Shown here one piece after another: positions 1 to 64,000 of a stretch of 64,000 nt of DNA (position 1 is the first letter of the stretch; each line of letters starts with the position of its first letter). The position numbers and the translations under genes were made by a program. The notes below the pieces were generated by a model. The model did not search any database. It saw only the letters and a list, made by a program, of their open reading frames with translations, and was not told the origin of the DNA. Source of the stretch: Anaeromyxobacteraceae bacterium (GTDB lineage Bacteria; Myxococcota; Myxococcia; Myxococcales; Anaeromyxobacteraceae); contig JASGHJ010000001.1 of the NCBI GenBank assembly GCA_047602405.1, positions 1,568,001-1,632,000 on the forward strand, in the 5' to 3' direction.

Positions 1-36
1 ACTCGCCTCCTCGCGTGCCGCATGCGCTCTGGATCC

Positions 37-105
37 CGTTCGTCCCGAGCCCTTCGACTCCGCCGGCTGGCGCCGGCTACGCTCAGGACGGGCGGAGACG
101 AGGGA
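37..105. repeat. Palindromic repeat family A, A-in-A nested copy
   Basis: CGTTCGTCCCGAGC[CCTTCGACTCC-hairpin-TACGCTCAGGA]GCGGAGACGAGGGACG. Confidence 0.8.
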
Positions 106-116
106 CGCCTTGCGCT

Positions 117-1922
117 TCACGGGACCGCCGCGTTCCCCGCGAGCCGCGCCGCCGCCGGCCCGAGCACGCGCAGGCGCGGGTCGCCGGGGTACGAGTCCCG
201 GAGCCGCCCGACGCGATCGACCGCGGCGGGGCCGTTCCGGTAACGGATCGCCGCCTCCGCCGCGGCCGCGAGGAGATCGGCACCCACGAGGAGCCCGTCC
301 CGGTACAGCCGGTCGAGGTCCACGTCGCAGACCGCGCCCTCCACCTCGCAGCGCGCGAGCATCGTCGCGATGCGCGCCTCGCGGAGCGCCGGCGAGAGCG
401 CCTCGGCGTGGGCCGCCTCGGCGAGCTCGGCGGCGTGGTCGCCGGCGAGGTGGAGCGCGTTCGCGAGGAACACGCGCGCCTGCGGGTTCGACGGCCCGAG
501 CGCCACCGCGCGCCGGGCGGTCTCGAGCGCCGGGCCCGCCTCGCCGCGGCGCAGGTGGACCCACGCGAGCGCGGCCGCCGGCCGGGGCGCCTCCGGTCGG
601 CTCGCCACCGCGCGCTCGAGCCGGTCGCGCGCCTCGTCGAGGTGGCCCGCGCGCGCGGCCGTGAGGCCGAACCACACGTTCGCGGCCGCGTCGCCGGGGT
701 CGACCTCCAGCGCCGCGCCGAAGAGCGCCTCCTCGCTGCGCCAGGCCGGCAGCCGGAGCTCCACCGCGACCGCGCCCGCGAGCGCGGCCGCCCCGGCGAG
801 GCCCACGAGCGCGGCGGCGACGAGGGGCCCCAGGCGCTCCCGCCCGGCGAGCCGCCGGTGCGCGGCCAGGGTCGCGAGCCCCTCGCCGAGGAGCCACGCG
901 AGCCCGAGGGAGGGCAGGTAGAAGTACCGCTCCGGCGCCTCGCCGAGCGACGCGATGGCGACGCCCGCGAGGACGAGCGGCCCGACGAAGAGCGCCGCGG
1001 CCGGCGCAAGCCGCGGGACGCGCCAGGCGAGCAGCGCGAGGACCGCGAGGAGTGCGCCGCCGGCGGCGAGCGCCGCCACCGTGGGGGGATCGACCGGGTG
1101 GCTGACGGACAGCGGCAGCGGCGCCACCGCCCGGGCCGCCTCGCGCGCGAGCGTCGCGAGGAGCTCGGCGGGCGCACCGGCGAGCCGCGGCGTCGCGACG
1201 GGCGGGATGCCGAGCGCCGCGCGCAGGGTGAGCCAGGTGCCGAGCGCGGCCGCGACCGCGACCCATCGCGGCCAGGCGAGGCGCGGGCCGCGGTGCGCGG
1301 CCCAGTCGTCGGCCACGACGGCGAGCGCGATCGCCGCGAAGGACTCCTTCGAGAGCAGGCCCGCGAGGAAGACCGCGTAGAGCGCGAGCGGGTGCGAGAC
1401 CGATCGCCGGAAGGGCAGGAGGAGCAGCGCGAGCGCGAGCACGCCGGTGAGGAGGTCGTAGCGCGCCGAGATCCACGCGACGGTCTCGCTCTGGGCGGGG
1501 TGGAAGGCCCAGAGCACCGCCGCGGCGCACGCCGCCGCGAGGGGCACCCGCCGCCGGACCAGCAGGAGCACGAGGAGCGCCGCCGCGGCGTCGTGGAGGA
1601 GCGCGCTCGCGAGGTGGTGCAGCCACGCCGGGTTCCCGACCGCGCGCACCGCGAGGAACGAGGCGATGGGGAGCGGGCGCCAGTAGCCGCTCGGGCCGTG
1701 GGCCGGCGCGGCGCCCAGGATGAGGTCGCCGGTGAGCGCCTGCGCGAGGTGCTTGCCGCCGTCGGCGAGCGCGTACTCGGTGTCGTCCCAGACGAGCCCG
1801 GCGCGGACCGTGGGCAGGTAGAGCGCGGCCGCGCCGAGCCCCACGCACAGCGCGAGGACCCGGGCACGGTCGGCCAGGAACCTGCGGGCGGGGTGGGGCG
1901 GAGGGGTGGGGGTCCCGGGCAT
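117..1922 (-). CDS. TMTC-like GT-C membrane glycosyltransferase with C-terminal TPR repeats
   Basis: Multi-TM protein with motifs LVWDD, YWRPL, HPAQSETVAWISARYDLL, LSKES and ERYFYLPS, followed by TPR-like helices; start chosen at ATG 1922 (MPGTPTP). Confidence 0.75.
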   Translation of the reverse strand: MPGTPTPPPHPARRFLADRARVLALCVGLGAAALYLPTVRAGLVWDDTEYALADGGKHLAQALTGDLILGAAPAHGPSGYWRPLPIASFLAVRAVGNPAWLHHLASALLHDAAAALLVLLLVRRRVPLAAACAAAVLWAFHPAQSETVAWISARYDLLTGVLALALLLLPFRRSVSHPLALYAVFLAGLLSKESFAAIALAVVADDWAAHRGPRLAWPRWVAVAAALGTWLTLRAALGIPPVATPRLAGAPAELLATLAREAARAVAPLPLSVSHPVDPPTVAALAAGGALLAVLALLAWRVPRLAPAAALFVGPLVLAGVAIASLGEAPERYFYLPSLGLAWLLGEGLATLAAHRRLAGRERLGPLVAAALVGLAGAAALAGAVAVELRLPAWRSEEALFGAALEVDPGDAAANVWFGLTAARAGHLDEARDRLERAVASRPEAPRPAAALAWVHLRRGEAGPALETARRAVALGPSNPQARVFLANALHLAGDHAAELAEAAHAEALSPALREARIATMLARCEVEGAVCDVDLDRLYRDGLLVGADLLAAAAEAAIRYRNGPAAVDRVGRLRDSYPGDPRLRVLGPAAARLAGNAAVP

Positions 1923-2000
1923 GCGAGAGCGCCGAAGATACCCCGTTGCGATATAGATGGCCGCACCCCAGCAGGCACCCGCACTTGACGGAGGCACGGC

Positions 2001-2456
2001 ATGGCACTCGAGGTCGGGAAGAAGGCGCCCGCGTTCTCGCTGCCCGACGAGGACGGCAACACCGTGAAGCTCTCGGACTTCAAGGGCAAGAAGCTCGTCG
2101 TCTTCTTCTACCCGAAGGCCAACACCTCGGGTTGAACGCAGGAGGCCTGCGACTTCCGTGACGAAGTCGACGCGTTCAAGAAGGCGAAGGTGGCGGTGGT
2201 CGGCATCTCCAAGGACTCGCCCGCCGCGCAGAAGAAGTGGAAGGAGAAGTACGAGCTGCCGTTCCCGCTCCTCTCCGACGCCGACACCGAGGTGCAGCAG
2301 GCCTGGGGTGTCTGGAAGGAGAAGAACATGTACGGCAAGAAGGTGATGGGGACGGTGCGCACGACCGTGATCGTCGGGCCGGACGGCAAGGTCGAGAAGG
2401 TCTTCGAGAAGGTGAAGGTCGCGGGCCACGTGACCTCGGTGCTGGAGTCGCTCTAG
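2001..2456 (+). CDS. bcp: Bcp/PrxQ peroxiredoxin, probable selenoprotein (in-frame TGA at codon 45)
   Basis: ATG 2001 with GGAGG upstream reads [16 protein letters not shown]...[22 protein letters not shown]... continuously to TAG 2456; TGA 2133-2135 occupies the peroxidatic Cys position of the PxxxTxxC motif. Confidence 0.9.
2132..2179 (+). promoter_or_regulatory. Putative bacterial SECIS stem-loop
   Basis: Lower stem TTGAACGC/GCGTTCAA (2132-2139/2172-2179); upper stem CGACTTC/GAAGTCG (2150-2156/2163-2169); loop CGTGAC starts about 21 nt after the UGA. Confidence 0.7.
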
Positions 2457-2461
2457 TTGGG

Positions 2462-2509
2462 ACCCCTCGCCTCCGCCGCCTGGCGGCAGCCACGCTCGGG
2501 GTCGATCGG
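2462..2509 (+). repeat. Repeat family A, degenerate
   Basis: CCCTCGCCTCC-hairpin-CACGCTCGGG. Confidence 0.65.
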
Positions 2510-2514
2510 ATGAC

Positions 2515-3852
2515 ATGGGAAAGAAGCCTCTGAAGGAACGCCCCCCGCGGCTCGACCTCGTGGACGCGCTCGTGCTCGAGGTGCACGGGCTCGTCCACGA
2601 CCAGGCCTGGCTCGCCGACCGCGCGCTCGAGCGCGTCGTGCGCCGGGAGCGCAAGCTCTGGGCCTCCGAGCGCAGGCTCGTGGCCGAGAGCGTCTACGCG
2701 CTCGTGCGCGCGCAGGGGCAGCTCGACTTCCTGCTCGCGGGCGCGATGCCGGGCGTCCCCGCGCCGGGCGTCGACCTCGCGACCCGCTACGCCGCCTGGC
2801 TCGTCTCGGCGGGCGGCGCCTCCCGCGCCGAGGCCGCGCGGCGCCTCGCGGTGCAGCCCTCCGCGCTCGCGGCGCTCGACGGCGCCCGCGCGCGGCTCGA
2901 CGCCCTGAAGGATCCCCTCGACCGGCTCGCGGTCGAGGCGTCGCTCCCGCGCTGGATCGTGGAGAAGCTCGCCGCGGAGCTCGGCCTCGAGGAGGCGCGG
3001 ACGCTCGCCGCCTCGATGAACGCCCGCGCGCCGCTCACCGTGCGCGCGAACCTGCTCGTCGGCGATCGGGACGCGCTCCGGGAGACGCTGCGCGGGGAGG
3101 GCGTCGGGGCGGAGCCCACCAGGCACTCACCGTGGGGGCTCGTCCTCGACGGGCACCAGAACGCGTTCTCGCTCGCGTCGTTCCGGTCGGGCGCCTTCGA
3201 GATCCAGGACGAGGGCAGCCAGCTCATCGCGCTCGCCGCCGGGGCGCGCCCCGGCTGGACGGTGGTCGACGCCTGCGCCGGCGCGGGCGGGAAGTCGCTC
3301 GCCCTCGCCATGGAGATGCACAACAAGGGCTCCCTGCACGCGCTCGACACCGACGCCGACCGGCTCGACGACGCGCGCCGCCGCGCCCGCCGCGCGCACG
3401 TCCACAACCTGCGCGCGCAGGTCATCCCGGCCGACGAGGCCGCGGTCGAGGCGGTCGCGCCGCTCGCCGGCAAGGCGAAGGTGGTGCTCGTCGACGCGCC
3501 CTGCTCCGGCCTCGGCACGCTGCGCCGGAAGCCCGACGCGCGCTGGCGGCTCAAGCCCGGGGATCCCGAGCGGTTCCAGGCGCTCCAGAAGACGCTCCTC
3601 GGCCGGTTCGCCGCGCTCGCCGAGCCCGGCGGGCGGATCGTCTACGCGACCTGCGCCATCGGCCGGATGGAGAACGACGACGTCGCCGACTTCGCCGAGC
3701 AGGAGCTCGGCCTCGCGCCGGCGCCGCTCGCCGCGACGCTCGGCGAGGAGCGCCTCCGCGCGCTCGGCGGGCAAGGCAACCGGCTCTCGCTGTTCCCGCA
3801 CCGCCACGGCACCGACGGCTTCTTCATGGCCGCGTTCGAGAAGAGGAAGTAG
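2515..3852 (+). CDS. RsmB/NOL1/NOP2/Sun-family RNA m5C methyltransferase
   Basis: IQDEGSQ, DACAGAGGKS, LVDAPCSGLG, YATC and TDGFF motifs. Confidence 0.9.
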   Translation: MGKKPLKERPPRLDLVDALVLEVHGLVHDQAWLADRALERVVRRERKLWASERRLVAESVYALVRAQGQLDFLLAGAMPGVPAPGVDLATRYAAWLVSAGGASRAEAARRLAVQPSALAALDGARARLDALKDPLDRLAVEASLPRWIVEKLAAELGLEEARTLAASMNARAPLTVRANLLVGDRDALRETLRGEGVGAEPTRHSPWGLVLDGHQNAFSLASFRSGAFEIQDEGSQLIALAAGARPGWTVVDACAGAGGKSLALAMEMHNKGSLHALDTDADRLDDARRRARRAHVHNLRAQVIPADEAAVEAVAPLAGKAKVVLVDAPCSGLGTLRRKPDARWRLKPGDPERFQALQKTLLGRFAALAEPGGRIVYATCAIGRMENDDVADFAEQELGLAPAPLAATLGEERLRALGGQGNRLSLFPHRHGTDGFFMAAFEKRK

Positions 3853-4749
3853 ATGCCCGAGCTCGCCGAGGTCGAGATCGCGGCGCGGAACCTCCGGCGC
3901 TGGGCGCTCGGGCGCACCCTCGTGGAGCTCGAGGGCGCCCGGGGCGCGGGCTACGTGTTCCGGCCCGCCGGCGCCGCGCGGCTCGCGCGCGCGCTCGAGG
4001 GCGCGCGGTTCACGCACGTCGACCGGCACGGGAAGCAGCTCATGCTGACCCTCGAGCGCGACGCAGAGGGCCCATGCTGCCGGGGTGGGGCCCCGATGAG
4101 CCTTGCTCAGCGGGGCGGGGGGCGCCGAGCCCCCCGTGAAACAGGCCTGCTCGCGCACCTCGGCATGACCGGGAAGTGGCTGAGGAGGAAGGCCTCCGAG
4201 GAGCCGCCGCGCTTCTCCCGCGCCCGGCTCGAGCTCGACGACGGCCACGCGCTCCACTTCGTCGACCAGCGGCTCTTCGGGCGGCTGCGCCTCGTGCCGG
4301 AGGCGCGGTTCGACGCGGTGCCCGAGCTCGAGGCGCTCGGCCCGGATCCCCTGAAGGACGGCATCGACGTGCCCCGGCTCGCGGGCCTGCTCGCGCGCTC
4401 GCGGCTGCCGGTGAAGGTCCGCCTCATGGATCAGGCGATCCTGCCGGGCGTCGGCAACATCGTGGCCTCCGAGTCGTGCTTCCGCGCGAGGGTGAGCCCC
4501 CGCCGCAGGAGCGCGTCCCTCGCCCGCGGCGAGGTCGAGGCGATCGCGGGCGCCATCCTCGACACGGTGCAGGACGCCATCGCCCGGCAGGAGGGGCCGG
4601 AGCTCCAGTACGTCGAGGAGGGCGGCGAGAACCCGTTCCTCGTCTACGACCGCGCGGGCGAGCGGTGCCCGCGCTGCAAGCGCGGGAAGATCGAGCGCTT
4701 CGTGCAGGCCCAGCGCGCGACCTTCCACTGCCCGCGCTGCCAGAAGTAG
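3853..4749 (+). CDS. mutM: Fpg/MutM DNA glycosylase with a repeat-derived in-frame insertion
   Basis: N-terminal PELAEV, HLGMTG, H2TH (DQ..GVGNI) and C-terminal zinc finger CPRC..CPRCQ. Confidence 0.88.
4075..4143 (+). repeat. Repeat family B, in frame within mutM
   Basis: TGCTGCCGGGGTGGGGCCCCG...CGGGGCGGGGGGC...CCCCCCGTGAAACA matches the reverse complement of 55243-55313. Confidence 0.85.
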
Positions 4750-4766
4750 ACTCGCCTCCCGGCATC

Positions 4767-5624
4767 ATGCGCCCCGAGGATCTCGCCACCTGGTCGATCG
4801 CGGAGCTCCGCGAGCGCTTCGTCACGCGCGGCCGGCCGCTGCCCGCCGACTGCGAGGCGTTCCTCGCCCGGGACGGGCGCGCGGGCGTGCAGGCGGTGCT
4901 GAAGGCGGTGCGCGCGCGCCGCACGGCCAACCGCGCCGAGGGCCAGCGGCTCCGCCAGCTCCTGCGCTACGAGACCGAGCTCTGGGAGCAGGGCTGCGTG
5001 CACGTCGCCGGCACCGACGAGGCGGGGATGGCGCCGCTCGCCGGCCCGGTGGTCGCCGCGGCGTGCGTGCTGCCGCACGACTACCGGCCGCGGGGCATCG
5101 ACGACTCGAAGCAGCTCGACGTGGAGGAGCGCGACCGGCTCGCGAAGGACATCAAGGCGAACGCGCTGTGCTGGGCGGTCGCGCGCGCCGAGGTCGACGA
5201 GATCGACCACCTCAACATCTACCACGCGGGCCTCCTCGCCCTGACCCGCGCGGTGCGCGGGCTCTCGGTGACGCCCGGCCACGTGCTCATCGACGCGCGG
5301 AAGCTGCCGCTCGTGAAGCTGCCGCAGACGCCGATCATCCACGGCGACGCGCTCTCGCTCACCATCGCCGCCGCGTCGATCCTGGCGAAGACCACCCGGG
5401 ACGCGCTCATGGCGGAGCTCGACGCCGAGCACCCCGGCTACGGCTTCGCCCGGCACAAGGGCTACCCCACGCCCGAGCACTTCGACGCCCTGCAGCGGCT
5501 CGGGGCCTGCCCGATCCACCGCCGCTCCTTCCAGCCCGTGAAGGTGGCCCTGGGGCTGGCCAGCTCGGCCGCGCAGGGCGATTTGTTTTCACCCGTGGAG
5601 GCGCTGCCGCGAAGGCCCGCGTAG
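4767..5624 (+). CDS. rnhB: Ribonuclease HII
   Basis: [36 protein letters not shown] and HKGYPT motifs; start ATG 4767. Confidence 0.92.
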
Positions 5625-5676
5625 CGGGCCGGAGTCCCGAGCGTGGGGCCGCGAAGCGGCCCGGAGCCGGGGGACA
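5615..5676 (-). repeat. Repeat family A at the rnhB 3' end
   Basis: CCCGAGCGTGGGGCCGCGAAGCGGCCCGGAGCCG. Confidence 0.75.
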
Positions 5677-5705
5677 TTGACGCCGAGCGGAGCAGTGGCT
5701 AGAAA
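5677..5705 (+). promoter_or_regulatory. Sigma70-like promoter for pcnB
   Basis: TTGACG-17 bp-TAGAAA. Confidence 0.5.
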
Positions 5706-5792
5706 CGCCCCGAGGACCGAGCCCGACGGTGTCGGCGCGTTCCCCTTCCGCGAGCCCGCGGAGGAGAGGGCGCCCCCCGATCCGGCGACCAC

Positions 5793-7355
5793 ATGCCCCA
5801 TCCAGATCGCGACGACCGCACCCATTCCAGACCCCCTCCCGGCCTGAGCCTCGACCCCGAGCTCCCCGAGCTCGATCACCCGCCGGAGATCCCGCAGGAC
5901 CGGCTCGACCAGGACGCCCTCAAGGTCATCGTCCGGCTCCGCCACATGCGCCACCAGGCCTACCTGGTCGGCGGCTGCGTGCGGGACCTGCTCCTCCACA
6001 AGACGCCGAAGGACTTCGACGTGGCGACCGACGCCCACCCGGGCGAGGTCCGCGCGATCTTCCGCAACTGCCGGCTCATCGGCCGGCGCTTCCGGCTCGC
6101 GCACGTCTACTTCCGCGGCGGCAAGGTCATCGAGGTCGCCACCTTCCGGAAGAACCCGGTCGACGTCGGCGACGACGTGCCCGAGGGATCCGACCTCCTC
6201 ATCACCCGCGACAACGTCTTCGGCACCGCCGAGGAGGACGCCGTCCGCCGCGACTTCACGGTGAACGGCCTCTTCTACGACGTGCTCACCGGCGAGGTGA
6301 TCGACTACGTCGGCGGCCGCCAGGACCTCGAGGACCACCGCATCTCGACGATCGGCGACCCCGAGATCCGCATGCGCGAGGACCCGGTCCGCGCGCTGCG
6401 CGCGATCCGCTTCGCCGCGCGGCTCGGCTTCACCATCGCGCCCGACACCTTCGCGGCGATGCGCCGCCACGCCGGCGAGCTCGCCCGCTGCGCCCCGGCC
6501 CGCGTGCTCGAGGAGATCTTCAAGATCCTCCGCTGCGGCGGCTCGGCCCGCGCCTTCGAGCTCATGCGCGCCTGCGGCGCGCTCGCGGTGATCCTGCCCG
6601 CGCTCGGCGCCGCGTTCGACGGCTGGGACGACGCGAAGCGCCGCGCGTTCTTCGCGCACCTCGCGGCCCTCGACCGCAAGGTCCGGGCCGGCGAGGACCT
6701 CTCCGAGGCCGTCCTGCTCGGGACGCTGCTCGTGCACCTCCCGGTGGACGAGACCGGCGACCGCCCCGAGGCGGACGCGCTCATGACCTCGCTCGTCGCG
6801 ACCTCGCGCCTGCCGCGGAAGATCGCCGAGCGCATCCGGCTCGCGCTCGTCGCGCTGCGCGCCCAGAAGTCGCCCGAGAAGGGCGGCGGCCGGCGCCGGC
6901 GCCGCGGCCGCGGCGGCCCGGGCGCGGTGCAGGACGACGCCATCCCGCTCCTCGAGATCACCGTCGAGGCGACCGGCGAGGGCAAGGAGCTCCTCGAGCG
7001 CTGGAAGAGCGCGCCGAGGAAGCACCACGCCGACCGGGACCAGGACCAGGACGAGCCGGCCCGCGACGAGCCCAGGCGCGCCCGCGAGCCTCGCCAGCGC
7101 ACCGTGGAGATCGACGCCACCCGGGCCGAGCCTGACGACGACGAGGCCGAAGACGACGCGGACGAGGCGGATGACGTTGAGGCCGCTTCTCCCGACCCGT
7201 CAGTCCCGAGCGTAGGGCCGCAAAGCGGCCCGGAGACGAGGGACGCTGCCGCGGGCGACGCCCCCCGCAAGAAGCGCCGCCGCCGCGGTGGCCGCCGCCG
7301 CCGTCGCCGTGGCGCGGGTGCCGCGCCGTCCGGCGGTGGCGCCGCCTCGACCTGA
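5793..7355 (+). CDS. pcnB: Poly(A) polymerase I with acidic and Arg-rich C-terminal tail
   Basis: LVGGCVRDLL, PKDFDVAT, PAP signature LIGRRFRLAHV, RRDFTVNGL and EDPVR. Confidence 0.92.
   Translation: MPHPDRDDRTHSRPPPGLSLDPELPELDHPPEIPQDRLDQDALKVIVRLRHMRHQAYLVGGCVRDLLLHKTPKDFDVATDAHPGEVRAIFRNCRLIGRRFRLAHVYFRGGKVIEVATFRKNPVDVGDDVPEGSDLLITRDNVFGTAEEDAVRRDFTVNGLFYDVLTGEVIDYVGGRQDLEDHRISTIGDPEIRMREDPVRALRAIRFAARLGFTIAPDTFAAMRRHAGELARCAPARVLEEIFKILRCGGSARAFELMRACGALAVILPALGAAFDGWDDAKRRAFFAHLAALDRKVRAGEDLSEAVLLGTLLVHLPVDETGDRPEADALMTSLVATSRLPRKIAERIRLALVALRAQKSPEKGGGRRRRRGRGGPGAVQDDAIPLLEITVEATGEGKELLERWKSAPRKHHADRDQDQDEPARDEPRRAREPRQRTVEIDATRAEPDDDEAEDDADEADDVEAASPDPSVPSVGPQSGPETRDAAAGDAPRKKRRRRGGRRRRRRGAGAAPSGGGAAST
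7204..7244 (-). repeat. Repeat family A, in frame within pcnB
   Basis: TCCCGAGCGTAGGGCCGCAAAGCGGCCCGGAGACGAGGGACG. Confidence 0.85.
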
Positions 7356-7360
7356 GCGAA

Positions 7361-7423
7361 CCCTCGACTTCCCGCCCATCCCGAGCCCCTCCGCGAGCTC
7401 GGGGGTGGCGGAGTCGAGGGACG
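7361..7423. repeat. Repeat family A, composite copy
   Basis: CCCTCGACT...ATCCCGAGC...GCGGAGTCGAGGGACG. Confidence 0.75.
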
Positions 7424-7448
7424 GAAAACCCCCTCGGAGAACGGTCGC

Positions 7449-7477
7449 TTGACCGCTGAGGCGGTGTTTCGTACAAC
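7449..7477 (+). promoter_or_regulatory. Sigma70-like promoter for pyrH-frr
   Basis: TTGACC-17 bp-TACAAC, ending 9 nt before the ATG. Confidence 0.5.
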
Positions 7478-7486
7478 CCGCCGAAC

Positions 7487-8239
7487 ATGGCGAGCCCCAA
7501 AGCGTCCGCGGCGAAGCCCGTCTACAAGCGCATCCTCCTGAAGCTCTCCGGAGAGGCGCTGATGGGCGAGGGCAAGTACGGCATCTCCCCGAAGACGCTC
7601 GTCGCGATCGCGAACGACGTGAAGGACTGCGTCGATCTCGGGGTCGAGGTCGCGCTCACGATCGGCGGCGGCAACATCTTCCGCGGCGTCTCCGGCGCGA
7701 CGGAGGGCATGGATCGCTCCTCCGCCGACTACATGGGCATGCTCGCCACCGTCATCAACGCGATGGCGCTGCAGGACGCGCTCGAGAAGATCGGCGTCCA
7801 GACGCGGGTGCAGTCGGCCATCGAGATGCACCAGGTCGCCGAGCCCTACATCCGCCGCCGCGCCATCCGCCACCTCGAGAAGGGCCGGGTGGTGATCTTC
7901 GCGGCCGGCACCGGCAACCCGTACTTCACGACCGACACCGCCGCCTCGCTCCGCGCCATGGAAATCCACGCGGACGTGCTGCTCAAGGCGACGAAGGTCG
8001 ACGGCGTCTACACCGACGACCCGAAGAAGAACGCGAGCGCCGTGAAGTTCAAGGAGCTCAGCTACATCGACGTCCTGAAGAAGAACCTCAAGGTGATGGA
8101 CTCGACCGCCATCAGCCTCTGCATGGACAACGATCTCCCCATCATCGTGTTCGACTCCACCCTGCGCGGGAACGTGCGCAAGGTGGTCCTGGGCGACGAG
8201 ATCGGCACGACGGTCGGGCGCATGAAGGCGCGGCACTGA
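7487..8239 (+). CDS. pyrH: UMP kinase
   Basis: [27 protein letters not shown] and [11 protein letters not shown] motifs. Confidence 0.98.
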
Positions 8240-8240
8240 G

Positions 8241-8304
8241 CTTCACGGGGGGCTCGTCCCTCGACTCCGGCCCGCTGCGCGGGCCTACGCTCGGGATGAG
8301 CGGG
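8241..8304 (+). repeat. Family B end plus family A, between pyrH and frr
   Basis: TTCACGGGGGGC-TCGTCCCTCGACTCCGGCCCGCTGCGCGGGCCTACGCTCGGGATGAGCGG. Confidence 0.9.
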
Positions 8305-8324
8305 CAGGCGAAAAGGAGCACTCC

Positions 8325-8888
8325 ATGGGCATGGGCGACGACATCCTGAAGGACATGCACGACGGCGTCCTCGCGACGCTCGACGACCTCCGCCGCGAGC
8401 TCGCCGCCGTCCGCACCGGCCGGGCGAGCCTGCACCTCCTCGACTCGATCCGCGTCGACTACTACGGCACGCCGACCCCGCTGCAGCAGGTGTCGACGCT
8501 GTCGGTGCCCGAGGCGCGCCTCATCGTGGTGAAGCCCTGGGAGAAGAACCTCATCCCGGTCATCGAGAAGGCCATCCGGGACGCCAACCTCGGCGTGAAC
8601 CCGATGTCCGACAAGGACCTCGTCCGCGTCCCGATCCCGCCGCTCACCGAGGAGCGCCGCAAGGAGATCGTGAAGCAGGTGAAGCACAAGGGCGAGGACC
8701 ACAAGATCGCCATCCGGAACAAGCGCCGCGACGCGAAGGAGATGGTCGACGAGGCCACCAAGGACGGCGACATCTCCGAGGACGAGGCGAAGAAGTTCCA
8801 GGAGAAGATCCAGAAGGAGACGGACGACGGCGTGAAGAAGGTCGACGAGATCATCGCCGCCAAGGAGAAGGAGGTCCTGCAGGTCTGA
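8325..8888 (+). CDS. frr: Ribosome recycling factor
   Basis: RTGRAS, VDYYG and IPPLTEERRKE motifs; directly after pyrH. Confidence 0.98.
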   Translation: MGMGDDILKDMHDGVLATLDDLRRELAAVRTGRASLHLLDSIRVDYYGTPTPLQQVSTLSVPEARLIVVKPWEKNLIPVIEKAIRDANLGVNPMSDKDLVRVPIPPLTEERRKEIVKQVKHKGEDHKIAIRNKRRDAKEMVDEATKDGDISEDEAKKFQEKIQKETDDGVKKVDEIIAAKEKEVLQV

Positions 8889-8901
8889 CCTGCAGGCCTT
8901 C

Positions 8902-9312
8902 GTGATCCTCGCCGTCCTCCGCGCCACCTCCACGAGCGCCGATCTCTCCGCGCTCCTCGCCGCGCACCCCGCGGTCGAGCCCGGCAGCACCTGGCAGAAG
9001 GGCGACCCCGACCTCCGCGGCGAGCGCGAGGAGGCGAGCGGCTTCAGCCTGCTCGTCTCGCAGGACCTCCCGTGGGAGGAGACGCTCGAGGCCACCCTCG
9101 CGCGGCTCGCCGAGCTCGCGCCGCTCCTGCGGGACCTGCGCGCCGCGGGCGCCGACGTCTGGGTGGACTTCGGGATGACCGTCGGCGCGCTCGAGTCCTA
9201 CGCCGAGGCGGTCGTGTTCTCGCCCGAGGACCTGGGCCGCCTCGCCGCGCTGGGCGTGGCGGTGGTCGTCTCGGCCTACCCGGTCGGCGACGGCGAAGCC
9301 CTCTCATCCTGA
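8902..9312 (+). CDS. Hypothetical protein (DUF4279-like)
   Basis: Plausible codon usage; WQKGD...LAALGV.V..SAY pattern; stop codon lies within a repeat. Confidence 0.55.
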   Translation: MILAVLRATSTSADLSALLAAHPAVEPGSTWQKGDPDLRGEREEASGFSLLVSQDLPWEETLEATLARLAELAPLLRDLRAAGADVWVDFGMTVGALESYAEAVVFSPEDLGRLAALGVAVVVSAYPVGDGEALSS

Positions 9313-9420
9313 GCGTAGCCGCGCCCGACTGCTCAACCTGAGCGTAGCCATGCCTGCCCGCTCATCCTGAGCGTAGCCATGCCTGCCCGCTCATCCTGAG
9401 CGTAGCCGAAGGATGAGCCG
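9303..9420. repeat. Tandem array of four 29-bp units derived from the end of repeat family A
   Basis: CTCA(T/A)CCTGAGCGTAGCC at 9303, 9332, 9361 and 9390. Confidence 0.9.
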
Positions 9421-9868
9421 CTAGTACCAGAACATGCACGCGAGGATCAGCACCCAGAGCAGGTGCCCGATCCCGTTCACCATCGCGATGCGCTTCGCGG
9501 CGGGGTCGCCCGCCGGCACGTCCTCGCCCGCCTGGATGCGCGCCACGAGCTTCTTCGCGGCCGGCGAGAGCATCGCCCCGTAGAGGCCGAGCCGCACCAC
9601 TGCGAGCACGAGCCCGAGGACGATCGACATCCGCGGGTGCGTCTTCATCGCCATCTCCTGGTAGCCGATGATCGCGAACCCGGTGAGGATCGTGGCCGCG
9701 CCCGCCCACTGGTCCGCGCGCACCGCCGAGAGGAGCCGCGCCGGCAGCGCCGTCACGAAGGGCTTCCCGAGCGCGAGCGTCCGCCGGACGTCGCCGGCCA
9801 CCCAGACCGCGGCAGCGAGCCAGCTCGAGGCGGCGAGGACGTGGGCGAAGAGGAGGATTCTGGATCAC
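9421..9868 (-). CDS. Four-TM hypothetical membrane protein, apparent +1 frameshift near the start
   Basis: GGAG-preceded GTG ATC CAG (A) ATC CTC CTC TTC GCC CAC...; removing one A at about 9858 gives MIQILLFAHVLAASSWLAAAVWVAGD...FWY. Confidence 0.7.
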
Positions 9869-9970
9869 GGTGGTCTCCGGGCGGGCTGTTCGGGCAGCGG
9901 GCTCTTAACGGGCCGCCAGGCCGGTTTCACTGCGACTTCTTGCCCGACTGGACCACCCCGAAACCGTACG

Positions 9971-10012
9971 CCCCGAGCGTAGCCGCCGCACAGCGGCGGC
10001 GAAGACGAGGGG
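9971..10012 (-). repeat. Repeat family A
   Basis: CCCGAGCGTAGCCGCCGCACAGCGGCGGCGAAGACGAGGG. Confidence 0.8.
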
Positions 10013-10107
10013 CGGTGCGCCGCAGGGGTGAACCCGGAGTTGCGGGGCCTGGGCCTGGGCGAGACCGTACGATGCGTGTGAGTACGGGGAGGACCGAGTT
10101 GGCCTTT

Positions 10108-10314
10108 ATGACGAGATGGACCCAGCGATTCGCGCTCGGCCGCCCCGCCACCGCCGACGAGGTCGTGGAGGCGCTACGGGCTCGTGTCGCCGCGCTCGGC
10201 GTGAGCGCGCGCCGCGTGGACTCGACCGGACTCGAGTTCTCGAGCGAGTGGGATTGGATGCGCTCGCGTTGGCATCCGGCGATCGACTCCCCACCGGCCT
10301 CCTCACGCCGGTGA
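10108..10314 (+). pseudogene. Possible gene remnant or short hypothetical ORF
   Basis: GGAGGA upstream of MTRWTQRFALG...; the ORF degrades after WHP. Confidence 0.25.
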
Positions 10315-10398
10315 CCGACCCGTGCATCTGCGCGCGTGCGACGAAGACGTCTTCCTCGTGTGGGCGCGGCCGCCCGCGCCCTGAGCGCCAGGCGCGGA

Positions 10399-11724
10399 CT
10401 ACGGCGCCCGGGCAACCGCCCGCGACCGCAGCACCGCCGCGAGCGCGTCGGCGACCCGAGGGGCCTCGTTCGCCGGCAGCGCCCCGATCGCGATCCGCAC
10501 GCCGGGCGGCGACTGGAGCCGGTACCGTGCCCCGCCGCGCACGCAGAGGCCCCGTGCGGCGAGCCCGGCGACGACCTCCGCCTCGTCCGGCACCGGCACC
10601 CAGACCACGAGGCCGGAGCGGCCGTGGGCCTCGACGCCCCGGGCGCGGAGCGCGGCCAGCAATGCCTCGCGCCGCTCGACGTACACCTTCCGCGCCTTCG
10701 CGACGGCGGCCGCGGCGCCCCGGTCGGCCATCGCGGCGAGCGCGAGCTGCTGCAGGTAACCGGAGATCCAGCCCGCCGAGAGCCACTGCTCGCGGCGCAT
10801 GCGCTCGAGCGTCGCCGTGTCGCCGGCCGCGACGCCGACGCGGACGTCGGGCGCGACGGGCTTCGTGAACGAGCGCACCACGAGCCAGCGCTCCCGGCGG
10901 CCGACCACGTCCTCGTAGGGCGCGGACGAGAGCAGGCTCAGGTAGTCGTCGACGAGGACCGCGACGTCGGGGTGGGCGGCGAGCACCTTCCGGAGCGCGG
11001 CGGCGCGCGCCGGCGACAGGGCCGCCCCGGTGGGACTCTGGCAGCGCGCGGTGAGGACGACCGCGCGGGCCCCCGCGCGCAGCGCGCCGGCGAGCGCCTC
11101 GGCGCGCATGCCCTCGTCGTCCACCGCGACCGGCACCGGCACGAGCCCGAGCGCCGAGACGCAGGCGTGGTGCTCGTTGAAGCCGGGGTCCTCGACGGCC
11201 ACCCGGTCGCCGGGCGCGAGGTTCGCACGGAGCGCGCCGTGGATGGCCGGGATCGCGCCGGCGGTGGCCATGAGCTCGCCGCCGGGGACCCCGTCCTCCT
11301 CGAAGGCCTCGCGGGAGCGCCGGGCGAGCGCCGGGAGGAGGTGGTCGCCGTCGTAGCGCCCGGGGTCCGGGTCGAGCCCGGCGAGGAGGCGGGCGAGGTC
11401 CGGGAGCAGCGCCGGATCCGGGCTCGCGGCGCGCAGGTCGAGCGCGCCCGCGGGCGCCTCGGCGTCGACGTACTCGCGGCGGGCCGGCGGCGCGAGCACG
11501 CGGGTGCCGCGCCGGCCGTCGGCGCGGACGACGCCGCGCTGGGCGAGCAGGCGGTACGCGGAGGCGGCGGTGCCGGGCGAGATGCCGAGCGTGGTCGCGA
11601 GCTCCCGGACGGGTGGGAGGAGCGCCTCGGGCGGGACGCGGCCGGCGCGCACGAGCGCCTCGATCCCCGAGGCGACCTTGACGGCGGGCCCGGCGGCCAC
11701 GTATCTCTGTATCACCTCGATCAA
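10399..11724 (-). CDS. MocR/GntR-family regulator with PLP-dependent aminotransferase domain
   Basis: LPPVRELA..L.ISPGT...AYRLL winged HTH; VAVEDPG and RSFTK motifs. Confidence 0.9.
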   Translation of the reverse strand: MIEVIQRYVAAGPAVKVASGIEALVRAGRVPPEALLPPVRELATTLGISPGTAASAYRLLAQRGVVRADGRRGTRVLAPPARREYVDAEAPAGALDLRAASPDPALLPDLARLLAGLDPDPGRYDGDHLLPALARRSREAFEEDGVPGGELMATAGAIPAIHGALRANLAPGDRVAVEDPGFNEHHACVSALGLVPVPVAVDDEGMRAEALAGALRAGARAVVLTARCQSPTGAALSPARAAALRKVLAAHPDVAVLVDDYLSLLSSAPYEDVVGRRERWLVVRSFTKPVAPDVRVGVAAGDTATLERMRREQWLSAGWISGYLQQLALAAMADRGAAAAVAKARKVYVERREALLAALRARGVEAHGRSGLVVWVPVPDEAEVVAGLAARGLCVRGGARYRLQSPPGVRIAIGALPANEAPRVADALAAVLRSRAVARAP

Positions 11725-11728
11725 CGAG

Positions 11729-11742
11729 TTGTATCGTTACAA
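11729..11742. promoter_or_regulatory. Putative MocR operator in the divergent mocR/eamA intergenic region
   Basis: TTGTA-TCGT-TACAA inverted repeat with GTATC direct repeats nearby; TTGACA on the minus strand at 11757-11762. Confidence 0.5.
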
Positions 11743-11771
11743 AATGAGTGACGAGATGTCAAGCACGGGAA

Positions 11772-11822
11772 CGTCCCTCGTCTCCGCCCCCGCTGCGCGG
11801 GGGCTACGCTCGGGACGAACGG
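11772..11822 (+). repeat. Repeat family A
   Basis: CGTCCCTCGTCTCC-hairpin-TACGCTCGGGACGAACGG. Confidence 0.85.
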
Positions 11823-11830
11823 AAGAGCCG

Positions 11831-12799
11831 ATGGTCGTCACCCAGGGGCGCGCGCCCGCCACGCCGCGCGCCGCGCTCGTCTTCGCGTTCGCGGTGCTCT
11901 ATCTCGTCTGGGGGTCCACGTTCCTCGGCATCAAGGTGGCGGTGGAGACCATCCCGCCGTTCGCGATGCCGGCGATCCGGTTCCTCGTGTCGGGCCTCGT
12001 GCTGCTGGCGGTCCGCTGGCGCGCGCTCGCGGCGGTCACCGCGCGGCAGTGGCGGAACGCCTTCGTGCTGGGCGGGCTCTTCTTCCTCGGCAACCACGCG
12101 ATGGTCTGCACCGCGGCGCCGTACCTGCCCTCCGGCCTCGGCTCGATCATCATCGCGACCGAGGTGCCCGTCATCGCGGTGCTCTCGAGCCTGCTCCTCC
12201 CGGGCCACCCGCTGACCAAGAAGACGCTCGCCGGCGGCGCGCTCGGCCTGGCCGGGGTCGCGGTCCTGTTCCTCGGGACCGGCGGCGCCGACGGGCACGC
12301 GCCGGTGGGCCCGAGCCTGCTCTTCCTCGGGGCGTCGATCTCCTGGTCGATCGGCGTCGTGATCTCCCAGCGGCTCGACCAGCCCGCGGACCCGATGCTC
12401 CGGGCCGGGCTGCAGATGGCCGCGGGCGGGCTCCTGCTCGCGGCCGGCAGCGTGCTCCGCGGCGAGCCGGCGGCGCTGCTCCAGCACGGCGCCTCGCACC
12501 GGTCGCTCTGGGCGCTCGCCTACCTCGTGACCTTCGGGTCGATCCTGGCGTTCGGCTGCTTCACCTGGCTCCTGACGAAGGTGAAGCCCGCCCAGGTGGC
12601 GACGCACGTCTTCGTGAACCCGCTCGTCGCGGTCGCGCTCGGGGTCTGGCTCGCGGGCGAGCGGCTCCTGCCGGTGCACTTCCTCGCCGGCGCGTTCATC
12701 CTCGCGTCGGTGATGGTGATCAACGGGACGTTCTCGCGTCCTTCGACTTCGGCCCGCCTGCGGCGGGCCTACGCTCAGGATGAGCGGCCAGAGGGCTAG
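11831..12799 (+). CDS. EamA/DMT family transporter
   Basis: LYLVWGSTFLGIK, YLVTFGS..AF..F.WLL and VNPLVAV.LG motifs. Confidence 0.92.
   Translation: MVVTQGRAPATPRAALVFAFAVLYLVWGSTFLGIKVAVETIPPFAMPAIRFLVSGLVLLAVRWRALAAVTARQWRNAFVLGGLFFLGNHAMVCTAAPYLPSGLGSIIIATEVPVIAVLSSLLLPGHPLTKKTLAGGALGLAGVAVLFLGTGGADGHAPVGPSLLFLGASISWSIGVVISQRLDQPADPMLRAGLQMAAGGLLLAAGSVLRGEPAALLQHGASHRSLWALAYLVTFGSILAFGCFTWLLTKVKPAQVATHVFVNPLVAVALGVWLAGERLLPVHFLAGAFILASVMVINGTFSRPSTSARLRRAYAQDERPEG
12738..12787 (+). repeat. Repeat family A encoding the EamA C-terminus
   Basis: GTCCTTCGACTTCGGCCCGCCTGCGGCGGGCCTACGCTCAGGATGAGCGG. Confidence 0.88.
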
Positions 12800-14526
12800 T
12801 AGCGCCACCCGTGCGCGATCGGCAGCCTGCGCCCCTCGCCGAAGGCCTTCTCGGAGACCTTGAGCACCGGCGCCGCCTGGCGGCGCTTGTACTCGCTCCC
12901 GACCACCATCCGGAGCACGCGCCGGACGGTCGCCTCGTCGTGGCCGCGGGCGACGATCTCGGCGGCGGGCAGGCGCTGCTCGACGTACGCCTCGAGGATG
13001 TCGTCGAGGACGTCGTACGGGGGCAGGGAGTCCTGGTCCACCTGGCCGGGCTTCAGCTCCGCCGACGGCGGCTTCGTGAAGGTCCGCTCCGGGATGAGCT
13101 GCCGCTTCGCGCGGGCGTTCGCGGCGCGGGAGACGCGGTACACGAGCGTCTTCGGCACGTCGCCGATGACCGCGAGGCCGCCCGCCATGTCGCCGTAGAG
13201 CGTGCAGTAGCCGACCGCGAGCTCGCTCTTGTTGCCGGTCGAGAGCACGAGGCCGCCCGTGTCGTTCGAGAGCGCCATCAGGATCTGCCCGCGCACGCGC
13301 GCCTGGACGTTCTGCTCGGCGAGATCCCCGAGGGCCTTGCCGCGGGAGACCTCGAGCTGGGCCATGAACGCGGCGTGCATCGGCTCGATCGGCACCTCCA
13401 TGAACCGGATGCCGAGCGTCCGGGCGAGCACCGCCGCGTCCTCGCGGGAGTGGCCGGACGAGTAGCGCGACGGCATCGCCACCCCGAGCACCTGCTGCGG
13501 CCCGAGCGCCTCCGCCGCGATGACGGCGGTGAGCGCCGAGTCGATGCCGCCGGAGAGGCCGACGACCGCGCTCCGGAAGCCGCACTTCCTCACGTAGTCG
13601 CGCACGCCCAGGACGAGCGCGCGGAGGACCTCGTCGGCGACGGGGTCCTGTGCCTCCGCGGGCGCTGCCCCGGGGGCCGGCGCGCCCGGGGGGAGCGGCC
13701 GCCCCTCGAGGTCGAGCACCTGCACCTCGCCCGAGCCGTCGGTCGAGGCGATCACGATCGCCTCCTCGAAGAGCGGCGCGCGGGCGAGGATCGTGCCGTC
13801 CTTCCCGACGAGCAGCGAGCCGCCGTCGAAGAGGAGCGCGTCGTTCCCGCCCACCTGGTTCACGTAGGCGATGGGCGCGCCGTGGTCGCGCGCCGCCGCG
13901 GAGAGCATGCGCTCGCGCAGCGCGGGCTTCCCGATCGCGTACGGCGAGGCCGAGAGGTTGACGATGAGGCCCGCGCCCGCCTGCACGAGCTCGCCGATGG
14001 GATCGCGCGTGTAGCGCGGCCGGTCCCAGAAGCGCTTGTCGTTCCAGACGTCCTCGCAGATGGAGAGCCCGACCCGCATGCCGACCGACTCGGCGTCGGC
14101 CGCGGTGGAGATGGGCGCCGGGAGGAAGTAGCGCGTCTCGTCGAAGACGTCGTAGGTCGGGAGGAGGGACTTCCGCCCCACCTGGACGACCCGGCCGCCT
14201 TCGAGGAACGCCACCGAGTTGTAGAGGCCGGGCGGCGGCCCGCCCGGGACGGGCTCGGGGTAGCCGATCGCGATCGCGACGTCGCGCGACCACTCGGCGG
14301 GGGCGGCGAGCTCGGCCAGGGTCCGCCGCGCGGCCTCCACGAACTCGGGCAGGTCGAGGAAGTCCCGCGGGGGGTATCCGCAGAGCGTGAGCTCCGGGAA
14401 GACCACGACGCCCGCGCCGGCGGCGCGGGCCCGCTCGGTCGCGGCGCGGATGCGGGCCGCGTTGCTGGTGAAGTCGCCGATCGTCGTGTCGATCTGCGCG
14501 AGCGCGATGCGTCCGGGGTTCGCCAC
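12796..14526 (-). CDS. nadE: Glutamine-dependent NAD+ synthetase
   Basis: Nitrilase domain (FPEL, K.LLP.YDVFDE, ICEDVW) plus GLSGGIDS, TGNKSE and PPSAEL. Confidence 0.96.
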   Translation of the reverse strand: MANPGRIALAQIDTTIGDFTSNAARIRAATERARAAGAGVVVFPELTLCGYPPRDFLDLPEFVEAARRTLAELAAPAEWSRDVAIAIGYPEPVPGGPPPGLYNSVAFLEGGRVVQVGRKSLLPTYDVFDETRYFLPAPISTAADAESVGMRVGLSICEDVWNDKRFWDRPRYTRDPIGELVQAGAGLIVNLSASPYAIGKPALRERMLSAAARDHGAPIAYVNQVGGNDALLFDGGSLLVGKDGTILARAPLFEEAIVIASTDGSGEVQVLDLEGRPLPPGAPAPGAAPAEAQDPVADEVLRALVLGVRDYVRKCGFRSAVVGLSGGIDSALTAVIAAEALGPQQVLGVAMPSRYSSGHSREDAAVLARTLGIRFMEVPIEPMHAAFMAQLEVSRGKALGDLAEQNVQARVRGQILMALSNDTGGLVLSTGNKSELAVGYCTLYGDMAGGLAVIGDVPKTLVYRVSRAANARAKRQLIPERTFTKPPSAELKPGQVDQDSLPPYDVLDDILEAYVEQRLPAAEIVARGHDEATVRRVLRMVVGSEYKRRQAAPVLKVSEKAFGEGRRLPIAHGWRY

Positions 14527-14552
14527 GGAGGGATGCTACATTACCGCGCGGG

Positions 14553-15561
14553 ATGGTACCCCGCATTCTGCTCGCGGAGGACGGCAAGGCCGTCGTGCAG
14601 GTCATCGAGCGCGGCGCGGCGCTCGCGGGCGCGCACGTCGACGCGGTGCCGCTCTCGCGGGCGGCGACGGGGCTCGCGCCCGAGCACGGCGCGGCGATCG
14701 TCCACGGCGCCGGCCCGGGCGACGCGCTCATCGCGGCGATGCGGGCCGCGCACCCCGACCTCCCGATCGTCGCGCTCTTCTACGACGACGACGACGCCAC
14801 CGGCGCGGGCCCGGGCGCCGCGGGCGCGGACGGCAGCCTGGTCGGTCCGCTCACGCTCCCCGCGGTCGCCGGCACCGTCCGGCTCGCGCTGCGCCTCCGC
14901 GAGGCGCGCCTCGCCGCCGCCGACCGGGAGCTCGCCGCCCCGCCGCTCCCCGCGCCGCCACCGGTCGCCGACCTCGCCGCGGACGCGGCCGCCGCGACCG
15001 CGAACGGCCGCGGCGAGCCGGACGCCGGGGCGGCCGCCGGGGCGGCGCAGCAGCCCGCGGGCGGCAACCAGGGGCTCGAGCTGCTGAAGCGGCTCATCGT
15101 GCTCGAGGTGAAGCGATCGCGGCGCTACAAGCTGCCGGTGTCGATCGCGATCGTGGCGCTCGACGGCTGGCCGGAGCGCGCGGCGGAGCTCTCCGGGGCG
15201 GAGCGGCAGGCCACGCTCGCGAGCGTGCTCGGCACCGTGGCCGGCGCGCTCCGCGACATCGACATGGTGGTCCCGTTCCCGGACGATCGCCTCGTCGCGC
15301 TCCTGCCGCACACCGACCGCGCCGGGGCGCTCGTCGTGGCCGGCCGGATCGTCTCCCGGATCCGGAACCTCGCCGGGCCGCACCCGCTGACCGCGAGCGC
15401 CGGGATCGCCACGCACGACGGCGAGGGCGACGGCCAGAATCTCCTTCGCGAGCCTCGTGAAGCGGGCGTCCGGCGCGCTCACCCGCGCCCGCGGCGCGGG
15501 GGGCGATCAGGCGCTCGCCGGCGACCCCCCGAAGCGCAAGGAACGCATCGTCATCGGGTAG
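14553..15561 (+). CDS. Pseudo-receiver plus degenerate GGDEF domain protein, apparent +1 frameshift at about 15438
   Basis: RILLAED N-terminus; EVKRSRRY..PVSIAIVALD; LRDIDMVVPFPDDRL; LTASAGIA; +1 frame continues ISFASLVKRASGALTRARGAGGD...IVIG to TAG 15561. Confidence 0.8.
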
Positions 15562-15566
15562 CAACC

Positions 15567-16520
15567 GTGCGCGCGCTCGCCACCCTCGCGTTCGTCCTCG
15601 CCGCCTGCACCCGCCCGCCCGAGCTCCCGGTCGTGCGCGTCCACGTGGCCGCCGACCTCCACGAGGGCGCGCTCGGCGCCGCGGCGGCCTGGTCCCGCCT
15701 CGCCCGGGTCGCGCCCGCGGCCCGCCCCGAGGACGCCGAGCTCGCCTGGCTGGCCGATCCCGTGGCCGCGCTCGCGCTGGGCGAGCGGGCCGCGCCGGGC
15801 AGCGCCCCGGCGGCCGAGGGCGTCCCCGCGCGCCACCTCGACCCGAGGGCGCGCTTCGCGCCGCTCGGCGCGCGGACCCGGGTGCTGCTCGTCCGGCCGG
15901 GGGCGAAGCTGCCGTTCGAGCCCCAGGGGCTGCCGCAGCTCGCCGACCCACGGCTGCGCGGCCGCGTGGCCGTGGTGCCGCTCGCGCGGGGGCAGGGCCC
16001 GTCCACCGTCGCCGCGCTGGCGCTCGCCCACGGCCCGCGGGCCGTCGACCGCTTCCTCGGTGGCCTGGCCTCGAACGGCCCCGTGCTCGCCGGGAGCGAC
16101 GAGGAGGTGCGCACGCTCCTCCTGTCCGGCGCCGCCGACGTGGGGCTCGCGAGCTCGCGGGAGGCCGCCGCCGCGGCCGCCGGGGCGGGCGGCCTCAAGG
16201 TGATCTGGCCCGACCAGCGCGGCCGGGGCGCCGTCGTGCTGCCCACCGCGCTCGTCGTGCTGCCCGGCGCGGGCCCGGCCGCCCGGGCGCTCGCGGCGTG
16301 GCTCGCGGGGCCCGACGGCGAGCGCCTGCTCGTCGCCCGCGTCCCGGGGCTCCTCCCGCTGCGCACCGGCGTCCCGGTGCCGCCCGGCGTCGAGCCCGCC
16401 GGGAACCTGCTCGCCCTGCCGCTCGACTGGGACGCGCTCGCCGCCGAGGCCGAGGCGCGCCGTCCGTCGCTCGCGGGGTGGCCGGAAGCGTTCACGCAGG
16501 GTGCCGCCCCGCCGAAGTGA
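15567..16520 (+). CDS. ABC-type substrate-binding lipoprotein (Fe3+/AfuA-like fold)
   Basis: GTG start, lipobox LAAC, LADPRLRGRVAV and VIWPDQ..G. Confidence 0.65.
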   Translation: MRALATLAFVLAACTRPPELPVVRVHVAADLHEGALGAAAAWSRLARVAPAARPEDAELAWLADPVAALALGERAAPGSAPAAEGVPARHLDPRARFAPLGARTRVLLVRPGAKLPFEPQGLPQLADPRLRGRVAVVPLARGQGPSTVAALALAHGPRAVDRFLGGLASNGPVLAGSDEEVRTLLLSGAADVGLASSREAAAAAAGAGGLKVIWPDQRGRGAVVLPTALVVLPGAGPAARALAAWLAGPDGERLLVARVPGLLPLRTGVPVPPGVEPAGNLLALPLDWDALAAEAEARRPSLAGWPEAFTQGAAPPK

Positions 16521-16554
16521 GGGCCGGGGCGCCCGGGCGGCCTGACATTCGGGC

Positions 16555-17964
16555 GTGCACCGCCCCGGCCCGCTCCGCGCCGCCCTCACCCTCGCCGCCG
16601 TCCTCGCCCCCTCCCTCGTCCCTGCCGCCCCCCGCGCGAAGCCGCGCTGCCCGGGGCGCTACGCGACCTCGCCCGCCGCGCTCTCCGAGGCCGCGCGCGA
16701 CCTCGAGAGCCGGCCGCGCGCCGGGTACGTCCTCTGCCTGCGCGCGACCGCCGTGTTCGAGTCGGTCTCGTACGGCCCGGGCGGCCGGCTCCGGCGCCAG
16801 TACCACGTGAAGGTCCGGCACGGGACGGGCTTCGCCTACCGCGCCGGCGACGGGCGCGTGCTCGTCGCCACCAACCACCACGTCATCGACTTCCCGGACG
16901 TGACCGGCGACGCCGACGACGTCGTGGACGGCGTCCCGGGCGGCGCGCTGCGCGTCCGGGCGGAGGTGCGGGTGGTGGGGAGCGAGGCCGACCCCGAGGA
17001 CCCCTCCCAGCCGCTGCTCTCGACGGTGCTCGTCGCGCACGCGCTCGACCTCGCGATCCTCGCCGGGCCGCCCACGCTCCCGGTCATGCCCTACCGGCTC
17101 GGGCGCTCGGCGGACCTCCGCGTCGGCGACGCCGTGCTCGTGCGCGGCTACCCGCTCGGCGCGTTCGCGGCCCGCAACGCCGGCTCGGTGATCGGCCTCG
17201 CGCAGCGGGACACCGAGCGCGGCTGGGACCACGAGGACTTCGCGGTGGACGCGCTGCTCAACCTCGGCAGCTCGGGCAGCCCGGTGCTCGCGATCGCCTG
17301 CGACACCGGCGAGCCGGAGCTCGTCGGCATCTACCACGCCGGCTACAAGGGCGCGCAGGGGCTCAACGTGGTGATCGCCGTCGACGGCCTGCGCGAGGCG
17401 CTCCTCACGCTGAAGGCGCCCGCACCGGCCCCGGCCGCGCCGCCCGTGCCCAGGGCCGATCCCGCGCTCGCGCGCACCGCGCTCGAGGCGGGCCCGGTGA
17501 CGTTCCCGTTCGGCGGCCGGACCGTGCTCGCGCGGCGCGCCGGGCAGGCGGTCGCGTTCTCGCTGCTCGATCCCGCCTGGCCGCTCTCCGAGCGGGTCGA
17601 GCTGCAGGTCGTGGACGGGGGCGGCGACCCGGCGCCCGGCGCGGCCCGCGAGCTGCGCGCCGCGCTCTGGGAGCAGCTCGCACTCGTGGTCGAGTGGCGG
17701 CGGGCGGAGCGCGCGGGCGAGGGCGGGGCCGCGCGCCGCGAGCAGATCTCGGGGGCGCTGCGCGAGCTCCGCGCTCCCCAGGACGAGCTCGTCGCCGCGC
17801 TCCACGCGGGTGCCGCGGGCCTGACTCGGGACCCCGCAGGAGCGATCGATTCGCCGAAGGGTGGTCGCGATCGGGTTCGGGGCGCGCCCGACCTCGCTAC
17901 ACCCACGGTGAATTTGCAGCGGGTGGAGGGCGCGAACGCCGCCGGGCCTGTAAACGCACGTTGA
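16555..17964 (+). CDS. Secreted trypsin-like (S1) serine protease
   Basis: Signal peptide; catalytic triad motifs TNHHV, DLAIL and GSSGSP. Confidence 0.8.
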   Translation: MHRPGPLRAALTLAAVLAPSLVPAAPRAKPRCPGRYATSPAALSEAARDLESRPRAGYVLCLRATAVFESVSYGPGGRLRRQYHVKVRHGTGFAYRAGDGRVLVATNHHVIDFPDVTGDADDVVDGVPGGALRVRAEVRVVGSEADPEDPSQPLLSTVLVAHALDLAILAGPPTLPVMPYRLGRSADLRVGDAVLVRGYPLGAFAARNAGSVIGLAQRDTERGWDHEDFAVDALLNLGSSGSPVLAIACDTGEPELVGIYHAGYKGAQGLNVVIAVDGLREALLTLKAPAPAPAAPPVPRADPALARTALEAGPVTFPFGGRTVLARRAGQAVAFSLLDPAWPLSERVELQVVDGGGDPAPGAARELRAALWEQLALVVEWRRAERAGEGGAARREQISGALRELRAPQDELVAALHAGAAGLTRDPAGAIDSPKGGRDRVRGAPDLATPTVNLQRVEGANAAGPVNAR

Positions 17965-18010
17965 CAGGTTCTTGCGAAAATTCTTCGCTCCCCGGACGGG
18001 ATCTGCTGTC

Positions 18011-18316
18011 CTAAAAGCTGAATAAAATAAGCTTAAAAGAAAATTGATGTGCCAGGGGGGTGTCAACCTGGACGGGCATTATTATCGTCCCCTCTGCCGG
18101 CGTCGGGACGACCGAGCAGGGGCATGACGCAGAGGTTGCGTGGCAACCGGTGGCTCGGGCGGCTCCCGAAGCGTTTCATAGGCAGCTTTCAGAGACAGGC
18201 TTTTCAGAGACAGAGTCACAACGCTTCTCAGCAGCACCCTTCGGAGACAGTGCAGCACGCGGCCCCACCTCGTTCGTGAAACCTGGTCGGGGACCTTTAC
18301 CGGGGAAGGACACCAG
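18011..18316 (+). promoter_or_regulatory. AT-rich promoter region and structured leader or possible sRNA upstream of the LuxR gene
   Basis: A-tracts phased at 18013/18024/18035; several hairpins; TTC(A/G)GAGACAG occurs three times. Confidence 0.5.
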
Positions 18317-18655
18317 ATGGCCCAGATCGATATCGAGATCCTCACGCCGTTCGCCGCGAAGTTCATGGAGGGGACCACCCTCACCCCCGCCGAGCGCGCC
18401 GAGGTGCTGCGCATCGCCCAGGGCTTCGCCTGCAAGGACTCCGCGGCCGCCGCCGGCGTCTCCCCCGAGACCATCCGCGCCCGCCGCAAGCGCATCTACC
18501 GCAAGCTCGACGTCCCGGGCTCCGGTGAGCTGCTCGCCAGCCTCCTCGCCCTCTCGCTCAAGATGCTCGCCAAGGGCGAGCGCATCGAGCCGCGCCCGGT
18601 GACCCCGACGGCGCAGCCGCAGGCGTCCACGCAGGCCGCCGCGGTCCTCCGCTAG
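18317..18655 (+). CDS. Stand-alone LuxR-type HTH regulator
   Basis: LTPAE..VL..AQG..KD.A...GVSPETIR..RKRIYRKL. Confidence 0.88.
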   Translation: MAQIDIEILTPFAAKFMEGTTLTPAERAEVLRIAQGFACKDSAAAAGVSPETIRARRKRIYRKLDVPGSGELLASLLALSLKMLAKGERIEPRPVTPTAQPQASTQAAAVLR

Positions 18656-18729
18656 CTTTCGAAGCCTCGTTGGTCCCCCCGGACGCCCGCGTGAGGCCGG
18701 CGTCCGGGGGCCGCGTCGACACCCTCGCC

Positions 18730-18800
18730 CCGTTCATCCCGAGCCCTTCGACTTCGCCGGCGGTCGCCGGCGACGCTCAGGGCAGGCGGAGTCGAGGGAC
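18730..18800. repeat. Repeat family A, A-in-A nested copy
   Basis: CCGTTCATCCCGAGC[CCTTCGACTTC-hairpin-ACGCTCAGG]GCGGAGTCGAGGGAC. Confidence 0.85.
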
Positions 18801-18806
18801 CCCTCT

Positions 18807-19544
18807 TCAGGTCCGCACGTAGCCCGTCGCGAGCGCCCGCGCCCAGTCCTCGCGCCCGCGCTCCCGCGCCAGCGCCGCCATCGCGGCGTGATCGTACGGC
18901 ACGCTCACGAGCTCCGCGCGCCAGCCACCCGCCACCGTCTCCACGATCGCGTAGCGCGCGTCGGGCGAGCCGGTCTCCACGACGTGCGGGTGCGGGTTGC
19001 CGTCGTCGTAGGCCGGCAGCCCGACGCTCCCCGGGTTCACGACGAGCGCGCCGCGCCGCGCGCGGACGGCCCGCGGCACGTGGCTGTGGCCGCAGGCGAC
19101 GAGCGCCGCGTCCACGTCGCCGAGCCGCGCCTCGACCTCGGCCGCCGTCGCGGCGCGCAGGCCCGTCCGCTCGACCGTCTCGAGCAGGTACACGAGGTCG
19201 CTCGCGGGCGTGCCGTGGCAGAGGTGGACGCCGGGCGCGTAGGCCGCCCGGGGCGGGAGGCCCGCGATCCAGGCGAGCTCCGCGTCGCCGAGGCGCGCGC
19301 GGGCGTGGGCGTCCGAGAGCCCCATCCGCGCGGGATCGCCGAGGAGCTGGCGCTCGTGGTTGCCGGCGAGGTGCAGCCAGCCGGTCGCCATGAGGTGGCG
19401 CGCCGTCTCGAGCGGCAGGAGCGGGCCCGAGAGGCTGTCGCCGAGGTTCAGGACCGCGTCGACCGCGCGGCCGGCGAGGTCCGCCTCGACGGCCTCGAGC
19501 GCCGGGAGGTTGCCGTGGATGTCCGAGACGAGCGCGAGCCGCAT
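18807..19544 (-). CDS. YfcE-like metallophosphoesterase
   Basis: SDIHGN, LGD, GNHE, CHG, GHSH and NPGSVG motifs. Confidence 0.92.
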   Translation of the reverse strand: MRLALVSDIHGNLPALEAVEADLAGRAVDAVLNLGDSLSGPLLPLETARHLMATGWLHLAGNHERQLLGDPARMGLSDAHARARLGDAELAWIAGLPPRAAYAPGVHLCHGTPASDLVYLLETVERTGLRAATAAEVEARLGDVDAALVACGHSHVPRAVRARRGALVVNPGSVGLPAYDDGNPHPHVVETGSPDARYAIVETVAGGWRAELVSVPYDHAAMAALARERGREDWARALATGYVRT

Positions 19545-19565
19545 CGACGCCCTCCCGGGCGACCG

Positions 19566-21563
19566 CTACCGCTGCCCGAGCCAGGCGCCGAGCCGCTCGG
19601 CGACCTTGTCCGGCGTGAAGCCGAAGTGCTCGGCGAGCGCCTTCTCCGGCGCGCTCGCGCCGAAGCCCTCGATGCCGACGACGCAGCCGTCCTTGCCGAC
19701 GAGCTGCCACCACTCGGTGCCGCGCGCCGCCTCGACGGCCGCGGTCGGGAGCGCGCTCGGCACGAGCCCCTCGCGCACGCCGGCGGGCTGCGCGAGGAAG
19801 CAGGTCAGGCACGGGACCGAGACGAGCCGGCCGTGCTTGCCCTGCGCGGCGAGCTTCGCGAGCGCGGCCTGCGCGAGCGGCAGCTCGGAGCCGGTGGCGA
19901 GCACCGTGAAGGTCGCGCCGTCCGGCGCGTCGACCACGTACGCGCCGCGGCTCATCGCGGCGCCCGGCTCGAACGGCGCCTTCCGGGTGACGGCCGGGAT
20001 CTTCTGGCGCGAGAGGATGAGCGCGGTGGGGCCGTGCCTGCGGGTGAGCGCGTGCGCCCAGGCGAGCGCGGTCTCCTCGCCGTCGGCGGGGCGGACGACG
20101 TGCAGCTCCGGGATCGCGCGCAGCGCGGTGAGGTGCTCGATGGGCTGGTGGGTCGGGCCGTCCTCGCCGAGGAAGATCGTGTCGTGCGTCCAGACGTAGA
20201 TCGCCTGGAGCTTCGCGAGGGCCGCGAGGCGGACCGCCGGCCGCATGTAGTCGGCGAACTGGAGGAAGGTCGCGACGAACGGGATGAAGAGGCCGTCGTA
20301 GGCGAGGCCGTTCGCGATCGCGCCCATCGCGTGCTCGCGGATGCCGAAGTGGAGGTTGCGGGCGTCGAACTTGCCCTTCTGGACCGAGCCGCCGCCCTTG
20401 ATGTCGGTGAGGTTCGACTCGGCGAGATCGGCCGAGCCGCCCACGAGCTCGGGCACGATCGGCGCGAGCTTCTGGAGGATCGCGGAGGAGAGCTTGCGGG
20501 TCGCGTCGGCGCCCGCCGCGCCCTCGAGGGCGCGCTCGAGGATCGCCTGCGGCACCCAGCGCTCCTGGTGCACCTCGAGGAGCGCCGCCTGCTCCGGCGC
20601 CTCCTTGCGCCAGGCGTCGTGCTTCGCGGTCCACGCCGCGAGGTGGCTCTCCTTCTCCCGCTTCACCTCGGCCCAGTACGCCTTCACCTCGTCGGGCACG
20701 AGGAACCGCGGCTCGGCGGGCCAGCCGCGCGCCTTCTTCGCCGCGGCGAGCTCCTCCTCGCCGAGGGGGGCGCCGTGCGCGGAGGACTTGCCGGCCTTGT
20801 TCGGGGCGCCGAAGCCGATGGTGGTCTTCACGCGGATGAGCGAGGGGCGGGGGTCGGCCTTCGCCGCCGTGATCGCCGCGTCGATGGCGGCGTGGTCGCG
20901 GCCGTTCACCGCCTGCACGTGCCAGCCGTACGACTCGAACCGCTTCGTGACGTCCTCGCCGAACGCGAGCGAGGTCTTGCCGTCGATGGTGATCTCGTTG
21001 TCGTCGTAGAGGTAGACGAGGCGGCCGAGCGAGAGGTGGCCGGCGAGGCTCGCGGCCTCCGAGGCGACGCCCTCCATGAGGTCGCCGTCCGAGACGATCG
21101 CGTAGACGAACACGTCCTCGACGGGGTTGCCCGCGCCGAGCCGCGCCGAGAGCATCGCCTGGCCGAGCGCGAAGCCGACCCCGTTCGCGAAGCCCTGGCC
21201 GAGCGGGCCGCTCGTGATCTCCACGCCGGGCAGGTGGCCGAACTCCGGGTGGCCCGCGGTGCGCGAGCCGAGCTGCCGGAAGGCCTTCAGGTCGTCGAGC
21301 GTGCAGTCGAAGCCCGCGAGGTGGAGGAGCCCGTAGAGCAGCATCGAGCCGTGGCCGGCGGAGAGCAGGAAGCGGTCGCGGCCGAGCCAGCGCGGCTGCG
21401 CGGGGTCGTAGCGCAGGTGGCGCGTCCAGAGGACGTGCGCCATGTCCGCGGCGCCCATCGGCATGCCGGGGTGACCGCTGTTCGCCTTCTGGACGGCGTC
21501 GGCCGCCAGGAAGCGCAGCGTGTCGATGGCCTTCTCGGTGCGGGCGTCGGCGAGCTCGGGCAC
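19566..21563 (-). CDS. tkt: Transketolase
   Basis: [37 protein letters not shown] and GEDGPTHQP motifs. Confidence 0.98.
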
Positions 21564-21687
21564 GGGATCTCCTCGTGGGGTGCGGAGGCGCGCAAGATCG
21601 CCCGTCGATGCGGGATTTTCAAGCGAGACCGCCGCGCAAAGGTTTCGTGCGCCTTGACGGGCCCGGATTCATCCGTACGGTGAGCCG

Positions 21688-22116
21688 GTGCTCGAGCGCG
21701 ATCTCATCCTGAAGATGGTGCAGGACCTGGCCCGGGTGCTGGCCCGGGCCCTGGGGCTCCGCAAGCAGGGGATGACCGAGCAGGCGGTCCAGGAGGTCGA
21801 GACCGCGGCGTCGAGCCTCATCGGGCTGGACCTGAAGGTGGTCGCCGCCCTCGACGCCGGGGTCATCGCGAAGCAGCTCGTCGCACCGGAGAAGATCGAC
21901 GCCATCGCCCAGGTCGTCTGGGCTCGGGCCGACCTCGCCCAGGACGCCGGCGACCTCGGCGAGGCGCTCTGGCGCCGCAAGGCGGTCGAGCTGTGGCTCG
22001 AGGGGGCCGCCGCCGGGGCGACGCTCTCCGACGACGCGCTGCGCGCCATCGCGGGCCACCCTGCCGGCGACCTCGGCCCGCGCCAGCAGCGGCTGCGCGA
22101 GGCGCTGGTCGGGTAG
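21688..22116 (+). CDS. Hypothetical helical protein (DUF6483-like)
   Basis: ERDLILKMVQDLARVLARAL N-terminus; promoter-like TTGACG..TACGGT directly upstream. Confidence 0.7.
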   Translation: MLERDLILKMVQDLARVLARALGLRKQGMTEQAVQEVETAASSLIGLDLKVVAALDAGVIAKQLVAPEKIDAIAQVVWARADLAQDAGDLGEALWRRKAVELWLEGAAAGATLSDDALRAIAGHPAGDLGPRQQRLREALVG

Positions 22117-22125
22117 GGCCGCCGC

Positions 22126-23232
22126 TCAGAGGTCCGTCGAGAGCCCGAGGAGGAGCCCGAGCGCGTCGAGCGGGAGGTTCGTCCCGTCCACGCGCACGTC
22201 GCCGAGCGTCGCGCGCAGCTCGACGCCGAGGCGCGTGCGCGCGCCGACCGGTACCGAGACGCCGAGCCCGGCCTCGGCGAGGAAGGCGTTCGGGCTGCCG
22301 GTGCGCGACACCGGGAGCGCGGGCGCGGTGGCGGCCCGGGTGGCCTCCCACGACGCGAGCCCGACGCCGACGCCCACCGCCGCCGAGACCTCCGCCTCGC
22401 CGGCGGCGGCGAGGAGCCGCGCGCGCGCCATGAGCGGCAGCACGCGGAGCGAGCCCCGCAGCACCCGCGGCCGGCCGTCGCCGAACTCGGCGTTCGTGCC
22501 CGAGAGCCTCGCGCGCCACGCGACCGAGGCCTCGAGGCGCAGGTGCCGGCCGGCCGCGACGCCCAGCCCGAGCTCCGCCGTCGTGGGCCGTCCCCAGCCG
22601 TCGAGCGGGCCGGCGAAGGGCGCGACCGCGCCGAGCCGCAGCTCGAGCACGCGCCGGGACCGTGTGCCCACCGGCGCGGCCTCGCCGTCGGCCCTCACGG
22701 CCGCGGCGGGGACGAAGCCCTCCTGTCCGGCCGGTCCCTTCACGAAGAGCCAGCCCTGCGCGGCGGTCGGGCCGAAGGTGACCCGCGCGCCGGGTGCGAG
22801 CTCGGCCACCACGTCGGCGGCGACGTTCGCGGTCCGGCGGAGCGCGACGGGCTCGGCGGGCAGCGGCTCGCAGCCCGCGCTCGCGCCCGGCTTCACGCTC
22901 GCCGCGGGCGCGAGGCCGGCCTCGCTGGCCGCGGTCCGGACCCGCACCATGCCGCCCTCGGCCCGCGTGAACGCGACCGCCGTCCCGCTCGCGAGCGCGC
23001 CGGCCCCGGCGCGAAGCTCCACGGGCTCCATGACGACGCCGCAGGCCGGCGCCGGGCGGTCCGACGCGTAGCGGATCGACCGCTCGCCGAGGAGCACGCC
23101 CGCGCACGCGAGACAGACGATGGTGCCGGCGGAGGGGCGGGCGGCGTCAGCAGCGGGGGCCGGCTGGGGACGCGCGGCGACGGGGAGCAGCGCGAGGGTG
23201 ATGGCGGCGGCGGTGCGCCGGACCTGGATCAT
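22126..23232 (-). CDS. Exported protein with SH3b-like repeats and OMP beta-barrel-like C-terminus
   Basis: Signal peptide; GWLFVKGPAGQEGFVPA SH3b-like segment; alternating beta-strand C-terminus. Confidence 0.55.
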   Translation of the reverse strand: MIQVRRTAAAITLALLPVAARPQPAPAADAARPSAGTIVCLACAGVLLGERSIRYASDRPAPACGVVMEPVELRAGAGALASGTAVAFTRAEGGMVRVRTAASEAGLAPAASVKPGASAGCEPLPAEPVALRRTANVAADVVAELAPGARVTFGPTAAQGWLFVKGPAGQEGFVPAAAVRADGEAAPVGTRSRRVLELRLGAVAPFAGPLDGWGRPTTAELGLGVAAGRHLRLEASVAWRARLSGTNAEFGDGRPRVLRGSLRVLPLMARARLLAAAGEAEVSAAVGVGVGLASWEATRAATAPALPVSRTGSPNAFLAEAGLGVSVPVGARTRLGVELRATLGDVRVDGTNLPLDALGLLLGLSTDL

Positions 23233-23237
23233 GCGCG

Positions 23238-24062
23238 TCAGTCCCAGCTTCCCCAGCTCCGGAAGATCCCGCGCCGCGTCCGCCGGGCCCAGGCGCGCGG
23301 CGGCACGACGAGCGCGAGCAGGATCACGATCGCGGCGAGCACCACGCCGCCCCGCCGCGCGAGCAGCCCGCCGGCGAGCAGCACGAGCCAGGCCACGCCG
23401 AGCCCGACGGTGATCGTGAGCCGGTGCGCGGCCGGGAACCGCTCCACGAGCCAGTTCCAGAGCGGCTCGCTCCCGGCGCCGCCGCCGACGGGGTCGAGGC
23501 CGCCGCCGAGGCCGCCGTCCACGCCGAGCCGGCGCCGCTCGCGGTCGCCGACCTGCCGCGCGAGCTCGACGCCCATCTCGTACTTCAGCTTCGCGAGCTC
23601 CTCGGCCTCGCGCCGCGCCCTCTCCCTCGCGGCCTCGCCCTCGGCGGAGAGCCGCGCGTCCTCCGCGGCGCGCTCGGCCCAGAGCCGGTCGTTCCACGCC
23701 TGGACCTCGGGCGTGTCGAGCCGGGCGCCGCAGGTGCAGACCACCTCGTGGAGGCCGTGGTCGCGCCCGCACGCGGGGCAGCGCTGGAAGGGCCGGGCGG
23801 CCGGGTCGCGCTCGGCGAGCTGCAGCCCCGGATCGTGATCCGGGCCGAACCGGGCGGCCTCGGAGACGGCTGCTGCCGGGGTGGGAGGGCCGCTCGTCCC
23901 GGGCGTGGGCCCGCGGAGCGGGCCGGAGTCGGCGGACGAGCCCGGAGACGCAGTGCCCTCGAGCGCGTCGAAGCGGCCCGGGTCGGCGGTCGGCGCGGGG
24001 CCGTCGGTGTCGGGGCCGCGGGGCCGCTCGAGGTGCAGGAAGCGCTTCAGCTTGCCGGGCAC
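23238..24062 (-). CDS. Hypothetical Zn-ribbon, coiled-coil and 2-TM protein
   Basis: GTG start 2 nt after the AAA gene stop; CPAC..CTC motif; C-terminal TM helices. Confidence 0.7.
   Translation of the reverse strand: MPGKLKRFLHLERPRGPDTDGPAPTADPGRFDALEGTASPGSSADSGPLRGPTPGTSGPPTPAAAVSEAARFGPDHDPGLQLAERDPAARPFQRCPACGRDHGLHEVVCTCGARLDTPEVQAWNDRLWAERAAEDARLSAEGEAARERARREAEELAKLKYEMGVELARQVGDRERRRLGVDGGLGGGLDPVGGGAGSEPLWNWLVERFPAAHRLTITVGLGVAWLVLLAGGLLARRGGVVLAAIVILLALVVPPRAWARRTRRGIFRSWGSWD
23890..23939 (-). repeat. Repeat family A, in frame within the Zn-ribbon CDS
   Basis: CCGCTCGTCCCGGGCGTGGGCCCGCGGAGCGGGCCGGAGTCG. Confidence 0.75.
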
Positions 24063-24064
24063 CG

Positions 24065-25615
<1,551 letters not shown>

Positions 25616-25685
25616 CGCGCCGACAGTGTACCGCCGATCGCCGGGGAGCGAAGGAGGAGGCGGAGCCGTTTCGCCGCCTGCAGCA

Positions 25686-27062
25686 TCACCCGCCGCGCTG
25701 CCTCCAACCCGCCGCTGCGTACGGGACTGCGGCGCGCCAGTGTGCGACAGGCTCCTTCACGAGAAGGGGGAGGGGAAGGGGGAGGTCGCCGTCATCCATC
25801 TTCTCCAGCACCTCCGAGGCACGCACCGTGAGGGCCTTCACCTCCCTCCGCTCCTCGCGCTCACGCCGCGCCTCTGCCTTGCGCTTCTCGATGTACTCGC
25901 GCCCGTACTTGAGGAACGCCCGGTACTGGTTGTGGGTCCGGCACTTCGTCACGAGGTCGTCGACCGTGGACGACCCGGTCTCGTTCGCCGGGTCGAGGTG
26001 ATCCATCTCCAGCCGCTCCGTCTCCGGGCAACGTTCGCCGTTGCAGACCTCGGTGCAGCGGTGCCCATCGCGAGCGAGCACCGCGCGGCGGACGCCGAGC
26101 GGGACGCGCAGGCGGGTGCCGGGCGTGGCGACCTGGTCCGGGATCGGCCGCGGGTGCTCCGGCGCGATGAAACCGAGCCGCTTGCCGTGCTTCTCGAGGG
26201 AGTCGTGGAGCATCTGCTCGAACACCTTCTGCAGATCGCCGTCGGGGATCTTGTGGGCGAGGTAGCCCTTGAGCGTGTCGAGGTCCGCCTTCAGCGCGCG
26301 GTCGAGCCCGATCCGCCACTGCCAGCGGCCGTCGGCGACCGGCTCGATGCGGCTGCGATCGCGGAGGCGGAACAGCGGCGTGGTCGGTGCGAGAGACAGG
26401 ACCGGAGTCGGAGGAGTGGGAGTCGGAGACAAATCCCGAGTCGGAGGCGGAATGAGCGAGAGACTCGGCGGCGAGTTCATCTCCTCCCGAGGAGTGAACC
26501 CTGAATCCGTAAGGTCATTCTCCGGTGATGTCCCTGCAGGGGCGTTCGTCGCAGGAAGAGTAGAGAGCGTCGGCTGCGCTGCCTGCAGCGCCGAGATCAG
26601 CTGCTGCTCCGGAACCATCGGCTGACGAGGCCCCGGCCTCGGCAGCTTCCGGAGCCCGTCCGCCGGCACGTCCTTCGGCCGGATGGAGACGACGAGCTCC
26701 TCCGTTTCGCGCTTCGTGAGGTGCGTCGCCTTCCGGACAAGGTCGTCCACGTTCGCCGCGGACATGACCGGCCCGAGCATGCAGAGCTGGGTGAGGTTGA
26801 TGAGCCCCTCCTCGATCGCACCCTCGAGCTGCGGGTATTTCCGGATGAGCTTCATCGCCGTGACCCGGCGGTAGGCCGTCGCCTCCGCCAGGTGCAGCTT
26901 CCGGACGAGGTACTGGAACGTGGAGGTGCAGCCGAGCGCGGCGAACGCCATCGCCCGGTCGAAGACGTCGAGGAGGCGGAGGAAGACGACGAGGCCCACG
27001 TGCTCCTCGTGGACGTGGGACTTCAGCTCGGCATCGAGCGACAGGATGGCATCGAGCTTCAT
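25686..27062 (-). CDS. HNH endonuclease domain protein (DUF222-like N-terminus)
   Basis: RRAVLARDGHRC..C..LEMDHL...DDLVTKCRTHN; Pro/Thr-rich linker with atypical codon usage. Confidence 0.8.
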   Translation of the reverse strand: MKLDAILSLDAELKSHVHEEHVGLVVFLRLLDVFDRAMAFAALGCTSTFQYLVRKLHLAEATAYRRVTAMKLIRKYPQLEGAIEEGLINLTQLCMLGPVMSAANVDDLVRKATHLTKRETEELVVSIRPKDVPADGLRKLPRPGPRQPMVPEQQLISALQAAQPTLSTLPATNAPAGTSPENDLTDSGFTPREEMNSPPSLSLIPPPTRDLSPTPTPPTPVLSLAPTTPLFRLRDRSRIEPVADGRWQWRIGLDRALKADLDTLKGYLAHKIPDGDLQKVFEQMLHDSLEKHGKRLGFIAPEHPRPIPDQVATPGTRLRVPLGVRRAVLARDGHRCTEVCNGERCPETERLEMDHLDPANETGSSTVDDLVTKCRTHNQYRAFLKYGREYIEKRKAEARREREERREVKALTVRASEVLEKMDDGDLPLPLPLLVKEPVAHWRAAVPYAAAGWRQRGG

Positions 27063-27083
27063 GACTCACCTCGCATGAAAGAA

Positions 27084-27104
27084 CGTGAACGCATGTCCAG
27101 TATA
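27084..27104 (-). promoter_or_regulatory. -10 element (TATACT) with adjacent LexA-box-like operator
   Basis: Minus strand reads TATACTGGACATGCGTTCACG; imperfect palindrome TGAAC-N4-GTCCA. Confidence 0.5.
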
Positions 27105-27256
27105 ACACGCGAAGTGAACACGTCCATGGGCGTCCATGGTCCCGGATGGGTTCACTTCCGGTGACCGGTGCGCCCTCGCCGCCAGGGAGGCGCCGTCCTG
27201 CGGTCACGACCTTCGAGCGGGGATGGAGACTGCTGCATCAGGAACAGACAGGCACC

Positions 27257-27697
27257 CTACGGCACCCTCACCCACGCGAGCCCGAACTCGCCCCCGTCCA
27301 CGTCGACGGCGGCGATCGTGCCGGGCGGGAACTCCACCTCCCGGCCCGCCACCGTGGCGACCGCGCCGCCGAGCTCCGGGTTGTGGCCCACGAGCACCGT
27401 CCCCGCGCCGCACCGCGCCGCGAGCAGCAGCACGCCGCGCGCGTCCGAGACCCCGGACGCGAGCTCGGCCTCCGCGTCCGCCCGCACGCCCAGCACGGTC
27501 GCGAGGATCTGCGCCGTCTCCCGGCACCGCGTGAACGGGCTCGCGACGACGCGCGAGACCTGGAGCTCCGCCCGGATCCGCCGGACGTGACCCTCGAGGT
27601 CCAGCCGACCCTCCGGCGTGAGCCGCCGGGCCGCGTCGCCGCCCGGGTTCGACGCCTCCGCGCGCCCGTGGCGCACGAGGTAGATGCGCTTCGACAT
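27257..27697 (-). CDS. sixA: Phosphohistidine phosphatase SixA-like
   Basis: LVRHG.A, LT..G, SPF.RC.ETA and LVGHNP motifs. Confidence 0.85.
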   Translation of the reverse strand: MSKRIYLVRHGRAEASNPGGDAARRLTPEGRLDLEGHVRRIRAELQVSRVVASPFTRCRETAQILATVLGVRADAEAELASGVSDARGVLLLAARCGAGTVLVGHNPELGGAVATVAGREVEFPPGTIAAVDVDGGEFGLAWVRVP

Positions 27698-30600
27698 CAG
27701 GCCTCCGACGCGAGCAGCGCCACCGGGAAGTCCTCCCAGAGGCGCGCGAGCGCCATCGTACCGCCTTCGCGCCGCTCGCCCGAGATCACGTCCGTCCACC
27801 GGCCCGGGAGGCCCCCCGGCAGCGGCAGCGCCGCGTCCCACCGCGCCCGGCCCCCGCCGGCCTCGAGCGCCCCGAGCACGAGCCGCGGCACCGCGCAGAC
27901 GACCGCGCCCGTCGCGTGCACCCGCGCGAACGCGAAGACGTGCGCCGCGTCGGGCCCCTCCGCCCGGAGCGGCCAGTGCTCGCCCTCGAGGAACAGCGCC
28001 GGCCGGTCCCGCCTCAGCCGCAGCCCGCAGGCGAGCAGCCACAGCTTGGCGCGCCCGTCCGCGAGCACCCCCGGCGACGAGAGCGTGCGGGCGAGCGCGG
28101 CCCGCGCGCCCGGGCCGGCCGCGGCCTGCGCGTCGAGCGCCGCGAGGAGCGCGCGCCGCCGCTCGAAGTCGACCGGGCGCCGGTTGTCGGGGTCGACGAG
28201 CGACAGGTCCCACAGCTCGGTGCCCTGGTACACGTCCGGCACGCCTGGCGCCGCGCACTTCAGCGCCGTGAGCGCGAGCGACGAGACCCGCGCGGCCGGG
28301 GCGACCCGCGCCGCGAGCGCCCGGAGCTCGGCGAGGAAGGTCGCCGAGCCGAGCGCGCGCGCCACGAACGCCCGCACCCCGGCCTCGTAGGCCTCGTCGG
28401 GGTTCGTCCAGCTCGTGTGCACCTTCGCCTCGCGGATGGCCTTCTCCATGTAGGCCTGCACCCGCGCGACGAGCTCGGCGTGGTCGGGCGTGCCGGGCTC
28501 GAGCGGCGCGTGGGGCATGACGCCGAGGAGCGTCTGGTAGAGGAGGAGCTCGTCGACCCGGTCCGGCGCGGGGGTGCCGTCGGAGGCGCCGCGCAGCCCG
28601 CGGTTGAGCCTCGACCAGCGCGCGACGCGGGCGGCCCACTCCTGCGGCAGCTCCGAGAGCGCCGAGATGCGCAGGCGCACGTCCTCGCTGCGCTTCGTGT
28701 CGTGGGTGGAGGTGGCCGACAGGGAGGCCGGGAACCGCTCGCGCCGCTCGGCGAGGAGCGCGTGCAGCCCGTCGGGCGTGGTGCCGAAGCGGTCGGGCGC
28801 GCCGCCGACCTCGTTGAGCGAGGCGAGCCGCACGTCGGTGTAGAACGCGGTGTCCTCGACCGCCTTCGCGGTCACCGGGCCGGTCACCTGCTGGAGCTTC
28901 AGCGTGAGCTCGAGCCACTCCGCGCGCTCCGCCTCCGAGAGGCCCTGCGGGTAGCGCTGCAGGAGCACGTCGCGGAGGAAGTCGAACACCGAGGCGTCCA
29001 CCACCGGGCTGCGCCGCCGGGCCCGGGCCGCGGTGCGCTCGACGAGGTCCCGGTCGCGGTCCTCGACCTCGCCGCGTCGGGTGACGTAGGTGCGGTAGAC
29101 GGGGAAGAGCGCGACGAACTCCACGAGCGCGAGGGTCAGCTCGGCGCGGGTGAAGTCGCGGGTGTTGCGGTTCATCTCGGAGAGGCGGTCGAGCCGGTGC
29201 GCGAGCACGTGGATCTCGCTCGCCATCGAGGACGACATGACGAGCCGCTTCTTCTCCGCGGCCGTCTCCTCGAAGCGCGTGCGGCGCCCCGAGACCCTGA
29301 GCCAGAGCCGCTCGAGCGGACGCTCCGCGGCGGCGTCCACGAACAGGCCGCTCGCCGCGGCGAGGAACTCGTAGCCGGTGGTGCCGTCGACGTCCCAGCC
29401 CTCCGGCATCGCCTCCGCGCCGACGAGCACCTTCTCGGCGACCACGTAGAGCGGCCGCGGCGGGAGCCGCCCCGCCTCGAGCGCCTCGAACAGCGCCCCG
29501 AGGAGCGCGTCGTCGTCGGCCCGCGCGCCGTCGCCGTCCGCGAGGCGCCGGGCGAGGCGGAGCAGGTGCGCGGCCTGCAGCCGGCGGAAGTACGCGGGCG
29601 GCGCGTAGAGGCCGTCGGGGTGGTCGATGCGCAGGCCGGTGACGAGCCCGTCCCGCACGAGGTCGAGCACGAGGCGGTGCGCGTCGGCGAAGACGCGCGG
29701 CTCCTCCATCCGGATCGCCGCGAGGCCGTTCACGTCGAAGAAGCGCCGGTAGTTGATCTCCTCGCCGGCGACCCGCCAGAAGGCGAGCCGGTAGGCCTGC
29801 AGCCCGAGCAGGTGCTCGAGCGCGTCGAAGCTGCGCGGGTCGCCGGGCGTGCCGTTCAGGCGGCGCACGTTCTCGTCGAGGTGCTCGCGCACCGGGGCCG
29901 ACGACTCGCAGAGCGCCGCGAGCCGCCGCTTCGCGACCTCCTTCTCGCGGGCCCGGTCCGCGATCGCCTCGGGGCGGGTGTCGATGCGGGGCGCGAGCTT
30001 CTCGAGCGACGCCGCCACCGACTCGAGCTCCATGATCGCCGGGTGCCCCTCGCCGAGCCGCGCGCGCAGGGCGTCGAGGCCGAGCCGCAGCACCGACGGC
30101 ACCGAGCGCGGCGCGACCGGGAAGCAGTGGTCGAAGTACCGGATCCAGAACGCGCCGCCGTCGCGCTCGAGCGCGAGCTCGCCGCGCTCGAGGACCTTGC
30201 CGAACTGGTCGCCCAGCACCGGCACGAGCACCTTGTTCGCGAGCTCGGCCTCGAGCGGCGCCCAGTCCACGTCGAAGGCCGGCGCGTGCACCGAGGACGG
30301 GCCGTTCTCGAGGACGTCCATCCACCACGCGTTGTGGCGGCCGATGCCCATGTGGTTGGGCACGAAGTCGACGAGCACGCCGAGGCCGCGCTCGCGGCAG
30401 GCGAGCGCGAGCCGGCGGAAGGCCTCCTCGCCGCCGAGCTCCGGGTTGAGCCGCCCGTGATCGACCACGTCGTAGCCGTGCGTCGAGCCCGGCGCGGCGG
30501 CCAGGATGGGCGACAGGTAGAGGTCGGAGACGCCGAGCGCCGCGAGGTACGGCACGATCTCGCGGGCGGCGTCGAAGCCGAAGCCGGCGTGGAGCTGGAG

Positions 30601-30699
30601 CCGGTAGGTGGCGGAGGGGCGGCGGGAGACGCCCTCGCCGCGGGCGAGCGCCGCCCCGAGGCTGGCGAGGATCCGGTCGACCGCTCCCTCGCCTGCCAC
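27697..30699 (-). CDS. treY: Malto-oligosyltrehalose synthase
   Basis: PSATYRLQ, STHGYDVVD, VPNHMG, INYRRFFD, GLRIDHPDGL and STHDTKRSEDVR motifs. Confidence 0.96.
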   Translation of the reverse strand: MAGEGAVDRILASLGAALARGEGVSRRPSATYRLQLHAGFGFDAAREIVPYLAALGVSDLYLSPILAAAPGSTHGYDVVDHGRLNPELGGEEAFRRLALACRERGLGVLVDFVPNHMGIGRHNAWWMDVLENGPSSVHAPAFDVDWAPLEAELANKVLVPVLGDQFGKVLERGELALERDGGAFWIRYFDHCFPVAPRSVPSVLRLGLDALRARLGEGHPAIMELESVAASLEKLAPRIDTRPEAIADRAREKEVAKRRLAALCESSAPVREHLDENVRRLNGTPGDPRSFDALEHLLGLQAYRLAFWRVAGEEINYRRFFDVNGLAAIRMEEPRVFADAHRLVLDLVRDGLVTGLRIDHPDGLYAPPAYFRRLQAAHLLRLARRLADGDGARADDDALLGALFEALEAGRLPPRPLYVVAEKVLVGAEAMPEGWDVDGTTGYEFLAAASGLFVDAAAERPLERLWLRVSGRRTRFEETAAEKKRLVMSSSMASEIHVLAHRLDRLSEMNRNTRDFTRAELTLALVEFVALFPVYRTYVTRRGEVEDRDRDLVERTAARARRRSPVVDASVFDFLRDVLLQRYPQGLSEAERAEWLELTLKLQQVTGPVTAKAVEDTAFYTDVRLASLNEVGGAPDRFGTTPDGLHALLAERRERFPASLSATSTHDTKRSEDVRLRISALSELPQEWAARVARWSRLNRGLRGASDGTPAPDRVDELLLYQTLLGVMPHAPLEPGTPDHAELVARVQAYMEKAIREAKVHTSWTNPDEAYEAGVRAFVARALGSATFLAELRALAARVAPAARVSSLALTALKCAAPGVPDVYQGTELWDLSLVDPDNRRPVDFERRRALLAALDAQAAAGPGARAALARTLSSPGVLADGRAKLWLLACGLRLRRDRPALFLEGEHWPLRAEGPDAAHVFAFARVHATGAVVCAVPRLVLGALEAGGGRARWDAALPLPGGLPGRWTDVISGERREGGTMALARLWEDFPVALLASEA

Positions 30700-30714
30700 C
30701 CTCCCGGCCGCTCC

Positions 30715-32277
30715 TTATCCGCCGCGCCGCCTCCCGGAGCGGGTCGCGAGCGCGGCCAGCCGCTCGCGCGAGCGGACGTCCGACCAAAGGGTGGTCAGGT
30801 CCATCGGCATCCGGTAGGTCCAGTTCGCGTCCGTCACCGTGCCCGGCACGTTCACGCGCTCGCGCGCGCCCATCGCGTCCTGGAAGGGGAGGAGCAACAG
30901 GTCGCTCCCCGCCCCGTAGACCATGTCGAGGAGCGCGTCGCGCACGCCCTCGTCGAACCGCGCCGGCGCGCGCTCGCGGACCGGCGCGAGCGCCGGCACC
31001 TGGAGGAGCGCCTTGCGCTCGTCGTCCTGCAGGGTCTCGTACCAGTCGGCGACCGAGTCGGTGTCGTGCGTGCCCGTGGTGGCGACCGAGAGCGGGGCCC
31101 AGCCGGCGGGATCGGTGAACGGCTGGCCGGGGTCGTGCCAGGCGCGCTCCCAGCGCTGGACCTTGTAGCCCGGGATGCCGAGCCGCTTCAGCGACTCGCG
31201 CACGAAGTCCGGCACCACGCCGAGGTCCTCGGCGATGATCCGCGCGCCCTTCGCGAACACGCCGAGCACCTGCTCGCCGTTCCGGATCTGGGCGGGCTCG
31301 GTGTCCGGCACGAACCTCGCTGGGCTCCCGTCGTTCGGGAAGGTGTAGGTGCGGTACAGCCCGATGACGTGGTCGACGCGGTACACGTCGTAGAGGTCGG
31401 CCATCCGGCGCGCGCGGGCGGAGAGCCACGGGTAGCCCTCCCTGTCCATCACGTCCCAGCGGTAGACCGGCAGGCCCCAGTCCTGGCCCGTGGCGCTGAA
31501 CGCGTCGGGCGGCACGCCCACCCGCGCGTCCATGCGGAAGTCACCGCGGCGCGACCAGACGTCGGCGGAGTCGCCCGCGACCATGAAGGGCAGGTCACCC
31601 GCGAGGTCGACGCCCGCGGCGTTCACGCCCTTGCGCGCCTCGCGCCACTGCAGGTCGAGCTGCCACTGCACCCAGGAGAGGAACAGGATCTTCCGGGCGT
31701 GGCGGCCGCGGGCCTCGTCGAGCGCCGCCGGGTGGCGCTCGCGCAGCGGCTCGGGCCACTCGGTCCAGGGGCGACCGCCCAGGTCGTCGTCGTGGAGCGC
31801 GACGAAGAGCGCGTAGTCGGGCAGCCAGGCCGCGTTCTCCTTCACGAACGCCTCGAGGGCCCGCGCGCGCGCGGTCCGCTGCTTCCACTCGTCTCGCTCG
31901 AAGCGGTCGAACGCGAGCGCCAGCGCCCGGCCCTTCAGCGCCCGCACGTCCGCCCAGCGGACCTTCGGCGAGGCGCGCACCTCGGCGAGGAGGCGCCGGT
32001 CGTAGTCGGAGAGGGCGGCCTCGCCGCCGGCCGCGTCGAGGTCGGGCAGCGCGGCGAGCGCCACGTAGACCGGGTCGAGCGCGAACGCGGAGAGCGCGCC
32101 GTACGGCGAGTCCTGCCCGCGCGACGCCTCGTTGACCGGGAGCACCTGCAGCATCGAGAAGCCGGCCCCGGCGGCCCAGCGGGCGAAGGGCACGAGGTCG
32201 GGGATCTCGCCGACGCCGGCGTCGGTCGCGGAGCGGAGGGAGAAGAGCGGGATGAGGACGCCGGCCTGACGTGGCAT
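30715..32277 (-). CDS. malQ: 4-alpha-glucanotransferase (GH77)
   Basis: AGVLIPLFSL, GVPPDAFSATGQDWG.P, YRVDHVIG, IAEDLG, GTHD and NVPGT motifs. Confidence 0.95.
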   Translation of the reverse strand: MPRQAGVLIPLFSLRSATDAGVGEIPDLVPFARWAAGAGFSMLQVLPVNEASRGQDSPYGALSAFALDPVYVALAALPDLDAAGGEAALSDYDRRLLAEVRASPKVRWADVRALKGRALALAFDRFERDEWKQRTARARALEAFVKENAAWLPDYALFVALHDDDLGGRPWTEWPEPLRERHPAALDEARGRHARKILFLSWVQWQLDLQWREARKGVNAAGVDLAGDLPFMVAGDSADVWSRRGDFRMDARVGVPPDAFSATGQDWGLPVYRWDVMDREGYPWLSARARRMADLYDVYRVDHVIGLYRTYTFPNDGSPARFVPDTEPAQIRNGEQVLGVFAKGARIIAEDLGVVPDFVRESLKRLGIPGYKVQRWERAWHDPGQPFTDPAGWAPLSVATTGTHDTDSVADWYETLQDDERKALLQVPALAPVRERAPARFDEGVRDALLDMVYGAGSDLLLLPFQDAMGARERVNVPGTVTDANWTYRMPMDLTTLWSDVRSRERLAALATRSGRRRGG

Positions 32278-32384
32278 GTGACCCTGGTGCTCCTGCAAGG
32301 CGGCGGCCCGGATGCCGGGCTTGTCTCCGCCGAGGTTGCCGGCATTATCAGCCCTCCAGCCCATCCGGCACCACTCGTTCGGGT

Positions 32385-33356
32385 ATGAGTCAGACGTCAC
32401 GCGGTCGTTTCGCCCCGTCGCCGACGGGACCCCTCCACCTCGGGAACGCCCGCACGGCGCTCCTGTCGTGGCTCGACGCGCGCGCGCGCGGCGGGCTCTA
32501 CGCCATGCGGGTGGAGGATCTCGACGGCCCGCGGGTGCGGCCCGGGCTCGAGGCCCGCATCCTCGCGGAGCTGCGCTGGCTCGGGCTGGACTGGGACGAG
32601 GGGCCGGACGTGGGCGGCACCGCGGCGCCCTACCGGCAGTCGCAGCGGACCGGGCGCTACGAGGAGGCCCTGGACCGGCTGCGCGCGGCGGGGCGCGCGT
32701 ACCCGTGCTTCTGCTCGCGCGCCGAGATCGCGCTCGCGAGCCAGGCGCCGCACGGCCCCTCCGACGAGGGGCCACGCTACCCGGGCACCTGCAGCCGGCT
32801 CGGGCCGGAGGAGGTCCGGGCCCGCTCCGCGTCCCGCCGGCCGGCGTGGCGGCTCCGCGCTCCGGAGGGCGAGGTGGCGTTCGAGGACGGCGTCCACGGG
32901 CCGCAGCGGTTCGACGTCTCCTCGACGGTGGGCGACTTCGTCGTCATGCGGGCGGACGGTGTCGCCGCGTACCAGCTCGCGGTCGCGGTGGACGACGCGG
33001 CGATGGAGGTGACGGACGTCGTGCGCGGCGACGACCTCCTCGCGTCGACCGCGCGCCAGCTCCTCGTGCTGCGCGCGCTGGGCCTGCCGGCGCCGCGGTA
33101 CGGCCACGTGCCGCTCCTCCTCGGGGAGGACGGGCAGCGGCTCGCGAAGCGGCACGGGGCGCGCTCGCTCGGGGAGCTGCGGGAGGCGGGCGCGGATCCA
33201 CGCGCGGTGGTGGGCGTGCTCGCGGCCTCGGCCGGGCTCGCGGAGCCCGGCGCGCGCCTCTGGCCGTCCGAGCTCGTGGCCGGCTTCTCGCTGGCGCGGC
33301 TCGACCGGGCCGCCGCCGTGCTGCGCACCGCCGACGTCGAGGCGCTCGTGAGGTAG
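32385..33356 (+). CDS. gluQ: tRNA glutamyl-Q(34) synthetase
   Basis: RFAPSPTGPLHLGN, CFCSR, YPGTC, YQLAV.VDD and RLAKRHG; no anticodon-binding domain. Confidence 0.92.
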   Translation: MSQTSRGRFAPSPTGPLHLGNARTALLSWLDARARGGLYAMRVEDLDGPRVRPGLEARILAELRWLGLDWDEGPDVGGTAAPYRQSQRTGRYEEALDRLRAAGRAYPCFCSRAEIALASQAPHGPSDEGPRYPGTCSRLGPEEVRARSASRRPAWRLRAPEGEVAFEDGVHGPQRFDVSSTVGDFVVMRADGVAAYQLAVAVDDAAMEVTDVVRGDDLLASTARQLLVLRALGLPAPRYGHVPLLLGEDGQRLAKRHGARSLGELREAGADPRAVVGVLAASAGLAEPGARLWPSELVAGFSLARLDRAAAVLRTADVEALVR

Positions 33357-33369
33357 AGTCGACGCCCCG

Positions 33370-33951
33370 ATGGCGCTCCTCCGCTCGAAGACCCCGGACG
33401 GCTGGCTCGACGTCGCGCTCGGCGCGATGGACCTCACGCTCTCCGACCACGCCCACCTCGAGAAGAAGGCCGCCGCGAGCGCGCTGAAGCTCGTCGCCGA
33501 CCACCCGGACCGGCCCGGCCTCGTGCGCCCGCTCGCGAAGCTCGCGCAGGAGGAGCTGCAGCACTTCCTCGCGGTGCTGACCGAGCTCGGCCGCCTCGGG
33601 CACCCGCTCCGGCCGGACGAGGGCGATCCCTACGCCCAGCAGCTCCGCCGGCTCGTGCGGAGCGGCGGCGTGGAGCGGCTCGTGGATCGGCTGCTCGTGG
33701 GCGCGCTCATCGAGGCGCGCAGCTGCGAGCGGCTGTTCCTGCTCGCGGAGGGGCTCGCGCGGCCGGGCGGCGATCCCCGGCTCGCCGAGCTCTACGACCG
33801 GCTCGCGCGGAGCGAGGGCGGGCACGAGACGCTGTTCCTGGATCTCGCGCGCGAGGTCGGCGGCGCGGCGGTCGACGCGCGCGCCGACGCGATGGCGGAG
33901 GCGGAGGCGGCGATCGCGGCGGAGCTGCCGGTCCTCGCGAGGATCCACTGA
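33370..33951 (+). CDS. miaE: tRNA-(ms2io6A) hydroxylase
   Basis: DHAHLEKKAA, EEL.HF, LIEARSCERL and SE.GH di-iron motifs. Confidence 0.92.
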   Translation: MALLRSKTPDGWLDVALGAMDLTLSDHAHLEKKAAASALKLVADHPDRPGLVRPLAKLAQEELQHFLAVLTELGRLGHPLRPDEGDPYAQQLRRLVRSGGVERLVDRLLVGALIEARSCERLFLLAEGLARPGGDPRLAELYDRLARSEGGHETLFLDLAREVGGAAVDARADAMAEAEAAIAAELPVLARIH

Positions 33952-33957
33952 CTCCCT

Positions 33958-34007
33958 CCCTCGTCTCCGGCCCGCCTGCGGCGGGCCTACGCTCGCGATG
34001 AGCGGAC
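33958..34007 (+). repeat. Repeat family A overlapping the MCP stop codon
   Basis: CCCTCGTCTCCGGCCCGCCTGCGGCGGGCCTACGCTCGCGATGAGCGG. Confidence 0.85.
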
Positions 34008-36605
34008 GAGGGAGTCGGACGCGTCGTGTTCCTCGAACGCGGTCGGGTGCGGGAGCGCGGGCTGCCCGGGCGCCGCCTCGTCGCCGAGCTTGAACTGGTT
34101 CACGAGCTCCTGGAGCGTCGCGGCCTGCGAGGACAGCTCGGCGGCGGCGGAGGAGGACTCCTCGGCGGACGCGGCGTTCTGCTGGGTCACCTTGTCCATC
34201 TCGAGGACCGACCGGCCGACCGCGGCCACGCCCTTCGCCTGGTCGCCCGTGGCGGCCGCGATCTTCTCGACGAGGCCGGTCACCTCGCCCACGCCGCTCA
34301 CGATGCGGCCGAGCCGCTCGCCGACCAGCTTCGAGGCGGCGTCGCCCGCGTTCGCGTGCTGCACCGACTCCTCGATGAGCTGGGAGGTGTGGCGCGCGGC
34401 GGTCTTCGCGCGCAGGGCGAGGTTGCGCACCTCCTCGGCGACGACCGCGAAGCCGCGGCCGGCCTCGCCGGCCCGGGCGGCCTCCACGGCGGCGTTGAGC
34501 GCGAGGAGGTTCGTCTGGAAGGCGATGTCGTCGATGTCGCGGATGATCCGGCGCGTGCCGTCCGCGCCGGTGCGGATCTTCTCCATCACCGCCTGCATCT
34601 CGGACATGGCGGACGCGCCCTCGGTCGCGTGCTCGCGCGCGGCGCGCACGAGGCCGTTCGCGCTGGCGGCGCTCGCGGCGGACTCCCGGGTCGAGCGCTC
34701 CACCGAGGACACCGTGGTGGTGGTCTCCTCGAGCGCCGCGGCCTGCTGGGACGCGCCCGCGGCGACCGCCTGCGAGGAGGAGGCGATCTGGGCGGCGGCG
34801 CCGTTCACCTGCGAGGCGGCGTCCGCGACCTTGCGGATGGCGAGCTGGAGGGCCTCCGCGGTGGAGTTCACCGCGCCGGAGAGCCGGGCGTGGTCGCCCA
34901 TGAAGAAGCCCTCGACGCGGGCCGTGAGGTCGTGCTTCGCGACGCGCTCGAGCGCCTCGGTGGCGGCCGTGCTGGTGGACGTGACGCCGTCGAGGACGCT
35001 GTTCATGCCGTCGATGATGGCGCGGTAGTCGCCCGCGTGCCGGGACGGGTCGGCGCGCTGCGAGAGCATGCCGAGCTCGGCGGCGCTCGCGAGGTTCGAG
35101 ACGTCCTCGAGGAGGCGGCCGATGGCGTCGCCGCTCGCGATGAGGCCTTCCTTGAGCGGCGCGAGGTCTCCCCGGAACTCGATGTCGAGCGGCGGCGGGC
35201 GCACGCCGTGGCCGAGCGACTCGACGAAGCGGGTCGCGGCGACGGTGGGGCCGGCGAGGGCCTCGAGGGCGCCGTTCATGCCCTCGACGATGGCGCGGTA
35301 GTCGCCGGGGTGGCGCGTGGCGTCGGCGCGCACGTCGAGCCGCCCCTCGCGCGCGGCCTCGGCGAGGTGCCCCGCGTCGTCGACGAGCGCCTCGAGCGAG
35401 TCGATGCACCGGTCGAGGTTGGCCTTCAGCTCCGCGAAGTCGCCGCGCCAGGCGGTGGCGGTCGCGGCGGGGATCCGCCCCGCGGCGAGCTCGGCGACCG
35501 CGGCGGCGGAGGCCTGGATGGGGCCGACGACCGCGTCCAGCGTGTCGTTGACGCCCTTCACGATGCGGCGGAAGTCGCCCTGGTGGCGCGAGATGTCGGC
35601 GCGCACGGAGAGGCGGCCCTCGACGCCCGCGGCGGCCAGCACCGTGGAGTCCTCCACGAGGTGGTTCACCGCGTCGATGCAGCGGTTGAGCGAGGCGCGG
35701 ATCTCGTCGAAGTCGCCCGGGTACGGCTCCTCGATGCGCCCGGGCACGTCGCCGCGGGAGAGCCGGTCCAGGCTCGCCCCCGCCAGGTAGAGCGGCTCGA
35801 CGAACGCGTCGAGCGCCGCGTTCTGGTCCTGGATGGCGGACCTGAAGTCGGGGTGGACCTTCTCCGGGTCGGCGCGTTCGCCGAGCCGGCCGGCGGCGAT
35901 GGCCTCGGCCGCGCTGCGGCTCGCCTGCGAGATGCCCGTCACCGCGTCGGAGACAATCCGCGAGAGGCGCCAGGCGACGAAGCCGGCGAACCCGCCGAGG
36001 AGCACGAGGCCGGCGAGCATCACGAACGCGCTCGCGACGAGCGTCCGGCGCGCCTCCGCCTCGAGCTCGGACGCGCGCGCCTCGAGGAGGTTCACGAGCC
36101 TGTCCGAGGCGGTGCGGTGCTGCGCGTAGGCGGCCTTCGCGGCGTCGAGGGCCGCGAGCGCCTTCATCGCGTCGGAGTCCTCCATCGCCTTCGCGAGGTC
36201 GCCGCTCTTCGCGAAGACCACCGCGGCCGGCGCGTGGGCGGCCTCGAGCGCGGCGGCGAGCTCGGGATCGAGCCCGGTGGAGCGCCAGTGCGCCACGGCG
36301 TCCTCGTGGGCCTTCCGCTGGCGGCCGATGGACTCGACGATGACCGCGCGCTTCGCGCCGTCGTACTCCTGCGCGAGCTTCAGCAGCTCACCCTGCGTCT
36401 CGAGCGCGTACAGCGGCGGGGGCACCACGTCGGCGAGGAAGTCCTTCGACGCGATGACGCGCCCGTACAGCGCGCCGCCCACGGCCACCCGCAGGGCGGG
36501 CACGTAGACCATGACCGCGGCGGCGAGCATGCCGCCGACGACCAGGAGGGCGAGCGCCTGGACGGCACGCGCGAGGGAGAGACGGTCGAGAAGGGTGAGG
36601 CGCAT
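33987..36605 (-). CDS. Methyl-accepting chemotaxis protein with multiple HAMP repeats
   Basis: Two TM segments, repeated H.GD(F/Y)R.I..G.N HAMP units, [30 protein letters not shown]. Confidence 0.95.
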
Positions 36606-36736
36606 GGGGGGGCCGAGACCTCCACCCCCCGCGATCGCACGAACCCTGCCAGCCCAGGTGGGACTCAACTCCGCGTAACTGTGCCCCGTTTACTGGGAGG
36701 GCGCGGGTCCCCGGGACCCCGGGGTGCCCCGCGCGC

Positions 36737-39433
36737 CTAGCGGACCGGCCTCCCGTCGCCATCGAGCAGCGCAGGCACGGGAAATCCGGCCTTCTCCAGC
36801 TGCGGCAGGATGACCTTCCGGTCCCCCACGAGCACGATGGTCATTCCATCGAGCGCAAACGTGCCGTCCTTGGCCGTGGCGGCCGCCTTCGCCGCGTCGA
36901 TCGCCGAGAGCGCCTCGGCGTCGCGCCGGAGCGCGTCGGGCGGGTGGCCGTTCATCGCCTCGCGCGCGAGCAGCTCGCCGAGGCCCTGCGTGGTCTGCGC
37001 CTGCTCGACCATGCGGAACCGGAGGCTCTCCCGCACCTTCAGGAGCTCCGGCTCGGGGAGCCCCGCCGCGAGCGCGCCGAGCTCCTTCTTGATCTCGAGG
37101 AGCGCCGGCCCGGTCACCTCGGTCTGCACCGAGGTCGAGACGACGAAGGTGGTCTGGAGCCCGTCCTCGAGGACGCGGCTGCTTGCACCGTACGTGTACC
37201 CGTTCTTCTCGCGCAGGTTCTGGTTGAGGCGCGAGGTGAACGAGCCGCCGAGCGCGGTGTTGACCGCCTCGCGGGTGAGGCGCGCCACGTCGTCGGCGCG
37301 CGCGACGGGGCGGGCGAGCTGGATCACCGTCTGCGGCGCGCCGGGCCGGTCCACGAGGAACCAGCGCCCACCCCGCGTGGCCGTGATCGGCGCCGGCGCC
37401 GCCGCGGCCGCGGGGCCGCGCGCCTGCCACCTCCCGAAGCGGGCCTCGAGCGCCGCCTTCACCGCCGCGGCCTCGACGTCGCCCACCACCACGATCACCG
37501 CGCCGCGCGGGTCGAGGAGCCGCGGGGCGAGCGTGCGGACGTCGGCGGGCGTGGCCGAGGCGAGCGTCCGCGCGTAGCCGTCGGTGGGACGGCCGCGGTA
37601 GTCCTCCGGGCCGTAGAGCGTCGCCGCGGTCGCGACCGCGGCCACGGCGCGCGGCTCGGCCGCGCGGGCCTCGGCGCGGCTGCGGGCGAGGTCGAGCTCG
37701 CGCTCCACGTCGGCCTGCGCGAGGTTGGGGCGGAGGACCGCGTCGGCGACGAGGTCCAGGGTCGGGCCGAGCTTCGCCGCGAGGCCGACGAACGAGAGGT
37801 CGATCGCGTTGCGGGTGGCCCTCGCCTCCGCCTGCGCGCCGAGCGTGCGGATGGCGTCGGCCCACTCGGGCGCGCTCTTCCCGCCCGCGCCGGAGACGAG
37901 GAGCGCGGCGACGACCGAGGCGAGGCCGGACTTCTCGGCCGGCACGAGCCGCTCGCCGCCGGCCGCGAGGACGTGGCCGGAGACGAGCCCGCTCCCGGGC
38001 TGCCGCACGATCCGCACCTCGACGCCGTTCGAGAGCTTCGCGACCTCCGGCGCCGGGGCGGTGAACCTGCCGGGCGCGAGGTCGGCGGGGCGCTGGTCCG
38101 GGATGGCGGCCGCGACGTCGGAGGCCGGGAGCACGCGCAGGTCGAGGCGCCCCTCGCCGAGCGAGCGCGCCGCGTCCTTCACGCCCGCCGCGGTCGCGCC
38201 GGTGTAGCGGGCGAGGTCGCGGTCGAACGCGTCGGGCTCGCCGAAGAACGCCAGGTACTGGTTCATCCGGTCCGCGCGCCGCAGGAGCTGCTCCTTCTCC
38301 ACGCGGAACCGGGTCTCCATGCCCGCCTTCACGCGGGTGACCTCGGCCGGGGTCGGGCCCTTCGCCGCGAGCTCGGCGACCACCGCGAGCGTCTCGCGCT
38401 TCACGCGCTCGAGGTCCGCGCCCGGGACGCCCGTCACGTCGATGCGGAACCGCGACTGGAGGAGGTTCTCCTCGAACGTGGCGCTCACCTCGGTCGCGAG
38501 CCGGAGCTCCTGCACGAGCCGGCGGTCCAGGCGGGAGGAGGGCCCCTCGGAGAGGATGAGCGAGAGGAGATCACGCTCGGCGGTGCCCGGCGCGAACTGC
38601 GGCGGGCCGTGCCAGACGAGCGTCAGGCGGGGGAGCTCCACCTTGTCGGAGACCACCCGGCGGATCTCGTGGTCGAGCGCGACGGGCGCGGGGCGCGGGT
38701 GCGTCGGCGCGGCCCGGTTCGGGACCGCGCCGAACATCGCCTCGACCATCGGGCGGACCTTCTCCGGATCGAAGTCGCCGGCCACGACGAGCGTCGCGTT
38801 CGCGGGCACGTAGTGCTGGCGGAAGAACGCGGCGACGTCCTCCACGGAGGCGGCCTGGAGGTCGGCGTGCGAGCCGATGACCGGGTGGTGGTAGGGGTGG
38901 CCCTCCGGGTACATCACGTCGGGGATGACGAGCTCGGAGGCGCCGTACGGCGTGTTCTCGTACGACTGGCGCCGCTCGTTCCGCACCACGTCCCGCTGGA
39001 GGTCCACCTTCTCCTTCGTCATCGCCTGGTCGAGCGTGGCGAACCGGTCCGCGTCGAGCCAGAGCAGGGTGGGCAGGAGCGACGAGGGGCCGAAGGAGTA
39101 GTAGTTCGTCCGGTCCTCGGTCGTGGAGGCGTTGTTGGCGCCGCCGCCGCCCTCCATGATCACGTCGAACTGGTTCCCCTGCACGCGCTTCGTGCCCATG
39201 AACATCAGGTGCTCGAAGAGGTGCGCGAAGCCCGTGCGCCCGGGCACCTCGTCCTTCGAGCCGACGTGGAACCAGGTGTTCACGACGACCTGGGGCAGCC
39301 GGTGGTCCGGGTGGAGCACGACCGTCAGGCCGTTCGGCAGCGTGAAGGTCTGGAGCTCGAGCCTGGCCGGGGTGGGTGCGCCGGACGGCGCAGGGGCGAG
39401 CAGCGTGACGGCGAGTGCGAGCGGTGCGAGCAC
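36737..39433 (-). CDS. M16 family zinc peptidase (fused two-half)
   Basis: GGAGG RBS, signal peptide, HLFEH, SRLNQNLREKNGYTYGA. Confidence 0.92.
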   Translation of the reverse strand: MLAPLALAVTLLAPAPSGAPTPARLELQTFTLPNGLTVVLHPDHRLPQVVVNTWFHVGSKDEVPGRTGFAHLFEHLMFMGTKRVQGNQFDVIMEGGGGANNASTTEDRTNYYSFGPSSLLPTLLWLDADRFATLDQAMTKEKVDLQRDVVRNERRQSYENTPYGASELVIPDVMYPEGHPYHHPVIGSHADLQAASVEDVAAFFRQHYVPANATLVVAGDFDPEKVRPMVEAMFGAVPNRAAPTHPRPAPVALDHEIRRVVSDKVELPRLTLVWHGPPQFAPGTAERDLLSLILSEGPSSRLDRRLVQELRLATEVSATFEENLLQSRFRIDVTGVPGADLERVKRETLAVVAELAAKGPTPAEVTRVKAGMETRFRVEKEQLLRRADRMNQYLAFFGEPDAFDRDLARYTGATAAGVKDAARSLGEGRLDLRVLPASDVAAAIPDQRPADLAPGRFTAPAPEVAKLSNGVEVRIVRQPGSGLVSGHVLAAGGERLVPAEKSGLASVVAALLVSGAGGKSAPEWADAIRTLGAQAEARATRNAIDLSFVGLAAKLGPTLDLVADAVLRPNLAQADVERELDLARSRAEARAAEPRAVAAVATAATLYGPEDYRGRPTDGYARTLASATPADVRTLAPRLLDPRGAVIVVVGDVEAAAVKAALEARFGRWQARGPAAAAAPAPITATRGGRWFLVDRPGAPQTVIQLARPVARADDVARLTREAVNTALGGSFTSRLNQNLREKNGYTYGASSRVLEDGLQTTFVVSTSVQTEVTGPALLEIKKELGALAAGLPEPELLKVRESLRFRMVEQAQTTQGLGELLAREAMNGHPPDALRRDAEALSAIDAAKAAATAKDGTFALDGMTIVLVGDRKVILPQLEKAGFPVPALLDGDGRPVR

Positions 39434-39514
39434 ATGACCTCCGGACGGGGGACAGGGCGGGGCGCCGCTACAGGGAGTGCGGCCGGCCCGCGACGTGACA
39501 TGGTAAAGGACGGC

Positions 39515-39622
39515 GTGCGCCAGCGCCTCGCATTCCTCGCCGCCGCCGCCGTGGGGCTCTTCCTCCTCGTGGCCGCCGCGCTCTTCGCCCTCTCCAGGGC
39601 CCTGGGGCCTCACCAGCCGTGA
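39515..39622 (+). CDS. Small single-TM protein coupled to the ferric reductase gene
   Basis: VRQRLAFLAAAAVGLFLLVAAALFALSRALGPHQP; stop overlaps the next start (GTGA). Confidence 0.45.
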   Translation: MRQRLAFLAAAAVGLFLLVAAALFALSRALGPHQP

Positions 39623-40977
39623 CGCAGCCGCCGAAGCCCCACATCACCGTCGAGGCCCGCGACTTCACCCGCTCCGCACTGTGGGTCGCGCTCTACGTCC
39701 TCCTCGCGCTCTACCCGCTCCTGTGGCTCGCGGCGGTGCCCGTGCCACGCGGCGCGACGTTCCGCGACGACCTCGGCGGCGCGCTCGGCTTCCTCGCGCT
39801 CTCGATGATGGCGATGCAGTTCCTGCTCACCGCCCGCTTCACCTGGCTCGCGCCTCCGTTCGGGACCGACCTCGTCTACGCGTTCCACCGGCACATCACC
39901 GCCGCGATGGTCGCGTTCGCGGTGCTCCACCCGCTCGTGCTCCTCGGCGGCGAGTTCTGGACCTGGTGGGAGCTGCTCCTGCCGTGGGAGGCGCCCTGGG
40001 AGATGGGCGCGGGCGTGATCTCGCTCTACGCGCTCCTCGTGGTGTCGCTCACGAGCTGGTTCCGCAAGCGCTGGAAGCTCCCGTACGACGGCTGGCGGAA
40101 GGTGCACGGTATCCTCGCCACGGTGGCGGTCGTGCTCGGGCTCTGGCACGGGCTCGCCGCGCAGCGCCTCCTCGAGGCGCCGGTCGTCCGCTGGCTGTGG
40201 CTCCTCTGGACGCTCGCCTGGGCCGCGCTGATCCTCCGCGTGCGCATGGCGAAGCCGCTCACGCTGCTGCGCCGGCCGTACGTCGTCCACGAGGTCCGGC
40301 CCGAGCCCGGCGACGCGGTCACGCTCGTGCTCGATCCGAACGGCCACCCGGGGTTCCGCTTCCGCTCGGGCCAGTTCGCGTGGCTCTCCGTCGGGAGCTC
40401 GCCCTTCGCCGCGGCCGAGCACCCGTTCTCGATCGCCTCCTCGAGCCAGCGCGCGCCGCGCATCGAGATGCTCATCAAGGCCGCCGGCGACTTCACCCGC
40501 GGCCTCGCCGAGCGCGTGAAGGAGGGCGATCGGGCCTACGTCGATGGGCCCTTCGGCACGATGAGCATCGACGCGGTGCCCGACGAGGACGGCTACTGCT
40601 TCATCGCGGGCGGCGTCGGGCTCGCGCCCTGCCTCTCGATGATCCGCACGCTGGCCGACCGGGGCGACCGCCGGCAGCACGCGCTCGTCTACGCGACCGT
40701 CGAGTGGGACAAGACCCCGCACATCGAGACGCTGAAGGCGCTCCAGGAGCGGCTCGCGCTGAAGGTCGTGCACGTGGTGGAGAAGCCCCCGCAGGGTTGG
40801 ACCGGCGAGTCGGGCTTCATCACCCAGGCGATGCTCGAGCGGGTGCTCCCGACCGGTGGCCGCCGCTCGTACTTCATCTGCGGCCCGCCCCGCATGATGG
40901 ACGTGGTGGAAAATGCGCTTGCACGGATGGGCGTCCCGCTCGGGCAGATCCACTCCGAGCGGTTCGACCTTGTTTGA
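39619..40977 (+). CDS. Ferric reductase-like transmembrane flavocytochrome (bacterial NOX-like)
   Basis: TM His pairs, HPFSI, GDFT, DGPFG, IAGGVG.AP and CGPP motifs. Confidence 0.9.
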   Translation: MTQPPKPHITVEARDFTRSALWVALYVLLALYPLLWLAAVPVPRGATFRDDLGGALGFLALSMMAMQFLLTARFTWLAPPFGTDLVYAFHRHITAAMVAFAVLHPLVLLGGEFWTWWELLLPWEAPWEMGAGVISLYALLVVSLTSWFRKRWKLPYDGWRKVHGILATVAVVLGLWHGLAAQRLLEAPVVRWLWLLWTLAWAALILRVRMAKPLTLLRRPYVVHEVRPEPGDAVTLVLDPNGHPGFRFRSGQFAWLSVGSSPFAAAEHPFSIASSSQRAPRIEMLIKAAGDFTRGLAERVKEGDRAYVDGPFGTMSIDAVPDEDGYCFIAGGVGLAPCLSMIRTLADRGDRRQHALVYATVEWDKTPHIETLKALQERLALKVVHVVEKPPQGWTGESGFITQAMLERVLPTGGRRSYFICGPPRMMDVVENALARMGVPLGQIHSERFDLV

Positions 40978-41089
40978 CGGGGGCGCTCGTCCCTCGACTC
41001 CGGCCCGCTGACGCGGGCCCTACGCTCGGGATGAACGGGCCGCCCCCGCCCCGGCGAGGCGGCTCGCCGGGGCCCCACCCCCGGCAGCA
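40971..41089. repeat. Family B element with a family A element nested inside
   Basis: TGTTTGACGGGGGCG[A copy]CGCCCCCGCCCCGGCGAG...GGGGCCCCACCCCCGGCAGCA. Confidence 0.88.
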
Positions 41090-41198
41090 ATCCCGTAACG
41101 CAGTGCACCGCCGGTGTACCCTGTCCGTGTCCTCGGGCGACGGGACCCCACCGTGCGTTGAAACACGCAACAGACCGTCTACTGTCGGGCGCTCGCGC

Positions 41199-41585
41199 AT
41201 GGAGACGCCCTCCCGCCCACCGCATCCGTTCGAAGACGGCCGGCTCTCCTACCTCCAGCTGCCGGCCGTCGACCTCGCCGTGTCGGCACGGTTCTACGCG
41301 GGCGTGTTCGGGTGGCGCTGCACGGGCGAGGGCGCGCGGCACCGCGCGTTCACGGACGCGACCGGCCACATGATCGGCGCCTTCATCACCGGGCGGCTGC
41401 CGACCGGCGCGCCCGGGATCCTGCCCTACGTCTACGTGCACGGCATCGACGCGGCGCTCGCGCGGGTGGTCGCGTACGGCGGCGAGGTGGTGCGCAGCCC
41501 GTACCCCGAGGGCGCGCTGTGGGCCGCCACCTTCCGGGATCCCGCCGGCAACGTGCTCGGCGTGTGGCAGCACGGGCCGCGGTAG
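41199..41585 (+). CDS. VOC/glyoxalase family protein
   Basis: FY.GVFGW and FRDPAGN.LG.WQ motifs. Confidence 0.88.
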   Translation: METPSRPPHPFEDGRLSYLQLPAVDLAVSARFYAGVFGWRCTGEGARHRAFTDATGHMIGAFITGRLPTGAPGILPYVYVHGIDAALARVVAYGGEVVRSPYPEGALWAATFRDPAGNVLGVWQHGPR

Positions 41586-41599
41586 GCCCGCGCCTCCCC

Positions 41600-42217
41600 T
41601 CAGAGCTTCCGGCCGGGAATCGCGAGCGGCTCCTCCGCGAGCGGCTTGCCGGTCCTGGGGTCGAGCACGCGGATCGCGAAGAAGTTCGCCGCAAGACCGC
41701 GCTGGTCGCCGAGGGTCCAGGGCTTCCTCGGCGTGAAGACGAGCTCCACGTCGACCGGGCCGGCCCGGAGCGCCGCCTCGAGCGCCGCGCGGTCGGCCGC
41801 GGCCGTGTCGGGGGGGAAGTAGACCTGCGTCTCGAGGTTGCGCGTCGCGGGCTCGCCGCCCTCCTCGATCGCCTCGGGCGTGCCGTGCGTCAGCGAGCCC
41901 TGCCCCGCCGGCACGCGCGAGGAGACGAGCAGGAAGAGCGCGTCGCCGCGGGGCAGGATCCGGACGAGGCCCGCGCCGGAGACGCGCGCGAGCTTCTGGT
42001 GGTCGTGGGAGGACGCGAGGAGCTTCGCGACGTCCCTCTGGCAGCGGGCCTTCGCGGCGGCGCTCCCGGCGCACGGCGTGGTGGCGCGCGCGACGTACGC
42101 GGCGAGGTCCGGCACGCGGGTGGCCTTGTCGAAGAACGACGCGAGGTCCCCGCCGCGGGCGGCGACGGGCAGGGCGAGGGCGAAGGCGGCGAGGAGCGGC
42201 GCGGCGAGACGGGGCAT
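41600..42217 (-). CDS. Hypothetical exported protein
   Basis: GGAGG RBS, signal peptide, typical codon usage. Confidence 0.65.
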   Translation of the reverse strand: MPRLAAPLLAAFALALPVAARGGDLASFFDKATRVPDLAAYVARATTPCAGSAAAKARCQRDVAKLLASSHDHQKLARVSGAGLVRILPRGDALFLLVSSRVPAGQGSLTHGTPEAIEEGGEPATRNLETQVYFPPDTAAADRAALEAALRAGPVDVELVFTPRKPWTLGDQRGLAANFFAIRVLDPRTGKPLAEEPLAIPGRKL

Positions 42218-42283
42218 GCGGCCTCCGGGCGGGAGGCCGTTCCATAGCGAGCGGGCGCCGGGTCCGCCAGCGCTCGGGACGGC

Positions 42284-42700
42284 TCAGGCCCCGATCACGT
42301 GGAAGCCGCTCGCGCGGGCGGCGGCCGCGAGCGCATGATCGTGCGTCGCGAAGTGAAGCGGCTCGTTCACCTCCCACCACGCCTGCGCCGAGACGAGGTG
42401 GATGGCATCGAGCGTGCCGAGGGCGACGGGCAACGGCTGCGAGGCGCGCATCAGGACGCTGCGGGTGAGCTCCACCACCTCGAGCTCCTCGAAGAGCCGG
42501 TAGGCCTCCTCGCGCCGCCGGGCGATGGCGCGGAAGTCCAGGGAGGGGGCGGCGAAGCGAAGACGATCGAGCGTGCGGAGGAGCTCGGTCTCCGTGAGCG
42601 CGCTCGTCACGGCGAGCTCGATCTCGTCCCACTCCTGGAGCGGGTCTCGTTCCCCGAGGAGACGGCGCACCAGCACCGAGGTGTCGAGGTAGGCCCTCAC
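42284..42700 (-). CDS. VapC-family PIN domain toxin
   Basis: YLDTS, SALT..E, LDAIHL and THD motifs. Confidence 0.9.
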   Translation of the reverse strand: MRAYLDTSVLVRRLLGERDPLQEWDEIELAVTSALTETELLRTLDRLRFAAPSLDFRAIARRREEAYRLFEELEVVELTRSVLMRASQPLPVALGTLDAIHLVSAQAWWEVNEPLHFATHDHALAAAARASGFHVIGA

Positions 42701-42957
42701 CGCTTGTTCCGGTCCTCGAGGACGAGCGCGAGGCTGGAGACCGGGAGGTCGAGCGGATCCAGGCGCCGGAGGCGCTTCTTCGCCTCCGAGAACGGTCGCA
42801 AGGCCGGGCGGATGACGATCCCGCTCGGAGGGCCGGCCGGGACCACCTGCGCGACGGGCGTGGTCCGCTCCATCACGAGCAGCACCTCGCCCTGCTTCAC
42901 CTCCCGCAGGTGGCTGGAGAGGTGCGCCTTGAGGTCCGCGATTCCGACCTTCTTCAT
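42697..42957 (-). CDS. Phd/YefM-family antitoxin
   Basis: MKKVGIADLKAHLS..L..V..GE...V..R..PVA; ATGA overlap with the toxin gene. Confidence 0.9.
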   Translation of the reverse strand: MKKVGIADLKAHLSSHLREVKQGEVLLVMERTTPVAQVVPAGPPSGIVIRPALRPFSEAKKRLRRLDPLDLPVSSLALVLEDRNKR

Positions 42958-42992
42958 GACCACATGATGGTCATGACAGGTCATGTTGTCAA
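42955..42992 (-). promoter_or_regulatory. TA promoter with overlapping palindromic operators
   Basis: TTGACA-17 bp-CATCAT; CATGACC/GGTCATG and CATGAC/GTCATG inverted repeats. Confidence 0.7.
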
Positions 42993-43021
42993 GGCGACCC
43001 GGGACCTACGGCCCGCCCCGC

Positions 43022-44059
43022 CTACCCCAGCGCCACCTTCAGCATCGCGTCGTTCTCGGCCGGCATGCCGATCGAGATCCGGATGCAGCCCTCGAGCCCC
43101 GCGTAGTGGTCCTGGCGGCGCACGAGGATGCCGGCGGCGAGGAACTTCTGGTACGCGGCCGCGGCGTCCGGCGTGCGCACGAGGAGGAAGTTGCCGGCGG
43201 ACGGGTAAACCTTCCAGGCGGGGTGCTGCTCGAGCGCCGCGAGCACCCGCGCGCGCTCGGCGCGGATGCGCTCGACGAGCGGCTGCACGTAGCCAGGGGA
43301 CTCGAGCGCGGCGAGCAGGATCGCGGTCGTGTGCACCGGGATGCAGAACGGCGGGATGCAGGCGCGGACCACGGACGCCACCCGCCGCGAGCCGAGCAGG
43401 TAGCCCGCGCGGATGCCGCCGAGCGACCAGGACTTCGAGAACGTGCGGAGGATCGCGACGTGCTCGTTCGCGCGCGCGAGCGGCCGGAAGTCTGTGCCGG
43501 CGAACGCCTGGTACGCCTCGTCGACGACGAGGAGCCAGCCCCGCTCGGCGGCGCGGGCCGCGAGCCGCTCCACGTCGGCGGCGGCGAACATCGCGCCGGT
43601 CGGCGCGTGCGGCACCGGGAGGAAGCAGACGCCGGGCGGGCCCGCCATCTCGGCGAGGAGCCCCACGAGCGGGAGGGTGAAGCCGGGCCCGAGCGGGAGG
43701 CCCTTCCACGGCGTGCCCGCCGCGGCGGCGCCGCCCTTGTAGTACGGGAACGCCGGGACCGTATCGAGCACGCTCCGCGCCGCCATCGCGAGCGCGAGGC
43801 AGAGCAGGTTCGAGCCGGGCGCGAGCACCACGCCCTCCTCCGGCCAGCCCTCGTGCCGCGCGAGCGCCGCGCGCACGTCCTCGGCGTGCAGCTCCGGATA
43901 GCGGTTCCAGTCGAGCCGCGCGAGCCGCTCGAGCGCCTTCGCCTTCACGGCGGGCGGGAGGTCCTCGGGGCTCTCGTTCTGGTCGAGCTTGATGCGCGCG
44001 TCGCTCTTCGCGTACGGGTAGTCCGCGACGTTCGCGAGGTGGGGCTTGAAGGCGTCCAT
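43022..44059 (-). CDS. hisC: Histidinol-phosphate aminotransferase
   Basis: IKLDQNESP, NRYP, GSN, VDEAY and RTFSK..LGG.R.GY motifs. Confidence 0.85.
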   Translation of the reverse strand: MDAFKPHLANVADYPYAKSDARIKLDQNESPEDLPPAVKAKALERLARLDWNRYPELHAEDVRAALARHEGWPEEGVVLAPGSNLLCLALAMAARSVLDTVPAFPYYKGGAAAAGTPWKGLPLGPGFTLPLVGLLAEMAGPPGVCFLPVPHAPTGAMFAAADVERLAARAAERGWLLVVDEAYQAFAGTDFRPLARANEHVAILRTFSKSWSLGGIRAGYLLGSRRVASVVRACIPPFCIPVHTTAILLAALESPGYVQPLVERIRAERARVLAALEQHPAWKVYPSAGNFLLVRTPDAAAAYQKFLAAGILVRRQDHYAGLEGCIRISIGMPAENDAMLKVALG

Positions 44060-44287
44060 CGGTCGTTCGAGTCCTGCCGTGTCGCTACGGCTCCAGCACC
44101 GCGTTCACCACCACCGCCGCGAGCAGCCCGACGACCGCCGGGCCCGAGCCGCCTCAGGCCCCGCAGCCGAGGGCGGGCACCGCGAAGGTGATCCCCGCCC
44201 CCGCGAGCCCGGCCGCGGCCGCCATCCAGCCGCGGTGCCGCATGAGCCACTCGCGCAACGGCGTCATGTCCGGTACCTATCACCTCC

Positions 44288-44728
44288 ATGGCTTACCTGC
44301 TCGTCCTCTTCGCCCTCCTCGCCGGCGTCAGCCTGCCGGTGCAGGCCGGCGTCAACGCCGCCCTCGCGCGCGGCGTCGGCCGCCCGGAGTGGGCCGGCGT
44401 CGTGTCCTTCGCGGTGGGCCTCGTCGGCATCGCCGCCTACGCGCTCGTCTCCCGCGCGCGCGTCCCGACCACCGCCGAGCTCGCCGGCATCCCGGGCTGG
44501 GCCTGGACCGGCGGCCTCATCGGCGCGTTCTACGTGACGAGCGTCATCCTGCTCACGCCCCGGCTCGGCATCGCGCTCACGATGGGCTTCGCCGTCGCCG
44601 GCCAGCTCGTCGGCGCGCTCGTGCTCGACCAGATCGGCGCGTTCGGGCTCGACGCGCGGCCGGTGACCACGTCGCGCGCGATCGGCGTCGTGCTGCTGAT
44701 CGTCTCGGTGCTGCTCATCCGGCGGTAG
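44288..44728 (+). CDS. YdcZ-like DMT transporter
   Basis: Q..VNA.L, W.W.GG.IGA.YV and GQL...L.LD..G.FG motifs. Confidence 0.88.
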   Translation: MAYLLVLFALLAGVSLPVQAGVNAALARGVGRPEWAGVVSFAVGLVGIAAYALVSRARVPTTAELAGIPGWAWTGGLIGAFYVTSVILLTPRLGIALTMGFAVAGQLVGALVLDQIGAFGLDARPVTTSRAIGVVLLIVSVLLIRR

Positions 44729-44844
44729 CCGGCCGGCGCCTGGCGTGGCGGGCGCGGCGCTGGTCGGGACTCGGCCCGCGGCCGGGCGGTGAGACGCGGC
44801 GTTTCTCCCGCCGGGTCGTACCGATCGTGAGACACTCGGGGCGC

Positions 44845-45816
44845 ATGCGCTCCGTGCTCTCCCGCCTCGCCGCGTGGCTGCGCCGCGCACCTCCCGCGCC
44901 CGACCTCTCCGCGCCCGCCGGCCCGGAGGCGCCCTCCTCGGCGGCGGTGGAGGCGAACGATCGAGGTCACGCTGCGCGGGACGCGAGCGACCTCGAGGCG
45001 GCGGTCCTGGCCTACGGGGAAGCCGCGCGGCTCGCGCCGGGCTGGGAGGCGGCCTGGTTCAACCTGGGCATCGTCACGAAGCAGTCCGGGCGCTGGGACG
45101 CGTGCCGCGACGCCTGCCGGCGCGCGCTCGCGCTCGAGCCGAGCGAGGGCGCCTGGTGGAACCTCGCCGTCGCCTGCACCGCGCTCGGCGACTGGGCGGG
45201 CGCTCGCGAGGGCTGGCGCGCGTGCGGCATCGAGGTGCCGGACGGGGATGGGCCGCTCGAGATGCACCTCGGGTCCGTGCCGATCCGCGTAGATCCCGGC
45301 GGGTCCGCCGAGGTGGTCTGGTGCGACCGCATCGACCCCGCGCGCGCGATCGTCCGCAACGTCCCGATGCCGGAGTGCGGTCGCCGATACGGAGACCTCG
45401 TGCTGCACGACGGTGCACCGAACGGCTACCGGAAGCGGGGCGACCGCGAGGTCCCTGTGTTCGACGAACTCGCGCTGCTCGCGGCCTCGGGACGGTCCAC
45501 GTTCGTGGTGACGACCGACCAGCCGACGCCGGAGGACTCGTCCGCGCTCGCGGCCGCGTTCGAGGCCGCCAGGCTCCCCGCCGAGGACTGGACACTCCAG
45601 GTCCGCATGATCTGCAAGGCGTGCAGCGAGGGACGGCCGCACGCGGAGGGTGAGGAGCACGCACCGGACCCCGAGTGGAAGACGAGCCACGAGGTGGGCA
45701 TCGCAGCGGTGAGCGTCGAGCCCGTGCTCGCGGTGCTCTCGGCTTGGGCGACGGGCGGGTCCGGGCGCGGGTACGGAACGCTGGAGCTGGCCCTCGCGGG
45801 CACCGCGTCGGCCTGA
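44845..45816 (+). CDS. TPR-repeat protein with uncharacterised C-terminal domain
   Basis: TPRs (WFNLG, WWNLA), LHDGAPNG and ICKACSEG motifs. Confidence 0.75.
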   Translation: MRSVLSRLAAWLRRAPPAPDLSAPAGPEAPSSAAVEANDRGHAARDASDLEAAVLAYGEAARLAPGWEAAWFNLGIVTKQSGRWDACRDACRRALALEPSEGAWWNLAVACTALGDWAGAREGWRACGIEVPDGDGPLEMHLGSVPIRVDPGGSAEVVWCDRIDPARAIVRNVPMPECGRRYGDLVLHDGAPNGYRKRGDREVPVFDELALLAASGRSTFVVTTDQPTPEDSSALAAAFEAARLPAEDWTLQVRMICKACSEGRPHAEGEEHAPDPEWKTSHEVGIAAVSVEPVLAVLSAWATGGSGRGYGTLELALAGTASA

Positions 45817-45993
45817 ACACCGACGTCCTCACGCCCCGAAAGTTACGCCACCGGTGGAGGGCATGGCGGATTCCGGGGTCACTCCAAGGAATGTCCTCGG
45901 GGCCTCGGTCCGCTTCCTCGCTGCGACCGTCCTCCCACACCCACCTTCCTCCTCTCCCTCGTCCGCGCGCAGGGCGCGTGCGATCCTCTCCCG

Positions 45994-47412
45994 GTGAGAA
46001 CGCCCGCCGGCCTCCTGCTCGCCGCCCTCGCGCTCGCCTGCGGCGCGTCGCGGGACGCCGGCCCGGTGAAGGTCGTCGTCGCCCCGGAGGCCGTGGCGCT
46101 CGCGACCGGGCAGTCGACGACGTTCTCCGCGACCGTCACCGGCACCTCCGACCACGCTGTGATCTGGTCGGTCGACGGCGGAGCGATCGACGCCACCGGC
46201 CGGTACACCGCGCCCGGCACGCCCGGCAGCTTCACGGTGACCGCGACGAGCACCGCCGACGCCTCGAGGTCCGGCCGCGCGCTCGTCCTCGTGAACGCGG
46301 GGGGCGCCTGCCTCGCCTCGGGCCTGCTCGCCTCGCTCGGGAAGTCGGACCTCCTCGTCGGCCTCTCCGGCGCGGACGCGAGCGCGGCCGCGGCGGCCTG
46401 GGATCTCCGCTACGTCTACCTCGCGGGCGTCGTGAAGGACCCCGCGGGCGCGTGCACGGGCCCGGGCTACTCGGCGTGGTGGGGCTGCTGGCAGGACCTC
46501 TCGCAGCCACCGGGCCAGTACGTGACCGGGTTCGTCTCGGCGGCCGCGGCGCGCGGCCAGGTGCCGATGTTCACGTACTACGTCCTGCTCCCCGCGAGCG
46601 GCGCCCCCGAGGGCGCGGGCGAGGTGGCGGCCGCGAAGGACGTGAGCTTCATGGCCACGTACCTGCGCGACTGGCGCTTCCTCCTGCAGCGGGTCGGCAC
46701 CTCGAAGGCGCTGCTGCACGTCGAGCCGGACCTCTGGGGCTACGCGGAGCAGGCGAACGCCGATCCGCACCAGGTCCCGGCCGCGGTCGCGACCGCGAAC
46801 CCGACCGACTGCGCCGGCCAGGAGAACTCCTTCGCGGGCCTCGGCCGCTGCATGATCGCGATGGTCCGCACCTACGCGCCGAACGCGATGGTGGGACTGC
46901 ACGCCTCGGCCTGGGGGACGAAGATCGACGTGCTCGGGAACACGAACGCGTCCTTCGACGTCGAGGCGGAGGGGCGGAAGCTGGGCGTCTGGCTCGCCGC
47001 GGCCGGCGCCGACGTCTCGGACTTCGTCGTCGCCGACCAGAGCGACCGCGACGCCGGCTACTACGCTTCGCTCGGCCGCGACACCTGGTGGGACGCGACG
47101 AACGCGACACTCCCGAACTTCCACCAGGCGCTCGCGTGGGCGAACGCGGTTGCGGGGGCGGTGGGGCGCCCCATCCTCTGGTGGCAGGTGCCGGTCGGGA
47201 ACCTGAACCAGGCGAACACGACCTCGCACTGGCAGGACAACCGGGTGCAGTACTTCTTCGACCACCCGGCGGAGTACGCGGCCTCCGGGGCCGTGGGCAT
47301 CGCGTTCGGGGCGGGGGCCGACGGCCAGACCGTCCCCGAGACGGACGGGGGCTACCTCGTCTCGCGCGCGAAGGCCTACCTCGACGCGGGCGGGACGCCC
47401 GCCTGCCCGTAG
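45994..47412 (+). CDS. Lipoprotein with Ig-like domain and putative glycoside-hydrolase-like domain
   Basis: Lipobox LALAC; V.WSV.GG.I...G.YTAP; aromatic-rich domain containing HVEPDLWG. Confidence 0.65.
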   Translation: MRTPAGLLLAALALACGASRDAGPVKVVVAPEAVALATGQSTTFSATVTGTSDHAVIWSVDGGAIDATGRYTAPGTPGSFTVTATSTADASRSGRALVLVNAGGACLASGLLASLGKSDLLVGLSGADASAAAAAWDLRYVYLAGVVKDPAGACTGPGYSAWWGCWQDLSQPPGQYVTGFVSAAAARGQVPMFTYYVLLPASGAPEGAGEVAAAKDVSFMATYLRDWRFLLQRVGTSKALLHVEPDLWGYAEQANADPHQVPAAVATANPTDCAGQENSFAGLGRCMIAMVRTYAPNAMVGLHASAWGTKIDVLGNTNASFDVEAEGRKLGVWLAAAGADVSDFVVADQSDRDAGYYASLGRDTWWDATNATLPNFHQALAWANAVAGAVGRPILWWQVPVGNLNQANTTSHWQDNRVQYFFDHPAEYAASGAVGIAFGAGADGQTVPETDGGYLVSRAKAYLDAGGTPACP

Positions 47413-47493
47413 CCCGTTCGTCCTTCGACAGGCACGTGACGCACGGATCGGCTCCCGGGCGCGGCCCCCGCTCCGCCTCCGATGGGTATCTGG

Positions 47494-47526
47494 CTTGACG
47501 GGCATATGCCTGGAGCAGCATATACC
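47494..47526 (+). promoter_or_regulatory. Promoter and operator of the ArsR-SRPBCC operon
   Basis: TTGACG followed by the inverted repeat ATATGC-N8-GCATAT. Confidence 0.55.
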
Positions 47527-47530
47527 TCCC

Positions 47531-47896
47531 ATGGAATCCACGTTCGCGATCGTCGCGGAGCCGAACCGGCGGGCGATCCTGAGCATGCTCGCCGCCTCCG
47601 AGCGCTCGGTCGGCGAGCTCGAGAAGAAGCTCCGGCTGACCCAGACCTCGGTGTCGAAGCACCTGCGGGTGCTGCGCGAGGCCGGGTTCGTCGAGGCGCG
47701 GGTCGATGCGCAGCGGCGGGTCTACCGCATCCGGCCGGAGCCGCTCCGGGAGATCGACGACTGGCTGCAGCCCTTCCGGCGCTACTGGTCGGCGCACGTC
47801 GACGCGCTCGAGCGGCACCTCGACCGGATGGAGGCGCGCAAGGGCCAGGCGCCGAAGGGGCACGTCTCCAGGGGACCAGGAAAGGACGAGCGATGA
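47531..47896 (+). CDS. ArsR/SmtB family regulator
   Basis: AEPNRRAIL, SVSKHLRVLREAG and DAQRRVYR motifs. Confidence 0.92.
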   Translation: MESTFAIVAEPNRRAILSMLAASERSVGELEKKLRLTQTSVSKHLRVLREAGFVEARVDAQRRVYRIRPEPLREIDDWLQPFRRYWSAHVDALERHLDRMEARKGQAPKGHVSRGPGKDER

Positions 47897-48432
47897 GCAC
47901 GAAGCGCGGTGACTACACGCCGGGGCCCGCGGAGGGCGCCCGGGTCGAGAAGGACGGCGAGCACTGGACGCTGGTCCTGGTGCGGGACCTCCGCCACCCG
48001 CCGGCGCTCGTCTGGGAGGCGCTCACCGATCCCGCCGAGCTCGTCGAGTGGGCGCCGTTCGACTCCGACCGGAGCCTCGCCGCGCCGGGGCCGGTGACGC
48101 TCTCGACGGTCGGGGCGCCCACGCCCCAGGTCCAGGCGTGCGAGGTCACGCGCGCCGACGCGCACCGGCTGCTCGAGTTCACCTGGGGCGGCAACGCGCT
48201 CCGCTGGGAGCTCGAGCCGCAGGGCGCCGGGACGCGGCTCACGCTCTGGCACGACATCGACCGTCGCTTCATCGCGTGGGGCGCCGCGGGCTGGCACCTC
48301 TGCCTCGACGTCCTCGACCGCTTCCTCTCGGGCGCGCCCATCGGCCGGATCGTGGGCGTGGACGCGATGCAGTTCGAGGGCTGGCAGCGGTTGACGGCGG
48401 AGTACACGAAGCAGTTCGAGGGCGCTCGCTGA
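47893..48432 (+). CDS. SRPBCC/AHA1-family protein
   Basis: VWEALTDP, LEFTWG, GTRLTL.H and AGWH motifs. Confidence 0.9.
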   Translation: MSTKRGDYTPGPAEGARVEKDGEHWTLVLVRDLRHPPALVWEALTDPAELVEWAPFDSDRSLAAPGPVTLSTVGAPTPQVQACEVTRADAHRLLEFTWGGNALRWELEPQGAGTRLTLWHDIDRRFIAWGAAGWHLCLDVLDRFLSGAPIGRIVGVDAMQFEGWQRLTAEYTKQFEGAR

Positions 48433-48453
48433 GCGCCGGAACGGGGTGAAGCC

Positions 48454-48834
48454 ATGGACGTCTTCCTCAAGGTCGTGCAGATCCTCCTCGCCCTCCACAC
48501 CGCGATGGGCGCCGCCTGGAAGTTCACGACGCCCGTGACGGCGGTGCCGTCGCTCTCGGCGCTGACGCAGGGCGGCTGGCTCGGGCTCGGCGTGATCGAG
48601 CTCTTCCTCGCGGTCGGGCTCGTGCTGCCGGCGCGGTCGCGGGCGCTCGCGCGCGCGGCCCCGCTCGCCGCGGCCGGCGTCGGCGCCGAGATGCTGCTCT
48701 TCACCGCGGTGAGCCTCGCCTCCGGCGCAGGCCAGCCCGGGGAGATCGGCTACTGGCTCGTCGTGGCCGCGATCTGCGGGTTCGTCGTCTGGGGTCGCGC
48801 GGTCCGCACGCCGGCGGCGGTCCCCTCGGCCTGA
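48454..48834 (+). CDS. DoxX-like membrane protein
   Basis: Four TM helices; G..E...A.GL.LP. Confidence 0.75.
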   Translation: MDVFLKVVQILLALHTAMGAAWKFTTPVTAVPSLSALTQGGWLGLGVIELFLAVGLVLPARSRALARAAPLAAAGVGAEMLLFTAVSLASGAGQPGEIGYWLVVAAICGFVVWGRAVRTPAAVPSA

Positions 48835-48876
48835 CGCACCGCGGCCGGCGGTGGCGAAGACCCTCGTGAACGGGGT

Positions 48877-49995
48877 CTACACGCCCTGACCCGTCGCGCC
48901 CATCGCCGCGTCGATCGTCTCCGCGAGGTAGCGCGCGGCGAGGCCGACGGTGCCGTCGTTCCCCGCCGCGTCGCGCCCGAGGCCGGGCGCGACCTCCATC
49001 ACGTCGCCGCCGCAGAGGCCCACCTCCCGGCCGAGCCGCCGGATGAGCTCGGAGACGAAGTCCGGGGTGAGCCCGCCCGGCTCCGGCGTGCCGGTCGCGT
49101 CGGCCCAGCGCTCGTCGGTGCCGTCGATGTCGTTCGAGAGGTACACCGCGCGGACGCCGCTCGCCCGCACGTGCCGCACGATGGCGTCCACCGCGGCGGC
49201 GGGGTCGCGGTTCACGTCCTCGGCCCAGAACTGCCGCACGCCGAGCGTCGTCTCCCAGTGGTCGCGGGTGCGGCGCGTGGCGCGGATGCCGACCTGCACC
49301 ATCCGCCCGCCGCGCCCGACGAGGTCGTTCGCGTGGAACGACCACGTGCCGAAGCAGTAGCGGACGCCGAGCCGCTCCTCGAGGAGGTCGGTGTGGGCGT
49401 CGAGCTGCACGATGCCCAGGCCCGGCACGTGCGGGGCGAGCGCCTTCACGACCGGCCAGGCGCAGGAGTGGTCGCCGCCCAGCGCGAAGACCTTCGCCTG
49501 GGGGTTCACCGACAGCGCGAGCTCGAGGGCGCGCTCGGCGATGGAGAGCGGGGACACCGGCAGGACGCCCGCGTCGGCGGCGCCCGGGTAGAGCGCCGCC
49601 CGCGAGGCGGCGAGCTGGGCGGCCGAGAGCATGTCGTCGTGGAGGAGCTGCGGGACGACGAACACGTCGCCGAGGTCCACGAGGCCCGCGGCGCGAGCGC
49701 GCTCGGCCCGGCGCGGGTCGTCCGCGAGCAGCCGCGCGCGGAGGGCGCCGGGCCCCAGGTTCGCGCCGCGGCGGAAGCCGGCGCCCACGTCGGACGGGAT
49801 CCCGAGCAGGAACCCCCGCGCGGTCGCGAGGCGGGCGAGGTCCTCCCGCCAGCGCGCCTGCACGCCGGCCTCGTCGGCGGCGCCGTAGAGCGAGCGCTGG
49901 AGCGCCTCCTGCTCGGCCTTGCCGGTGGAGACGAGGTGGATGCCGCCGCCCGCGGGGCGGAGCAGGCGGGAGAGGGTGTCGGCGGGCGTCGTCAC
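48877..49995 (-). CDS. Arginase/agmatinase family ureohydrolase
   Basis: GGDHS, DAHTD, SNDIDG.D and TG.PEPGG motifs. Confidence 0.9.
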   Translation of the reverse strand: MTTPADTLSRLLRPAGGGIHLVSTGKAEQEALQRSLYGAADEAGVQARWREDLARLATARGFLLGIPSDVGAGFRRGANLGPGALRARLLADDPRRAERARAAGLVDLGDVFVVPQLLHDDMLSAAQLAASRAALYPGAADAGVLPVSPLSIAERALELALSVNPQAKVFALGGDHSCAWPVVKALAPHVPGLGIVQLDAHTDLLEERLGVRYCFGTWSFHANDLVGRGGRMVQVGIRATRRTRDHWETTLGVRQFWAEDVNRDPAAAVDAIVRHVRASGVRAVYLSNDIDGTDERWADATGTPEPGGLTPDFVSELIRRLGREVGLCGGDVMEVAPGLGRDAAGNDGTVGLAARYLAETIDAAMGATGQGV

Positions 49996-50009
49996 GCCCG
50001 TCCTTTACC

Positions 50010-51555
50010 TCACGCCTTCCAGGCGCGCACGAACTCCACGAGGGTGCGCACCCCGAAGCCGGTGCCGGCCTTCGGCACGTAGCCGCGCTCCCGGCCGGAG
50101 TGCGACGGGCCCGCGATGTCGAGGTGGGCCCAGGGCGTGTCCTTCGCGAAGGCGTGCAGGAAGTGACCGGCGCTGATGGCGCCGCCGAGGCGGTCGCCGG
50201 TGTTCTTGAGGTCCGCGCGGTCGCTCTTGAGCGACTCCTTCAGGGACTCGGTGAGCGGGAGCCGCCAGACCTCCTCGCCGGCGGCGCGCGCCGCGGCGAC
50301 GACGCCCTCCACCACGGGGCCGTCCGGGCCCATCAGGCCGGCGGTGGTCGGCCCGAGCGCGACCATGCAGGCGCCGGTGAGCGTCGCGACGTCGATCATC
50401 GCGGCGGGCTTCATCGTCGCGGCGGCCCAGGCGAGGACGTCGCCGAGGACGAGGCGGCCCTCGGCGTCGGTGTTGGTGATCTCGACGGTCTTGCCGGCGT
50501 AGGAGGTGAGGACGTCGGTCACCTTGTACGCGCGGCCGCCCGGCATGTTCTCGCAGGCGCCGAGCACCGCGTGGACCGGGAACTCCGGCTTCACCATCGC
50601 GACCACGCGGATGGCGGCGAGCACCGCGGCGGAGCCCGCCATGTCGGTGTGCATGTGCTGCATGTTCTCGTTCGACTTGAGCGAGAGGCCGCCGGAGTCG
50701 AACGTGATGGCCTTGCCGACGAGCACGACCGGCGGCCGCTTCGCGCCGGCGCCCTTCGGCACGTAGCTCACCTTCACGAGGCGGGGCTGCTCGGCCGAGC
50801 CGCGCGTCACGCCGAGGAACATGCCCATGCCGAGCTTCGCGATCTCGGCGGGGCCCTGCACCTCGATGGCGAGCCCCGCCTTCTTGGCGAGCGCGCGGGC
50901 CTCCTCGGCGAGCCGGGCCGGCGTGAGGTCGGCGGGCCCGAGGTTCACCATGTCGCGCGCCCAGGCCGTGGCGTCGGCGAGCTCGCGGGCGAGGGCGACC
51001 GCCTCCTTCACCGCGGCGGTGCGGGCGACGAGCGCCGGGACGACCACCGTGAGGCCGGAGAGCTTCGCCTTCTTCGAGGGCTCGGTCTTGTAGCGCTCGA
51101 ACACGTACGCGCCGAGCAGCACGCCCTCGGTCGCGGCCCGGGCGGCGCCGGCGGCCTCGTTGCCCTCCGCGCCCTCGGGGAGCGTGATGACGAGCTTCGC
51201 GGCGCCCGCGCGCGCCGCCGCCCGCGCGGCCTGACCGCCGGCCTGCCGGAGCGCCTCGCGCGCGTCCTGGGGCCACGGCGCCGCGCCGGCCTTCTTCCCG
51301 CCGAGGCCGAGCACCACGACGCGCGCGGCCTTGAGCTTGCCGAGCGTCTGGATCGTGAGCTCCTGCCCGGCCTTCGCCTCGAACCGCTCGGCGTCCGCGG
51401 CGGCGTAGAGCGCGCCCCCGAGGGCGCGGTCGACGGCGGCGACGCGTGCGCCGCGGAGGTCCTCGGCGTGCACCGGGACGGCGAGGACGTCGGTGACGAG
51501 GGTCAGCGGATCCACGCCGGCGGTCTGGACGGCGATTCTGGCTGGGATGGGGCAT
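50010..51555 (-). CDS. pepA: Leucyl aminopeptidase (M17), apparent +1 frameshift near the start
   Basis: GKAITFDSGG, DMAG, NTDAEGRL, ATLTGA and HLDIAG; GGAG-preceded ATG 51555 joins the main frame if one A at about 51536 is removed (MPHPSQIAVQ). Confidence 0.9.
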
Positions 51556-51580
51556 CGGGGTCTCCGTCGGAGGGGGTTCG

Positions 51581-53113
<1,533 letters not shown>

Positions 53114-53125
53114 GCGCCGGCGATT

Positions 53126-54295
53126 CTACCCCGGCCGCGCCGACGCCGAACCTTCCCGACCTCCCACGGCGGCCTCGAGGACGCGCTCCAGCCGCTCGGC
53201 CACGAGGGGCCAGAGGAATCGCGACGCGACGCGCTGCCGGCCACGCGAACCGAGGGTGCGCGCGCGGGCCGGCTCGGCCAGCAAGGCGGACAGGGCGTCC
53301 GCGAGCGCGGCCGGATCGCCCGGCGGGACCAGGAGCCCGCAGGCCCCGTGGCCCAGGATCTCCGGCACCGCCTCGAGCGCCGTCCCCACGCAGGGGAGGC
53401 CGCAGGCCATGGCGTCCAGGAAGGCGAGGCCGAACGGCTCCTGCAGGGTGGGCAGCGCGAAGACGGTCGTCCGGGCGAACAGGGCGGGGAGCCCCTCGTA
53501 CGGGACGGGCCCGAGCAGGGTCGCTCCCGCGGGGAGGGGGTCGGGCAAGGACGGCGGGCCCGCGATGAGGAGCCGGGCGCCGGGGAGGCGGTGCCGGACA
53601 CGCGCGAAGGCCTCGAGGAGGACCCGCCCGCCCTTGCGGGCGAACTCGCGCCCGACGAAGGCGATGGTGCGGCCGTCGTCGTCGCGCGGCGCCGTGGCCG
53701 GGAAGACGTTCGCGCCGGCGCCCACCACGTGGACGCGCTCCGGGTCGACGCCGTAGTCGTCGACGAGCGAGCGCGCGGCGTTCTCGCTGAAGGTCGCGAG
53801 CGCCCGGGCGCCGCGGTAGGTGCGGGCCTCGCGCTCGCGCCAGCCGGGGCCGTAGTCGACCGGCGGGAGGAGCCCCGCCTCGGGGAACGGCCGCGCCCGC
53901 ATCGCGAGCGCGCGGGTGTGGTCGAGGAGGAGGGCGTACGGCAGCCGCGGCGGCAGCCCCGGCGCGAAGAGCGCCCCGTTCTGGAGCACGACCTCCGGCG
54001 CGGACGCGAGCGCGTCGAGCGCGGCGCCGGCCTCGCGGGAGTGCAGGTCGAACGCGAAGGGGGTGTTGAACCGGTGCGCGAGCGCGCGCCCGCCGAAGCG
54101 CGCGGCCGAGATGGCGAGGTGGGCGAGCACCGCCGGCGTCGGCCGCGGCCAGCGGGTGCGCCGGTCGCGCAGGTCGAGCGTGCCGAACACCTCGACCGGC
54201 GTGACGCGGTGGCCGCGCAGCTCGAGCGTGCGCGCCACCTGGGTGGTCACGCCGCTCTGCTCGCCGTAGTTCGCGTAGGCGATGGAGAGCCCCAT
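53126..54295 (-). CDS. GT4 family glycosyltransferase
   Basis: FVGR..RKG and EPFGLAFLDAMACGLP motifs. Confidence 0.9.
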   Translation of the reverse strand: MGLSIAYANYGEQSGVTTQVARTLELRGHRVTPVEVFGTLDLRDRRTRWPRPTPAVLAHLAISAARFGGRALAHRFNTPFAFDLHSREAGAALDALASAPEVVLQNGALFAPGLPPRLPYALLLDHTRALAMRARPFPEAGLLPPVDYGPGWREREARTYRGARALATFSENAARSLVDDYGVDPERVHVVGAGANVFPATAPRDDDGRTIAFVGREFARKGGRVLLEAFARVRHRLPGARLLIAGPPSLPDPLPAGATLLGPVPYEGLPALFARTTVFALPTLQEPFGLAFLDAMACGLPCVGTALEAVPEILGHGACGLLVPPGDPAALADALSALLAEPARARTLGSRGRQRVASRFLWPLVAERLERVLEAAVGGREGSASARPG

Positions 54296-54363
54296 CGCCT
54301 GGAAGGTGCGGACGCCGGCGGGCCCACGGAGGCACCCGCCTGGCCCGCTCCGGGACGGGCGGT

Positions 54364-54745
54364 TCAGCCCTTCTCGGGCACCGAGGCCGGCCGCTCACCG
54401 TGCCGCGCGGTCACGACCGTCCGGATGCCGCCGCGGACCGCGAAGTCGCCGACGACCTCGATCCAGCGCGGCTGGATGGCCGCCACGATGTCGTCGCAGA
54501 TTCTTGTTCGTGACGGCCTCGTGGAACGCGCCCTCGTCCCGGTACGACCAGAGGTAGAGCTTGAGGCTCTTCAGCTCGACGCAGCGCTCGGCCGGGACGT
54601 ACCGGAGCCGGATGATCGCGAAGTCCGGCTGCCCGGTCATCGGGCAGACGCACGTGAACTCCGGACAGTCCATGGCGATCTCGAACGGACGATCGGGCTT
54701 CGGGTTCGGGAAGGTCTGCAGGTCTCGGGAAGGCTTCGAGGGCAT
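54364..54745 (-). CDS. queF: preQ0 reductase (type I QueF), apparent +1 frameshift at about 54501
   Basis: [27 protein letters not shown]; after AAG(A)ATC the frame continues [22 protein letters not shown] to TGA 54364. Confidence 0.92.
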
Positions 54746-54875
54746 GGTCGTTTGTCGCGGGAGGAGGAATCCGAACGGGTGAGGGGCCTCGAGTTTTCGA
54801 GATCGGGGATGGAAATCCTACTCCCCGGAACCCCGGTCCTGCCGCCAAGCCCCTGTAACCTCGTCCATCGCCGGG

Positions 54876-54892
54876 AGGCAAGCCGTTTGCTA
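54876..54892 (+). promoter_or_regulatory. Sigma54-type -24/-12 promoter
   Basis: AGGCAAGCCGTTTGCTA, i.e. GG-N10-GC with TTGC. Confidence 0.55.
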
Positions 54893-54936
54893 ATCCGAAC
54901 CACGAGCGGCGCGTTCGCCTTCCTCAAGGAGGCAGC

Positions 54937-55131
54937 ATGAAGCGGTTCGGACGTCGTACCCGCAGCACCAGCACCCCCCGCCGGCTCGTCACGACGCTCG
55001 GCGACCTCATCTCGGCCGCCTACGACGCGGTGCCCGGCCTCGGCCGCGACCGGGTCGAGCGCGCCCTGAAGCTGTTGACCCGCTCGCCGCTCGCGCGGCA
55101 GCTCAACCCTCACGTGGAGTTCGTTCGCTAG
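54937..55131 (+). CDS. Small basic protein
   Basis: Strong AAGGAGG RBS; TTLGDLISAAYD. Confidence 0.75.
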   Translation: MKRFGRRTRSTSTPRRLVTTLGDLISAAYDAVPGLGRDRVERALKLLTRSPLARQLNPHVEFVR

Positions 55132-55242
55132 GACGCGCTTCTCCCCTGCTGGAGGCGTCGTCCCCTCGACGTCTCCGCGTCACTACGCAGGACGAGCTCC
55201 ACATTCATCGGGCCTGGCGACCGCCGCCAGGCCCGATGTCTT

Positions 55243-55313
55243 TGTTGCACGGGGGGCCGTAGGCCCCCCGCCCCGTCGAGCGGAGCTCGCCGGGGCCCCA
55301 CCCCTGGATCAGC
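55243..55313 (-). repeat. Repeat family B without an A insert
   Basis: TGTTGCACGGGGGGCCGTAGGCCCCCCGCCCCGTCGAGCGGAGCTCGCCGGGGCCCCACCCC. Confidence 0.85.
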
Positions 55314-55431
55314 TCCGCGCTCCCGCGCCTTTGGCGCGGGGGCGCTTCGCTGGCGGGATCCTGGGGGCGGTCTGATGGGGTTCTGGGGGCGGGGTGCTGG
55401 CGGCGGGGTTCCGGGGGTGGGGTGGTTCCCC

Positions 55432-57057
55432 TCACTCTCCGCTCATCCTGAGCGTAGGCCCGCGGACGCGAAGCGTCCCGCGGGCCGGAGTCGAAGGACG
55501 GTCGTTCGCGACCACCGGGCGAGGCCAGGCGGGCTGGGGGGTGCCCTGGGCGCGCGGGAGGTAGAGCACGTAGCGGCCGATGCGGCGCACGGGCTCGTAG
55601 GCGCCGCGGATGGCGGCCGCGACGCCCTCGCCGAGGTGGACCTTCGAGTACCAGCGGGCGAACTCGGGGTCGTCGAGGTCCCAGTAGAGCACCACCGCAG
55701 CGAAGCTCCGCGATCGCAGGCGCTGCTCGAGCGGCTGCGCCACGCCGGCATCCCTCGCGGCCGCCAGGCGGAGCATGAACGGGTCGAGGAGGTACGGGCG
55801 CTCGCCGCGCAGGAGCGGGAGGAGCGGATCCTCCGAGAGGATCGAGCCCGGCGGCAGCCAGGCCGAGACCGCGCGGAGGTCGCGGAGCCGGGTGGAGTCC
55901 CGGTGGTCCACCGCGCCGAGGTGGAGGGCCGCCGCGAGCCCGGCGACGGCGGCGAGCGGCGCGAGCGCGCGCGCCACCCACCGGGCGCGGCGCCCGGCCT
56001 CCCAGGCGCCCGCGAACGCGGCGGCGGACGCGGCCTCGGCCTCGATGAGGTGGTTCGAGGTGGTGCCGGGCGACGAGAAGACGACGACGGCGCCCGCGAG
56101 CGCGGCGAGCAGCCAGAGCGCGGGCAGGGCGGCGGGGGCGAGCGGGCCGGTCCGCGCCGCGCGGAGGTGGCCCGGGGCCGCCGCCAGCGCCGCGGCGAGC
56201 CCGGCGCAGAGGAGCACGATCCCGGCGCGGTCCTCGTGCACGAGCTCGCCGACGAGCCGCGCGGGGCCGCGGAGGAGGTCGGCGGGGCCCGCGCCGCCCG
56301 CGGCGCAGGCGGCGAGGAGCGCGAGGAAGCGGCCGTCGGAGAGGGCGTCGGCGGCGCCCACGACCGCGGCGGCGAGCGCGGCGACCCCGGTCGCGAGCGC
56401 CACCGCGGCCCGGCGATCGCCGCGCAGGAGGAGCCACGCCGCGCCCGCCGCGGGCGCGGTCAGCGCGGTGGGCTTCGCCGCGAAGGCGAGGCCGAAGGCG
56501 AGCACGGCGAGGACGAGCCGGGTCCGCACCCGGTCCGGGATCCCGGCGAGCAGCGCGAGGCCGAGCGCCGAGAGCCCGACGGGCAGGAGATCCCCCCGCG
56601 CGGAGGTGAGCGCCTCCTGCGGCGCCAGCGCCGCGAAGGCGAGCACCGCGAGCGCGGCCGCGATCGGGGGCCCGCGCCCGCAGCCGCGTGCGAGCGCGTA
56701 CACGCCCGCGAGCACCGAGAGCCCCGAGGCGAGCGAGAGCAGGTAGCCCGCGGCGAGGAGGTCGGCGCCCGCGGTCCGGAGCGCCGCGTGCAGCGAGAAG
56801 AGGAGCGGGAAGAACCGGGTGCCGCCGGTGCCGAGCGCGGGGTCGACGAGCGGGCGGTAGAAGGTGCCGTGCGCGAGGTCCTCGGCGAGCGCCAGCCAGG
56901 CGCCCGAGACGTGGTTGAGCGCGTCGCCGCTCGACCACGCGGCCGGGAGCCGGAGCGCGGTCGCGAGCGCGAGCGCGGAGGCGGTGGTCACGAGGGCGGC
57001 CACGCCGAGCGTCGCCGGGCGCCGGGCCGGCGCGGGGACCGGGGCGGGGACGATCAC
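55432..57057 (-). CDS. Multi-TM membrane protein, GT-C/ArnT-like
   Basis: GTG overlapping the flippase stop; YRP, FFPL, RGD.L and AKPT motifs; many TM helices. Confidence 0.65.
   Translation of the reverse strand: MIVPAPVPAPARRPATLGVAALVTTASALALATALRLPAAWSSGDALNHVSGAWLALAEDLAHGTFYRPLVDPALGTGGTRFFPLLFSLHAALRTAGADLLAAGYLLSLASGLSVLAGVYALARGCGRGPPIAAALAVLAFAALAPQEALTSARGDLLPVGLSALGLALLAGIPDRVRTRLVLAVLAFGLAFAAKPTALTAPAAGAAWLLLRGDRRAAVALATGVAALAAAVVGAADALSDGRFLALLAACAAGGAGPADLLRGPARLVGELVHEDRAGIVLLCAGLAAALAAAPGHLRAARTGPLAPAALPALWLLAALAGAVVVFSSPGTTSNHLIEAEAASAAAFAGAWEAGRRARWVARALAPLAAVAGLAAALHLGAVDHRDSTRLRDLRAVSAWLPPGSILSEDPLLPLLRGERPYLLDPFMLRLAAARDAGVAQPLEQRLRSRSFAAVVLYWDLDDPEFARWYSKVHLGEGVAAAIRGAYEPVRRIGRYVLYLPRAQGTPQPAWPRPVVANDRPSTPARGTLRVRGPTLRMSGE
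55439..55499 (-). repeat. Repeat family A encoding a membrane protein C-terminus
   Basis: CCGCTCATCCTGAGCGTAGGCCCGCG...CGCGGGCCGGAGTCGAAGGACG. Confidence 0.88.
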
Positions 57058-58535
57058 TCGGAGGCCCCCGGGGCCGCTCGCGCGGTCGCCGCGGGTCGAC
57101 GGAAGAGGTCGAGCCACGCCGCCGGGAGCCCGCCCGAGGCGAGCGTCGCGGCGAGGTAGGCGACCGCGAAGGCCGAGCCGGCCGCGAGGAGGCGGACGAG
57201 CGGCGCGCCGGCCACCACGGCGAGCGCCCCCGCGGCGGCGCCGGCGGCGAGCCCGGAGGCGGCGAGCTGCCGGGCGAGCGCCCGCCACGGCAGGATCTCC
57301 CGCGCCCCGACCTCGAAGCTCTCGGCGGCGCGCCCGAGCATCGCCGCGCGCGCGCCGGCCTCCGCGAGCACGTGGCCAGAGATGGCGCCGATGGGCCCGA
57401 AGGTCCACAGGCCCGAGAAGACCAGGAGGGCGGTGCCGGCGAGCTTCACCGCCGAGAGCCCGAGCATGTAGCGGTTCTCGGCGCGCGCGCGGAGGACCCC
57501 GTCGAGCGGCAGCGCGGCGAGGACCACCGCGAGCGTGCCGATCCGGAAGAGCGGCACCGCGTCGAGGTAGCGCGCCGAGAAGAGGAGCTCGACGAGCGGG
57601 CGCGCCACGACCACGAGGAGCGCCGTGAGCGGCACGAACGCGAACGCGAGCTGCCCCACCGCCTCGTGGAAGAGCGGCAGCGCGGCGCGCGGCGGCCGGC
57701 CGGCGCCGTCGGAGTCGGCGATGCCGATCTGGAGGAGCTCGGCGACGGGCGTGTGGAGGATGTCGACGATGGGGAGCTGGAACATCCCGACGGCGTAGAC
57801 GGCGAAGGTCGCGGCGGGCACGATCGCGGCGACGGCGTACTGGTGGAGCTGCTGCTGCGGCACGAGGAGGAGGAAGGCCGCGCCGAACGGCAGCGCGTAC
57901 GCGGCCTGGCGCCGGGCCGTGGCCCGGTCGAAGACGAGCCCGTGCTCCCAGGCGAGGCACGCGACGCTGGCGAGCGCCCGCGCCGCGTGGACCCACAGGA
58001 TGCCGGTGAGCACGCCCTCCGCGTAGCGCCCGAGGAGGAGCGCGCCCGCGAGCATGCCGCCGCCGCGCGCGACCTCGGTGCCCACGCGGGCGAGCGCCGC
58101 CCGCCCCACGAGGCCGCGGGCGTTCCAGGCGACGTCGAGCGGCGCCCCCGCGATCTGCAGGCCGGCGAGGCCGGCGACGAGCGGGAGGACCCGGGCGAGC
58201 TCGGGGTTCCCCGACCAGGCGTGGACGAGCGGGGCGGCGGCGAGGAGCGCGAGCGCGGCGACCGCCCCGAGCACGGCGTGGGCGAGGCTCGTCTGCGCGA
58301 CGTACCGGTCCCGGCGGAGCGGATCGCGCGGCAGGAAGTAGTACAGCGAGAGGGTCGTGCCCATCGGGAGCACGAGCGCGAGGGTCTGGGCGAGGAGCCA
58401 GGCCTGCTTGAAGGTGCCGTAGGAGGCCGGCGCGAGGACCCGGGCGAGGATCATCGGCACCGCCACCGTGAGGGCGGCGCCCGCGAGGCGCGCCACGAGG
58501 AGCGGCCGGGCACGCGACAGGAGCGATTCGGGCAC
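57054..58535 (-). CDS. Wzx-like polysaccharide flippase
   Basis: ARVL....YG, F.VY.VG and LF..RY..AVP motifs; about 12-14 TM helices. Confidence 0.85.
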   Translation of the reverse strand: MPESLLSRARPLLVARLAGAALTVAVPMILARVLAPASYGTFKQAWLLAQTLALVLPMGTTLSLYYFLPRDPLRRDRYVAQTSLAHAVLGAVAALALLAAAPLVHAWSGNPELARVLPLVAGLAGLQIAGAPLDVAWNARGLVGRAALARVGTEVARGGGMLAGALLLGRYAEGVLTGILWVHAARALASVACLAWEHGLVFDRATARRQAAYALPFGAAFLLLVPQQQLHQYAVAAIVPAATFAVYAVGMFQLPIVDILHTPVAELLQIGIADSDGAGRPPRAALPLFHEAVGQLAFAFVPLTALLVVVARPLVELLFSARYLDAVPLFRIGTLAVVLAALPLDGVLRARAENRYMLGLSAVKLAGTALLVFSGLWTFGPIGAISGHVLAEAGARAAMLGRAAESFEVGAREILPWRALARQLAASGLAAGAAAGALAVVAGAPLVRLLAAGSAFAVAYLAATLASGGLPAAWLDLFRRPAATARAAPGASE

Positions 58536-58587
58536 TCGAGCGTCCTCCGCGCGTCACGATGCGCAGGGCGGGCGCCGGAGGCGGGGG

Positions 58588-58706
58588 TGCTGCCGGGGTG
58601 GTGCCCCGACGGGCCCCTCGGCAAGCTCGGGGCCGGCGGGGCGGGGATCCGTTCATCCCGAGCGCAGGCCCGCGAAGGCGGGCCGGAGTCGAGGGACGGG
58701 CCCCCC
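58588..58706. repeat. Family B element with nested family A
   Basis: TGCTGCCGGGGTGGTGCCCCG...CGGGGCGGGG[CCGTTCATCCCGAGCG..GGAGTCGAGGGACG]GGCCCCCCG. Confidence 0.82.
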
Positions 58707-58712
58707 GGCCGA

Positions 58713-59765
58713 TCAGGGCCCCTCCGACGCCCAGCCAGGCGAGCGGCCGGTCGCCCGGCCGAGCCACTCGAGCAGCGGGACGCCACCCTCGGTGAAGTCG
58801 GCCGGGTGGCCGAGCATCGTGTGCCTCGAGCCCTCGACCCGGAAGGCGGCCGCGTTCGGCAGGGGCGCGATCACGTCCCGCACGAGCCGGTCGAGCGCGC
58901 GCTCGAAGCCGGCGGGGCCGAGGAGGGTGTAGCCGCGGATCACCTCGTCCTGGGTGGAGGAGAGGAGGGCGAGGCGGTCGGCGGGGTACCGGCGCGAGAG
59001 CGCCGGCAGGATCCCGGAGAGGTCGAGCAGGCAGCCCTCGCCGCAGATGGGCGTGACCGCCTCGTCGAGCCGCCACGCGAGGACCCACGAGGCGACGATC
59101 GCGGGCGAGAGGTCGGACCCGACGAGCGGCGGCCCGGAGTCGTCGACGAGCGTGCCGCTCGCCGAGGGCCATGCGTCGCGCACCGCGGGGTGGTTCACGA
59201 GCGCGCCGTAGCCGCCGGCCGAGGCGCCCGCGAGCACGACCCCGGCCGGCGACGAGAAGAGCGGGCGCAGCGCGGCGACCGCCCGGCGCACGTTGGCCCG
59301 ACCGCGGTGCTGCATCCGCCCCGGCGCGCCCGGGTAGTCCTGCGAGGCGTCGCCCGCGTGCACGTCGCCGGTGCAGTACGGCACGAACACGAGCGTGAAC
59401 CGCGCGAAGGGGTTGCCGGGGAGGTCGCGATCGAGGATCGAGCCCGGCACGTCCCGCAGGCGCGCGTCGGCCTGGGCGGCGCCGAACGGGCCGCGCGAGA
59501 CGAGCGCCGGGAGCGTCGCGCCGGCGCCGAAGCAGGTGAGCGCGTCCCAGCAGGCGCCGCCGCCGTCGAGGAAGACGAGGAGCCCGTCGCCCTCGCCGCG
59601 GCTGACCGCGACGCCGGTGGGCGAGCCGTCGCCGCACACGCTCCCCTCGACGGGGAGCCAGGTGAAGCGGTGGAGCGGGAACCGCTCCGCGCCGCCGGCC
59701 GGACCGCAGCCGGAGGCGAGGAGCAGGCCCGGGAGGAGGAGCGAGGCGAGGGGGGCGGGGCGCAC
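58713..59765 (-). CDS. Pectin acetylesterase-family lipoprotein
   Basis: Lipobox LASGC; C.DGSPTG, GGGACWD, YCTGDVHAG and GASAGG motifs. Confidence 0.85.
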   Translation of the reverse strand: MRPAPLASLLLPGLLLASGCGPAGGAERFPLHRFTWLPVEGSVCGDGSPTGVAVSRGEGDGLLVFLDGGGACWDALTCFGAGATLPALVSRGPFGAAQADARLRDVPGSILDRDLPGNPFARFTLVFVPYCTGDVHAGDASQDYPGAPGRMQHRGRANVRRAVAALRPLFSSPAGVVLAGASAGGYGALVNHPAVRDAWPSASGTLVDDSGPPLVGSDLSPAIVASWVLAWRLDEAVTPICGEGCLLDLSGILPALSRRYPADRLALLSSTQDEVIRGYTLLGPAGFERALDRLVRDVIAPLPNAAAFRVEGSRHTMLGHPADFTEGGVPLLEWLGRATGRSPGWASEGP

Positions 59766-59767
59766 CC

Positions 59768-60751
59768 TCAGAAGGTGAGGACGATCTTCCCGAAGCTGGA
59801 GTTCTTCTCCATGCGCTCGTGTGCCTCGCGGGCGCGCTCGGCGGGGAGGACGAGATCCACGACCGGCTTCACCTTGCCCGCCGCGACGAGCGGCAGGGCG
59901 TCGCGCGCGAAGGCCTGCGACGCGGCGATCTTCTCCTCGAGCGGCCGGGGGCGGAGCACGGTGCCGACGACGGCACCGCGGGCCCGCATGAGCAGCGGGA
60001 GGTCGAGCGGGCCCTCGCGGCCGCCCATCGTGCCGATGACCACGATGCGGCCGCCGGGCGCGAGCGCCGCGAGGTCGTCGGTGAGGTACGCGCCGCCGAC
60101 GAGCTCGAGGACGACCGCCACGCCGCGGCCGCCGGTGGCCGCGCGGACCTCGCCCGCGAAGCGGGCCGGGTTGCCGACCACGATGCCGTGGTCGAGGCCG
60201 AGCGCCTTCGCGCGCTCGAGCTTGTCGGGCGTGCGGGAGGTGCCGATGACGGTCGCCCCCGCGGCGCGCGCGAGCTGGATGGCCATCGTGGCGACGCCGG
60301 AGCCCGCCGCGTGCACGAGCACGGTCGCGCCGGGCCGCAGGCCCCCCAGCGTGAAGAGCGCGTCGTGGGAGGTCACGCCCGCCTCGGGCAGCGCCGCGGC
60401 CTCCTCGAAGGAGAGGTTCGGCGGGACGCGCAGCAGCGTGCGCTCGTGCGCGACGGCGAGCTCGGCCTGGGCCTCGCCCGACGCGATGGCCATGACGCGG
60501 TCGCCGACCTTCCAGGCCTCCACGCCCGCGCCGCACCAGACGACCTCGCCGGCGAGCTCCAGGCCGGGCACGTCCTCCCGGTAGCCGGCGGGCGGCGGGT
60601 AGAGGCCGCGCCGCTGCAGGAGGTCGGCGCGGTTGAGGGCCGCGGCCTTCACCTGCACCAGCACCTCGCCGCGCCCGGGCTCCGGGTCCGGGAGCTCGGC
60701 GAGCTCCACCACCTCGGGACCACCCTTCCCGTTGAACCTGACGGCCTTCAT
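59768..60751 (-). CDS. NAD(P)H-quinone oxidoreductase (zeta-crystallin/PIG3 family)
   Basis: LNRADLLQR.G.YP, PGLE.AG, VHAAGSGVA and GKIVL motifs. Confidence 0.92.
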   Translation of the reverse strand: MKAVRFNGKGGPEVVELAELPDPEPGRGEVLVQVKAAALNRADLLQRRGLYPPPAGYREDVPGLELAGEVVWCGAGVEAWKVGDRVMAIASGEAQAELAVAHERTLLRVPPNLSFEEAAALPEAGVTSHDALFTLGGLRPGATVLVHAAGSGVATMAIQLARAAGATVIGTSRTPDKLERAKALGLDHGIVVGNPARFAGEVRAATGGRGVAVVLELVGGAYLTDDLAALAPGGRIVVIGTMGGREGPLDLPLLMRARGAVVGTVLRPRPLEEKIAASQAFARDALPLVAAGKVKPVVDLVLPAERAREAHERMEKNSSFGKIVLTF

Positions 60752-60861
60752 CCGCTCGCCTCCTCGCTCCCGCCGGATGGTGTCATCCATCCGCGCACAC
60801 GTCCACCCGGGGACCACCTCGCGCCCTTCACTCCGAGTCCGCGCGATGCTAAACACCGGAC

Positions 60862-62241
60862 GTGCCCGCGCCCGGCCTCCTGCTCGTCCCCCTCGCCTGG
60901 GTCCTCTCCGCCGCCCCGGCGCCCGGGCAGGCGTCGCGGTGCGAGCGCGGCGCCGCGGACGGGTGCCGCGAGGCCGGCCGGGAGCTGCTCTCCTCCACCG
61001 ACCCCCGGGCCGCCCGCCTCGGGACGTCCTACGTCGTCCTCGCCTGCGAGATGGGTGACGCCCCCGCGTGCGCCCACCTCGGCGCGCTGCACGCGCTCGG
61101 ACGCGGGGTCTCCTTCGACGCGGTCCGCGCGACCGCGCTCTCGCGCCGGGCGTGCGAGGCGGGCGTCGCGTTCGCCTGCGCGAACTGGGCGGCGCTCGTG
61201 GCGGAGGACGCCGGCGGTCCGGCCCGCCTCGCCGGGGCGCAGGCCGTGGACGTGGTGCGCAAGCTCCGGGCGGCGTGCGAGGCGGGCGCGCCGGAGGGGT
61301 GCCTCGACCTCGCGGTCGCGCTCGAGGCGGGCGCGGCCGGGAAGCCCGACCAGGACGGCGCCTCGGTGGCGCTCGTGCGGGCGTGCGACGCCGGGCTCGC
61401 CGTCGCCTGCCACCGGCTCGCGCTCGTCTGGTCCGACGAGGACACCGCGCGCCCGCTGCGGGCCCGCGCCTGCCGCGCGGCGATCGCGCCGGCGTGCGCG
61501 GTGGCCGGACTGCCGGTGCCGCCGGCCGGGCCGTCCACGCCGTCGCCGCGCCTCGCCGAGGACCCCGGCAGCCTCGCGCTCGCGGTGCCGGGCACGGGCG
61601 GGGTGCACCCGGCCGACCTCGCCGACCGCGCGGTGGGGACGGTCGTCTCCGGTGCGCAGGCGGAGGGAGACGCCGCGGTCGCCCTGCTCCTCCCGGCCCG
61701 CCGGCTCGAGCTCGCGCCCTGCCTCGACACGCCCCGCGCCGCCCCGGCACGGCCGGTCCGGCTGGAGCTCGCGTTCGTGGTGGAGGCCGACGGCCGCGCG
61801 GGCGAGGTGCGGGCCTCGACCGACCCGCCGGAGCCCGCGCTCGAGGCGTGCGCCTCGGAGGTCGCGCTCGACTGGAGCTTCCCCTCGGGGCCCGCGCGGG
61901 CCGGGCCGTTCGCCGTGCGGCTCGACCTCGACCCGTTCCCGGGCGGCGTGGCGCCCGTCTACCCGGGGCAGAGCGGCGCGAGGCCGGCCCCGCGCGAGCC
62001 GGGCTGCGTCGCCACGGCGCTGCGCGCGCCCCCCGACACGGTGGCGCGCGCGCTCACGTTCAAGCTCGCCGTCGACCCCGAGGGCCGGGCCACGCTCGTC
62101 GCGCCGCTCACGACCGCGCCGGAGCCGCTCCTCGAGGCCGCGTCGCGGGCCATCCGCTCGTGCCGCTTCACCCCCGGTTCGGTCGCCGGGCGGCCCGCGC
62201 CGGTCTGGACGACGATGACGCTGAGGGTCGGGGGCGGCTGA
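60862..62241 (+). CDS. Exported Cys-rich Sel1-like repeat protein with TonB-C-like domains
   Basis: Repeated AC..G...(A/G)C units; two C-terminal F.V..DGR/W.F modules. Confidence 0.65.
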   Translation: MPAPGLLLVPLAWVLSAAPAPGQASRCERGAADGCREAGRELLSSTDPRAARLGTSYVVLACEMGDAPACAHLGALHALGRGVSFDAVRATALSRRACEAGVAFACANWAALVAEDAGGPARLAGAQAVDVVRKLRAACEAGAPEGCLDLAVALEAGAAGKPDQDGASVALVRACDAGLAVACHRLALVWSDEDTARPLRARACRAAIAPACAVAGLPVPPAGPSTPSPRLAEDPGSLALAVPGTGGVHPADLADRAVGTVVSGAQAEGDAAVALLLPARRLELAPCLDTPRAAPARPVRLELAFVVEADGRAGEVRASTDPPEPALEACASEVALDWSFPSGPARAGPFAVRLDLDPFPGGVAPVYPGQSGARPAPREPGCVATALRAPPDTVARALTFKLAVDPEGRATLVAPLTTAPEPLLEAASRAIRSCRFTPGSVAGRPAPVWTTMTLRVGGG

Positions 62242-62330
62242 GCGTCGACCCGGGGCCCGGGTCAGCCGAAAACTGGCCGCGAGACCCGTGGCGCGGTAGC
62301 GATCGGAATCGCTATCGTTCGGCTCGACCG

Positions 62331-63251
62331 GTGACCGCCACGGACCCCATCAACCTCGAGGAGGTCGTGCGCGCGGGCCGCGTGCTCTTCGGGCCCGGCT
62401 TCGCCGCCGACCAGGCGTGGTGGCGCGACGCCCTCCGCTCGACCTACCGGCGCCGCTCGTTCGAGACCCACCCCGACCGCGCCCGCAGCCTCGGCCGCTC
62501 CGAGACCGACCTCGCGCGCGAGTTCCAGTCGGTCACCGAGGCCTACCGGATCCTCTCGCAGATGCGCGCCGGCCCGCTGCAGGCGCCGAGCACCGTCGCG
62601 GATCCCCCGCGCGGCCGGCCGAAGGAGCCGCCGCGCGCGCAGCGGGCCGCGCACCGCGCCGCCTCGAGCGCCGGGTCCGCCGGCCCGCGGCCGACGCCCC
62701 GGCCGCGCCCGCCGCCGCCTCCGCCGCGCCAGGCACCGCCCCGCGCGCCCGACGCGCCGCCGCCCTCGCAGCGCTCCGCCTCCGCGCGCGCCGGCGCCCG
62801 CGCCTGGGCGCCCGGGTCGTTCGGCGCGCCGCGCGTGCGCCACTCGGTCCGCCCCGAGGACCTCCCGCGCCGCCGCCTGCGCTTCGCGGAGTTCCTCTAC
62901 TACTCGGGGCGCGTGCCGTGGACGGTGTTCGTCGACGCGCTCGTCTGGCAGCGCGCGCAGCGCCCGGCGCTCGGCCGCATCGCCGTCGAGTTCGGCTTCC
63001 TCACGCCCGAGGAGGTCATGGCCATCCTCGAGCGCCGCCGCCTCGCGGCCGCGCAGCAGACGCTGTTCGGCGAGTACGCCCTCGCGCTCGGGTACGTGAC
63101 CCCGTTCCAGCTCCTCGTGATGCTCGGCCAGCAGCTCAGGCTGCAGCGCCGCATCGGCGAGTTCTTCGTGGAGCGCGGGCACATCGAGGAGGGCGACGTG
63201 GACGAGCTCCGCGCCCGCCTCATGAAGCACAACCTCCGCTTCGCGCACTGA
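62331..63251 (+). CDS. J-domain protein with MshEN-like repeats
   Basis: YRRRSFETHPD...FQ.VTEAY.IL; Pro-rich linker; four G-x6-G-x9-L motifs. Confidence 0.8.
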   Translation: MTATDPINLEEVVRAGRVLFGPGFAADQAWWRDALRSTYRRRSFETHPDRARSLGRSETDLAREFQSVTEAYRILSQMRAGPLQAPSTVADPPRGRPKEPPRAQRAAHRAASSAGSAGPRPTPRPRPPPPPPRQAPPRAPDAPPPSQRSASARAGARAWAPGSFGAPRVRHSVRPEDLPRRRLRFAEFLYYSGRVPWTVFVDALVWQRAQRPALGRIAVEFGFLTPEEVMAILERRRLAAAQQTLFGEYALALGYVTPFQLLVMLGQQLRLQRRIGEFFVERGHIEEGDVDELRARLMKHNLRFAH

Positions 63252-63334
63252 GTTGCACGGGGTGCCGTCCCTCGACTCCGGCCCGCTGCGCGGGCCTACG
63301 CTCGGGATGAGCGGGGGCCCGCCCCGGCAGCAAC
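63252..63334. repeat. Shortened family B element with nested family A
   Basis: GTTGCACGGGG[CGTCCCTCGACTCC..TACGCTCGGGATGAGCGG]GGGCCCGCCCCGGCAGCA. Confidence 0.85.
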
Positions 63335-63424
63335 AGCCCGCCAAAGACGAGAGCCGGTCACCGCCAGGGGAGGGCGGGACCGGCTCGGGTGGGGGACCGC
63401 GGGGGAACCGCGGGGGGTGCGGAC

Positions 63425-63664
63425 CTACGCGACGACCTCGATGGTGGAGCCCTGCTTCGGCAGCACCTGCACCGGCGCCGGCGGGGGGGTGTTGCCGGCG
63501 GGCGCGGTGGCGAGCTTCGAGCCGGCGTTCGCCGTGCTCGCGGCCGTCTCGATGAGCTTCAGGGCCTGCTGCCCCTGCACGTCTTCGTTCGAGCGGACGA
63601 TGTTGAGCGTTGCGGCCTGGAGCTCTGCGCCGATGGCGTTCTTCATGGGCTGGGGGATGAGCAA
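63425..63664 (-). CDS. Small YjfB-like hypothetical protein
   Basis: DVQGQQALKLIE...GSTIEVVA pattern; start codon uncertain. Confidence 0.55.
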   Translation of the reverse strand: MLIPQPMKNAIGAELQAATLNIVRSNEDVQGQQALKLIETAASTANAGSKLATAPAGNTPPPAPVQVLPKQGSTIEVVA

Positions 63665-63799
63665 GGACCGGGCCCGCCGGCCGATCCGCCAAGTGGGCAG
63701 GATCGGCCGGGTTCGGGTTTGGTCGGCGTGGTCGTCCGGCGCCCCTGGGTCAGGTCGCGTGGGGTCTGCTGCGGGTGGGGGCCACGCCTACACGGCGAC

Positions 63800-64000
63800 T
63801 CACCCGCCGCGCCCGTCGCTTCCCGCGGCCCGCTCGACCGGCAGCCGCAGCCGGAACGTGGTGCCGGCCGCCGAGGTGGTGAAGTCCACCTGGCCGCCCA
63901 GCATCCGCTCGCCGAAGAGCTGCATGGCGAACGTGCCGAGGCCGCGGCCCGGGCCGGCCTTGGTCGAGAAGTGCCGCTGGAACACCCGCGCCCGGATCGC
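63800..64000 (-). CDS. Sensor histidine kinase, C-terminal HATPase part (truncated by window edge)
   Basis: VFQRHFSTK, GRGLG and GTTF.L.LP motifs. Confidence 0.85.
   Translation of the reverse strand, partial: AIRARVFQRHFSTKAGPGRGLGTFAMQLFGERMLGGQVDFTTSAAGTTFRLRLPVERAAGSDGRGG

Follow-up and report, generated by a model that had tools for sequence, protein, structure and literature searches.

A dispersed hairpin repeat lying in frame within mutM of an Anaeromyxobacteraceae bacterium and probably read as a tolerated loop

Introduction

In-frame insertion of a dispersed repeat into a protein-coding gene is not in itself new, being known from Rickettsia and from intragenic REPs. The Rickettsia palindromic elements (RPE) are about 150 bp long, lie within genes in nearly half of their copies, and contribute one conserved peptide (Ogata 2000, 2002, as reviewed in PMC10969869). 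Intragenic REPs of the GTAG/CGTC type are present in tens of copies, form tandem clusters, overlap stop codons, and give rise to inserts of 20-30 aa (Di Nocera 2013, PMC3733652); they have already been reported in repair genes of the helicase/nuclease kind. For Ssn nucleases and their associated repeats (SRM), cleavage has been shown, while expansion of the repeats was raised as a hypothesis only (PMC11893778). In SPDIR, patches of 3 to about 100 bp replace host bases at microhomologies, very rarely in wild-type Acinetobacter (bioRxiv 10.1101/2023.11.22.568220). Finally, intrastrand triplex repeats (PIT/BoxC/TM) consist of three stems with loops of 1-6 nt (PMC4666352).

The locus considered here lies in a window of 64,000 nucleotides (G000:C1:1568001-1632000) from a two-contig, 6.16-Mb genome of 74% GC, designated G000, in which mutM (fpg) carries a copy of a repeat that we call family B. 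A first-pass annotation of the window had drawn attention to the copy and compared it with the Rickettsia elements.

The mutM gene and its insert

The MutM ORF (Table 1) matches the Pfam models Fapy_DNA_glyco, H2TH, and zf-FPG, and a structural search with its model returned MutM as the best match (E 2.6e-25); against the NCBIfam Fpg model it scores 198.7, under the cut-off of 212. All of the Fpg/MutM hallmarks are present: the N-terminal Pro-Glu, the catalytic Lys, the intercalating Met/Arg/Phe, the H2TH motif, and the Cys4 zinc finger with its Arg (for several of these roles see bioRxiv 10.1101/2020.02.28.970129 and PMC9266487). P2, E3, K61, H102, M105, R140, F142, and C296 are invariant throughout the MutM alignment, and C272, C275, C293, and R288, conserved in at least 90% of the aligned sequences, are intact here. 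A minor peculiarity is the Ala at position 5 (window 3865-3867), where the other aligned orthologues have Pro, except that of the closest relative, genome G010; since it is common to both, Ala5 must be older than the insert.

G010 is a sister genome (~94% identical). The mutM genes of the two differ at 47 of 825 aligned bases, and in G010 the residues ERDGDDLGLL stand opposite a 33-residue stretch here, so that mutM is longer here by 69 bp net and its protein by 23 aa (298 vs 275 aa). The first-pass annotation was right in seeing a palindromic repeat in MutM, which it placed at 4062..4143, but the repeat DNA begins at 4075, 13 bases later, and its estimate of about 25 extra residues comes down to 23 in the G010 alignment; that the reading frame is preserved is borne out by the intact 298-aa ORF. 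Position 4075 is the commonest start among the BLAST matches, and repeat-bearing contigs of public sequencing runs begin there too. The host codons just before it read AEGP, and a related allele without the repeat has AEGA in the same turn. The insert peptide is basic and Arg/Gly-rich, with a Cys-Cys pair, and it puts Thr97, in place of the Leu or Val of most orthologues in the genus, just before Gly98.

Of 41 genomes searched for mutM, 38 gave a match. As had been predicted, the insert is absent from relatives, which have a short turn at this place: none of the 26 aligned orthologues carries it, neither G010 nor the 25 others, with three of the 29 relative loci left out of the alignment (L020, which has a different insert elsewhere; L021, which is frameshifted; and L029, missed by the script). 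The L020 gene (1492-2379, genome G005) is a curiosity in its own right: it encodes a G-rich insert of ~20 aa after the HLGMTG strand, at another position and unlike family B. The empty allele as in G010 was also found in contigs of four public sludge runs from four studies. None of the listed contigs of public runs carries the filled allele, which is known from one assembly only; the MutM protein cluster has a single member, and a search with the insert peptide returned MutM itself as the sole match, with no second protein among 73 candidates.

Table 1. Features of the window discussed in the text (positions within the 64,000-nucleotide stretch).
Feature	Position	Strand	Remarks
mutM (fpg) gene	3853..4749	+	298 aa; frame unbroken through the insert
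Host beta-turn codons AEGP	4063..4074	+	Align with GDDL of G010; outside the repeat; junction +/- a few bases
Family B repeat copy	4075..4144	+	4075-4143 form 23 codons (residues 75-97); last base common to host Gly98
First G-tract, with central T	4082..4090	+	T covaries with the base at 4116
Hairpin A	4091..4115	+	Fixed C4/G4 base, variable self-complementary stem, mostly C-TYY-G-type loop
Hairpin B	4116..4136	+	Closing pair C-G here, A-T in the other subtype
A-rich tail ending in CAG	4137..4144	+	In intergenic copies often overlaps the stop codon of an opposite-strand gene
Family C core with family B tail	8236..8301	-	Between pyrH and frr; plain family B there in G010
Hybrid, family B shell with family C core inside hairpin B	40969..41089	-	Within the window
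Family B copy, other subfamily, longer left arm	55240..55350	-	Intergenic
Hybrid, family B shell with family C core	58588..58716	+	Within the window

Family B in the genome and the genus

The annotation's suggestion of a genome-wide repeat family is well supported. BLAST with the MutM copy gives 81 hits at E<=0.01, an iterated profile search likewise finds 81 (E<=1e-3) but none when run on the reversed genome, and a strict pattern has 67 matches, against 0 in the control. Within the genus, 28 of 37 genomes contain family B, while the controls taken together gave one match; of 11 genomes of the taxonomic family, 9 contain it, and among 50 genomes from outside that family 3 have a single copy each. 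The particular relatives first named for the MutM copy fared less well: the one at 55243 is a family B member but of another subfamily (79% over 62 bp), and those at 40971 and 58588 match in their left parts (83% over 48 bp and 89% over 28 bp, respectively) but are hybrids that enclose a second repeat family. Much better matches, at 95-97% over 62-68 bp, occur elsewhere in the genome, beyond the window. Rfam gave two chance-level matches only for the repeat, and no earlier description of family B in myxobacteria was found in a literature search limited to non-subscription journals and a minority of supplements.

Each unit runs from a short left arm through an interrupted G-tract, hairpin A, and hairpin B to an A-rich tail ending in CAG. 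Seven genomes yield 101 different sequences for hairpin A, yet 552 of its 693 inner pairs are Watson-Crick, so that the structure is maintained as the sequence drifts. The folding z-score of 4055-4150 is only -1.26, so the case for the hairpins rests on covariation, not on energy. A separate covariation links the bases that interrupt the two G-tracts (window 4086 and 4116): in seven genomes the combinations are T..C in 150 copies, A..A in 41, T..A in 2, and A..C in 0, a tighter association than that with the left-arm type a few bases away. This could reflect a triplex, an alternative pairing with the 3' C-tract, or linkage within subfamilies.

In-frame copies in other genes

No open, coding-like frame runs through most of the 81 copies. 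A codon-score screen placed 8 of the 81 in frame mid-gene, and a ninth, near the start of the Smr gene, was found by eye. The hosts are MutM, KsgA, NFACT, an aldo/keto reductase, Smr, a beta-lactamase-family hydrolase, a kinase-TPR protein, a molybdopterin reductase, and an AddA-like helicase. The host frame is kept in all nine, and the copies are read in four of the six possible frames, five of them using MutM's frame or the other frame of the sense strand.

Orthologues were compared for all nine genes: G010 is without the repeat at eight of the sites, and at the other, in addA, it holds a family B copy of another subfamily, likewise in frame. Net gains relative to G010 are 69, 66, 66, 63, 75, and 42 bp, with 23 aa in the kinase and 9 bp in the reductase, whose copy replaces a non-repeat linker. 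When one pattern and one rule were applied throughout, 7 of 67 copies were in frame here, whereas the six relatives together had 1 of 132 (Fisher p=0.002, for kin that are not independent, with G018 sampled in part and having 7 copies at contig ends, and with a codon model trained on G000).

Several individual genes deserve mention. The AddA-like gene (G000:C2:2724127-2727726, L043) has two in-frame repeats, one of family B and one of the second family, family C. The family B copy at G000:C1:2150313-2150373 is located within what seems to be the leader of a pseudopilin-like gene and is in frame with an ATG, with a hybrid at that place in G010; another, at G000:C2:1608982-1609042, forms the final ~25 codons of an exported protein, stopping where the next gene begins, and there G010 is empty. 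KsgA orthologues in two relatives (L051 of G023 and L050 of G022) have long inserts, Thr/Pro-rich or other, at a second loop, close to the one that holds the repeat here. Hypermutation of the flanks near inserts was considered and rejected beyond 3 codons (synonymous differences near vs far, p=0.59, eight genes).

Site turnover, family C, and an Ssn-like gene

Turnover of family B sites is fast. An orthologous G010 segment is available for 29 of 73 sites, and scoring assigned 4 of these to family B, 2 to family C, and 23 to the empty class, although inspection by eye shows family C variants at two of the 23 and no alignment at two more. In the other direction, 16 of 20 G010 copies are collinear, and the corresponding sites here are empty in 8 cases, occupied by family C or a hybrid in 5, and by family B in 3. 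Filled/empty pairs show a variable loss of host bases, often with AG or TCAG common at the right junction (by eye, with no control), where a stop codon of the opposite strand is overwritten. No consistent target-site duplication was seen over these pairs (by eye, at ~6% background divergence), and at mutM alone there may be a 2-bp duplication of CA.

Family C starts with CGTC on one strand and has 141 pattern matches, with 0 in the control. Family C arrays flank a 100-aa GIY-YIG gene at C1:1892791-1893093 (L104:1420-1722, minus strand), and at Ssn-like loci in the genus, flanking repeats are of family C in 14 of 14 cases and of family B in 0 of 14. At least three family B matches were found in 14 of 14 genomes with an Ssn-like gene vs 10 of 23 without, a comparison of related, non-independent genomes in which p-values overstate the association; in six genomes with 16-41 family B matches, one of them 68% complete, the search did not find the Ssn-like gene. 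Family C cores lie inside family B shells in many copies, and the two families swap at orthologous sites.

By codon score, 18 of the 141 family C matches are candidates for in-frame copies. Their hosts are presumably DNA ligase, PurL, HrpB, an ABC-F protein, and AddA, to judge by what they look like. The AddA copy was aligned with orthologues, and at the ligase site G010 has another family C variant. Also in this genome are recA-like matches at C1:2324431-2324847 and C1:1844176-1844592, at 71-73% to a RecA fragment of a relative.

Comparison with described repeats

Like RPE, family B is a dispersed hairpin repeat found both between genes and in frame in unrelated genes, apparently at places compatible with the fold. 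It differs in length (70 bp), in the proportion of copies within genes (~11%), in being read in four frames rather than as one peptide (PMC10969869), and in its host, an environmental bacterium of 74% GC. No RPE model is among the NCBIfam hits of five host proteins, RPE having been compared by protein models and by description. The original proposal of a Rickettsia-like process in a DNA-repair enzyme thus seems sound as an analogy, with eight more in-frame copies in unrelated genes, but not as a statement of membership; and although the host is indeed MutM, there is nothing special to repair in a set of nine hosts as varied as these.

The intragenic GTAG/CGTC REPs are alike in copy number (tens), tandem clustering, stop-codon overlap, and insert length (PMC3733652). 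Family B is set apart from them by its two hairpins and interrupted G-tract, by a tag that is only partly present (5' of the hairpin, where a GTRG tag would stand, the T subtype has GTGG and the A subtype GAGG), and by having no flanked RAYT; the name of the genus does not occur in the accessible text of PMC3733652 or in four of its supplements. The small GIY-YIG gene flanked by CGTC-starting arrays that both fuse with and replace family B recalls the Ssn/SRM systems (PMC11893778), but family B itself borders the gene at none of the loci and is devoid of the tag. The SRM consensus has no match in the MutM copy; it also missed the repeats beside the local Ssn-like gene, and is therefore insensitive here. 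SPDIR offers the likeness of a short patch replacing host bases at microhomologies, but its donors are arbitrary DNA and its events very rare, whereas here one structured family recurs. The terminal inverted repeats of family B are only 3-5 bp long, compared with 15-30 bp in MITEs, and come without a consistent target-site duplication; in contrast to PIT/BoxC/TM, a hairpin of 17-25 nt separates its G-tracts. On these criteria family B does not belong with RPE, RAYT-linked REPs, SRM, or MITEs; by analogy, it appears to work like RPE and intragenic REPs while being a member of neither.

How the repeats may move

One alternative accepts that the insert is tolerated and counts family B among the ordinary REPs or MITEs, with an HUH (RAYT) or DDE transposase of its own to move it. 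GTGG stands just 5' of hairpin A, the tandem arrays and stop-codon overlap resemble REP/BIME (PMC3733652), the ends are CTG...CAG, and the genome has six weak Y1 transposase genes. We nevertheless consider this explanation doubtful: each of the six Y1 genes is more than 10 kb from the nearest family B copy (0 of 6), the Y1 loci examined in the genus have none either (0 of 29, a part of the loci listed), the A subtype is without the GTRG tag, there are no long terminal repeats, target duplication was not seen, and no transposase was recognised beside 16 family B arrays or pairs (by eye, from translations). Given the lack of flanking family B copies, a Y1/RAYT mobiliser was rejected. No longer autonomous element between family B ends was found among 93 left ends, with a right-end pattern of high background (349 vs 297). 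Three near-identical Y1 transposase genes (L033, L034, and L035, at C2:2524469, C1:2221901, and C2:3257262) have C-rich and G-rich inverted ends and are apparently a mobile element.

The model tentatively preferred here is one of patch-like writing followed by selection. Copies would land at many places in the genome; those breaking a reading frame or a folded core would be purged, and those in loops would persist as near-neutral passengers. The MutM copy would have been written in as a short single-stranded patch, annealed at microhomologies and replacing a few host bases, and the likeliest source of such fragments would be an Ssn-type ssDNA nuclease tied to family C. A SPDIR-type patch fed by Ssn cleavage is favoured because family C flanks the Ssn-like genes, B/C hybrids occur, and the two families swap sites; against this route stand the missing CGTC tag and SRM motif in the MutM copy, the lack of family B beside all 14 Ssn-like genes, the six family B-rich genomes in which the search found no such gene, and the rarity of SPDIR in wild-type Acinetobacter. 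As to the route itself, single-strand patch replacement, as opposed to cut-and-paste, is our tentative choice; some other route is less likely, an HUH (RAYT-like) transposase is unlikely, and a DDE/MITE mechanism very unlikely.

Consequences for MutM

A single-sequence fold of MutM was useless (pLDDT 34), but a model built from 27 sequences has a mean pLDDT of 89.2, falling to about 52 at residues 71-90, between strands 62-69 and 95-102. As modelled, the insert sits in the beta3-beta4 turn, which fits the surface loop anticipated from the Fpg fold. The active enzyme NEIL2 carries 65 extra residues between beta3 and beta4, for which a role as interaction module has been proposed; its conserved Lys falls between beta2 and beta3, and its intercalating residue between beta4 and beta5 (bioRxiv 10.1101/2020.02.28.970129). 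The likeness is that of a disordered insert in the same Fpg/Nei turn, and K61 and M105 bracket the MutM insert just as in the NEIL2 layout; the NEIL2 insert differs in being longer and fixed across orthologues, with no sign of a shared origin. Among distant homologues (74 scored of 80), this span has 27-37 residues in 8 of 74, against a mode of 14 and 40 in the MutM described here.

Outside codons 71-97, mutM differs from that of G010 with dS 0.178, dN 0.017, and dN/dS 0.095, and of the changes assigned to this lineage 24 are synonymous and 2 non-synonymous. Changes from G:C to T:A toward this genome are not in excess (438 vs 539 the other way, in 343,372 aligned bases), and a MutM-null mutation spectrum was rejected on that ground. 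The intact catalytic residues, the low dN/dS, and the unremarkable mutation spectrum together suggest that MutM with its insert probably still works, although the signals of selection and mutation spectrum may predate a very recent harmful insertion, and the two further Fpg/Nei-family genes in the genome could mask loss of MutM.

Could the insertion nonetheless be a recent and damaging one, persisting by drift or under cover of a paralogue? The filled allele is found in one assembly only, the copy is 95-97% identical to intergenic copies and may be young, two paralogues are at hand, and Thr has taken the place of a hydrophobic residue before Gly98. Against this, the frame is kept in all nine in-gene copies, homologues accept long inserts in the same turn, the core is modelled intact, and there is neither decay nor a mutator signature, so that we regard damage as quite unlikely. 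A selective advantage is more improbable again, whether through tuning of DNA binding or redox response by the Arg/Gly-rich peptide or the Cys-Cys pair, or through tuning of expression by mRNA hairpins: the peptide is basic, the frame usage of five of the nine copies leans toward the sense strand, and the NEIL2 insert at the same turn has a proposed function, but the hosts as a whole use four different frames, none of the 73 candidates is a second protein with the peptide, no relative examined has the allele, and the insert DNA still matches non-coding copies. Misjoining of a repeat copy into mutM during assembly is hardly credible, for while the filled allele is in no independent contig and its protein stands alone in its cluster, spanning a 70-bp repeat is easy, the assembly has only two contigs, the nine in-frame cases have distinct variants, and the G010 addA site also holds an in-frame family B copy.

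The reading that we prefer is therefore that of a tolerated loop: the repeat is likely translated, giving a stretch of 23 residues that the structure model suggests to be disordered, and the MutM copy is probably a harmless one of nine such copies, read in four frames.

Significance

For MutM itself the answer is likely an ordinary one, a tolerant turn that NEIL2 uses as well. What the case contributes is the combination of a close sister with empty sites, a lineage-specific excess of copies within genes, and swapping at the same sites with an Ssn-linked family. A bolder possibility, which we hold to be quite speculative and on balance improbable, is that this lineage is in a burst of transposase-free writing, in which an Ssn-type nuclease releases two interchangeable modules, one a G-rich shell with covarying bases that would suit a DNA triplex and the other a CGTC core, and these are pasted into genes as patches. 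MutM, AddA (twice), KsgA, and DNA ligase would then be among some 27 proteins to have gained loops of 14-30 residues, at least nine of them since the split from the sister. If that were true, comparing the two genomes would amount to a natural experiment on the spread of Ssn repeats and the origin of protein loops. More generally, the filled/empty pairs make it testable how repeats of the CGTC type and RPE-like ones move without a dedicated transposase.
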